Shown piece after piece: positions 1-64,000 of a stretch of 64,000 bases of DNA. The stretch comes from Dimorphilus gyrociliatus (lineage: Eukaryota > Animalia > Annelida), in contig CAJFCJ010000007.1 of the NCBI GenBank assembly GCA_904063045.1, positions 4,471,404-4,535,403 of the forward strand. The letters run 5' to 3'. Below the pieces are notes generated by a model, which searched no databases, was not told the DNA's origin, and saw only the letters and a program-made list of their open reading frames with translations. The first letter of the stretch is position 1; every line of letters starts with the position of its first letter. The position numbers and the translations under genes are program-made.

Positions 1-941
1 GCTATGATTAACATTTATTACCAATTTTTTAAATATTTTGGCTTATTTTGCATTGTATTTTATTGTTTTCTTTAAAGAAATGAATATAATTTAAAAATAA
101 TTTAATATAACGCAAATATAAAAATCATTTACAACAAACTTCTTCCTTCTTAATTTGTATGATTTTCATAAAAACTTTAATATATCACAAATAAAACTGA
201 TAGCCATAGATATATAATGAACAAATATGTATGTATACAATAAATACATTGTATATACAAGCTTATTTATAAAAAGTTGACAGTTTTATTACAAGAGATA
301 CTATTTCAGCTTTATTATTATATCTTATTATGGTTTTTTTTTTTAATAAAAAAAACTTACAGAAGGGAAAACAAAGTTTTTTTCCTAGTTCCTTCATCCT
401 GTTACTGAAAAATTTATTCATTTTATAAGCTTTTTTCTTTAGGAAGTGTCATTCTAACTATCATATTATTAAGCCTATATTACTCAATACTATGTTGCTT
501 ATGTGGCTTATTCTAATTTAAAGTTGTTCATATTCTTTTCAAACCTACTGCATATGTATTATATTTCAATTGAAAAAAAAAACAATAGATGGCGCTGTTA
601 GTATAACAATAATAATTAACAATAAGCGAACCTTATGCTATATAGTTTTTACTGAATATGTAACTACTTCCTTCTCTCTCCTATCTGAACCAATTAGTGG
701 TAAAAGTTGTAAAAGTAATTGAGTTTAGAAAGTAAAATACTTTAATTAAAAATTTTTCCTATCAGCCATCGTCACTTGGGAGGATGAGAGGAGGGGGTGG
801 AGGTTGTAGGGTAGGAGTCAAACGGTGCTAGGGAAAGGAAAGTAGCGAATACGTGTGTAATATATTTTGAAAAAGTACGGCAATGTTTCTACGTGATGTA
901 AAATTCTTTATACATAATTATATTTAATGTAATTGGTTTTG

Positions 942-944
<3 letters not shown>

Positions 945-985
<41 letters not shown>
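945..985. repeat. (TA)n microsatellite
   Basis: Run of TA dinucleotides. Confidence 0.9.
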
Positions 986-992
<7 letters not shown>

Positions 993-2937
993 TTATATAA
1001 TAGTCGATAAACGTGCTAATATAAGTTTATGCTACTAAATGAAAACTTCTGCGTCGTGTAAAGATTTTGTCGTGAACAAGAAAATATTTATTCATTCTTT
1101 GTAAAGGAACAACAACGCTATAACTAAATCACTTACTAAGGAATGATATTTAAATAAAATAGATAAGTTTCATTGTGAGTTATATAAACTATTGATAGTG
1201 GATTATATAGATATAGTTTATATCTACTTGTATATAGTATACAATTTATATATATATCGTATATATCGATCTATACCAATGTTCCCTTTTTTTGGAAGTG
1301 AAAAACAGCATCTCCACCCCCTTAGATTTACGCCCCCGCGCAGTTTTCTATAAAGTATCCTTACCTCTTCCCTGATTTCTTACAGTGACAGGAAAAGAAT
1401 CGAAATAATCTAGAACAGTTTTCCCTTAAACATTAATTATTAATGGCAATTAAATGATTAAAGAAAGAGGAATATTATCTTATTCAAATTAGGTTTTGTG
1501 TAGTGACGTAGAAAAGAGAATTTATTTGAGCAGGCAATTTTTAAATCTGCCTCAAAATGCTTTGATGGATTACTGTAATTATATTCTTGCTAAACAGTAA
1601 TTTTCCCGCCTTATTGTATTTGGGAAAAGTTTCATTATTCTAAATGTTTCTTTAAAGTCGTTACTGGAGTAAAAATGAGAAACTTGCATAGAGATGGAGA
1701 AACATTGAGATAGAGAAAAGGAAAGAGACAGATAAGAGAAATAGATGGGTAAATAGCGAGAGACAATGGGGGAGAGTAAAAATAAAGAAGAAAAGAATTG
1801 AAGAGTAATATGTGTTTGAGTAAGAAATTTTGAATAAGATAAGCTTGGGATTGAGATTATCTTTATTAAAGTGCATAGAAGATTATCTTTAATGAAAAAA
1901 AAAGCACATGAATATTTTCGTATAAAATTGCCATGCAAAAGAAAAAAGACCCTTTTTAAAATTTTTTCTTGGAAAATGATCGGTTTACTAAGGAATACGA
2001 TACATCAACTAGGCTTAATAAAATTTCTAATAAACTGCAATATCACGGTGAAATCCAAAACACGCAACATTCTACATATATTTACTTAAAAAACTATGTT
2101 AATTTGCTTTCATTTCCTATTTAAAATGTTTTCTTTTTTCTTCAAAAATAAAATAAATTAGAAGGTAAAATTAATAAATTAATATATAAAAAGAAGAAAG
2201 GAATTAATGGTACTTCCGGTTGAATTTTTCTTTTTGAATGTACATTTAGTACTAAAATATATAGTATACAATATATGTATATATATATAAATGGATATAT
2301 ACTGTATATATCTACAGTTTGAATGGAAGAAAAGGAGATACGCTGCACCTGCCGCTTTATAACAATTATAATAGAAAAATATTTAAATAGAAGGTTAATT
2401 TCGCCTTATAATTTCGTTTATATGTATTTTGCTTATAAATAAGGTAATTCTCTCGTAATGAGAGATATTTTTTTGCTCTCGCCATTTTTGACTCCGTTTT
2501 CATTTACACATAATCACGATCTATAACAAAAACGACGACGCTCTTTTGTTATATTCTTCGTAATAATACCGTTCAAGGTTTATTAGCCTTATCGTTTTAA
2601 GTAAATAAGGTAAACCATAGGATGACAACAAATCTCTAGACTTCTACTATGGTACATAGATATCTTTCTCTCGTAGATAAATACTAGTTTTTACAAATGT
2701 CTCTTCATGTTGTTTGTATCTTGCAATACTTTAAACTATATTATATCTAACGGAAAGTTGAAGGATTAGATGTATCATATAGTAAGTATATTAATAAACA
2801 CAAGATATTGCATGTATAAACTGTATATACGACACATTCACATGACATTCACACACTCATCTTCAAAAAATAGCCTGTTAATAAAAAAACGCTATTGAAA
2901 AGTGATCGAGATATTAGTATTAGGTCAGTTTTCCTCT

Positions 2938-3928
2938 TCACAAACGACCACTTTTTCTCACATCTCCCAAAAGTGGCTTTTTCTCATTCTCTTTTTCCAT
3001 TTTCTCTTTTTTTATTATTGTATTGGGTTTACTTTTCAATTTGTAATTAAACTTTCCATACGTAATTACCGTAACCAATGACGATATTGTACAAGAAGTT
3101 ACTGCAAGGGCAAAGCCCGAGCTCAGTTTACCAAAAGCATCACCAGAAAATACGAGAACCGAAATAAGCGTTGAAATAGTAGAGAAGAAGAATAAAGAGG
3201 CTAAAAAGTACTTCTTTACATACTTTCCATATCTTTCGACAGTAGATCTCGCTTCTCCGATATCGAACGCGTAGAATATGGAATAAATAAATGCTGAACT
3301 CTGGCAGATTACCGCAATAATCATGAAAGCCTGACAAGTTTGCAGACGAGCTAAAAAAAAAAAAAAAGAGGATAGCACAAATTTTTGAATAGATTCAGTT
3401 CAAAATAATAATTATGTGGTTTTGTTCTATTTATGACCAACTTCCCCAGAAATTTTTAATAAAAGAGTGTCTTAATTAAGCATGTGTAGGCAGCGCTGTA
3501 TATCAAAAACGTGTACATAATGTACATAAATATTCTTAATATATTTTTATATATACATTTATATGTGTCTATATGTACACGTATAAGTTTATTTGAATAG
3601 AATTAGAACAATTATTATATATTTAACACCATTCTTCATTTCTGCTATTTAGGCAACTTTTTAGTATTCTACACAAATATTTTAAACAATAATTAAGTTG
3701 TTTAGACAATCACTCTCAACAGTTTTTACCTGAGGGTCGTTGTATATCTCGACAACCGAGGAAAAGTCGGCTACATACTCTAAATAAACCCCCATAAATG
3801 GATCCGATTCCATCCATCATTTGATAAATGTTCCAGGTGGGAATAGCTAGGCTTATAGAATGTATAATTAGATTAAATAATATTAAGCCGCAAAGGGCTC
3901 CGTTCGCTCTTATATTATCTATATTCAT
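2938..3928 (-). CDS. PMP22/EMP/claudin-superfamily tetraspan membrane protein, 2 exons (3928-3730, 3350-2938)
   Basis: Exon 1 encodes TM1 followed by the claudin-type W...GLF..C...C loop (PTWNIYQ...GGLFRVCSRLFLGC). The donor tcag|gtaaaa (phase 1) joins the acceptor ttttag|ct in frame to ARLQTCQAFMIIAV, three further hydrophobic segments and a basic tail. Confidence 0.75.
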
Positions 3929-4700
3929 ATTTCTTTTATTTGTATATTATTCTCGACAATTTTCTGCTAAACACTTCGCCATTTTGGTAGAAAGTCCAAA
4001 AGGAGGCGGAGTTAATAATCTCCGCTTTAGGCCTAATACATACTGTATATACCGCCGACGCTTCTTGTTCCCAGCATATAAGAGCCTCGTTTAAGTAAGG
4101 AGTATCTAAAGACACAATTATATATATATATATATATATCTTATATTTTTCAGAATAAAGTATATACTTATATATTATATTATATTTATATATATATACA
4201 GTATACATATATATATATATATATTAAAGTATATAAGATATATACCGTATATATTAATTAACTTTTGCGAAACTACACTATCTGTTAAGTCATCTTCCAG
4301 TATGTATAAATATTTAAATTATTAACTATAATTTTGTTTTGATAATATTGAATAAATTGATTTAATTGTATTATATATAATCAAAATAAAATATATAAAA
4401 GTATAGACAATATATATAATCAGTATATATATATATAACATATATTTGAATATTTTTACCTAACATTTACCTAATAATTTAGTACATTTACTTTTTATCT
4501 CTTTGTCTAATTGGATGTTTTTTCATTTTTTTATAAAATATTCTTAACATAAAAGTAAATAAATAAAAAATATAATACTATTAATTTTTTACATTTTGAC
4601 TAATTTATCTATATCTGTATGGTTTATAAATAGATGTTTTTACACTATATATATATATATATATGTCATTCTTTTAGCAAACGCGCATTCGGCAGTGAGC

Positions 4701-6294
4701 ATGCTGGTTCGCCTCTTTCTCGTTTACCTATTCTTACTTATTGCATCAACTTTTGCCAACGAAGAACAGTTAGACCTGTGGAATAGGCCTAAAAATGGAA
4801 TACTTAATGGTAAGTTGAAGCTACTTTTAGCTACTTATTTGTCTTGTTAATTTCTTGTACTATCATTAAATTCTTAATTAACATATTTATTGCTACTTAA
4901 AAAAGAATAAGGAAAAGCCCATGTATAATCGTAGTATCAATGCTGAAACGTACTGTTGATTATGATCACTAGAAATTAAATCCTTTTAATTCGAAATAAA
5001 AGATGAATATCTCTCCCTCTGCTTTTTATTATTCATTTCGTGTCTTTAATCTATTCTTTTTTTAACTTTCACGATAAGAAATTCGAAAATAACATCATGA
5101 TTTCATTGAAACTCCATAACAGAAATTTAATTTTATTACTTTAGATAGAAGTAATGAAAATTTATGAATACTGAACAGAGAAAGAGAGAGAGAGAGAAAG
5201 AGACGAGCTAACAGTAGAAAGAGAGTAAAACTTGCACAAGAATGTTAAGGATATTGCCAATCAAGCATATCTTATCCATCCTTTAAGTTTATTATATCAC
5301 CTTATAATATTGAAAATTGAGAATTATCCCAATATTAGTTGGATAATTGTTCTAATTCTATTTACATTTGCTAATAAATTATCAAGGAAGTATACATTAA
5401 ATGAGTAATTCAAGGTATTATTTCTAAGGGACTATTATTAAATAACTTTATATCATTTTTCTATTATAAATAATTTATGCTTTGTAACCTTTTTCTGAAG
5501 AGGACTCTCTCATTATACCAGATCTAATATCGTAAAGAAAAAGTCAACATAGTATAGCCGACTTTCTAGTTAAGAACCGTATAACTAGCTAATAAACTAG
5601 ATTTACAAGTTGGCATCAATCTAAGTCCTTATTTTCTGAATTAACGTTACCGGAAATGACAAATATATTTAGCAAATGTCACAAATTGTTAACAAGAACC
5701 TTTTGCTGATAAAGAGAAGTCTGTTTTTTTTATTAAAATTATAAGAAATAAAAGAAGAAGGCTTTCTTTGATAAACTTTATTCGTTCGATAAAAATATAA
5801 TAAAAAGAAAGATTCTCACATTTCAATCTAGCAACTAGCCTAAGGGTCTAATTAGGCTATGCTTGACAAAGTTTTGTACTCTTAAGTAGAGTTAAATAAG
5901 GGATATCTAGTACTCCTTTATGATACAAATTCAACGTTAATCTCGAAACAACTTTGAAGCTCTATAAGAGATTATGAGATAAGATGCACTTAGTTCGTCT
6001 CTCCCTTGGGTGCTTTCAAATAGGCAAATCTTTTTAATAGATATTTAGTATCGGGATTCACCCTATTCTTTAAACTCTGTGCTTTTTTTTGCAGATTTAT
6101 TAGATGGAAGTCGTCTACCGTCGCTTGGGAGTCTTTCCATCAAGCAACAAGAAAATTATCCGCTAGATGGCATACGTGAAAAGAAAAGATCGTGTTGGAA
6201 AAGATTAACTGCCCAGAACTTTTTTAGCTTTCTAAGAAGAGGAAAAATTTGCGGTAGACCACTATATAGAATGAGATTCGGTTTGGGAAAGTAA
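4701..6294 (+). CDS. Putative neuropeptide/prohormone precursor, 102 aa, 2 exons (4701-4809, 6095-6294), ending ...RPLYRMRFGL-G-K-stop
   Basis: The ATG at 4701 begins a hydrophobic signal peptide (MLVRLFLVYLFLLIASTFA). The donor aatg|gtaagt (phase 1) matches the strong acceptor ctgtgctttttttgcag|at, and the frame stays open to TAA at 6292-6294. The product has KKR, KR and RR basic sites, two Cys and a terminal Gly-Lys amidation signal. Confidence 0.6.
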
Positions 6295-7497
6295 AAAAGA
6301 TAAATATCATCATTAGCAACAGCTTAATTAATATTTTAATTTATTCAAATGTTTCATACACAAAAATAATTCTGAACAGTTTAAGAAAAAGAATCATATT
6401 TAAAGAGAAAAACATTAAAGTCTATATAAATTTTAGCTTTTCACTGTTCTTCTCTGCCATTTACAAAGAGATCAAAAATGTTATTTTTCTGTCTGTTCAA
6501 TAGTTTCGATGTTGTCATGATGAAATAAAAAATAAATTATGTGCGTACTCTGAATTCCTAATAAAAGAGAAAATGAAGAAAAATTACAGACGTTGAATAT
6601 TCATTTCATTAAAAAATTTGCATATTAATTAGAACAAATAATAAATCATTTAGGAGAGTGGAAAAGGTAAAATTGTAAACAGTGAAACCGTATAAATATA
6701 CAAACATATATGGATAAGAAGATAAAGGATAAGCGAAAAAATTAATCAATTATTCCTAATAGGGAAAATCGTCCACTTTCGTTCTTCCTTGCCCTTGATC
6801 GTATGGAAAAATTGTTTATCTATGTCTAAACTGTCACATTTGACCGAATCAAGAAAAAAAATCGGTTAATTTTCTACCAAGATTGTTTAAATAAACGATT
6901 TTTATCTCTTATAAAAATATTGTATCAATTACGTTCTTTTTAATATAATAACAGGGCGAAAGTGAGTAAATATAAAAAAAAGGTTAGAAAAGAGAGAGCA
7001 AAAGAGAGAGAGAGAGAGAGAGAGAGTAAAAAGAAGGAATGATGAATTCTCAAATGGAATAAAAAGTAATTAAAAAGTCATTTATTTAAAGAAATATTAA
7101 GTAATATTACGCTGATGGTGGTAACTTTTGTAACATTTTTCTTTTATTGCGCTTCTATAAAAGATCTGTACAAGAATAGAAACAAGATAAAAAGAGATAG
7201 GTCGGAATAAGTTTAACTAATGTTTCTCTTTCTCTTTTTCATATTATCCTGTTTGATTCTACAAGAATTATTTTTTGCAAGTAGAACTTATTGATCTTCT
7301 GACCATATATGAATGTCTAAATGTAGTATATGCATTATACAGTATATATACAATATATGTAGTATTCTGTATTGTAAATAGACGTATATGTTCTATATTT
7401 ATTATATTTTTCGTATCAAGATATATTAATACAGTATATGTATGTACAATAGATACAGATGGATATTATTGGGGATTTTTTAATGAAATAAAACTGT

Positions 7498-9022
7498 TCA
7501 TATTCTGAATAAATCTTCATCGTCTACGTGAACACTTTGACGGTTAAAGTTAAAGCTACTTTGTTCCGTTTGAAAGCTAACACATGGGCTATAAGGGCTA
7601 CCTCCAGCCGAGTTGAAAGCGGCAACTCTAGCTTTGTAAACTGTTCCGTACAGGAGGCCATCTACCGTACAAACTCTATCTTTGCCTGAGTAAACTTTAT
7701 GGAAGTTTTCTCCTGATCCGTCATCCAATTCTAGTACAAAATTGTCGGCTTGTGCTAACCAGGCAACCGTTACGCTATTACCCTGAACTGAACATCGATT
7801 TCTTACAATTTTAGGTGATTTGGGCGGTTGGAGGGGAGTAAATTTAATATTTTCTACAACTTCAGTTACTGGATGAAGATCAACTGCAATGTCAAATTCA
7901 GTGGCTACAGTTTCCCTGTCAAACTTCTTAAGGAAGAATCTTTCCGCCTCGGCAGCTCTGCACATCATTGGAGATGCCGTTTGAAGAAAGGCAACTGAAT
8001 CACTCTCCTTTAATAATTCGATGGAAAATTGTATAAAACCGTTAGTCTTTTGTAATTGCCTTTTGCAGTCAGTCGCTCGATCCCTTAATTGCTGTAATTT
8101 AACTTCCCTCTCTTTGGCAATCTGTTCGACTAGTTTATCCCTTTTAGTGGTTATCGACCTCATCAAACGATCAAACTGCTCAACTAGATTGGCTTGTAAT
8201 TGGTAGGCGTTCGTTTCGATTTCATTCTCTGCACTCTTCAACCTTTGACAAAATTCGCTGGCTGTCTTTGCCTTTTCGCTTAGTTGTTGTAATCTTAGCG
8301 ATAATCGATTCTGTAATGGTGTAAAAAGATTATAGGGTTTGAAAAGCTGATAGGGGGATTTAAACGCCTGTTTGCCATAAGGGCTACAACCTGGACCCCG
8401 GTATCATCCAGTTTGTTTGTGGAACGCGGAAATCTCATTAAATCGGCGCCGCCCGGTCTGTAAACGGTCGCGTATCTTATTTTCGGTACAGACAATTGGG
8501 CGCCTTTTTTTCTCACCCAATACCCCACTTTTTTATTTCTTTATTTATATATTACAGGGGAGTTTTTTTTATTCTTCTTTCTTTGCAGTATATCTTTTTT
8601 TTCTTTTATTCTTCTTTATGAATATAAATAGCATTCATTTAAAAGAAGAAGAAAGATCTTCTGCACAAACTTGCCCACCCGTATTATAATCTAATATCTT
8701 TTCCACATAAAGAGCACCTAAACTATTTTTCTCAAAGTGTACTAGAATAGCAAATAGAGTACATATTTGAATGCATTTATATAGTTTGTATACAATATAC
8801 AGTCGCTTACAAACACGCATACAGACACGCACATACTCAGTTTCAGTATATACTCTCCCCTCTCACTGTATGCATACATATGTTTTATTTATAAACATAT
8901 GTACTCAAGCGTCTATATTCATCTACCAAAACATATTAAATGTTTTTTTTGTACAATTGTATATATGTGCTTTAAGCATACTATAACTGCAATAATAAAA
9001 AAGCGACGGTCTTTGTATATAT

Positions 9023-9059
<37 letters not shown>

Positions 9060-12000
9060 ACGCTTTTCTCATGTCAAAAGTTAAGTTTATTTACGGTAGT
9101 TTACGTGACAATGTACGGTTTTTTTCTCTTGAAGTAAAATGAGAATTTTAGCTTTGTAAAATGAGAGCAAAAGATTAAGTACTACCGTACAAATACTAGG
9201 GTATATTAATATATACGTTTACGGTATGCTTGCTTTACTTAAATATTATAGAATAGTAGTACATGAGATTATTAAAAATGACAGATGGCGCTCCAAGGCT
9301 GTTTTTTGACACCTCTCCTAAAAAAAAAGTAAAAGGAAAAGAATTATCAAAGGAAAGTAAAAGGCGAGAAAGGGGGGGAAAAGTGAAAGTATAACGTAGA
9401 AGTAACGCTATCCAGCCGGTCCTTTATTCTTCGCCAAACTGCCATATGGCCGTTAAAAATTTAGGCCTAGTTATAAAAGAGGGAAAAGAAAGTTAATTTT
9501 ATTTTTTCTAATTCAAAACAAACCCCTATCTGTGCATAAAAAACATTAACTGTTTAACGTCTCTTTTTGTTTAATTAATGAAGCCAATAATACAAAATTA
9601 AACAAGTTCTTTTGATGAGGATAGAGCGAGAGAGAGAGGAGGAAAAAGAGACGGTCTAGTCTCTTAATTTCTTTTATCTGCTCTACTTTTTCTTTTTTTT
9701 TTTTTACTAAACGCGAATTAGATTGATAGATAGGAAGGAAGATAGTAAGAGTACAGGTTAACGATCTAGGGGGAAAGCATAAGCGTTTGATTATGTATGT
9801 ATATATATCTACCGTTCCAGAAAAACATCTAAGATTGCGAGTACTCTTTTGATAGAATATAATAGGAGAACTATAGTACGATTGTAGTAATTGATTAATT
9901 ATCTATTGCCGTGAATGGTTTGAGCTGGAAAAGAGGACATCCATTTATGTCATTAATTTCCAAGCTGAATGAAATAATTGAATCAAGTAGGCTGCCGCTT
10001 CTGAATGATTTTAGAATAAGAGAAAACTGACGGTTACAGAAATAGAGCAGAATCGTAGCTTTTTATCCCTTGTGACCCTAAAAAGCATGCTTTTTAGCAC
10101 GGCGGGTGATAAATACGCTTGACAAACTACGACAAACATTCTATATGGCGCCATTCTGTCTGGAATCGTCTCAACGGACGCTTTCGTAAATTCTTTCCAT
10201 CTATCTATCTCTTTCTTTCGTTTCGTTTCTTTTATTCTTTACTATATCCAATCTCTTCTCCATTCTAATTGGAACGAGATGTGGAATTGGTAGATTAGTC
10301 GAATAGATAAGATAGAAAGGGGTGAGAATTGCGATAATACGCTCAACTCCCCAAATGCACATGTGCGATTGCATAACTTATTTGACGATATACGCAACAA
10401 AAGCAATATATTTACATCCACCAAAGGAATCCTGACTTAATTGGCTTTCGACAAGTTTCTAAAATGACCAACAAACTTATCGCCCCTTCACATCAAACGT
10501 TGAGAAGAAAGACGACTTTTTAACTTACTACAATAGATTGTCAAGTTCGGTTAAAGAGGTGGAAGTGTTATAAGGTAGGGGGTATTTCGTTAAAAAAAAA
10601 AGGAACGCCCAGAAAAAATACTTTCTTAAAAAACAAGCGAATAGGGAATTCATCACTTCAAAGAACTAGAAAAATCTTAAATACATATTAGGCCTATATT
10701 TATGGCACAAAAATTCTTTCAGTTAGAAGGTTTGTAGAGGAATTCCAAGAGGGGGGCGTTTCTTTATTTCCACCCTAGTTAAGAAGAAGCGAATATTTCA
10801 ATAAACCGTCTGGTAATTGACCTCATATTACTAACAGAATTCAATAGGCTTTTAACGGTCGAAAAGAAGTCTGGAGGACGTCATAGCAACGCTTGTTGAC
10901 CCTTACAAGATTCTGACACGTGACAATTTGTTTTTAAATAAAAATTTCCCTAATTTAACTCCCAAGGCTCTCAAATATGTTAAACCTGTTTACATAAACA
11001 AAAAGGATGTGTACGAGCGATAGACGTAATACCTTTCTGCACTAGATTCCACACCTGTAATAGGCCTAAGTGATGAGGTGGGTGGGGGGGATGGAAGCAT
11101 TGATAGGAGCGAATGAAAGTGAAAAAAAAAGAAGAAAGCTAAGGCAAAGACATAAAGGAAGTAGAAAGTTATTTAATAGTGAACGAGATAAAGTGTTGTC
11201 ATCTACTCAGATTTCCTTTTCTTATTTGATGGCAAAGGTAAGGTTCTATAGGAATCTTGTTATTATTATTTTTTTTAATATCTAGGCCTACGAACTCCAG
11301 TTATCTCTGTTAATCAAACACAATAATTACAGGCATATATAAATATATGCAATCTAGAATATACACTGATTCGATTAATCCGCTTTATGGAAGCGGCGGC
11401 GCCCAAATGTCTGCGAGAACGGAGCTTTTTGGCGCCGAAAGCGAGAACGAATTGAAAAAAGTCTTTCGGATGAATACTTTTATCGAATCGGTAAATAGAC
11501 GAGGCCGAGATAAGCCACGATCTTGAAATTTTTTGTTATATATATTTATATATAAATATATATAAATATCAAAATTTTCTATTCATCTAACAATAGTACG
11601 GTACCGTGTAAATTAGCATGTAATTTTCAAAAACTGTTAATTATATGGTCTATTCTATTTTTCAAGATCGTGGGTGAGAAATTTTCCTTTTTCAATAAGA
11701 AAAGAAATCTCTCCCCTACCTTCCTTTTTTTTTTATCTTCCATATTATTTATATATTTATAAGGACGCAATTATTAAGCCTTTTACTTGAATAAGAATTG
11801 CAAGCAACCCGCATTCTCCTTTTGTTAAACGACAGCATAAATAGGAAGCAATTATAAATTCATATATCATAAACCGTCTTTTCTCTCTGTCGATTTTCTA
11901 ATTCCCAATAGTAATCTTTCTATTAGATTGCGAAAACAAAGATCTGGACAAGATTGATATGATAGAATGAATAAGTTAACTCATTCCCTCCACTATCGTA

Positions 12001-14190
12001 TTAATTTACCATTAAAAATAGTCTAGCCTAAATATTAACTCATTTTTCTTTGAATATATTTATTTTTAGATGCTTTAAAGGAAATGATTCATACTTTTAT
12101 AGTTAAGCTAAGAAAGATAATCTTAGATTCATCTTCTAATCTCCCTTTTTTACTTACTCCATACTCTTAGTGTTCTCATACAAACTCTATACAATATATA
12201 TTGTATGTATATATTCATATACATTATAAAAGATTTTTTATTATCTTGTCAAAACCAAATACGACAACTATATTTACTATTAAATACTACAAGTAGTAGC
12301 ACCCGTATCACTTTGTTTTCTATCACGTGACTTATTCAAATTCTACAAAAGTCGATTATTAGCCTAAAATTTTTATAGACTTCCGCAAAACAAATATATT
12401 AAAGTTTATGCCCAACGTAGATAAACGACTTTAAATATATAGTATATATCATTTATCGTATTGATTTTTTCGTTACTTTATGCACACTTTTAATAAGTAT
12501 GCACTTAAAATATATACAGCTCCATACCCTATACATACAGCCAGACGTACGTATAACATATATACAGTTAGCAATTCGCTTATATACACTATATATATAT
12601 ATATTAAACAAGAAACATGACTGCCATCCTTCACACCAAAAAAATCAAACAGTATATATATATAATACATTGTAATCTACTTATAAAGGGTAAAATTTAA
12701 CCAATAGATTAATGATCGTTCTTTTATAAATTGTAAGTTTTAATAAAGAAAAAGAAAGAGCTTTTCTCTTTCGAGTATGAACTCTACTTTTACAATAACT
12801 ATATAGGAAACAAATACAGTGAAAACTAGTGATTCACCTAGTTTATAGTACAATTACGAATATAACCTCTTTAGACAAGAATGATTAAGAAACGCCCGAT
12901 AGTGTAGGCATTAGGTTTCAATTGACTTATTACTCGTAGAATATTTTTTTTGACGTCCCGCCTTAATTTATACTGGAGCGTTTCCTTTTAAGGGAAATTG
13001 AAAAGTTCTCTCTTTTTTGAATGTTTATATTAGATATTTAGTACGAAAAATAAATTTATCCCTCTTTATTAAATGATTAAGAATTACGTAATTGGGTTTA
13101 TATGAAACATTTCACAGAGATAGCAGCTGCTTGCACGCAAATTTCATCGATTTCTTTTACCAAATGTTTGTCACCTGACTAACCGTAATGCTTATATCTA
13201 TATATACTTACATTATGTACATAAATATATAATATAGGTAACGCTTTACAAAAGAATAAGTTTGAGTAATCTATAAAGAATATAATAGTGACCCGTCACT
13301 AGATAAAAAAAACCGGGTATATAATAGATAAACATGTGTTAAGAGCACAATTGAGTTAGGGAATTAGGAACCACTTATAGATATATTATTATTATTAATA
13401 AATATAACAATAATAATAATAATAATATAATATTCTCAATTGCATTTCTCTTAAATAACTAGCCTGACGCGTTGAAAAATGACTAAGCGCATTAAAAAGA
13501 AATCACAACCTTTTGAGCCTTTGACGCATTGCCAATCGGTACCGATTCGTGATCAATATGTCTCTGACAGCAAACCGAACATACCAGAATTTTACAGTCC
13601 ATACAGTAGGTTGATAAAACTTGAGAATGTTCTTTGCAGTTTCCATCCTGCTTTAGTTTTAATACAGTTGAACCTTCGTTTGCAGCTATAAAGTTATGAT
13701 TTGATAACGGGCCGCTGTTGGGATGGCATGCTTGCTTACAGGTTTTGCAGTAAAACACTTCACACTGTTCGCAAATGTCCGTTGCCTCCTCTCCACATAT
13801 TTGACAATATTGCATATCGTCTTTTCTTTGTTTTTCTACTATTCTAGCTAAGGCTCGGTTCCTTGTCAGTGCCGCAGCCCCTTGCGAGGCGTCTAACCAA
13901 ATCAGCCGCTTACAAACTGGGCATTGCAGTACTACTGTTGACTGTAGAGCCAATAGGCTAGCTGAATTTGGCGTACCAATGTAGCTATTCGGTCGGCTAC
14001 TACAAATTATTCCAGAATCGGTTTCACTATTCAACGAGAGCTTATCAAAATCCTGTTGCTCAAAATCGGATTGTATAGCTGGAGATTGTAAGCCTACTGC
14101 ACAAGCGAGGCAAATAGAATGGCCACAGTTAAGAAGAACTGGATTAGTATAGAATTTCTTGCAAATTGGGCACTTGAGCTCTTCTTCCAT
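7498..14190 (-). CDS. TRIM9: TRIM9/TRIM67-like E3 ubiquitin ligase (RING, 2 B-boxes, coiled coil, COS, FN3; no SPRY seen), 2 exons (14190-13510, 8310-7498)
   Basis: The N-terminus MEEELKCPIC...CGHSICLACA and the insert DKLSLNSETDSG resemble TRIM9/67 as recalled. B-boxes are CQIC...CEQCEVFYC and CKEH...YCMDC. The phase-0 splice KAQK|NRLSLRLQQLSEKAK crosses a 5199-nt intron. The FN3 motif reads LELDDG...VYSGKDRVCTVDGL...YKARVAAFNSAGGSPYS. Confidence 0.9.
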
Positions 14191-15456
14191 TATATTCTTA
14201 TGTCTCTTCTTTTAATAAATCTATTATTTTCCTCTATGCGACATGAAAAAAGATACTCTCCACTTAAAATCCCAACATACCGCTATTGACCGCTGTTAGA
14301 GAGTGAATAAAAGTTAGTTGACGATTTTCGATTGCGCATGGTGGCGCTGTTGCAAATACTATTAGTCCTTACTAGATGGCGAATATCTACGGGTTGTATC
14401 GGGTGTATACCCGCAGGGTTTATTCCCTATAGAATTTATTATACAGCTGTTTTCCTTTATTTCTAATGTATCTAAACTGGGGATTAATTAATTATAGGAT
14501 TTTCAATAGTAAACATTGGAAGAAGAAAACAAGCTTGAATATTCCTTTTCGTATTATTTAAAGTAGAGAAAAATTAATTTTCAACTAAAATTAGCTATCA
14601 TTATGCACTAATTGCTTCAAATACTCGAAATACTAAGGGCTTACTTCCTCTTCTTAAGTCCGCATATTACTATCGATTAATTAATCATTAGCATATTGCG
14701 AAAAGGGGAGAAAAAAAAGGGTTTCAACGATAATCTTAGTCCAATTGCTTCCTGTTCCTGTCTCTCTCTCTCTCTTTCTCTCTGTGTGTGTGTGTGTATC
14801 TGTGTACTCCACCCGTCCCTCACTTTTTACTCTAAAAATAACGAATTTATCCTATACTTAAATCTAATATACATATATATTAAAATATTATCGTAATTCT
14901 TGATGGTTTATATTTGTATTTTTTATAGTTTAACCTATTTCCTTCTGGTTGGATTCTTATTTCTATATGTAAATTACTTTGATTATTTCAATTCTTTGTA
15001 AACAATTTATGCTGTGTACCTATACCATTCACTTAACTAATAAAATGACTAACTCCTTTGTAATAGCAAGGAATAAATATGCAAATTATACTCATATACA
15101 TATATATATATATATATATTGTATATAAGTACAATAGTCAAATACTTGTAAACTGTATAATTTCTCTTGATATTTATAAATATGTTATTGAAACTTATAA
15201 TGGTCTTTTCTGTACGAAAAATTTTGTTTTATATGATTTTAAGTACACATTCTAACTATTTTGTCACCTTATACGTTTCTAACAATTCTATATTTACCGA
15301 CAGATGGCATTTATTTTACAACTTTTTTAACATTTTATGCATCATTATTGAAATAAGGAAAAGTAAGGGAGAGGGCAAAGAGAGGTGAAATAAGGTAATT
15401 TGAACTCAATACTTTTGTTTATACGGTCAACGTATACACAAGGAAAGTTTTTTTCA

Positions 15457-15460
<4 letters not shown>

Positions 15461-15494
<34 letters not shown>
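15461..15494. repeat. (CT)n microsatellite
   Basis: Run of CT dinucleotides. Similar GA/CT runs occur near 6995-7025, 14761-14782 and 17191-17214. Confidence 0.9.
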
Positions 15495-15497
<3 letters not shown>

Positions 15498-16444
15498 ATA
15501 CCTGGCTTTTTTTGTTAGTTTATTTTTTCCATTAAAATTCTAGTACCGTAGAAAATTGGTACACGCTGAGACTTATCGACTCTAGATAAAGTCCCTCATT
15601 AATATTCATAGGGGGTGCTGATAAAACAAAAAAGAGAGAAGAGAGAGAGAGAGGGAGAGGAAAAATTTTAATTAACATTGTCCCATCCAAAGTTTTCTCT
15701 CTGATGACGACTCACATGATAAAAAAAGGGCAGAAGAGAGAGATAGGTGGATAGATAGCGCGAAGAATTTAGAGGGAGTATAGCATATCCAGAAGTGGTA
15801 AAGAATTAATTAGCGTGATATATCTGGTTAAAATCTCGCGTGGTCAAGACTGCTAGATCGATTTAAATTCGTAAATTTGCACATGAAATAGTTAACAGTA
15901 CCTGATATTCTCATTAAACATAGATCATTAGTCGTATTTGATTGGCTGTTGATTTAAAATGTTTACATTAACGTGAATAAGACGAATGCAAAACATAAAA
16001 TTGCCAACAACCAGAACGTTATAAATGCTGTATATAGAATATATAAATAAATATATATATATATATATAGAGAGAGAGAATTTTATATATAAAAAGATGA
16101 TAAACTCATAGAAAAAGAATAAGAAAACTTTAATAACAATACATAAATAGTAGCAGTAATAATAAAGTTATATTCTTCCAATTCCCATTTAGAAATATAC
16201 AAAAAAAAAGGAAAAGGGACTTTCTTACACTGTGAATAGTTAAATATAAATTTAGAATATAAGAATTTTTGGCAATTTTAACGCCGATTGCTTGACCTGA
16301 ATGGGATAGAACCGATCGATTTAGTTTATTGTTCCTTTCCTTTTATTCTTAAATATTTTTTGAAATTGCTACTTTGCATTTTTTTTTGGATTTAAATTAA
16401 TAAACAAATAGATATGTTTATAAATTTGCATATTTAATCTATTC

Positions 16445-16762
16445 ATGGATCAAAATTTTTATAGTCCTTCCTACGATTTCTATTGTATATACGAGAATAA
16501 AACTTTTGGTTCAGGTACAAAACTACGGATACTTAATAGGTTAAAAAACCGGAAATCCTATAAAGAATGGACAGAAGGTGTTAAAGATGAGGAAAATAAT
16601 TATAAAACTATTGGTTGTCCGCCCCTTGACAACCAAAATTTCCTTATAGAACTTAAAGAATGTTGTGAATGGGTCGTTAAATGCTGCGGGAGGTGGAAAA
16701 GTTTGCGGTTGGATTCCTCTTTGGAAAATTCTTTAGTAATAGAGAGATTGACGGAAGAATAA
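16445..16762 (+). CDS. Orphan Cys-rich ORF/exon (GCPP...ECCEWVVKCC); probably an internal exon using the acceptor at 16463-16464
   Basis: A 105-codon open frame in very AT-rich surroundings, with paired CC motifs and a tttttatag acceptor (phase 2). No family recognised. Confidence 0.45.
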   Translation: MDQNFYSPSYDFYCIYENKTFGSGTKLRILNRLKNRKSYKEWTEGVKDEENNYKTIGCPPLDNQNFLIELKECCEWVVKCCGRWKSLRLDSSLENSLVIERLTEE

Positions 16763-16785
16763 ATCCATTATGTATTTGTTTTTGA

Positions 16786-17103
16786 ATGTTATTAATAAAT
16801 GGAAATATTTATTCTTTCGTCAAATTTCTGATACTTACAATTGGTTTAATAATAATTATTCTATTGATTGTTATCTATTATATATATTTATGGAAATATT
16901 CGAAATTAGAAGCAAATATTGAAGAGAAAGCCATAGCATTAAAATTATCTAATGAGTTGAAGAATAATTTAAATAGTTTCGTTACTCAACAACAAACTAT
17001 TGAATTATTACGAGAAGTAAAGGCGAATATACGAAAGAAAGCAGGAAAATTAAAGAGAAATAATGAACTATTACTAATACCTGAGGTAGAAGAAAAGGAC
17101 TAA
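16786..17103 (+). CDS. Orphan single-TM ORF with a charged, coiled-coil-like tail
   Basis: Hydrophobic run FLILTIGLIIIILLIVIYYIYLW followed by the charged tail KYSKLEANIEEKAIALKLSNEL...EVEEKD. No AG acceptor exists between the upstream in-frame stop and the TM segment. Confidence 0.4.
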   Translation: MLLINGNIYSFVKFLILTIGLIIIILLIVIYYIYLWKYSKLEANIEEKAIALKLSNELKNNLNSFVTQQQTIELLREVKANIRKKAGKLKRNNELLLIPEVEEKD

Positions 17104-17190
17104 CTAAAAACTATTTAAAACAGATTAATCATGAAAAGATCATTTTTTGTATACCTTATTCTTAAAATTCAATCCTTTTCAACTAGTTTT

Positions 17191-17223
<33 letters not shown>

Positions 17224-18731
17224 TATGCCCTTATTTTTTTATAAGAGAAGAGTACCTTTTTTTTTACATAAACTAATATTTAACACCTGGCTTATCACAT
17301 AATATTTTTTTATATACAAGATGCGGGTTAGCAAATATGTTATACAGCAAATATCATTGTTAACCCTTTTATAGGTAAAAAGGGAGAGAAATGACAAATG
17401 CATTTGTTTAGAAAGAAACGTTTTATAGAAAATAGCGAAGAGAAAGAGAAAGAATAGAATACAAATGATCTAGAAATGAAAGGAAGGAAATATCGGTGGG
17501 TGAGTAAAGGGAATTGGAAGAAAAAGCATAGATTTAATAAATAGAATAATTTAGATAGTATAATAAAATCATTAGCAAATATTTAACGTATGGTGGCAGG
17601 TTAACGACGTAAAAGTTCTATAAATATTTTAACTCATCGTTCATTTGCCTTTCTTGTAAATGGGCTTAAATGTTTATTAATAACAATAATTAATTTACTC
17701 TCTATAAATAAGGGATTAAGAGATATATCTAATCAATCTAATACAATTAAGAAGGGGTACAAACATTTGTGTTTGCATATTATAGTACTTTTATTGTATA
17801 TTATATATAAAATCTATTTAGAGATATTTATATAGTATACGCTTTGTATATTTATATATATCCCATATATTAATTAAGAAAAGAATTTGTATTAATCTAA
17901 AAAGATTCATTTTTAATTTAATAGAGAAATTTAAACTTTTTCTATAAAAAGAAATGCAATGAGAAAGTAGATAAATTAATTAACTAATTATTAATTAACT
18001 TATGCATAAAAAAACCAGCATCATATTTATTTCATATTAATAATTGTATTTTTTTTTATACCAACTTTTCAAGCTTTTACGAAATCAGAACAATCGATAT
18101 ATTAGTATAATATATATGTAGATATATACTGTACATGTGTACCAGATATTTTCAAAGAAAAACAACATATAACAACAACAATAATAATTATTCTTTTCTA
18201 ATAATTTGCATACTACTAATTTACATATGCATATAATTAATTTTGTCTTATTTATTTCCTTATTTCTTGTTCTTTTTACTATAAACTATTACAGTTCTTA
18301 CAATAGACGATTATTTTTATAACTGTTATAGAGAAGTTTATGTTTTATTTTATTATGTAATTATATACAAAAATGATGTAATAAAAGGAAACATGCTTAG
18401 AGATTTAATGAAATCGTTTCGATCAAATTTTAGCTATATAAGTTAGACTGTTAAAAAAGGCCATAAATATCTTTTACGATAATACTCTTTATAAGTAAAG
18501 AAAGAAAATAGAGGAGGAGAACATTTTTATGATACGGTAGAGGGCGCATCTAATAGCGAAATGGAAATAGTGTTGAATGGAAAGAAATAAGGGGAGGGGA
18601 GGAAAGAAGAGACAGTCTAGAATAAATAAATACATTTCAATTTCTATTCTTTTTTATTGTTTTTTTTTTCTTATCAATGGTAGCGTATTAATGAATGGAG
18701 GAGATTGTAAACTCTTGTTATTGTTAGTTTG

Positions 18732-21424
18732 CTACATAAAATTTGGATTGTCTATATTACAGCATGCACAAAAGCACGATCTTAGAAAATGTCTTCTAAA
18801 AACGTGGGACATGAAACCGTAAATAATTGGATTGAAGGCGCTATGAGCAAAAGCCAAACATGAGACAATAGTTTTCAGAAGAGGCACTATTGGTCCACTT
18901 ATTAAATTAAAATCTTCGCATAGCCTAAATACGTATGAAGGTGTCCAACAAATTATAAATACAGTTATAATTACAAACACCAATTTTGTAATTCTAACGC
19001 GACTTTTAGTCGTTCTTTGTCCTGTTATAGACTTAGCTTCGGCTCTAGTACAGGAAAATGATACTCTCCTCCATAAAGAATTTGCCACTAGAGTATAGCA
19101 GATGGCAATAATTAGCAAGGGCATCAGATAGTAAAAGAGAAATTGAATTATATGATGAATTCTTCTCTTTTCAACATTTGATTTTTCAACGCAAGTACTC
19201 TCTCCGTGTGTTGCAAAAGTTTCGTACTCTCTTCTATCCATATCATAGATGACTAATAGTCCACTTACAATCCATATACAAACGACAATAGCAACAGCAT
19301 TCCTTTGACATCTGTTAATAGTATTAATTATGATTAATATTCCATATGTCTTAGCTCAATTAGGTTAAAAGAGAGGAGGAAAGAGAGCAAAGATGATGAT
19401 GGATAGAAAAAAAAAAGATATTTCCTAACAGTATCTGTTATAATACAGTAATTATAGATAATTAATTATGAATATTATTTGATTTTTGTACAGAGTATGA
19501 TGGTTCAGGTGAATATAAAGTTAAGTACTAATTGTTTAACGGCCATTTTCACTATCTCAATATTTTCTATTTATCTTAAACAAGTATTAATTATTAATTA
19601 GAGTAAAATGATATCATTATTAAACGACTTTAAAATTCATTTATAACTACTTAATACAAAACGTATAGAATATCACAAATAATATTTATTTATAGATTTA
19701 AAATGTATATTCTGTATACCTCTTTTATAATATTAAAAACCGTTAAATAAGTATATATTCTCTTGATAGGCCAAATATAGTACAGTTGAAAAGCGTCACA
19801 ATCCTATTCTTTAGCGAAATATTAAGTATGGTAAAGAGTTATCTAATTTTATAGTATCTTTGAAATGTTATACAAGTAATAATGTATGAAAATATCTTGT
19901 ATATTTCCTCTCGACTGTTCTGTATGTACATTTTATACAGTACATTGTACATGTATATATAGTATACTGTATTAAAACGTATACACGTTTAGACAGTTTA
20001 TACATAACACTGAAAAAAACTAGTTTTAATTAAGTAACATCCACCACCCCCGCCCTCTCTTTTTTCGTTTTTTCCTATTCTCTTTCTCTGTACGTTTTCT
20101 TCTTAAAATGCAATTTACCGTCCTTGATGAAACTAATAGCAACATTCAAGGTCGCTGCGATAAATTTTACACTGTAATATTGGCTAGTCGCCTTTATTTA
20201 TTGAGTCGTTCCAGCATAAAAAGGCGTCTAATGTATAATTAACAGATTTGAAAATGAAGTCAATTATGTACAAAGAAAAAGATAATTAAATAACGTATGA
20301 AAAACTATTTGGTTAACCTTGAAGCGCTTCCTACCTACTCTTAATAATATAGAAATATTGAAATAATCCCTCCTCTAATACCTTTCAATTTCATTAATCT
20401 AAGACTTTCAATATCATCAGAATATAATTTCTTTCCAAGAAAGATAAACAAGTAACACAAGTCTCTCTTTCTATATTTATTGCTTGTACTTTTACCTTTT
20501 TACTCCAATTTACCTAATAATTAGTACTAGAAAAATGTCCATCATTTAGTTCTATATAGCATGGCAGTTGCATGAAAATATTTCTAAATAAAGATAATAA
20601 ATCAACACTTATTTTTTCTTTACCTGAATTTTCTGGATTTTATAGGTCTAACAACGGCATTATATCTATCTATTGCCAGAGCTGTCATCGTAAAAGCACA
20701 TATTGGGGAGGATAGGGTCAAGATGTATTGGCTTGCTTTACCTGTTTAGAAAGCGTATACAAAATAGTAATTATAAACCGTAAGAAGGACTACACTAAAA
20801 GATAAGAGATTGTAGACTAGTGCAAATATTCAGTTTATTATTATTATTATTGTTATTATTGTTATTATTGTTATTATTATTATTATTGTTATTAAAGTAA
20901 TTAGATTAAAAGTTACTTTCTTATTCCGTAATGGAAATTTCGGAATAGAAATAAGAAAAAAGTTAAACAAACTTACACATAAAACTACCAAAATACCATA
21001 TTTTACTATAGTAAAAGAAGCTCATGAAAGGCAAACATCCAATAAGGAATAGTAAATCAGCAAAAGCCAAAGATGCTAGGAAAGTATTAGTTGGTGAAGC
21101 TTTATTACAAAGAGATACCCAAGCAACTATAGCGTTTCCAACTGAACCAAAAGCGAATATAAATGGGCATAAGAGACCAATTAAAAATTTTGAAGCGATT
21201 GACTGCGATTGTTCATCTTCATGCATTTTTATTATTGAAATTGTAGAATTTGACGATTGTAGACATTGTATTACAAGTTCGAATTCCTTGCAAACTTTCG
21301 ATTCATTATCCAAATAGCAAAGTTTAGTTAGATTAGCAAACTCTGAGTCAAGTTCAGGCGTTGAATTAAACGTGAATCGCCGATACATTTCTAACGATGT
21401 GCATTGCATCATTGTCCTTTTCAA
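18732..21424 (-). CDS. Rhodopsin-class neuropeptide GPCR, allatostatin-A/galanin/kisspeptin receptor clade, 3 exons (21424-20977, 20741-20624, 19311-18732)
   Basis: Motifs seen: GN in TM1, TNTFLASLAFADLLFLIGCLPF in TM2, W.FG.FMCK, IDRY, RNA..IVVCIW in TM4, CWTP in TM6 and NPIIYGFMS in TM7. Splice phases 1 and 2 join the exons in frame. Confidence 0.85.
20836..20892. repeat. (TAT/TGT)n trinucleotide microsatellite in GPCR intron 1
   Basis: ttattattattattattgttattattgttatt... Confidence 0.9.
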
Positions 21425-24400
21425 AATGACTAGATCACAGGGAACAACTTCTTGGGAGATTTGCTAAAATACAATTAATTTACCACCTAAGCATAGATTC
21501 CGTGAATTTATCACCAATCCGATTATTTCCTATAGACGTTTGTAACTGATAAACTAGTGTAAAAAAAAGACGTTGAATTATATTTCTAGGTGGCGCTAAT
21601 AGTTTTTTTTTCACTATTTTTCTTTTCAGCTAAAAAAAATTAATTTCCTCTATTCAAAAACATCTGCCGCCTTGTATTTACAAATATAATATATATATAT
21701 ATATATATATAACATATAATATATACTGTATATATAAGTGTGTGTGAGTGTGTGTGAGTGTATGCGTTTAAAAAATGTTAAGTGTATACAGTATATATAT
21801 ATATAAGAGTCTTCTTTTTAAACAAAGAATTTCATGTTTTTTAACAGCTTATTGTTAACAATCGAATAAGATAAATAAAGATGATTAATATTTAAATATT
21901 CGATATTTCATCTTCGATCTAAGTGATGAATTATAACCAGTTCAAGGTTATGTATTTTTATAAAAAATTTCTCTTTATTTCTAGGTTTTCGATGCTAGAT
22001 AATTAATTAATTAATTAGTTAATTAATAAAAGGAAAAGAAGTTTATTTTACATCTTTTGTATTTGGTTTCTGTTTTTTTTTTTCTAAATAAAGAAAACGA
22101 AACTAAAAAAAGAAAAAAGAGGAAAAATACGAAATAGAAACAATAATAAGTTAGAAATAAAAAGGGGAAAAAACAGACAAATGGTGGAAAATCATTTTAA
22201 GCTTAAAAAAGAAAAAAGAAAAAAAGGAAACAGAACAATAAATAATCTATATAATTTTTCGCTTCTATGAACTTAGGGAATACGTATTAATTATATACAA
22301 CGAATTTTGTATATATAAAGAAATTAGCTCTATATAATATATATCAAATTTAATATACAGTTATCAAATGATGTTATAAAGACGAGAAAAGTCAACTTCC
22401 TAGTCATGTACAAGTATCTTTTATATATTCGTTCTATTGTCTCGTCTTTTGTATGGGGATGGATGTTGTGAAAACTTTTAGGATGATCTTAATCCTATAC
22501 TACCGCTGTATTTATATATAGATTTTGTAATTTTTGTTATATTCAATAGGAAATATATAAAACTATCAAACGTATTGAAGAAGGAGAGAAAAGATTTTTT
22601 TTATCATTAAGACAATCGTTTAAATCCCTCCTGCCCCCCTCCTTCTTTCCCTCTATTTCATTCCTTCCTTCTTTACGGGAGTTTTTTCCTTTTCCCAATG
22701 ATTTAAAAATAACAAAGTTGAGAATGCAATAAAAGAGAAAATCATTTATAAAGGTTCTAGAAAGTGGTAGGATTAGTTTAAGAAACGAAATTAAACTTAA
22801 TTAAATACATCAAGTATTTAATTGTGTATTGTGTATCTTATGTATGTTTCTTTTTTATTAATGTAAAAATGGAATAAATGAAAAAATACTGTTCTTTCTT
22901 TAAAATCTAATAGAAAAATTATTATCAAATTAAAAAGGAAATATCAATTTTAAAGTTGATAATAGTAAAACGATTATAAGAAATAGATAAGCTTTGAATT
23001 ATTATGCTTTAATTATTATAATATGTAGTATATTAGATCATCAGAAAAGAATTCAAAACTATTTTATGAGCGGAGAATTATAGGTTTTTCTCCATTTTAA
23101 TTGTCTATTTACTTATACTTATTATTATACATTCCGAACAAAAAATTTAATATATCAACGCCTGGAAATTATCTCACTTTAACAGTTATTAAAGTTCAAA
23201 TATTAGCTTTGATTGTTGAGAAACCACATGGCTTTAAAGCAAAAGCGTTGTAGACATATCCCAATAACATTTGTTTATAGCTAACCTTCACCTAAAATAA
23301 TTTTACCTCCGCAATCAATATGAAACACTAGTCAATAATTGAAAGATTTAGTCACTACAGTAGCCACCCAACAGTCTTCAACGCGTGGCAATGATGGTAA
23401 AGGGAAACTGGAGGGATAATCTCTAATTGCAGTTGGGGATACACGAATGGAGGAGACGTTCTAAAATACTGAGCATTAGAATACTGTGCTTCGCAGTGGG
23501 GCAACTATAAGCGGTTTAATACTTGCGATAATGCTATTTTTCTCTTATTAAATTGCCTTTTAATTAAAAATAATTTAAATAGGACAAGGACGGAGCAATA
23601 GAAGTATTCAATTATCTTTTGAGGAGAGTTTTATCACAAACATCTGTGTGTAGTTCTTAAAACTCTTAAAGAGATTAATAGAGTATGAATTTGGTATAAT
23701 CGGCCTAAAAGTATAATATTTGTAATAAGAATTTTTCATTTTCTTGACCTATAAAAACCATATATGATTAATGATAGAATTATTAAAATACTTCTTAGAC
23801 GAGCTGTTGTTAGTCATTGAGCTCTCCCTGGCTCTATATTGCCATCCTATTAAATTACTCGTATTCTTTATCTGTTTTCCTTGTATATCTAAGATTGAAA
23901 TTTAATAAAGAGAGAGAGAGACAGAGAAAAGAGAAGGCAGAGATAAATGGAATAAAAGGCAAACTAGACAGGATATAAAAAACTGGCTACGTAAGCAAAA
24001 AAAAACTGAAGGTTAGTAGGACTGACGGACTGATGGCCTGATGGATGGGTGAATGAATGAGTAAGTGAATTTATGAATGAGTGAATGAATGAATTAAAGC
24101 ATTCAAATAAAATGAAAAAGTAAAGTAGTTAACATAATGGAAAGAAATATCAAAAATACATAATACAGTAAACTATTCATATATACTATATCTATCTATT
24201 TACTAATACTGTATATAAAGTTTATTAAACATGCAGTAAATAAGTGTAAAAGTAATTTTTGTACTGGATATTAAAAATCGTACACTTAAAATACAGGTTT
24301 TGTTTTCTCACGGCCAATTGACAAAAACAAAAGGTTTTGGGGCTTGAAATATATAATCTTTTGAATTGACAGAATTGTACCATAAGCTATAGCGAAACAC

Positions 24401-26079
24401 ACATTTCTAAAAATAGACACTCTATATATAATAATGAATAAAAGACTAAAGAAAAATACTATATACGTATGTTCTTTTTTATTATTAATTCCTTATAAAC
24501 AATAAAGACAAAAAAAAACAACGAAAAAGAGATGTTTATGGGATATTTTTAGAATATTTTTCTACCTTTGTTTGTTCTATTTTTAATTCTTAATTTAATA
24601 TTTTATACTCGAAAATTACTATGTTCCTTTATTGTCTATTTAGTCATTAATAAGGACACTTGTTTTTGGAGATAGAGTTAGTCTATTATGCTCTTTATAC
24701 AATATTTGTTATAGAAGAACAAATTGAAAAGAAATACATAAATGGTTTAAAAGATTGATTTTATGATATATCAGTACGTTGATTTCTATCCATTTCTTTT
24801 TCTAATCTAACCTTTTAACCTTCAATGTGAACATAAAAAGGTTAATGAATTGACTGTAAATGTGTTTGACACAAGTTTAAAGACATTATCATTCAAGATA
24901 ATCTTGAGATACGGACAATTTTTAAAAGGTTTATTAAGAGTAGAATTATAAATTTTCTTCATTTTTGTCCTATAGATTCTTTTAAAATCAATTAATCATA
25001 CAAGATATAAACAATATGAATCAGTCATCAAATTTTCTAAGCAATTCTACCTTCTTTTTCTTCTCTGTACGATTTTTAATGTTTCATATAGGCAAATCAC
25101 ACTCCTAACTATTCAATGTAGGGAATTTTAACGCCATCTATAATGAAAACACAAAGTAAAGACAATAGAGAAAATTATCATTTATTCTTTAACCTATGTA
25201 TTGATTATTGTTATTTCTCTTCTAAAGACTACAACTTTTTGTGTTTTAATTAAAAGGTTGGTAGGTAGGCCTATTCTGTGCAAAAGTATAAAGTTACCTT
25301 ATTTATATATAAGAAAGTTATAAACAATGGATAAAAAAAGAAACTAAGTAGATCACTGTTGTATTGATTGATTATAACGGACAAGCAAGTTTCCAATTAT
25401 TTTCAACTCAGATAATTACGAAATAATAAGTAAGAATGTACATAGGCATAATTTTTTTTGTGAGTGTTAACCTCCCCTATCCCTCTTTAAAAAAATACAG
25501 TATAACAAAAAAAAACATTCAGTAAGTAAACGCAAACAGAATTAAATGATCAGCATACGTATTGTCTAGCAAACGATAATCGCAAGGAAACAAACGCCAT
25601 TCGAGTACACAAAAAGAAATTGATTAACTGCGACCCTTTCGTGACACTGGTATTGATATTTACATTAAATAACCTTGTACTCGACAAGAGGACATTTGTT
25701 ACCTGTCGATTAATTTTGTTTATTTTAAGACTTTTACTCTTTATTTTGACAAGCTGAAGTATCTTTATACACTATTTTTTTCCTAAACATATTAAATACA
25801 GTATTTTACATTTGTAACTATTTCTGTTACAATAAGCGAGCTTTGTAGTACAAGTAAAAAGCTTTAAACAATGCACATAGGGTAAAGATATACTCTTGAA
25901 TAAATGAATCGTTTGTATGTTACTCCCTTTTTTCCTGTCACTGCTTTTTGTCTTTTTCATTCTTTCTTTTTCTCACTCCTATAAATATTTTATTATCAAA
26001 GCATCTAAATTTATTATACTTTCTTTTATTTATACTGTAATGACGGTATAAAATTCAAAATAAAAACTAAATTGTTTCA

Positions 26080-29000
26080 CTAAACTTCCTTATTCAGAAA
26101 ACTATTGGCTAACCGCACGATTTCAGGCTTTGCAGATTTTGACGCGTATTTCTGTTCAATACGACGAGCTAACGAACTGAAAGATATAAGCACAGTTTTA
26201 GCTTTAGCTCTTCTCTTTAATAAGTTTCATGTTATAATATATTTACCTGGATGAGACTTCCGGCAACTTGTAGCTTCCATCTTCCTGTTTTTCTAACATT
26301 TCCAATACTCGGCTAATATTTCTTGTCCGCTTTCTCATTTCATCTTGAACAAATGCCATGGTTGTGTCGGGTATTGGCATTGACTCTATTCGAGCCAATA
26401 AAGAATTTAAATCATTATTTAATAAATCTAATGAGCAAGTATCCATTTTTTCGCAATTAGCCAATAATTCCAAAGTAGTATTTACATTGACATAATCGTA
26501 TAATACTTTCCCAGACTTGGTCCAGCCACATATTTTTCCACCATCTTGAACAGCCTTTTCCAGTTTTTCTAATAATGACCTAACGTAATCAACTTTCGGC
26601 TTCCTTTGAAGAAAAAGTGACTTTGGCGCTACTTTCTCAACTAGTATTTTTTCGCATTCGGTATAAGCCTCAGATTTCAATAGATGCCAACATTCTGCAT
26701 CAACGTCTCCCGAAACGCGGGCTTTAATTGCTTTTGCCTGGTGTAGATAACGCTCGGGCAAGTACAAACGATTCAATATAAATTCTTCTTCAGAAGTCCA
26801 ATCATCTTCTCCCTTTCCCAGAGTTCCGTGACGTAGAAGAACCTCTTTTATATAACTTTCGCGGCGTCTTTCATTTTCGACGTGAGCAAGAACAAATATT
26901 GACCATTGATAGAGTCCTAAGCCTTCAAGTAGAGATGCATACGATAAATGCAAACGTTCAACAAATATTTCATCTAAATGCCTATATTCTAAACTGTAGA
27001 GTGCATGCCATAAATGCCATGCTAATCTGACGTCCAACGGGTTATTTGTATAGGAATTAGTTGATAGTATATCCGACAATTTGACGCTGGCTTTATCGCA
27101 AAAGAGTTGGAGTAATTGAAAGCGAACATCTTTTGTGGAATGGGACTTGTTTTTTCCGAGATAGTCAGGTACTGGTGGGGCGCAATATGCACCATGCTTT
27201 GTTTTTCCTTGATAAGCCTCCTCGTAAGCCTCTAAACCACTTTTGATTGTATCAGTGCTCTTGCAATAGAACCATAGATGCATGGCAAGACATCTCTTCC
27301 AGTCTAGATTGTCGCAAACATTAATGGTGCCTCCATTTCCACTCCAAACCATACAACCTGCTAAAGTTGCATATATTTTCAGGTAATCTTCTTCAATGAA
27401 TAAATCAGCTTCGGTACGTTGCCAGCAGGCTAATTGTGTCCGAACAAGCTGCTTCACTTTTTCATTAGAACAAGCCTGTGCCAAGATCAAGGCCATCTTA
27501 AGGTTTCCACATTTTATCGCCAAATTGCACGCATTCTGTAACCGTCTTGCGGTCAATTCGGAGAAAATTTTTTTCTCGGAACTGCATTCACTTAGACAGT
27601 CAACAGCGAATTGTTGTAACCATTCAGTTACGTAATCTTTTCGTAGCATTTGAATTTCGTAATCAGTTCTCATATCGTCAATATTTAAGTCAGACCAAAG
27701 AGCAACGCCTAATTTCCAAACTGATGACGAGAGTTTTAATACATTATCATCTTTTACATCTGGCAAAACATTTTGTAAATTATCAGCGTAGGAATGAAGC
27801 AAACGGCTATCCTCTCTAGGTTTCAAGTGAACCAGTCTTTCACCGTTAGTGAAATCAGTAAATTCTAAAGCTGTTTGCAACAAGCATTCCGTTCCAAAAG
27901 CTGACATTGAATTTTCATCAATCATTTTTACCATATCAACTTTAAAAGGGGTTCCTACTAAAGCATCCTGCATATCAACTAGAGGCCGAATTAAAACGTT
28001 TGATGACCACCCACATCGAAAAGATCGGCATAAATCATTCACAGATTTTACAATCTGAACAGATTGTTTCCAAGGGACAAACCAAGGATGTAACGAATTT
28101 GTTCTTATTGTTGGTACAATGTTCTCATCTTCATCTCCCATTGAAGAGGGAATTAAAATTCCTTCTGGTTCTGGTTCTTCATACTCTTCATCCTTTTTAA
28201 TTTCTTCAGGTTCTTCCATCAGCTCAGGTGGAGGCTCTATTGATTTTTCATACATCTTAAAATTTCCTCCAAGTCCCGTCGATTTTGGGACAATCTTCAA
28301 GGGAGTCACTACTATTTTAAAAAGATAACAATTAATTACATTAATATTTTGAAACACTAACAATTTTAACGAAGGTTCAAAAGCAATAATTTATATAAGC
28401 TGAGAGATAAGAGCCTACATGCTATTCACTTGTCTTTCATGAAATAAGAAATAGAAACCTTTTTCATCCGTTTGCATATTAGTCTCCTCCTCTTCATCGT
28501 CGTCGAAGAACGATGCTTTCATCATTTGAACGTCATAGGCAGATACGCCTAGGCGAACAGCCAACTGATGGCTTATAGGCAGTGTAGAACGTGGTTGAAC
28601 TTCTATGTGTAAATCAATTTATTTTTATTAAAATTACAATTTTAAAATATAGAAATAAACAATCAAAAGAGCGAAGAGTAACCTTCTTCAATTTCTTCAA
28701 CAATTTTCTTGGCTTCTTCTTCTGCTTTTTCTTTTTCTTTCTCACTTTTCGTTTCAACTACTTCCTTTTCTGCCACTTTCGAGCCAATAACTTCTTTTTT
28801 GTCTATCTTCAGCTTCTTATCAACAACTTCATCTGCTAGATCGTCATCATCATCAGCTAAACCGTATCTAGTGAAATGCTTAACTTCGAAGACCCAGCTA
28901 CCTGTTTCTGGTCTATAGTCTAGGAATTTACCATCCATTTTTAGAGTCGCCCTTTCTAGTTTATTGGCATAGCGCATATCCATCAGTCGCTCAAAATCTT

Positions 29001-31649
29001 TTATAGGACTTTGAGTCGACTTATCAATAGGCCAAACGCCATCTAAGGTAATTTGAGCTCTCTTGTTCAATCCATTGCCTACTTCTGGTTTATTTTCATC
29101 ATTAGGATAAACAGTGACTTCATGTTTTCTGAAGTGAACTAAATCATCCAAATCAAGGCCTGTTATATCTGTTTGTCCATGAAAGTAGACATTTCCATAT
29201 CCATGTCTTCCTATAACGAAATTTTCGACAATGCATCTATTTTCACTGTCAATATTGGCAACTAAATCTTCCCATTTTGGATAGGTGTAATAATCACAGC
29301 GATTTAGCTTTAGGCCAGATGGATGAGTTGGACGGGAAAACTGAACTTCAGTTGTTTCTTCGCTCTCAGTTATGTCAAGAACTTTTCTAACTGAAGTATC
29401 TAGAACATGCAACGATGTATTCATTGATTTTTTTTCTTCAAGTTTTTCATTTTCTTTTCCATTGGCATATGTAGACAGATCAATTGTTGAATCAGCAGGA
29501 GATTTATTAATAGATAGATTAGGAGTAGAAACACCTCCAGGTACTTTCTTCTTGAGAACTAATTTTTTGACGTCACTTTTCTTTGAAAACACGCTTGCAT
29601 TTGAAACATCATCTTCCTCTTCCAATCCATCAAAGAGTGAATTACCCGTTGAACTAGAATTTAGAGGTTTTGGGCGAATGCGACTGGTAGAGCGTGGAGT
29701 TGAGCGTCGTCTAGTTGGATTAAACGCTGGCGAAATAGCAGCCTTTTGTGCACTTGGATTAGTTGGTTTCAAAACTTCTTCCTTTTTCTTTGGATCCGCA
29801 TTCTTTAAGTTATTAAACAATGGCGAATCACCATAAGGGTTTTGGCTTAACAACATTACTTGCTGCTGCAGCTGTTGCTGAGTATTATTTGTTGAAGCAG
29901 CCTGATTATTGGTTACAGTATTTGTTCCAAAAGAACCTAAGCTACTATTAAATAAGGATCCACTTGTGTTTCCTGTACCAGGTGCGTTAAAATTAAAGGG
30001 TTTTGGATTACTGTTATTATTAAATAATCCGCCAGTTGCTCCTGTTGTATTGGTGCCGAATGTACCTAAATTTGATCCAAAATTTGTTGCTGTTGACGTT
30101 TGACCAAAAGATGAACCAAATGATGGCTTCTGACCAGAGAAAAGTCCTCCAGTAGAGGTTGAGCTAGTTCCGAAACCTGAAAAGGATCCCATTAAAATCT
30201 CCGATGAGAGCAATAATGCAGTTAAACGTTTTCCACTTACCTGCTTGGGTTTGATTTTGACCAAATGAAAAACTAGATGCTGTAGTAGTTGGTTTTTGGC
30301 CAAACAGATTGTTTTGTTGATTTCCTTGATTAAAATTGAATCCTGTGTTTGTATTTGTGCTACCAAAAAGGTTAGTTGAAGCCTGAGTGGTAGTTGTGTT
30401 AAATCCAGTTGGCTATTAAAACGAAATTATAAATGGCAACTAAAGTAACAATGAAACTATGAACCTTTGCTTGACCGAACAAGGATGTACTTGTATTTGT
30501 ATTCTGTCCGCCAAACGTGAATGATGGAGCAGATGTAGTTGTTTGACCGAACAAACCTGTACTTTGACCTGTGTGGGGAATAGTTTTTTTTTTTAAGATA
30601 TTCAAGGATTTAAACAAAACATGATGCTTTACTTGTTTGCTGTGGTTGCTGTCCAAAGCTAAAACCTGATGTTGTAGGATTATCTTTTTTGCCAAACAAG
30701 CCACTGCTAGACTGGTTAGAATTAAATCCACTAAAACCTGTAGATGCAGAAGAAGAGGCAAAATTTGAGGTGTTTTGTGCACCGAAGAGAGTGCCGGGTG
30801 TGCCACCTGAGCCAGCAGATTTCCTGTTGGCTTCGTAGTCCTCTGTTCGTAGTTCTTCTAAAGATTTATTTTCATACTCTTTCATAGCGGTTATACATTG
30901 GTGTTTCGTGTTGACGCTTTGTGACACGCTTCCTTTCATCATAGTATCACTTCCGTGTGGAGGATTAAACTTGATAGTTGTTCCGCTTTGACCTCCTCCC
31001 GAAAATATTCCTCCTGAAGTATTGTTATTGTTACCAAACAAACCACCAGATGAACTTGCCGTATTTGAAGAACCGAATAGCCCACCTCCAGTATTGTTTG
31101 ATCCTCCAGTGGTACCAGTTCCTGTGTTACCGAATGCTGTTTCCATAAAAACAATTAGTAAAAAACTACTTTTTAATAGCTTATAAATATTTACAAAATC
31201 CTGTGGTTGAACCAAACATGTTGCCACTTTGATTATTGGTAGAACCAAATAATCCTCCTCCACCTGTTGAACTTGTGCCTCCAGCATTGGTCTGATTTTG
31301 AGTTCCAAAACTTCCAAATCCGGATGAGGTAGTGGTAGTGGAAAAACCGCTACTTCCTCCAAATATACCTCCACCTGAATTTGAATTATTGTTTGTACCG
31401 AAAACGGATTTATTTTGCTGGCCAAAGGTGGAACCAGATCCAAAAGAGCCTTTTTAGTATAAGACAATTATTGATAACTCTATGGAGATTAATAAAAACT
31501 TACTCGTAGGTGTTCCAAAGCTGTTTCCTCCACCACCAAATCCACTCGTTCCTTTAAATAGCATTTTTGTGAATTTTCAACTTAAAAAATCTTCTTTACT
31601 TACCCGTGGAGCCAAACGAAAATTTGTTGGTGTTATTTGAGCCGAACAT
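26080..31649 (-). CDS. NUP98: Nuclear pore complex protein Nup98-Nup96 precursor (multi-exon)
   Basis: FG/GLFG repeats, the GLEBS motif ([16 protein letters not shown]...[24 protein letters not shown]), the autoproteolytic domain ending [10 protein letters not shown](T)RYGL, and a Nup96 domain ([13 protein letters not shown]; [14 protein letters not shown]). ATG at 31649, stop at 26082-26080, short GT-AG introns. Confidence 0.97.
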
Positions 31650-31812
31650 GATTTACGGAAGTCTCTCACTTACGTCAAGGTCGTCTGTAAAAACAATTTA
31701 GACCTTGTGTTTATATACTTTTGTTATTTTATTTCATATTTTCATTTAAAATTACATAACAAGACTAATGATTCATGATAAACGTGGGTTTTCATATAGC
31801 GTAAATGAAACG

Positions 31813-31824
31813 TTTTCGCGCGCC
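31813..31824. promoter_or_regulatory. E2F-like site (TTTTCGCGCGCC) upstream of NUP98
   Basis: A CpG-rich match to TTTSGCGC about 165 nt upstream of the NUP98 ATG, in otherwise very AT-rich DNA. Motif match only. Confidence 0.35.
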
Positions 31825-32366
31825 GAAGTGAAAGACCATTAAAACGCAGTTACAAAACAAAATTATTTCCTAATTTTCCAACAGAAATAAAAAAATTATT
31901 AGTTTACATGATTCTATTCATTTTTAAAGAATCTTTTCTTTAAATAAAACAATACCGGCGAACTTTACCTTTTGCTTGAATTTCACATCTAGCAAATATG
32001 GCGACGTCTTGCTTTAATACGAAAGAGCTTCCAATTTTTACGATGTCCGTAGGGAATATTTCACCAATAAAATTCGAGTTTCCAGCACATTTATTTGCAA
32101 TAGCGCCTTATTTTATGAAATCTTCCCTAATTCTTTAAATTCAAGTTCAGCAAATAAAATTTTTACACAGATGAAGCAACTACATTCCTAGTAGCAAATA
32201 TTGTATTGATAGCAAGTATGTAAACATCGAACTATAGACGGTTGTGACAGAAATAAGAATAATCATAATAAAGTTTATGGCTACATAGTTGGAAAGTCAT
32301 CAGAATGTTCATGAAACACGGTAGTCAAATAATTTCCTCAAAATAAATTTTAATATAAGAAAATAA

Positions 32367-33897
32367 TTAATTCTAATAAATTTATAGAAAAAAGTAAATA
32401 ATTTGATGTTTGATTGTATTAGAATAGTTAAAAACTTATTAAAGGTTTCTGTTGATCAACTGGCAATATATTTTCATTCTCTTTCTACATGTTAAAAGAC
32501 AGCAATAGTATTAAAGAAACATTTGACTGGCTTAATTATTACCTTAAATATGTCAACAAACACATACAAATACTTTCTACATTTTTATTGACTAGTTATT
32601 AAAAGTGAACTCTGAATCTTCTCTTATGAGTATTGTGCCTCTTTTTTTCTAAAATTGACAAATTGACAATCCTGCCTTTCGATAGCTTTTCTTATATACC
32701 TCGACACTTTCAAAGTGAATATTTTTCTACGAGTTTACCAATTCTTTCAAAAGGTAGATGTTACACGTTTCACAATTAATTAATGAATCAGGACTATTTG
32801 GATACAATGAACATAGTTCTGTTAAACTATTATAAATTACAGCAACACAGGATGTGGCTATTTCACAAAAAAATGCACAATTAATAACTGATCGACTCTT
32901 CAACTTATCCAGAATTGTTGGTGACGTTGAATCGAACTTCCTTTTCACCAAAACATATATTGGACTTTTCTCTATGAAATTCAACGTGATTAATTTGAAT
33001 ATTAAAATATCTATAGAAATTTACCAGGTAATTCTGCTGTTGTTGTTGATGGGACGGCTGTTGTTGTTGGAGCGCTTGTCGTTTCTTTAATGACGAAACA
33101 GTAAATTAGTATAGTTAGAATATAATAAAACACAACCATAATACTCTGAGTTGTAGTTTCTTCGAAGAAAAGCTCCGACGGAGTTGTTGGTGCCATTATT
33201 GTTGTATCTTCAGTAGTTAGAAATTGTTTTTCCTCAAAATAAACATATTTTTATAATAATTAACATCTTTTATATGTTTAAGTGCTATTATTACTTTTTG
33301 GCACATAACACCGTTCAAATCAGAGCGATTTTGTTCAACCCAAATTCCATTGGTTACTCCTCCTTGAGATAGTTTCATTGCAAATGCTTCATCTACCTTG
33401 GGTACGTTGCCAGCAAAAAACCAATATAGCAATTTTGTTCCATCGTCGTAACGATTGCGTAATATATAGCCATCGTTTGTTTTATTCTCTGAAATGTTTA
33501 AGTGTTCTATTTATAGAAGAAGAAAGCAGAGCAAACTTACCAAAGTCTCTAACTCCCAACCAGTAACCACTTTTGATATTTGGATTTTGTATCCCTTGTA
33601 ATAAAGATTGCACGTCGGTATTTTCTATCGCCGACTTTATTCTAACCATTGTAAGTCCTTTTGCAGAACAAAACGACCTGAAAGTTAATGTACTTGTTAA
33701 AATCATTACATCTATCTTCATATTAAACTTACAAAGTATCTTCCCACGTTTTACTTATAGATTGATTTATATAGTAGCAAAAATTTCCAAGAGGTCCTTC
33801 CCCCCAGCCAGTGGCAGTTGGACATTGGCAATCAATTTGAGGATAGAGATGACGAATTAGAAGATAAACCGAGATAAAATTTTTCATCATAATTAAC
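32367..33897. repeat. Segmental duplication copy A (1531 bp; partner 41221-42751, same orientation, offset 8854)
   Basis: Near-identical by eye. All ORF-track translations in the two copies are identical, and four substitutions were noticed. Confidence 0.97.
32727..33890 (-). CDS. Secreted C-type-lectin-like domain + Thr-rich stalk + PAN/apple-like domain protein, copy A (6 exons)
   Basis: Spliced product: MMKNFISVYLL...CPTATGWGEGPLGNFCYY...KTWEDTLSFC...GYWLGVRD...WVEQ...VMCQK, a TTAP/PTTT linker, then SVINCAFFCEIATSCVAVIYNSLTELCSLY. Introns are about 50-60 nt with in-frame joins. Confidence 0.75.
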
Positions 33898-34012
33898 TGA
33901 CTTGATGATTTTGCTCCTCGATTGAACAATGATATTACATAGTGCTTTAAACTGTTTGCATTCATTGGATCAATAAGGATACTCTTGTTTACTTAATAAT
34001 GGTTAATATATA

Positions 34013-35076
34013 AAGTAGTCTGCATAAAAATTGGAACGCCATAAATTTTGATAAGCTGAACACTAAAGATCTTTTTCACAAAGAAAAAAGATTTTTTATT
34101 TTATTTTTTCTGTCTTAAATATTAGATTAAACATAGATATATCTTCTAAATAGAATTTTCTTCCATAATTCCTCCTAAGAGTCGAATTGTGGACCATCAT
34201 AAACAAGTTTTTTGGTGAGGTGCCACATGTTCTCAATTGGGCTGAGGTCAGGGCTCTTTGCTGGCCAATCAAGAAGGTAGATGTCATTCATCTGAAAGGC
34301 TCTTTTGTTGTCCTAGCAGTATGGCACCCAGTATTGTCTTGCTGGAAGATGTACTTCCTCCGCATTCTAGCTGATATATTTTCTATTACAGGCAGAACAT
34401 CTTCACCCTGAAGTCTTTTTCACCATGATCTGTCCATGTTCTGAAGTCATCAGGGCCACTCAGTGAGAATCTAGCCTCATCGAAGAAAATTACTTTAGAC
34501 CAGTCTAGATTATCACTGATCATTTTAAGACAATACATTTTTCTTCTTTTGCAATTGTTGGATGTGTGGTCATGTCTTTGTCTCACTCATTTATACTTGA
34601 AATTTTGTCTTTTCAGCTCCCTCTGAATTGTTGCTATGCTTACATCTACTTTCAATTCCTGTAAAATTTTTCCTGCTATCACCCTTTCCTTATTTATTTT
34701 CAATTTCTTTATTATTCTTTTCATCCTGCCTATGTCTCTCTCTGTAAGTCTCTTTGGACGACCCCTATTCTCCTGTTCTGGTGGATTGCATCATAGAACA
34801 TTGCTAACTGATGATGGTGCCAGCCCCAAAACCCTTGCTGTTGCTCTTAATTTTCCTATTTCCTTATATTTCCTCAGTACAAGATCCCCTAATGTCTTTA
34901 CTCCACGTCATAGTTAAATAAATACAAAAAGAATTAACTAATATAATTGAAATTGACAATAATAGATAAACTTAACTTGGAGAATTGAATAAGTCAAAAA
35001 AATTTTAGTTTACAATGTTTTTTTTAATGCCAAACCAGATATCCAGTGTCTGTTCCAATAATTATGAAGCGCGGCC
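34013..35076 (-). mobile_element. Degenerate Tc1/mariner (DD34E-type) DNA transposon with internal deletion, stops and frameshifts
   Basis: HTH region RATARVLGLAPSSVSNVL*...RGRPKRLTERD. Catalytic motifs WSKVIFFDEARF, YIFQQDNTGCHTAR and WPAKSPDLSPIENMW. Decayed terminal inverted repeats share CATAAWWATTGGAAC (about 34023-34037 and 35052-35066). Confidence 0.9.
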
Positions 35077-35947
35077 AAATAAAGAAAAAATTGATGAAAA
35101 TTACAAAAAATATTTTACTAATAATATTCCCAAATATCATCATTTTCTCAATTTTTTTTCAATATTACGTAAATATTACTCTTTATCTATATAAATTTAG
35201 ACAAAAAAAACTATTTTCATGGGAAAAAACATTTTTGACTGTTATTTTAAATTTGTCCTATCAAAATTTAGGGTGTTTCAATATTTTTGCAGATTACTAT
35301 ATATATATATATATATTTGTATTAGTATTTATATTGAAGGCTGTTCGTAACTTTAAGACATTTTTATTGATTCCAAGAATAATCAATTGAAAGATTTAAT
35401 AAACTTTTGATATTGTTTGAAAGTAGAATTTAATAATTTAATGTGCTTGTGATGTAAATAATTAAGAAAAAGATTGATTTCGGATTATTTTTCCGATAGA
35501 AATAGAAAAAATATAGATTTACATTATTTTTTTCATTTTTATAAACTTTTTCTTTAAATAAAAAGTACTGGCTAATTTTATCTTTCAAAGACAGAACCTT
35601 TACCTTGTTATGTAGCGAAAAAGTTTCCAATTTTTGTGGTGTCCAGAGGGGATATTTCAGGAATATATTTGTGAATATAGAGAATGTTGAATATATTTCG
35701 TGAAACATACCCTATCTCATTGGCGACAAATTCCGTAAACAAAAATTTTACATAGATAAATTTTAGAAAACTATGTAAATTTCCATTATAAAAAGAACTT
35801 TAAATGTAAATTTTAAACTAAAATTTTTGGCTTTTTTTTTCTTTTACTGATGCATCATTGATTCATCAACTTGAAGAGTTTTAAAAAGAAACGTGGGCTT
35901 TAACACCGTATATCCTTATTATCGCTCAGTCTTGAATTTTTGGAAAT

Positions 35948-37352
35948 ATGTACTCGAATCTTTCCATTCCGCCAAGGTCTACTGGAAGAAAGAAGCTTGC
36001 AGACAGCGACGAATTACGATTAAACATGAGAAGATCTAGAGATGACGATGAACTTAGTAGCGATGATGGTTAATTTAAAGAAAATTTTCCAAAATATTTT
36101 CATAGGATTAATTAATGCTTTACTTTATAGAGCTGTTGCAAGGATTCAATTCAACAACCAAAGGAAAAAGTCGATCACCTTACGATGATAGAAGAGGATC
36201 GCCGCTCAGCGTTCAAAATAAGCGCAATTCGTCTAAAAACGCACGCAGTAGTTATTTAGACAAAGGTGATGAAGATGATAGTCTTGGAGGAGGCGTTTTA
36301 AATATGACTATGAAACAGCCATTAAATAGAAATTTCCTAAAAAGTAGTGGTCGTAAATCACCTACTGGAGATTTGTAAGTCTATATGCCTTTTCATATTT
36401 CTGGTGTATTAAATATTTTAAGAAGATTATTTAATTGAAATTTAATAGCATCTCTTTTTTTTTCTTTTACTGTATATACAGTATATATGTATATCATATT
36501 TATTTATTTTTTGATATTTAAGCTCCAAAACGAAAGATTTAGGTAGATGGCAACCACCAAGTTTTTCTGATAGAAATAAAGAAAAAGGTAACTAATATAT
36601 TGATATATAAAATGTAAAATTTGGTTAAATAAACCAAAATAGCAACAATACGTGTGTGTAAATAAGACATTTTAAAAATATATATGCCAATATCTATATC
36701 TATATATGAATTGATCGATTTTTTTGAAATGATAGATATTTTGCTAAGATTTATTAATCTCTTTGCTTTTAAGCTTTATATACCGTATATACTTTATATT
36801 TATTAAAGAAAAAACAGACCAATAAGTCATAGGATAAACTTAATCAGACCTACAATTTCTCTGATCTCTTATTATATTATATATGTATTTAGACAGGGAA
36901 AGGGCATCACCGAAATTTGATGATAATTTTGATAGAGGTTAGCAAAAATAATTTATATACAGTATTTATTCTTCACTATTTTTATTTAATTTATTTAAAA
37001 AGATAAACGTCGAAGAACACCAACAGCTTTAGACTCTTTAGCTGAATCTCCAGTACCAACTCCCAGAAATAGATATAGTCCGAAACCACTAGAAAGGTAT
37101 ATTTTAATTATTATAAAATTATAATTTTATGTTATTTATGCTAATTTTAACTTATATATCATGCTTTTTCATTTTAATAATTTTTTCCCTATCTGCTTTA
37201 CGTTTTATTTCTTTTTGTCGTGTTTAACATTTTTCTTCGACAAATCGTCATTGCTACAGAAAATCAAAATATTCAAAATCAAAATCGCAGCCTCAGCCTT
37301 CTCCAAGAAGTGTCAAATCACGAAGGTTTCTTTTCATTTAACATTTTTACTC

Positions 37353-37387
<35 letters not shown>

Positions 37388-40300
37388 AATCATTCTATCT
37401 CTAATTGCTATATTACTGATATATACTCTTATTTAGTTTATGGTCTATGTAACTATCTTTTAACTGACAAAGTAATTATGGAAAATCTTAAAGCATGCAA
37501 TAGCATTTTTTCAGGATTATTTTATATTTTGATGAAACTTAACATCTTTTTTCATAAAACGTTAGAGAAGATAACAAGAACAGAAAATCTCCGTTCGATG
37601 ATAGGACTAGGTGGAGTCCGAAAAATGAGTTTGAATCTGATAGAAAGACCTTATTAAGAAAGAGCCCCTTAGACGACAGAATTGATGATAGACGAAGCAG
37701 TGCGTTGATTTTTACTCTTTCTTCTATCAGCTTAACTAAGCGTTTGTCCATTTTTAGATGGAAGAAGAAGTATAACACCAAAAGATGAAGTGGACTCACG
37801 AAAACCCTTACCTGCAAATCGCTTTGACAGAGGAAGAAAAAGTCCTTTTGGTGCTGAAAATGATAAAGATTTCGGTACGCTAGAATTAATGCAATTATAT
37901 TTTGTTTACAAAAATTCAAGATTAAAAAAAATTATATTATCATTAGATAATAGAAATAGGCGAACACCAAAAGATGAATTTGAGAGAGATAGACCCAAAC
38001 CTTCATATCGAAGCGACAGAGACAGAAAAAGTCCATATGACAAGAAGTCACTAGGTTTGAACAAAGTTCATAACAACCTTTCAGTGCTTCATTATATCTC
38101 TAATCTCTATTTAATAATTTTTTAGCTCAGGATAGTGAAGATGATGATCTAGACTGGGAAAATTATAGAAAGAAGCGACCCGATGATAAGAGATCCTATG
38201 ATAGGGATGATCGTAGAACGCCCAAAGATCATTTTGAAAAGCCTAAGGTACCAAGTCGCATGGATAAAAATAGAAAAAGCCCTCATGGATTAGACAGGGA
38301 TAATGATTATTATGGTAAGATAAGAAAAACCCATTCATTGAAATTTAATAAGTAATTTTTTCAGATAAGAAGAATCAATGGAACGGTCGTGATGACGATG
38401 ATAACTATTATGATCATGGAGGCAGAAACAAACGTGATTTAGACTCAAACGGTAGAGGTAGAAAAACTCATGAAGATTACAGACGAAAACATTCCTTCGG
38501 ATACGATAGCGATGAAGACAAAGACTTTAAGGGTGATAGACGATCGGGTGATGGGACTAGAGACTATAGAGATCGTAAGACACCAGACTTTTCAAGGAGG
38601 AAATCACCAGTCGACGAAAGAGATCGTAAGACACCAGACTTTTCACGGAGGAAATCACCAGTCGACGAAAGAGATCGAAATAAATCAGACTTCTCAAGAC
38701 GATCCCCTTATGATAAGAACGACCGTAAGACACCAGATTTTTCAAGGAGAAAGTCACCAGTAGATAGAAACGACCGTTACCAAGGTACCTATAAAAAACA
38801 CTTTGCTTTATTTGTCTAAAACCCAAAATTTCACAAACAGATGAGAGAAGACGATCAATTACACCAAAAAATACGGAAACGTCAAAATATGGCAGGAGAA
38901 CACCCAAAAACGATAGAGATGATGACAAAGACGAAACTAGATTCCCAAATGGTATAAATATTAAAAATATCCTATTTTGGCAAAACATAATTATTGCGTT
39001 TGCTTAACGCAGAGAGACGGAAGTCTTCAGTATTTGATTTTATGGACGACGATAAAAAATCACCAAAACCAACAAGAAGAAAGAGTATCGAAACTACTGA
39101 AAAAAAATTTCAACCAAGAGTACCAAAAAGGTTTGTTTATCTTCATAAAAGTTAGTTTTAGTATGATGTATGAACAACGATTAATTAGTCTTATTGAATT
39201 TAAATATGCAATAAAATTATTCTAGTAATAAGGGTTAGGGTAAGACAACTATTCAATTGTTTATTCTACAGGAATAAGGAAAAGGACAATTTTGGCGATA
39301 CCGACAAGGAAACTAGGGATAAGGTATTTATCAATTTGTTATTTAAAATATATCAATTACATTATTATTATCAAACAAGGTTTTATTTAAATAAAATTAT
39401 AAAAGAATCAATAAATCAATGTTAAAAAATTTCAATTCTACTCTATTTCAATCATGTTTCATAGCCAAGACCAGCTCAAAGGAATCCGCAAGCAGACGAC
39501 AGTTCTATTTGTCAAGACTTAGAGCATAGCCCTGTTCCTATTCGAAGAAAATCTCTTGAACAGTAATATAACAATTTATCTATTTATATGTTATAGTTGT
39601 TTTTAAATTTTTATTTTAATGTCTACCTTTAGGCCTGCTCCTACTCGTACAGCTCATACTGCAAAATCTAAAATGAATAGTACCGCCATAGATTCCGTAG
39701 CAGATGCCCAATTTCAATTCCAACCTATAGATGCCGATGGCGACAAGACGTTTGTTTTAGAATTTAAAATAAATACGTATACTTAGCGAAAATTTATTTT
39801 CAAAAGGCAAGAGAATGTTGAAGATGACGAAAATGAGAAAAAGAAGAAGGTACGAAAGCATAAGCCAATCCCTCGTTATGGAAAAATTTCAGGTTTCATT
39901 TCTATACTAAATCAATTGTTTAAAGTTAAATCTATATGTAAACGATTTCAGGGTCAAAAACTCTTCCATTAAACACTAATACTGTTGACCTCAGCAGTAC
40001 TTCATCAATTAGAGATGCTGTTTTTAATGAATGGAAGAAAACAAGAGGCAAGGAATATCCATTAAAATTGGCTCAAGAAAAAAAAGAAAGAGAGGAGAAA
40101 GAGTTAAAAGAAATGGAAGAATTAAAGGTTAAGCTATTTCTTTATCTCTTTTTTTCTTAAGTGATTGAACTTGTTGTTTCAATAATTTAGTCTAAAAGAG
40201 AAATGGGTGAAAAGGCGTATCAGCAATGGCTGTTAAACAAAAAGCGTTCAGCTCCAGTCGTTAAAAAGAGAAAAGAAAAGTCAGATGAAGAAAAAAGGCG

Positions 40301-40872
40301 AGATGAAATGGAAGCAAAAGAAATGAAGCGAAAACAGATGGAAAAAGTTTTCGAGGAATGGAAAAAAGAAAAATTGTATCGTGAAAGAGAAGCTAAAAGA
40401 GTAGAAGAGGATAAGAGAAGAGATGAAGAGAGAAAACAAAGAAAAAAATCGGAAGAGAAGGAAGAGAAGAAAGAAAAATTTGATGTGGACCGATGGTAAG
40501 TTACAGTTGACTAAAAAGCCTAAAGACCTAATATATTTAAATAAGAGATTATTACTATTAGGAAAGAGAAAAAGAAAAGAGAAATAGAAAGAAAGAAGTA
40601 CGAAGAGGAACGAAAACAAAGAGAGAAGGAGGAGGAAGAATATCGATTGAATAAGGAAAAAATTGAAAAATCCAATGAGGAGTATGAAGCATGGAGAAAA
40701 CGCAAGGTTTAGTTTATTCAATAAATATTCAATATTAGTAAATTAAAAGCATTCCTCACTTTTTCTTGAATAGGAAACTGAGACTAGACGTAAAAGTGCT
40801 TCAAGAATACAATTTTCTGAAGACAGAGCACCTTTTAGACCGGCATCTTCAACTATACCATTTGGAAGGTAA
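35948..40872 (+). CDS. MAP9/ASAP-like microtubule-associated protein with a long D/R/K/S low-complexity N-terminal region (many short exons)
   Basis: ATG at 35948 and many short introns. The C-terminal charged helical region has periodic Trp (AVFNEWKK, AYQQWLLNKK, VFEEWKKEK, EYEAWRKRK) and ends APFRPASSTIPFGR*, resembling the MAP9 C-terminus as recalled. Confidence 0.7.
37354..37386. repeat. (TATC)n tetranucleotide microsatellite in a MAP9-like intron
   Basis: atctatctatctatctatctatctatctatc. Confidence 0.9.
38568..38778 (+). repeat. Coding tandem repeat, 51-bp unit (RDRKTPDFSRRKSPVDE), two near-perfect copies plus two degenerate copies
   Basis: agagatcgtaagacaccagacttttc...ccagtcgacgaa occurs at 38568-38618 and 38619-38669, followed by diverged copies. 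Confidence 0.9.
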
Positions 40873-41220
40873 TAGAATTGAATATCAAAGAAGTTAAAAT
40901 ACGTTATATCTAACTCTTTTCCATAATTAAGAATGTCGTCGTTTAAAAATAATCATTAAGAGATTATTTAATTGTTTCTATATATAAAATCTCTATCTTT
41001 TTCAATTAGCAATTCTAAAACAATACTTTACTTATTTTTTATAATAACTAGATCTATTTTTTAATGTACTTTTAAAAAATAACAATAATTAACCAACTTA
41101 ATTCTCGATACCGTCCTTATTCAAGCAAATATACGTTTTGAATACTACTATTTATTTTATTTCTATTGTTAATGTCTTCTATTGGTGTCTACACTTTTTA
41201 ATTATTTATTATATTATTAT

Positions 41221-42751
41221 TTAATTCTAATAAATTTATAGAAAAAAGTAAATAATTTGATGTTTGATTGTATTAGAATAGTTAAAAACTTATTAAAGGT
41301 TTCTGTTGATCAACTGGCAATACATTTTCGTTCTCTTTCTACATGTTAAAAGACAGCAATAGTATTAAAGAAACATTTGACTGGCTTAATTATTACCTTA
41401 AATATGTCAACAAACACATACAAATACTTTCTACATTTTTATTGACTAATTATTAAAAGTGAACTCTGAATCTTCTCTTATGAGTATTGTGCCTCTTTTT
41501 TTCTAAAATTGACAAATTGACAATCCTGCCTTTCGATAGCTTTTCTTATATACCTCGACACTTTCAAAGTGAATATTTTTCTACGAGTTTACCAATTCTT
41601 TCAAAAGGTAGATGTTACACGTTTCACAATTAATTAATGAATCAGGACTATTTGGATACAATGAACATAGTTCTGTTAAACTATTATAAATTACAGCAAC
41701 ACAGGATGTGGCTATTTCACAAAAAAATGCACAATTAATAACTGATCGACTCTTCAACTTATCCAGAATTGTTGGTGACGTTGAATCGAACTTCCTTTTC
41801 ACCAAAACATATATTGGACTTTTCTCTATGAAATTCAACGTGATTAATTTGAATATTAAAATATCTATAGAAATTTACCAGGTAATTCTGCTGTTGTTGT
41901 TGATGGGACGGCTGTTGTTGTTGGAGCGCTTGTCGTTTCTTTAATGACGAAACAGTAAATTAGTATAGTTAGAATATAATAAAACACAACCATAATACTC
42001 TGAGTTGTAGTTTCTTCGAAGAAAAGCTCCGACGGAGTTGTTGGTGCCATTATTGTTGTATCTTCAGTAGTTAGAAATTGTTTTTCCTCAAAATAAACAT
42101 ATTTTTATAATAATTAACATCTTTTATATGTTTAAGTGCTATTATTACTTTTTGGCACATAACACCGTTCAAATCAGAGCGATTTTGTTCAACCCAAATT
42201 CCATTGGTTACTCCTCCTTGAGATAGTTTCATTGCAAATGCTTCATCTACCTTGGGTACGTTGCCAGCAAAAAACCAATATAGCAATTTTGTTCCATCGT
42301 CGTAACGATTGCGTAATATATAGCCATCGTTTGTTTTATTCTCTGAAATGTTTAAGTGTTCTATTTATAGAAGAAGAAAGCAGAGCAAACTTACCAAAGT
42401 CTCTAACTCCCAACCAGTAACCACTTTTGATATTTGGATTTTGTATCCCTTGTAATAAAGATTGCACGTCGGTATTTTCTATCGCCGACTTTATTCTAAC
42501 CATTGTAAGTCCTTTTGCAGAACAAAACGACCTGAAAGTTAATGTACTTGTTAAAATCATTACATCTATCTTCATATTAAACTTACAAAGTATCTTCCCA
42601 CGTTTTACTTATAGATTGATTTATATAGTAGCAAAAATTTCCAAGAGGTCCTTCCCCCCAGCCAGTGGCAGTTGGACATTGGCAATCAATTTGAGGATAG
42701 AGATGACGAATTAGAAGATAAACCAAGATAAAATTTTTCATCATAATTAAC
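41221..42751. repeat. Segmental duplication copy B (partner 32367-33897)
   Basis: Same sequence as copy A. Identity stops abruptly after ...tcatcataattaac. Confidence 0.97.
41581..42744 (-). CDS. C-type-lectin-like + Thr-rich + PAN/apple-like protein, copy B
   Basis: Exon structure identical to copy A, with one noticed coding change in the signal region (TCG Ser in A, TTG Leu in B). Confidence 0.75.
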
Positions 42752-43924
42752 CGAGTTCCTTGTGAAGACTGAAAGAACGATATTGAGATTCGGCCATTTG
42801 TTAATTTGATAGCATAAGAAGGTTACTTGTGTTTGCGTTTCAGGCTAAGTAATAAAAAGTTATTTTGAGGAATACAGTAACCGTAGGATATTGATCGAAA
42901 CGTTTTTGTTTTAAAAGGAAAGGGATCAATTGAAACGATTCAGTTTTTTTTGTCTTAAAAGAACGTTTTAATAGAAATAAAAGTAAATTAAGTAAGCGTT
43001 AATTATTATAATTGAAACATTTTAAACGAGTTTTATCTGACATTCTTGTAATAATAGAGGATAGAATCTGTTCAACGAACCGGAAGAAATAATTGTATGA
43101 AAATCATCATCATTTTTTCATTCAAACTATTCAAGATCAATTCGAATTTTATAGAATTTTTATGCAATTTGCGTCTATGTTCAAATTAATTATCTATTTA
43201 TCTATTTTGATTTAACAATTTGTAATGTGAAGTTGGTTTGGTACGAAGATAATTTTAGTACTGTTTTACATGAATGAATTTTTTTTATATGTAATAGATG
43301 ACGACCTTCGTTCTTACCTGGAAAAGCCGATTCGCTCTAAGAGTGATTAAGAGCAGTCTTGGTGAATCTATTAATGAATTAACTAAGTCTTTTGTATTGT
43401 AATTTTTGTATCAATTTTTTTGTCGTGTTAATGTAGCATTTCATAAGTTTAATGAACTTAAAATTGAAGAACAAAGGGAAAAGTCTTGTATAAAACAATA
43501 AAGAATCAATATAAAATTACTTTAAATTAAGATGTTGTCATAAGTGTAAAACTTAATAGCCTAACAATTGTATTAAATTACATAAAAATACTTTTATTCA
43601 TTAATGTCTTCTAAGAGTAATTAATTGATAAAAGTTCTTTTCCTAGTAAGTCTCTATTGAAAGTTGAGCTTGAAAGATTTCAAGGTTTTTTAACCTTTCA
43701 ACAAGTAACTCTCATTAAAGAAAATATAACAATTACTGCTTAAAATATAAATAAAATGTTACATTTAACAGAATCATATTTACCATTCAGTGTATGCCGG
43801 CTAAATTCTCATTTATAAGTAGAATGACGTTAATTTTATTCAAAGGATTTACTTTTATTCGACCAATAGGAATGTTCATAGGCCTTTCTGTTCTTGATAC
43901 TGGGTAGCAGACGACGAGGTTAAC

Positions 43925-44965
43925 ATGTCGAAGCGAAATATATTAAAAATTACTTTACCTAAAAATAATTTCCCTGTGTCAAATGAATTGAAAAATAAAG
44001 AACTAAGGAAGAGATTAATTGAATTAAATGATCCGCTGATATTAGTAATAGGATGGGCAGGTGGTATAGACAAGTACGTTTCCAAGTATAGCGATATTTG
44101 GGAAGAAAAGAACTGCATCACAGCTAGATATTGTGTATCGGCAGCTGATGGGTTTTCTTCTAAAGATACTGGAACTCTTGCCGCAGCAAACATAGTTGAA
44201 GAGTTACAAGAACGTTTGGGAGTTGAAAAGCGCCCTGTTCTCATACATTCTTTTAGGTACTTTTCTTATATAAGAATCCTGAGGTCATAAACTGGGTTTC
44301 TAAACTATCCGACGCCCTTTTTAAAATTTAATTAATATCGTTCAATTAAATAAAAATCAATTTAATAAGATAGTTATATTGTTAAATACTTCATCCATAG
44401 CTTGATATTAATTAACTTATCTAATAATGAATTTAAATTTTTCAACAGTAATGGCGGAGGATCCATCTACAGACGTTTAGTACAAAATGATAATTACAAG
44501 GAATTGAAAATTATAGGAAGTATTATTGACTCTGCACCTGGTAAAAGGAGATTACTGGGTGGAATAAATGCCGTTAACTCAACTTTAATTGCAATGAACG
44601 CACCTTTATTATACAGATATGCAAAAGTTGCTGTTTTTATCTTAAGAAGTGTTTTAAAAGCTATTTGGCAAACTTTTTGGGGTAAAGTCGACCATGTTTA
44701 CAAAGGTTTAATACATATTCCTGTAAGATGGCCGGAAGGATACATATACAGCGAGAAAGATGATGTCATATACGCTGATGATGTTAGGGAATTTATTGAT
44801 AACAGAAAAAGAAAGGCGGGTGGTAGCTTCGATATTGAAACATTACAGTTAAAAGATTCGGATCATGTACAACATTTACGAAAATATCCGATATTGTATA
44901 AAGAATTTTGCTTTAATTTCTTTGATAAAGCCTTTACGATTTATAATCAAAATGCTAAATTATAA
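43925..44965 (+). CDS. TMEM53: TMEM53 / DUF829 alpha-beta-hydrolase-fold protein, 2 exons (43925-44256, 44449-44965)
   Basis: Motifs LVIGWAGG.DKYVSKYS, the spliced HSF-S-NGG, IIDSAPG, YIYSEKDDVI and SDHVQHLRKYP. Confidence 0.88.
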
Positions 44966-45400
44966 ATATTCTATTAGTAGTAATTAGATCCTTACCTTTC
45001 CTTTACAATTGAACTTATTTATTGTAAGTTATGTAATTCGATAAATAAATACAGAAATGTGAGAATTTTTCACCAGATGGAGCTATCGTATAGATTTAAA
45101 ATAGATGGCAGCACATTAGGAAAGCCGGCAAAAATTAAATGAAAACGAACACCACAATGGTAAAATAGTCTGAGAGCATCTAGAACGACGCTTGAAAAAA
45201 GTACTTTTCGAAAAAAAGAGCTGATTAGATAAGAAAATTTTATGATTATCTGATAAAAATTTGTGAAAGTTAAACAGTATTTGGATTAAGAACGAAGATA
45301 TACAACTACTTTATTTAGATTATCTTACAAGAGGAATACGAATATATTAATATATATTTATAGAAACAAGATATTATACCTGGATGACAAAAAGAACAAA

Positions 45401-47639
45401 ATGAAAATTCTATTAGTATATTTATTAATAATTGGTTTACAAGAGATATTTTGTAAGGTGAGTAATTATTACATTAGCAGTAGAATTCATAGAAGAGAAG
45501 TTACCTATATGTTTGTTATTAATATATAGAAAGGTCTTTGTGAAAGACACACAAATTATTAATAAAAAACATCATGTAAGAAAATTTCTTAAGTAAATAT
45601 ACTTTTCATTTGTAGCCCATTCATGGGCAGGAAACTGTTTTTAGCTTATACAACTCCTTCAGTACTCTTCTCTCTCTCTCTCTCTCCCTTCGTCTTATCT
45701 TTAATGTTTGAATATTATATTATAAATACACTATGTATATTGGAAAATATAAGGGAGTGGGAGTAGAGTCTTTGAACGTATGAGATTATAAAAGAAATTT
45801 ATGTGTATTATCAACCGTAGTGCATAGAATTTTTAAAGAAGAATAGAGAAAAAAAAACGGCTCTCTTTTATCCATCCGTTCAAGCTTTTTCTCCTCTTTT
45901 ATATCTTTCCCACAAAACTGTTTTATTTGTTGTAAACAATTTTATGTTTGTTCAATGTAAACTTCGACCAACGTCCTCTTTAACCACGAGAGTATTAAGG
46001 CAAGAAAAAGTGAGTTTTCTCTTTCTTATATGTAAATGGCATCTGGCAACTTCTTTTTCTTCTACGGTTCATTAATATTCAAGAGTTTTTTAGAGGGATT
46101 TTTCTTTATGTCTCGCAACCAATCAAAATGCATTATGGCCCCCCACCTCCGTTTCCTTCCCTTTTTAAGCGTAACCTTTATCGTTTATTTCCACTAACGC
46201 CTATTAACACCTGGCACTAAAAGAGAGGAGAGAGGTTGAGAGAGTAAAGAGGGCAGACCGTAGGTGGATAGGAGGCGGGTGCAAAAGATAACAAGATAAA
46301 TTTCATTTAGATGCAATTTCTTACCTATATATATTAGTTAGTGGGCTAAAACGATTCCTTTTATAAGTTAACCTATTGGACTAAGCTAAATTTCGAATAG
46401 TTTTCAATAGTAGGAGCTATTCCTATCAGATTTTCGGATTGAATAGACTTTGACATTTCAATTTTTCCGACCATCTCAACCATTAATAGATGTTTTTGTG
46501 CGTGAAAAATTACATACTGACCGTAAGAAATCTCCTTTCTAAGCTCTCTTTCTTCTATTACTAATATCAAGCGTTCGGAAAAATTTTCTTGTTTCCACCT
46601 CAGCTTTAGCTGATCTTACGTAAGACGTTTGTTCAAGAATTTGAACAAATACCTTTTACCTATAGTTCGAGTGTTAATTATCTACAACATATTACGTAAC
46701 ACTTGATAATCGATTTCGAATAAGTGGTTAAAATTTTTTCTCATTGAATGTTTATATTATTTATTTAACTAGGTCGAACTACCAAAGTTTAAACAATTAA
46801 AACTTCTTTATCCTGGATACGACCGATTCGGAGGCAATTACAATAACTCTAAAATTAAGAAAACAATAGGTAATCAAGCACCTAAACTGAGAATACACAA
46901 TACGGCGTCATTGAGGTTATCTTATACACTTAACCGCTACTCTGGACGACATACAATCGAAAATCCGCCGAGCTATATAGTGGGAAAGAACAGAAAGCGT
47001 TATATCTACAAAGTAACTGAATTTTCAAAATATCTCTCTGAGAAATATGGAGATCCATTAGTTATTAAGGATGCAAATAAAATAAAAGATCAACAGGGTA
47101 TATTAATAGTTTTCTCAACTGGAAGAAGAAATTACATTGGACTATGGGATTGTGGAAAAGTATTTCAATCAAGAAATATATTTAGAAGGAAGCGTAATAT
47201 AAGAAAAATTGAATTTTGGTCAAGTCCGGGTAAGCTATATTTCTATATTTTATTACTAACTGTTATATCTGAATATATATAGTATAGAATTATACAACGA
47301 CAGTTAACATACTTAATTATTCCATTTTCTTTAAAAACTCAACTTTTTAACCTTTGTTTACAAACATACGAGTACGATTTACTATCATCTGAAATTCTAT
47401 AGTATATTTTAATAATAGTAATAAATAAGCTATTGTATTCTATTATTAAATCCTTTTCGTCATTTTGTTTATTTATTCGATACAATATTAATATATATAT
47501 ATATATATATATTGTATAATATACACAATTTGTTAAACATATTATTTTTCTATTTATAGATTCGTTCTGCTTCAAAACAAACAAATCATCAGTCTTTAAA
47601 AGGATTCCCCTTAAATTTGGTAAAGGGAAGAAGGCTTAG
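45401..47639 (+). CDS. Secreted homologue of T6SS peptidoglycan amidase effector Tae4 (domesticated amidase effector, Dae4-like), predicted catalytically inactive; 197 aa, 3 exons (45401-45457, 46773-47229, 47560-47639)
   Basis: Signal peptide MKILLVYLLIIGLQEIFCK with donor AAG|GTGAGT, in frame with the acceptor actag|gtc. The domain is colinear with recalled Tae4 blocks: NTASLRLSYTLN vs NACPIRMSYVLN; VGKNRKRYIYKV vs TGSDKKRYMFRV; QQGILIVF vs KQGIIIF; NYIGLW vs GHVTLW; FWSS vs FWSL. Confidence 0.85.
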
Positions 47640-48736
47640 ATTTCTCATTACTTGTTTTCCCCCTACCACTACTACAGTTCCTCCCATCTACACAACGCTA
47701 TAGTCTCGCTTCTAAAACTTGCAAAAATGTTCTCCTTATTTCTTCTTTGTTCTTATGTTTTACAGTTGGCTGTCTAGTCATAAACTTATTATACTGTATT
47801 AAATGAAAATAAGAATAAAATAAGTATCTAGTATTATTAGATGTTATGATAGTAGCGTATATCTTATTTGTTGCTTTCTCTTGCACCAGAGGTCACTGCT
47901 GTGACTGTATTATACCTACATAAGTGAACAAGCAATATTTTAAATTTCTAAAAAAATAAATGAATAATACACTCCTAGCCTGAGTGAGCTAAGATGGCGC
48001 CACTTTAGTTATAGTAGATTTTAGATGTTCAATTTCTCGGAACGAACTTCAGCAAAAGTTTTCAATGTACCTTGCTATATTGGAATTTATCAATTATTAC
48101 ATAAAATATGTAACATGTGTAGTGTGAATAGAAGAAGTGAAGAAGAAAAAGGTTTATTATAGGGATAGAGTTGAAACATACGAAGAAAATAAATCAAAGA
48201 GAGAAACTGTCCTAGTAGTCATTAAAAGCTAATTACTAATACAGATAGACGAATCTTAAAGTTATATAAAATTCTTTTGAAATTAACATACGACTAGCTG
48301 CGGAATATATCAGTAGATATAAAGAAAATAAACCTAATTAGCATATTATCCCTTTAATTCTAAGGGAAGAATTTTCGTTTATTATAAGACTCTATTAATT
48401 ATCGTAATTATAGTTTATCTTGGGTTGATATATAATAAAGACTACATTCAATTTAGAATTGTGGAGTACTACGAATGGGGTTTATCTTATTTCTATCTAA
48501 TTGAATAACTAAATAATTAACTGTAATAGTAATAAGATGAAGGGAGGCTCTATTTTTGGCATTTTATATTTTACCTCTTAGGAGCTATTCTAGCAAATAC
48601 TTAGAAAACTTACAAAAGCTTCTCGTGTGGAATTTTATTTATTCGTAAAGAGAAGAACTGATAGGCTCAAACTTGTAATTTTTTTATACATATAAAGAAG
48701 GGGAAGTATTCATACCTTTATTTATAAGAGAATTTC

Positions 48737-50696
48737 ATGGAGAACCTTAAAAAGATTGATCCATTTGCTCCTGATTTAAAAGATTTCGCACCCAAACCTG
48801 TTTTACCTGTACCCTCCAGTTTTAAACCTAATATTAATTCACCCTATTTTATTGAGAGTTCATTAACTTCCAGAGAAGCCTGTTTACGTGTTTTGGCAAG
48901 TGAAAATGGTGGATCCGTGTTAGATATTAACTCGGAACTTACAGACGCCAGTTTGGAATTTGAGATGGAATCTGCTTCGAATACTAATTTTAATGTTGAG
49001 CATTCGACAAATTTGAGGTTTTTTTCTTTATATTATCATTACTCTGTTCTATTTGTTTATTGTGTAAATAAATTGGAATTTTACTCGTCTTTTAGCCTAA
49101 AGGATAGGGATTTAAATGATTGCTCAATGTCGACTTTAAATTTGAAAGAGATAGCAGATAATTCCTTAAATTACATTAAAACTGTATGTCTTGTATATTC
49201 AATTGTATATTTATGCTATTTACGACGAATATACTATTTATAACATCTAGAGGTATCGAATAAACAACTTTTATACAGACCAAGACGATAACAATATCGA
49301 TTTTAAAGATTCGATTTATTCGATTTTTACAAATTTAACGTTCAAAATATATGGTAATAATTTTTTTACACGTTCATAAACATGAATAATATTAATAATT
49401 TAACATATTTAAATATTAGACGGTGAAGTATTGTTATATCCTTGGAAGAAAACGAGGAAGTCATCACCTATCTTCAAGAATAATTGTGAAGCTAACCGTA
49501 AGTTCAAAATTTGATTTTTCAAAGAGAAACGATCTTTTTTATATTTGAATAAAGAAGATTACTGAGAGTCCATTGTATTATCTTCAGCTTCTAACTTACC
49601 TTTTTCATCTTCCCTCCAAAAAACACCTTTTTCAAGTGTATTAAGAAGACATTCCCATGGAAGTGGTTGTCGAAACAAATATAGTCAAGAGAATTTGAAT
49701 ACAAATGACTGGCGTCCACCAACTTTTCAATTGATTTATAATTCGTACGTATTACCGAAAGATTTAAATATACAATTAACAATGCAAAAGCGGAGATGCG
49801 TCGGATGCGGATCAGACGTAAGTATTAATATAATGAATTAATATAAACTCAATTCTATTCATTTGCTGATCTCTATTATTAAGATATCCAAAGCAACTTT
49901 TACCGGTTTAAGATTTTGCTACTATTTCGGAAAATATTTTTGTTTATGTTGCCACGACAACTCAAAATGCTTCATTCCAGCTAAAATATTAAGAAAATGG
50001 GATTTACAAGCATATCCAGTTTCAAATATTGCTAAAAATTTAATACTACATGAATGTAATAATATTGAACAGTGGTCTTTAAACCTTCATGACTGGAATC
50101 CAGTATTATTCGATAAAGTACGTGTTTTAAACGAAATTCGAGGGTTACGATATTACTTTTTGATCATTTATTCATATATTACGGAAAATTGTTTAAAGAA
50201 TCCAAGGTAAAACAACACCTCATAATAGTATAGATTATGTTATCCTATATTTTTTCCTTTTGGTATATTTATCTTATAAGCAATAATTCTATTTTATTCT
50301 TTAGTTTGGCAAGAGAAATTGAAAAATTACCTCTGCATTGGTTGAATTCTCGTGATGATTATACAGTATTTGATTTAGTTCAAATTGGAAAAGGAAATTT
50401 TCTGTTTACTCTATCGAGAATTGTTAAAATTTGTAAATCCCACATTGGAAAATGTAAATTATGCAAAGCTAAGGGAGCCTACTGTGAATTATGTAAGAGT
50501 AACGATATCTTATTCCCTTTTGATGCGTATAAAGTTTGCCGTTGTATAAGTAAGTACCGAAGAAAAAGACTTTGAATAATAATTAATTATATTTCTTTCT
50601 TTAACATTAACAGATTGTAAATCAATTTTTCATCAAAATTGTTTAAAAAATGATTCTACGTGTCCAATTTGTCTGGAGAATGAAGAAAATGTTTGA
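48737..50696 (+). CDS. Rubicon/Pacer-like protein with C-terminal Rubicon-homology (RH) Zn-binding domain; no RUN domain seen
   Basis: DWRPPTFQLIYN...QKRRCVGCG, RFCYYFGKYFCLCCH...IPAKILRKWD...YPVS, CKLCKAKGAYCELC..NDILFPF and CKSIFHQNC...CPIC. The start codon is uncertain. Confidence 0.8.
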
Positions 50697-51127
50697 TATC
50701 TATAAATAGTATTTATATTTATTTGAATATAAGCAGAAGAAAATAAAAGAGAACGAATTCCTTTTTGTATTATTTATGAAACATTAAACTTCTTGTATAT
50801 TTCCTAAAGTATTAAATAGTCATAAATTGTTTTCAATCTATCCAACAAAATTTCTCCTTTTACGTTCAAGAGTTCAATACTTTTTTTTCTTTCCCAATTT
50901 TGTTCTTCGACTAAATACTAAAACCAAACAGGTGAGGAATAGGCTAAAATTGGTCTATTTTTATAACGTATTCACATAAGTTAACGCCATTTAGATATTA
51001 TAATTTGAATGCCCGAATTTGTTATAATGAAAAAGTATAAAAGGCACAAGTCATATACATACAGAGAGAGAGAGAGTTTAAGTGGCAGATGAACTAAAAA
51101 TAGATGATTAATGTTAAAAAGATCTAT

Positions 51128-52021
51128 TTATCTTAATTTCTTATCCAAGCATATTTGAGAAAGAATATGTTCGTCAAATACCAATTGTTCTATTAATGAG
51201 CATTTAGGATGTTTTAGACGTTTGACCATTGGTAAACATTTCTTCAGTATTGAACATTTAGCAACAACTACCCGATTTTTTGGTGTTTCTTTTTTATGAT
51301 TCCAATGGATACTTTCGCATATTTCTAAATCTTTAGGATGCTTTATTACTCCAGTTGTAAATTTTCTAGTTACTGGTAAGTCTATAGTTAAAAATGGTCT
51401 TCTCTTTCCGAAATAGAACTGTTTTTTAGTAAAACAGGTCAACATTGTTAAATCATCTATACATAGTTTTCCAAATTTGTCACTAAGAAAGAATATATCT
51501 AAAAATGGCCATGTATAGTTAAAAGATTTAATTGTTTTCATATTTCTATTGTAAAATTTCCATCTATGATTTCCAGTTGATAGAAGATAATCAGAATTTA
51601 AATTTTCAATTATATTATGAAATCTTTCTTGATCTTCTCTAAGCATAACAATATTTATATCATCGTTGTAAGGTATTATTCCATGGTGTCTCCATATACC
51701 TAATTTAGATCCAAATACTAACAGATAGTGAAGCTGATGTTGTTTGCTAATATAATCGAATTCTTTCAAAAGTTGTAAAGTAGCATTTAATTCTTCTATT
51801 GTCATAGCCGGTTTAAATTCAGGAAACTCTTCGTACAATTCAGAGCAGACTGGAAATATTTGGGTTATATTCGATGACCAATAGATGAGATTGTCATTTC
51901 TAAACTCACGAATAGGCCCAAACTTCCTTATTATTGTCTTATTAGTAGAAAAATTGAATAGAAGAACGACCACGCAAAAACCACATATAATAATGGCGAC
52001 ATTTTTCACGTATCCGTTCAT
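51128..52021 (-). CDS. LicD/fukutin-family nucleotidyltransferase-fold type II membrane protein, intronless
   Basis: N-terminal anchor (VAIIICGFCVVVLLF) after the probable ATG at 52021; motif FGSKLGIWRHHGIIPYNDDINI; WKFY...WPFLDIFF. Confidence 0.85.
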   Translation of the reverse strand: MNGYVKNVAIIICGFCVVVLLFNFSTNKTIIRKFGPIREFRNDNLIYWSSNITQIFPVCSELYEEFPEFKPAMTIEELNATLQLLKEFDYISKQHQLHYLLVFGSKLGIWRHHGIIPYNDDINIVMLREDQERFHNIIENLNSDYLLSTGNHRWKFYNRNMKTIKSFNYTWPFLDIFFLSDKFGKLCIDDLTMLTCFTKKQFYFGKRRPFLTIDLPVTRKFTTGVIKHPKDLEICESIHWNHKKETPKNRVVVAKCSILKKCLPMVKRLKHPKCSLIEQLVFDEHILSQICLDKKLR

Positions 52022-53469
52022 ATTTATAAAGATGAAGAAGAAACAAAACTGAAAAAAGAACTTGCCCTCTCTCTCTCTCTCTTTTACTGTCTCTTCAATA
52101 GATTTTAACTTGTTCACAGAATTAACAGAACTTCCACAATACCAAGTGTAATGAGTCACTAACTATAACATTTATATATATATTTTCTTTTTAGGTTAAT
52201 GTTAGCTCTTTCCTCCCACGTTCCTTTAGCGTATACTTTTTCTAAAGCAGAAAAGGCGAAATTTCTAATAGATTATATACTAATTTCAAATTCAAACATT
52301 AGTCTTTTGACTTTCCTTAAATCATCTTTTCATTCTTTAATTTAGATTCTAATGTTTCTTATCTCACTATTTTTGTTCAAAGTTGTCACTAAAGAGGAAG
52401 ATAGAAAAGCGTTTTTAAAATATTTAAATAATTAATTTAATATTCAACTAGCTAGTTAGTCTGTTGGTTACGTAACAGAGATAAGAATGAAATATTATAC
52501 AAATTATTCTATTAGGCTAAACTAAAGGTATAACTTACCCTTGTTTACTATACGAATCTTCAACGATTTAAGGAAATCTTCGAAAAGAAAGTTGAACTTA
52601 TCTTTTGACAATGGCTCCCTCTAGTTTATTATAAATAAGTTGAGATGAACATATACTTTCTTAGAAATTTTATTAGAGGAATGACGTGTTCGAATAATTA
52701 AATACTATATAAATTTATAAATCTATATATAGTTGATATAACATCTACACAGTTAAGGACTTGTAAAATGTACTTATTCCAGAAGTGATAGAGTAATTGA
52801 TTATTTGGAAGGTGTCATAAATCTTTGGGAGAGAAATATTAGATATTTCTTTTGTAAAAAATGAACAACTGAGAAAGAGAAAGTGGAAAAGCTCAGGAAA
52901 GAGACATAATCAATCATAGGAGTAAAGTTGGCATAAAACTTCCTATTCATTTTTCCATTGAGAAATTAAGCACAGCAATGATTCAATACAAAAGAGTTAA
53001 AAGGAGAGAATAAAATAATATTCAATTGAATTAAAAATGGACTTAAAGACATGTATTTCTTTAAATTCAAGGGGAAGGCTAAAATGAGATATTTTCATAT
53101 TGAAAATTTGAATTTCTATAAATCATTTACAACAATATTAAGGGCTATAATTATTTAATCATACTAATCTTTTTCCTTTATATTACATATAAATACTTTA
53201 GATCTATAATAATTAATATGAAAAGACCTTCATATACTATTTGCTTTAGTTTCTTTCAGAAGTTTAACAATCGTAAATTTAGGTTATTTGTTCCTCATCA
53301 TATTGAAAAACCGTATTGAAAAACATGCAGTAGGCATTGGTACATTTTCAAGTCAGTTTTTATTTATAACTATAAGAGATAAAATTAACCTATAGTGTGA
53401 TTGTTCAAAGTATTATATTAAAAAAAGTAGTATTCTCATTTTATCTCTAAAATTATAAGTAAAGTTTCA

Positions 53470-55898
53470 ATGTTTTTGGCTAAACTGTTTATGATCAATG
53501 GGTTTATCGGTTGTGTTCTTAGCAATGAGTTTTTCACTCTAAAATTAATTGAAAATTTATTAAAATTAAGTGAAAATTGTTCAAGATTTGATAGTCCTAC
53601 AGTCAAAAAAATAAAAGAATGTCATTTCGAACGTCAATTGATAAGTAAAAATGTCGGAAAATTAAAACCTTGGGCTTTACAGCGTAAGTATTTTTTCTAT
53701 AAATTGTGTATAAATAATAATCTATTTATTAATACAGTTGAATGTTCTCATGGTAGACAGAGCTCGAGTAATACTTTGCGTAGTAATTATTGGTTTGGGG
53801 ATTATAGAGATTGTAAAAGCGTTAATATTCAATTAAGAAATTATAAAAGTTCATCAAACTACACAATTCGAGGATTATATTCTCTTATTAGAGTGAAGGT
53901 CAAAGAAAATCAGAAAAGATATATAACAGCCTTTTGTGCAACGCCCAAGTGCTACGATAGTCTACAGATAATAAGTAAGCAGTTATTATCATTTTTAATA
54001 TTTTAATGTTTTTAACAAAATGTTAGATTCGAATCAACAATGTTTTTCATCGCTTTACGAAGACATTTCATATTCAGCTGAAGAGGATTTAAGATTATTA
54101 CAAGTTGATTATTCCTTTTTATTTCTAAGGTTAGTTAGTTGAATAGTATATTTGAAAAGAAGAAAATTGATATGAACCCTTAATCCCTTCCTACTAGCTC
54201 ATTTACAATATTCCTATTTATAATCATTTCCATATCAACAATAATCTCTAAATACAAATCTTCTATTGACAATTGTAAGTTTTTTCATTTCTCATTCATC
54301 TCTTTTGAAGTATTCAATAATAATAATTTTTAATTATTTCAGTTAAATTATTACGCCTTTCAAAATACTTTTCATTCATTGAAAATGCTTCAAAACTGTT
54401 CAATTCACGAAATTCTGATAAATATATAATAATTATTAATAATCTAAGATTAATAATTATCTTATTTATGACTTTTAAGAAAATTAACAAGTTTTCAGCT
54501 GGTATATTATACAGTATTATTATTACTCAATTACTTTAATAACTCAATTTTCATCTATTTTTAGCTGTTGAAAATGACTTTACGAACAGGGAAAAACTAA
54601 TATCAACATTAGCATTTGATACATTTTTTGTTCTAAGTGGTTTGGTAGCGACCTATAAATTTTTGAATAAATTAGATTTAATTACCAGTTTACCACAAAA
54701 ACATCTAAATTCGATATTTATTTATCAACTTCTTATTGGATTCTTTCAATTTTTACCTGAATTTTTATTATTATATAGTAATATTTTACCAAGAACTATT
54801 TTTGGTTGCGATGTATTAAATATACAGGGGAAAAATAACGATACAGTAGACATATTTAATAGTACGAATTGCCAAAAGTACTGGTGGACAAATATCTTTT
54901 TTATAACCGATTATTTCTCTTTGAAGAGTCAGGTAAATATAATTATCTCATGAATATTTATTAGCTAAATATAAGCATATTTATTTTTTTATTACAATAG
55001 TGTATTGTTGAATTTTGGTATTCAACAATCAATATAAATATTTTGATTATATTGATATCGAAGTTTTTACTAGTCATGTAAGTAATACATCAATAAAGAA
55101 CTCTTTACAAATTATATTGTATTAAATGTACTTTTTCAGTTTATCTTTAATATCAAATTCAATAATTATACAACTTCCTTTTACTCTTTTTACCATCTAT
55201 GCTATTTTTTGCGATAAATTAAAGTAACATTATACTATACAAGTATTTAACCTAACTAATTGAACTTCTTTAACATTAAATTAAAGATTTATGAACGATT
55301 CACAAGGAGTTATTGTTTCTGATTATTGGCAATTTGCTTACAATAAATCATCCACAAGGATATATCCGTTTATCATTGGAGTTTTCTATGCTGTACTCAC
55401 TCATCGTACGAAGAGCTTTAAATCTTCAATTTTTTTAAATATTTGGCGGGCCACGGTTATTATTTTGGTTATTTTGAATGTTCTGTACTCTTCGTTTCAA
55501 AGCTTTGGAGATGCTGAATTATATAAAAGATTTATATGGACGTTAAGTATCACTTTGATAGTAAACGTTTGCAATTACAACGATAACGTTGAAAAACTTT
55601 TTCCAAAAACAAAAATTCTATGGTTTATATGGATACTAACCATATTTTGTGTACTAAATTGGCCAATGGTATTTCTAAGTTTGGTCTTAAAAAGATATAA
55701 TCAGAATTACGTCGCTACTGAAATAGTAATATATTTTTTTTTATATATATAAACAATAATGTTTTTTTTCTCCCCTTTTAGTTTCTGCATTATTTAAAAT
55801 GCATAGCTTGGACAATTTCATTGTCTACCTTCTTTATATTCGGACTTCAAGAACCGTTATCGAATCTTGAATTATTCCTTTTGTCAACTAAAAATTGA
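53470..55898 (+). CDS. NRF-6/OACYL-like multi-TM acyltransferase-3 family protein, copy 1 (highly diverged)
   Basis: Signal peptide, NRF-like domain (WALQ...YWFGDYRDC...FCATPKC), LAFDTFFVLSG, CQKYWWTNIFFI, YNKSSTRIYPFIIG and the terminal QEPLSNLE. Confidence 0.75.
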
Positions 55899-56090
55899 AT
55901 TTATAATTTTTTATTTAAATGTAAAAAGACGAATATTCAATAAAAAGATATTCAATTGAAATAGTATAAAATAATTGATGATTGAAACATTAGAATCATG
56001 TGATGGAGTAAATAATTCCAATTAGCTATTTCTAGTAGCTTGATGTTTATGTATATATAAATTTATACTAATATATATATATACTATATA

Positions 56091-57829
56091 TGTTTTCGAT
56101 TGAGTTACGATTGTAACTAAGTATGATTAGTTGTTTTAAGTGAAAAAACTTTATGTTAATATTGGAAACATTGGCGATGTCCCAATGACTGGGCGTTGTA
56201 GTCAACGACTATACTGGCCAAGGGGGAAGGAATGAAACGAAATTGGTTCAAGAGATAGGGGATTATATTTTTAGCATCTCTTTCGACCTTGGTATGTCCG
56301 GTGTAAATATCGTATGTTGGCTCTGATCTATTTCCTCAGCTTTATCGAAGTGATTGGAGTCATTTGTACTGATGGGAAAAGTTGATTTGGAGGCCAAAAT
56401 TTGATCATGTAGACTAGTGTGATGAGGTTGATTACATTTTTTACAATGAAACTTAGATGAACAATCTTCGCTTGTGTGATCACTTCGTAGACAGTTAGAA
56501 CAATGGTTAAGGAGTTGAACTAGTCTCCTTCTTCATTCAAAGTTGGCATTTATATAAAATGGACAATAGGTCAAACAGAAGCTTATTTGTTGAGTCCTCG
56601 TTTGTGGGTCTGCTGGTTTTATATTGGGAAGGGTACTTGCCACCAAACTCTGTATATTGACGTTTGTATATTGGCTTTCTTGTTGTGTCGTCGGAAACCT
56701 TTTTTTTATCCTAGATGCTACAACTGCTGTATTTACTGTATGAGAAATATAAAGCCCATTTGGGATAGCTCTAATAGTTTTTTCTATGATTTTTCCTAGT
56801 TTTGTTGTAAGTTAACTAAAATCATCAAGATATTTGAAAAGGAGATGTTTAACTTTAAATATATGGTGGTAATCTGTTCACATATCGATTAAGTCTTTCA
56901 TATTGTGTATGATCTCCGTTTTTAGGTGAGTTTCGAAGTACAAGGAGTGCCTTGAATTCAATCCAGTCTGAAATGTTATCGGATTGGAAGGGTATACTTC
57001 TATTGAAGATTATTTCTAAGTCAGTTCTTCTAGATAATGAAGCATCACAATAAGCAAAATTCAAATTCTTGACTAAAGATAAGAAACTCTCTTTGTCATC
57101 ATCATCATGAAACTCGTTACTGCATACTTTGTCAGTCATCCAGCGATTTGCAATCAAACATTTCTCCGAATCTTCAATGTTAGCTTCCATCAGTGGAATA
57201 AGTACTGTTTTGTAGAAATGTTGATAGTTAGTACCGTTAGACCTTTTGGATGCGGTAATCTTTCTATTTGGGCAGTAGAATCGTACGTTGAAGGACCAGG
57301 ATCGGTTTGTTGATTAACGAAGGGACCATTGGTAGATGGTATTCTGTCGTCTTCTTCGTGAGGACTTTGGATGTTCGAATTTCGCAATTTTGTTCTTTAA
57401 CCGTTACGACGTGTTCCGTCTCTTGCGCTTGAATAGGGACAGATGACTTACATGATTCATTGGTAAAATTTGTTTGGTTAGAACCTATCATTTGAATGAT
57501 ACGTTCCATCGGGGCGGTTATCTCTGCTTTCATTATATTGATCACTAATTTGTTCTGGACGGTCATCTCCGTTAACCTCTCCTCGCACTTGTTTCTTTGC
57601 TCCTCCAGTCTATCAAATGTGGTTGATGATTCGGTCGTCATGTCCCTTTGAGGTACTGCTTCTGAGTCCAATAGACTTGGATCATTGGCGCCGGTGGCCA
57701 TTTGAATTCTATTCTTATTCGGCATAGAAACATTAGAAACGTAAAGTTAAATGTAAAAACAACTAAATGTTAAAATACTGCAAACATTAGCGACGTGCCA
57801 ATGATTAGGCGTTATGATAAACGACTACA
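56091..57829 (-). mobile_element. Degenerate gag-only BEL/Pao LTR retroelement (about 1.74 kb; LTR-like repeats about 56091-56212 and 57703-57829)
   Basis: BEL/Pao-type zinc knuckles CSNCLRSDHTSEDCSSKFHCKKCNQPHHTSLH at 56407-56502. Direct repeats (aaacattggcgatgtcccaatgactgggcgttg vs aaacattagcgacgtgccaatgattaggcgtta), TG...CA termini, broken gag ORFs and no pol. Confidence 0.8.
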
Positions 57830-57899
57830 TATATTTACAGTATACACATATACACACATATACTGAATATACTGTATGAATTTGTAGGTATAAGATATT

Positions 57900-58567
57900 G
57901 ATTGGTTGATAGTTTATGTGAATAAGTAAACAATTGGCACTTTGACACTGATACAATGATTACCAAGTTTCTCTTACAGCTTAGTGTCAGAAAAGATTAC
58001 TATACTCAACATTAATATATAGCCTTTGACAAATGATAGGTGGATTTTTGCTTATTTAGTTAAATTATCCAATTCATTTCAATGAAAAATCATATCTTTT
58101 ATATAGTGCAGAGAAGCTACTTATCAACTAACTTTAATGAGAAATGGTAATATCCTCAAATGAATTTTTCCCTTGTAATTATGATCATTATGATAATTTA
58201 TTCAAAATTGCCTTCTAAGACAAACATTTGTCTATTTGCGCACTAAAATTATTCACACTTATTTAAAAACCTACTGTCTCTTCTACATAGGCTCATAGAT
58301 GATCTATATATACTCAATGGAGAAACATTCAATATCTACACTATCACAATTAAGTTGGAAAAGACACCTCACATCCCAATATGGTTTAATATAATTGTAA
58401 ATTGAAGAAGGAGATTGAAAAAGTGTAAAAGGGAGAGAGGGAATGTGCGCAAGTGTGAAGTGCTGATTGGTTTGATTGTTTATATAAATAAGTCAACAAT
58501 CAACATTGTGACATTGATACAGTGATTACCAAGTTTCAATTACACACTTTTCTCAGAGAAGATTACT
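57900..58567 (+). repeat. Pair of about 100-bp diverged direct repeats (57900-58001 and 58465-58567)
   Basis: Both read gattgg...gtttat...aataagt.aacaat...gaca.tgataca.tgattaccaagtttc..ttaca...tcaga.aagattact. Confidence 0.7.
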
Positions 58568-59358
58568 TCAATCTGAAGTCTGTTGGGTTTTTACGTTGGC
58601 CCAACGCCTTTGATATACGATAATTTCACTTTTGATTATTTTAACACCAGTCTAGCTTGCTATGATGAAGGGATAATATTCTTAACACGATGATTGATAC
58701 CCGAAGAAAAAAAATGAACATAGAAAAGAGACTTTTTGTAGTATTTTTCGTTTCTACGCTTTTATAAAATGTATCACGTATTTCACTTAAATCAGTATAT
58801 GGAAAGCTACTATTTAATATGCATATTAATCATTTTTAAGGTCGTGGAGTTAAACAGTAAATTGTTCTCTGGAGTTTTGTAATTGCTTTTGGAATACAAT
58901 TATTTTCTTTACTGCATCGATAAACGATGAACAAATCTTTATAAGTTAGAAATAATGATTTGGGAACAAGCAGACGATGTTTAAAATGGGTTAAAACCTA
59001 TTATTTGCAGTATTTGGAATACTTTAGTCGCTATTCAATTAATTAAAAATAATTAATGAAAAAAGTAGGCCTACTAAGTTTAAATATAAATGTGCTTTCT
59101 TATCTATTATTTACATTTTAGCCCACACAAAAAAGAACCCATTAAGCTATCTTACATGTACAGTATATCAATTCTCACTTAAAAAGATAAATTTTAAGCC
59201 TATAGGAATAAAACAAATACTGTATTGAATACGAATTTTTACAATATAAATCTTGTACACACCCTTTCTTCTCTTCGTTTTATCTTACATACCTTTGAAA
59301 ATTAATTTACATATACGTCACTAACTTTTAAAGAGATATAACATTTGTCTAGAGAAGG

Positions 59359-62087
59359 ATGAGGAATTCACTTATAGTGATTCAATTAGCTTTTATTTGT
59401 GCTAGTTTGTCTCAAGATCAAGTTCTAGGAAGAACTTTGGCGCAGATAACGATAGATAATTTAATAAAAAGTAAAATAAAATGTTCTCCTGAAGGAGATA
59501 TTCTAGCTAAATCTTACCAATGTCAAAGAGAAAGACGAGTGATATACGATTATTTAAATAAAAGAGTAAAATGGGCTGTTGAATGTAAGTAATCGATGTT
59601 TTGCATATTTTCATTCATATGCTACATTTCTTTATAATTTCAATTTCGTTTGATAAATTGTTAAATATCTATTCTCTATGTTCTTTTCATTTTATAGTAG
59701 AAGAATCTCACGGTAGTGGTCTATACTGGCCTAAAGTTAATAAATGGCTGGGCGATTATGATAAATGTATAAAGATATCTGAAAACATAAGCAATCATTC
59801 AAGTTTTGAGATTATTAAAGGCCATTATACACTTATTTCAATTTATGATTCAAGCTTGATAAATGAAACTCAATCAATGGCGTCCTATCAAATCGCAATT
59901 TGCGCAACACCAAAATGTTATGCTTTATTAAAGTCTATAGAAGGTAAATCAATGAAGAAATTACTAATTTATTTGCAGTTTGAATACCAAATATAAATAT
60001 ACTTCAATCTATATTGAATATTTATTATTAATCAGGTAACTTTAGCTGTAAGTACCAAAGTACTAAATCATACTTGATATCAGTTGAAAAGAAATTAAAA
60101 TCATGGAAAGATGATATTAAACCAGTTGTTGCAGTGTAAAATATCTATATTACTTTTCTATATATTACGTAATTAACTCTTACTTTTTCTTTTTTAATAT
60201 AAAGAACTATTTTTACTGTTTTGATTTGCCTAATTATTGCATCAACAATTATGGATTATTGTTATCTATTTAAATTAAGAAGGAAGAAACCATCTGCAGA
60301 TGCTAGGAAACAAACATTTTCGACAATAACATGTAAATAACAAAACTAAATGCGTATTATATAACTATTTTTATTTTTAAATGTATTATATCAGATAAGA
60401 TATTACTACCGTTCAATTGTTTTTCACTTATTCAAAATATACAAATACTCTTCAATCTCGATCTTCCATCTCAACACGTTTCCTCAATTCATGGGATAAG
60501 ATTTATAACTATCACATGGATAGTTTTGAATTTCGTCTATCGTTCATCTCTAAGTGCTATGGGTATATTATATTAATTAAAGAACAGTTGTAGGAAATAT
60601 AGATATACTATATATCTTTTTGTAAAAAGGTAATAATATTAAAATACCTGCCGAAGAATATATTACGTTTGTACCAGTTAAATATTCTCAATTGGCTTTT
60701 GATACTTTTCTTGTAATAACTGGATTTTTAGTGGCATATAATATATTATATAAATTAACGTCATCTAACAAATCTAAAGTGCAATTGATATTATTCTATA
60801 TAGTAAATCGTTTATGGAGAATACTACCAGCTCTTGGAGCAACTCTATTGTTTTATACATTTGTTTTTCCAAGATTAAAGACAGGTCCTGCCCAAATGCA
60901 AGAAATGATTGATTATTCAAAAACTGATAAAGAATTTTGCGAAAGTTATTGGTGGAGAACTTTATTATTTATTAATAATTTCTTTCCAGTTAAAGAGATT
61001 GTTAGTAATTTAATAATTGTCTTAATTAATTAAGTATTGATTTATCGATTGAACTCTTTTTAAAGTGTATGAAACAAACATGGTTTCTGGGCGTCGAAAT
61101 GCAATTATATTTCATCTTTGGTATTCCCTTGTTTCTTTTTCTATTGTAAGTATAAAAATTATATAAAGAATTTAATTATTGATGCCTTTATGTTTTAAAT
61201 ATATAGAACTCCTTATTTGACATTCTTTCTCATCCTTCTCCTATTATCTGTACATATCGTAACGAACTCTGTTATTTTAGATCAATTTGTGTAAGTTATA
61301 TTAATATTATATCTTAATTGTTCTATCTTCTACTTTCTTGTAACTTTTAGCTTCGAGAAAAATAATATACTGAACGTCGATGATTATCATAATAAAATAT
61401 ACGTTAAACCATACACAAGAATTGGACCATACGCTCTTGGTTCTTTAATTGGTTTTCTAGTAATTAAATTTAAAAACATTAAATTACACTTTCTATGGGC
61501 AGTCGTAGGTTGGATTTTATCAATTGGAACTGGTCTTACAATGCTGTATTTAGTCTGGTTGGATATACAACCCAATAAAGAACCTTGGAAAAAGAGTGAA
61601 TATTTAATCTATGAAACATTGAAAAGGCCTGCATGGAGTTTATGTATTTGTTGGGTAATATGGGCATGTAACTCTGGACACGGCTGGATTATCAATAGTT
61701 TCCTCTCCTTTAAATTCTTTATTCCATTGAATCGTTTAGGCTATAGTATATTCTTAGTTTATCAATTTGCAGTAGTATTTCTATATTCAGCTATAAAATA
61801 CGATCGAATATTTAACACTACTGAAATGGTAATTATTAGTATCTTTTAATTATATGCTAAAATTAATTATATATGTTAAAGAAATCCTCCGTATCCTATT
61901 CTTACTCTCATTCTTTCGCATACAGATATTCGACTTTCTAAGTTGTATGACTGTATCAATAGTGGTTGCAGTATTTTTCTGTATATGCGTTGAGCTACCC
62001 TTCTTAAACTTAAAGGATTGCTTGTTCAATAGGGATAGATTGAGGAGAAGATTTCTGGAAGAAACTGTAGATCAAACAACAATTTAA
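59359..62087 (+). CDS. NRF-6/OACYL-like acyltransferase-3 family protein, copy 2
   Basis: Signal peptide, KWAVE...KWLGDYDKC...ICATPKC, HGIRFITITW, LAFDTFLVITG, YIVNRLWRILP, FCESYWWRTLLFINNF, TWFLGVEMQLY, YVKPYTRIGPY, RPAWSLCICWVIWAC..GHGWIINSFLS...PLNRLGYSIFL and VELPFLNL. Confidence 0.85.
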
Positions 62088-62751
62088 TAGATTATATTAA
62101 TTTGTATACAATAAACTGTATAAACTGTAAAAAATACACATCCTACAGTAAATATATACAGTATATATGTATATATATTTATAAATATGTTGCCAAATTT
62201 GCGAACCAAATGAAAGATAATAGACTAATTAATTCTAATAATTTAAATAATGAATTATTAATAATAACAATAATAGAAGACAACAAAACTGTATATATAT
62301 ATATATATATACTGAATATACAGCATATATTATATATGTTTCCTTTTCTAGTTACATTAATAAAATATTCAAAACATATCAATGTATTTCTCTTGTAAAT
62401 TGAAGGAACAACTAAGGAAGATTAAATGTATTATTATTTTTTATTGTTTTTATGTTAATAGTATAGAATAGGATTAATTAAATTTAACTATTTAAAACTA
62501 AATAGTTAAAGAGTTAATAGCTTATTTAAAAAAAAATAAAAAAGAAATAATCTTTTCTGTATGTATTTTAGCGTAATTTAGATATTTATGATTGTCTAAT
62601 TTTCTGTAATTTACATTGTTATTTCGGAAATAGCTCATTTTCTATGAGGATTATATAAACTTCGAATCATGGAAAAGTTATTTCAAATAACTCTTAGCTT
62701 TCTTTCTCTTATAATTCATTGTTTTGAATTGAAAAAAGAAGACAAATTATT

Positions 62752-63153
62752 ATGAAAAAGTCGATTATTTTACTTGTTTGCCTTGTAGCCATGTCGGTAA
62801 GTTTCTTACAAATTAATGTTTGAATATAAAGAAATAAATAAATATATTAATATTTTTAGATGGCTTTAAAAAGGAGCGATAATAAGAGATCAAGATCTCT
62901 ATTAAGAAGATTTTTAACAAATAGCAACAATCTTGCAAAGAGAGCTGAATGCAGTGACGATTATGATTGTTTTTCTGAAGCTGACGATGAGTGGTCATAT
63001 TGCGGTGATAATGGACAGTGCGTTAACGTCTCTGTTAATGGCTCCGAAGAACATTCTGCTTGTGAAAGTGATGATGAATGCTTTAGCGAATTAGCTAATG
63101 TTTGGGCTTATTGCGGAGAAAATGGTCGTTGTGTTTATACCGAAGAATCATAA
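62752..63153 (+). CDS. Secreted prepropeptide (112 aa) with two acidic 4-Cys repeats, 2 exons (62752-62796, 62860-63153)
   Basis: Signal MKKSIILLVCLVAMS, donor tcg|gtaagt and acceptor tttttag|atg (phase 0). A basic pro-region ends LAKR, followed by two C-x5-C-x10-C-x5-C units. Confidence 0.8.
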
Positions 63154-63291
63154 CGTTGATCTTATAAACAAAATATAAGTATAAATTTGAATAGTTCTAT
63201 GAAATATAATAGAGTTTTAGTTTAGAAACTGATTAAATATATTATCAAAGCGAAATAGTACTACTGTTACTTTGGTCTACAGGATTTATAA

Positions 63292-64000
63292 TCAGAGATT
63301 ATCTGATTTATTAGTGTTTGCCTTCATTCTTTCATTCATTTCGTGCTTTTCTTCTTCAATATCTTTGAATGAACACTTAAAAATCGACCAGGCAGTCTGC
63401 CTTGATTTACGCTTTTCCTCTTCATTTAAACTGTAAGGCATATGGAGGATATCTTCGATCGTTGACGGCAACTCTCTTCCCATAGTTTCTGGTAGGAGAA
63501 GAACAAAGAACCCCGCTGACAGGCTAACAAATCCAAAAATAGTCGTGGGTATCCAATACTTTGTTATGTCTAGATTCGACTGTTGTATATTAGATAGAAA
63601 AAAATCAGAATAATAGATATTATTGTATTTGCTTCTATTTAACAACTAATTACCGATAGTAAGGAGAGAGGAGATAATACTGCTCCAATATTACCTACAC
63701 CAGCTACAATACCTATTCCAGTTGATCTCATAAATGTAGGAAAGATCTCTTGAACATAGACAAGTATTACGCAACATGCAGACGTAATACATAATTTACC
63801 CAAGATTGTAAAGGCAGTTACACACAGGAATTTATTTTCTGTACCAATAATAGTTTCCAGTTGAGTAACCGTATTAAAGATAACAGCGATAAAGAGAAAG
63901 ATAGATGACGTAAAAAAGAACGTCATAATTGGATATCGTCTACCGTATATACTAACGGCAATAACCGCCATAGCTACACTGATTACCTCTACGATGGTTA
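63292..64000 (-). CDS. SLC22/organic cation transporter-like MFS protein, 3' part (gene continues beyond the window)
   Basis: YGRRYP, GKLCITSA...VYVQEIFPTFMRSTGIG and LLLPETMGRELPSTIED. Confidence 0.85.

Follow-up and report, generated by a model that had tools for sequence, protein, structure and literature searches.

The locus described here raises the question of what becomes of a bacterial cell wall toxin that has settled in an animal genome and lost the residues with which it cuts. The domestication of type VI secretion system (T6SS) amidases is a classic example of bacterial weapons being taken over by animals, and to our knowledge these proteins have so far been studied as enzymes. The window, a stretch of 64,000 nucleotides of Dimorphilus gyrociliatus DNA (contig CAJFCJ010000007.1), contains a gene that the original prediction described as an integrated host gene for a secreted, Tae4-like protein lacking both catalytic residues. 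We therefore asked whether the gene is expressed and conserved, how its protein is related to Tae4, and which function would fit it best.

Structure and expression of the gene

The gene consists of three exons, and the spliced coding sequence of 594 nt is translated into 197 amino acids (Table 1). None of the listed sequencing runs was labelled as RNA; the transcript evidence comes from one run, X1 (2017, kind unrecorded), whose contigs turned out to be spliced transcripts; this run may share its project with the assembly and is not an independent organism sample. A single contig of 922 nt and depth 267 joins positions 45211-45455, 46771-47228 and 47559-47768, with GT..AG at both joints (the first joint being 45455/46771, cut +2). 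The donor after exon 1 reads AAG followed by GTGAGT. Introns of 1315 and 330 nt had been predicted; all the coordinates proved correct, and the transcript contig carries exactly the predicted exon joints. In X1 the depth over the introns was 3-10, compared with 267 for the transcript contig, and the transcript depth was at least that of either flanking gene; upstream of the contig, in the bin 44971-45104, the depth was 0. It is clear that this is a spliced, expressed animal gene. Intron 1 contains a (CT)n run at 45661-45697 and intron 2 an (AT)n run at 47480-47527. An Rfam search of positions 44000-49000 gave no match.

Table 1 Positions of the gene features and of selected residues in the window
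Feature	Positions	Strand	Codon	Details
5' untranslated part	45211..45400	+		Transcript contig starts at 45211
Exon 1, coding	45401..45457	+		19 codons, hydrophobic leader (M-K, then I/L/V/Y run)
Intron 1	45458..46772	+		1315 nt, GT..AG, phase 0; absent from transcript contig
Exon 2	46773..47229	+		Entire predicted Tae4-fold domain; 152 codons and first base of Asp codon
Ala64 (precursor) at catalytic Cys44	46905..46907	+	GCG	HMMER alignment to 4j30; L-INS-i with 100 relatives
Tyr140 (precursor) at catalytic His126	47133..47135	+	TAC	HMMER and L-INS-i alignments
Cys146 in LWDC, first of clade-specific pair	47151..47153	+	TGT	27/27 in clade vs 1/28 outside
Gln151 opposite Asp137 (third triad residue)	47166..47168	+	CAA	L-INS-i alignment
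Intron 2	47230..47559	+		330 nt, GT..AG, phase 1; absent from transcript contig
Exon 3, coding	47560..47639	+		Rest of Asp, S-F-Cys175, 22-aa basic tail, TAG at 47637-47639
Cys175 in DSxC, second of pair	47568..47570	+	TGC	Motif conserved in clade
3' untranslated part	47640..47768	+		Contig reaches 47768; sequencing adapter follows

The hydrophobic leader of 19 amino acids, judged by eye, occupies an exon of its own, and in the relatives a hydrophobic leader stands directly before an xE(L/V/M)PKF motif; the protein is probably secreted. The mature protein has a net charge of +29 and a pI of 10.4; the domain alone has +21, compared with -4 to +12 in the relatives. Only two cysteines are present in the mature protein, both at paired structural positions. 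The basic C-terminal tail, which had been regarded as a gain, is indeed present, with a net charge of +8 in the 22 residues after DSFC, but it is not a conserved gain: most relatives have variable tails after DSxC, mostly basic or His-rich, and the closest orthologue has apparently about 5 residues there.

A six-frame profile search of the D. gyrociliatus genome gave a single-copy Tae4-like gene (match of 32.9 bits), and paralogues within the same genome were thus ruled out.

Predicted fold and the catalytic positions

Exon 2 matched the Pfam Tae4 family PF14113 with an E-value of 9.5e-8 and 32.6 bits, above the cut-off of 27, over profile positions 2-125 of 125. When the PDB was searched with phmmer, the Tae4 of S. 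Typhimurium (4j30, 4jur, 4hff) was found at E 1.4e-5. An AlphaFold2 model of the exon 2 domain was obtained with a pLDDT of 94.4 and a pTM of 0.89, and a Foldseek search of the PDB with this model returned Tae4 or Ssp structures at all of ranks 1-11 (TM 0.65-0.81); the best matches had a TM of 0.8, a probability of 1.0 and about 21% identity, and the next match had an E-value of 0.23. ESM Atlas features gave 0.97 to Tae4 clusters. The suspected homology with Tae4 was borne out in that the profile match passes the family cut-off and the model matches Tae4 crystal structures; by profile and predicted model, the protein is of the Tae4-type NlpC/P60 papain-like fold.

Alanine mutants of Cys44, His126 or Asp137 abolish the toxicity of Tae4 (PMC3695027), and the C63A mutant of nvDae4 is inactive (PMC8713801). 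Chain numbering was checked against Cys44 and His126 of the former paper. In the HMMER alignment to the Tae4 structure both dyad residues are lost, as had been proposed, with Ala at the Cys site and Tyr at the His site. The CxDxC loop and its flanking cysteines are also absent; in the L-INS-i alignment the bacterial CSDSC or CGDHC lies opposite VFQSR, with moderate certainty in this loop region. Because all three triad positions are replaced (Cys by Ala, His by Tyr and Asp by Gln), the protein, judged by its aligned residues, cannot perform Cys-His amidase chemistry.

Relatives in other spiralians

The family came to light by exhaustive protein search, while word-indexed searches gave 1 and 25 matches. 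In a maximum-likelihood tree, the gene lies inside a well-supported spiralian Tae4-like clade of 27 animal rows (support 100/93), in which the gene product and its orthologue P0001 (98/93) are together sister to the other 25 rows (97/98), on a long branch. The clade is composed of annelids, molluscs (bivalves and Sepia), brachiopods and nemerteans, and includes Owenia, Lingula, Dreissena, Potamilus, Sepia, Tubulanus and Lineus.

None of the 27 members has Cys at the nucleophile position, whereas His126 is kept in 20 and has disappeared on three independent occasions in the clade. The proposed loss of the dyad therefore stands in so far as both residues are replaced in this gene, but the loss of Cys is not its own event; all that this lineage has to itself is the replacement of His by Tyr and the extreme charge. 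One Tae4 branch without a nucleophile thus persists in four animal phyla or more, implying that it has been retained for a very long time. Since Ser occupies the Cys position in 14 members, most of which keep His, some of these relatives might still be hydrolases, in which case the ancestral role of the family would have been enzymatic rather than binding.

At least 90% conservation within the clade was found at 23 positions, among them T63, R67, S69 and N73 of the nucleophile helix, L143, W144 and D145 of the His strand, and His79. The two cysteines of the clade-specific pair, Cys146 and Cys175, are likely to form a disulfide. In the clade, one intron precedes xELPKF (phase 0) and the other follows S-P (phase 1). 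The distant relative L011 has intron 1 at the same position, with the acceptor cag directly before M-E-L-P-K-F, and intron 2 at the same position and in the same phase; exon 3 of this relative was not found by simple pattern search. We also noticed that, among the relatives, many gene calls with a single exon run through intron 2 as P-G-x.

In our reading, the ancestor of this gene was Tae4, a peptidoglycan amidase of bacterial type VI secretion, which entered animal genomes long ago, and the nucleophile was lost before annelids, molluscs, brachiopods and nemerteans diverged. Afterwards the clade acquired a leader for secretion, the two introns at their fixed positions and the new cysteine pair (LWDC ... 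DSxC). The gain of these three features together with the repeated loss of His points to a selected non-catalytic function.

Possible function and comparison with known systems

We have little doubt that the gene is real, expressed and conserved, and that its product is a protein of Tae4 fold which lacks the triad and belongs to an old spiralian clade. As to its function, we incline slightly towards one directed at bacteria, and the whole statement, a conserved triad-less Tae4 descendant with a bacteria-directed, non-enzymatic function, seems to us reasonably probable. The old substrate groove would now bind rather than cut, and the mature protein, with its net charge of +29, would bind anionic bacterial surfaces (peptidoglycan, teichoic acids, LPS), so that it could serve to recognise or agglutinate bacteria, or could be a cationic antimicrobial that works without enzymatic activity. 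A more specific version is tentative and rather doubtful: that, in a family older than the spiralian radiation, a type VI toxin was made into a non-catalytic secreted peptidoglycan receptor or opsonin, of which the dinophilid copy has become a super-cationic direct antimicrobial.

The alternative that survives best, although we consider it unlikely, is a conserved secreted protein whose job has nothing to do with bacteria, with the Tae4 fold serving as a scaffold and the charge serving a host receptor or host polyanions such as mucus or cuticle glycans, egg or cocoon material or extracellular nucleic acids. Such a high positive charge would suit the binding of nucleic acid, mucus or extracellular matrix equally well; moreover, even the two closest orthologues have different tails, and all features tied to catalysis are gone from the clade. 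However, the conservation of the nucleophile helix and of the His strand suggests that the old ligand site is still in use. Also against this alternative, both tae4 homologues of Nematostella, including one without the catalytic Cys, are induced by 2'3'-cGAMP through NF-kB alongside antibacterial genes (PMC8713801).

It is very unlikely that the protein has remained a hydrolase with a different set of active residues, such as Ser65, which adjoins the old Cys position, paired with the clade-conserved His61 or His79. Ser is found at or beside the Cys position in most clade members, His79 is among the most conserved residues, and a His often stands three residues ahead of the old Cys position. 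The Ser nucleophile is nevertheless not conserved, as Owenia has Ala-Ala and Sepia Thr-Ala at the two sites, and the three independent losses of His126 suggest that no working catalytic pair was left to preserve. In addition, single Ala substitutions in the triad are sufficient to kill Tae4 and nvDae4 (PMC3695027, PMC8713801), and the only two cysteines of the mature protein are at paired structural positions.

The comparison with the closest orthologue (P0001/L002) bears on whether the gene is instead a relic that is still transcribed but is turning into a pseudogene. The two proteins share 66% identity, and no indel separates them over 152 codons; the orthologue has Lys at the Cys site and Tyr at the His site, and its intron 2 has the same position and phase. 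A dN of 0.22 and a dS of more than 2 were obtained, which gives an omega of 0.05-0.10, an approximate value as dS is saturated; because of this saturation, LWL85 and YN00 gave no usable estimates. Neither the introns nor the upstream sequence could be aligned between the two species. The 636 nt of L002 sequence did not reveal exon 1 of the orthologue, and an ORF upstream in L002 has no similarity to the DUF829 gene of the window. An omega well below 1 indicates purifying selection, and the gene is therefore not decaying, in agreement with the intact protein originally predicted. The relic explanation could appeal to the missing catalytic residues and to a transcript present in one sequencing run only, but it is highly improbable in view of a frame kept intact in both species under such an omega while introns and flanks have diverged past alignment, a fold predicted at pLDDT 94, clean splicing at high transcript depth and the persistence of the clade in four phyla.

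The neighbouring genes, DUF829, Nup98-96 and LicD, are eukaryotic, and neither a Tai4 immunity gene nor any T6SS context is present among them. Bacterial contamination or an assembly artefact, in favour of which only the bacterial ancestry of the domain speaks, is practically negligible, as the removal of two spliceosomal introns from the transcript already refutes it, the gene lies about 4.5 Mb into the contig among these neighbours, its base composition matches the host (exon GC 33% vs 30% for the window) and its intron positions are common to other animals. The view that this is an integrated host gene was thus upheld by the introns and the spliced transcript.

Together with the clade around it, the gene raises the question of the role of a dead Dae. 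Candidate roles are the sensing of peptidoglycan, agglutination, cationic killing and a task without any link to microbes. The Dimorphilus protein offers the cleanest test of this, as the triad is wholly gone and no active paralogue would confound a knock-down. Literature searches on Tae4 with spiralian taxa, on pseudoenzyme Dae and on PF14113 found nothing relevant.

Compared with bacterial Tae4 (PF14113; 4j30, 4hff, 4jur, 4hfl), the worm protein belongs to the same family by profile and has the same predicted fold, and they have in common the nucleophile helix motif N-T-x-x-L-R-x-S-Y-x-L-N and the strand motif x-x-L-W-D. It differs in the replacement of Cys44, His126 and Asp137 and in the absence of the CxDxC loop, and its gene, which lies outside any T6SS or Tai4 context, has two introns and codes for a eukaryotic leader, a new cysteine pair and a basic tail. 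The uncharacterised spiralian proteins of Lingula (XP_013403138), Dreissena (XP_052269735), Owenia (CAH1783042), Lineus (XP_064630890) and Tubulanus (XP_074642288) belong to the same clade and likewise have no catalytic Cys; they share the LWDC ... DSxC cysteines, the leader directly before xELPKF and, where genomic DNA is readable, the intron positions. Most spiralian relatives keep His126 and a moderate charge, whereas the worm copy and its orthologue have Tyr at this site.

Amidase-dead PGRPs offer a precedent, as they are peptidoglycan amidase folds which have lost their catalytic residues and been kept as secreted binders or sensors; together with catalytically dead lysozyme-like proteins, they work as non-enzymatic binders or antimicrobials. 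Peptidoglycan binding is documented for PGRPs, and the worm protein is likened to them by analogy; their zinc amidase_2 fold (T7 lysozyme type) is unrelated to its papain-like cysteine peptidase fold. If the receptor or opsonin reading were true, it would be a second, independent invention of a dead amidase as a sensor beside the PGRPs.

The eukaryotic genes dae1-4 were reportedly defined by Chou et al. in 2015. The worm gene is classed as a variant within this known family: it is integrated, intron-bearing, transcribed and under purifying selection, while the catalytic Cys on which bacteriolysis depends is missing from its site in the alignment. Tick Dae2 and nvDae4 of Nematostella are active enzymes whose killing needs the catalytic Cys, and nvDae4 is of the same Tae4 lineage as the worm protein (PMC8713801). 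These, too, are Tae-derived, intron-bearing animal genes under purifying selection, with secretion being predicted in the case of the worm; however, they are catalytic, and the worm protein has no triad residue at all. A nearer counterpart may be the second tae4 homologue of Nematostella vectensis, which was mentioned and then set aside in the 2021 paper (PMC8713801) and which, by the description given there, is like the worm protein an animal Tae4 without the catalytic Cys.

Gene structure and transcript

The original prediction had placed a Tae4-like gene on three exons separated by introns of 1315 and 330 nt, and this model proved exact, with a spliced coding sequence of 594 nt for 197 aa. 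Contigs of X1, the sole public sequencing run containing this stretch (library kind unknown), were mapped onto 44301-48300. One 922-nt contig of depth 267 joined 45211-45455, 46771-47228 and 47559-47768, and the gaps it skipped were of exactly the predicted lengths, with GT..AG ends. Since a single contig joins all three exons, it is clear that the mRNA exists with the junctions of the model. Depth over the introns was 3-10, from separate X1 contigs only; X1 contigs over neighbouring genes reached about 147. Each intron contains a microsatellite.

Features of the Tae4-like gene and its surroundings (positions in the window)
Feature	Position	Strand	Remarks
Exon 1	45401-45457	+	19-residue hydrophobic leader; ends AAG/GTGAGT
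(CT)n microsatellite	45661-45697		within intron 1
Exon 2	46773-47229	+	acceptor ...aactag directly before; 152 aa
Ala at Cys44 position	46905-46907	+	HMMER alignment
Tyr at His126 position	47133-47135	+	HMMER alignment
Gln151 at Asp137 position	47166-47168	+	L-INS-i alignment of a loop region, moderate confidence
(AT)n microsatellite	47480-47527		within intron 2
Exon 3	47560-47639	+	finishes Asp codon, runs to TAG
DUF829-domain exon	44402-44965	+	transcript contig 44447-44932, continuing into other exons
Nup98-96 gene	26243-30366	-	domain content (autopeptidase S59 + Nup96)
LicD-family exon	51128-52159	-	domain content

A Tae4 fold without the catalytic triad

The exon 2 product matched the whole Pfam Tae4 profile (PF14113) with 32.6 bits (cut-off 27) and the S. 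Typhimurium Tae4 chains in the PDB with an E-value of 1.4e-5; an ESM Atlas feature search returned Tae4 clusters (0.97). An AlphaFold2 model of the domain, built with 30 homologues, had a pLDDT of 94.4 and a pTM of 0.89. When this model was submitted to Foldseek, ranks 1-11 were all Tae4/Ssp structures (TM up to 0.81, probability 1.0), and the match after them had an E-value of 0.23. The Tae4 identity proposed for the mature domain was thus confirmed by both profile and predicted structure.

Toxicity of bacterial Tae4 is abolished by Ala substitution of Cys44, His126 or Asp137 (PMC3695027), and the C63A variant of nvDae4, the Nematostella enzyme of the Tae4 lineage, is inactive (PMC8713801). 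After the PDB chain numbering had been corrected for the tag, the HMMER alignment showed the expected Ala at Cys44 and Tyr at His126. In the L-INS-i alignment the bacterial CxDxC loop, which bears Asp137, is absent from the Dimorphilus protein, whose mature form contains just two Cys and two His. The spliced mRNA encodes a complete Tae4 fold that lacks every residue of the triad, and this protein is conserved. Its ancestry places it in the Tae4/Dae4 lineage; it cannot be classified as an amidase by function, since the three defining catalytic features tested are all missing.

The product is basic, as had been suggested, with 40 Lys+Arg and 11 Asp+Glu in the mature protein (net +29, pI 10.4); the domain alone carries +21, compared with -4 to +12 in relatives. 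The basic C-terminal tail is indeed present (22 aa), but it is not a specific gain: most relatives have tails after the DSxC motif, mostly basic or His-rich and not alignable, so that the tail is a variable feature of the family.

Relatives in spiralian animals

An exhaustive profile-free search gave 58 proteins. The named nearest relatives, all uncharacterised, come from the annelid Owenia fusiformis, the brachiopod Lingula anatina, the bivalves Dreissena, Potamilus and Sinanodonta, the cuttlefish Acanthosepion (Sepia) pharaonis and the nemerteans Tubulanus and Lineus. In a maximum-likelihood tree these animal sequences and ours formed a clade of 27 (support 100/93) beside a clade of bacterial Tae4 proteins with intact Cys and His, one of them, from a Nannocystales MAG, carrying a Tae4 annotation. 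The Dimorphilus protein and its closest relative, P0001 (98/93), were sister to the other 25 (97/98).

None of the 27 members has Cys in the nucleophile column (Ser 14, Ala 10, the rest Lys, Asp and Thr), and the His column (His 20, Arg 5, Tyr 2) requires three independent losses. The Cys of the LWDC motif, found in 27/27 members and 1/28 sequences outside, co-occurs with the C-terminal DSxC motif, for which a new disulfide would be the simplest reading. In L011, a contig with a relative of 38% identity, a cag acceptor directly precedes M-E-L-P-K-F and a GT donor directly follows the S/T-P codons, at the positions of both Dimorphilus introns; many relatives' single-exon gene calls run through the second intron as P-G-x.

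The simplest history would be a single old acquisition of a Tae4 gene by animals. Before the divergence of the spiralian phyla the gene would then have lost its nucleophile and gained the leader, introns and cysteine pair; the His, useless by then, would have been lost repeatedly. Just two traits, the charge and the replacement of His by Tyr, are peculiar to the Dimorphilus lineage.

In the 14 Ser-bearing members (including P0007, P0010, P0013, P0015-P0017, P0019, P0042 and P0095) Ser occupies precisely the former Cys position, and His126 is retained in most of them; they could be either Ser-His hydrolases or likewise inactive. Tae4 homologues of a second clade, encoded on eukaryote-like metagenome contigs of large size (P0009, P0018, P0021, P0024, P0026, P0029, P0030, P0032, P0043, P0097-P0110; locus L012 4001-4693, with a Stanniocalcin-domain neighbour), have mostly Asp at the Cys and Ser at the His position. 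Most of these proteins end by reading through as x-G-K/R, pointing to the same second intron. A third clade (P0033, P0035, P0037, P0058, P0077-P0089; locus L014 4001-4657), whose contigs carry a neighbouring Hint domain of animal type, keeps the catalytic Cys. Its His position is taken by Ser, Asp or Asn, and an additional Cys stands two residues ahead of that position (D-V-C-S-I-L-L-W); its active site may be rearranged.

Possible function and known systems

With so extreme a positive charge, the protein probably forms a coat on anionic bacterial envelopes and serves in recognition or agglutination, or else as a non-enzymatic antimicrobial. It would be secreted, with the old substrate groove now used for binding. 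The 23 positions conserved in at least 90% of the clade include T63, R67, S69 and N73 of the former nucleophile helix and L143, W144 and D145 of the former His strand. In Nematostella, 2'3'-cGAMP induces both tae4 homologues, the Cys-less one included, through NF-kB (PMC8713801), which supports such a role indirectly; a role unrelated to microbes seems to us unlikely. Residual hydrolysis through other residues is very improbable, given Ala-Ala at the site in Owenia, Thr-Ala in the cuttlefish protein and the repeated loss of His. The gene is single-copy, searched with the family profile and with its own protein, and so the genome holds no active paralogue.

That the gene is a transcribed relic is scarcely credible. 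P0001, which comes from nine short Logan contigs, shares 66% identity across all 152 codons with no indel; its Cys position is occupied by Lys, and at the His position it too has Tyr. The dN was 0.22 and the dS saturated (2.4-4.4), hence omega is approximate (about 0.05-0.10) and not near 1; identity in intron 2 and upstream of exon 2 was at random level. By this comparison the gene is not decaying. In L002, the genomic contig of P0001, intron 2 has the same place and phase and is followed by D-S-F-C and apparently about 5 residues only, an A-run making the end uncertain. Within L002 1-636 another ORF ends just 474 nt before exon 2 begins, and the interval contains no recognisable leader exon.

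Contamination, already dismissed originally, has practically no standing for a gene with spliced introns, eukaryotic neighbours (DUF829, Nup98-96, LicD) and host-like GC (33% in exons, 30% in the window), lying 4.5 Mb into contig 7 of an assembly of 77,897,245 bases in 349 contigs.

Active Dae proteins, eukaryotic domesticated amidase effectors, are already known, namely tick Dae2 and nvDae4. A Cys-less Nematostella tae4 paralogue was mentioned in 2021 (PMC8713801). Neither a pan-spiralian nucleophile-less clade nor a triad-less, super-cationic member is described in the literature searched, which did not include Chou et al. 2015, the paper that defined dae1-4. Dae2 and nvDae4 are active enzymes, whereas the Dimorphilus protein lacks all three of the catalytic features tested.
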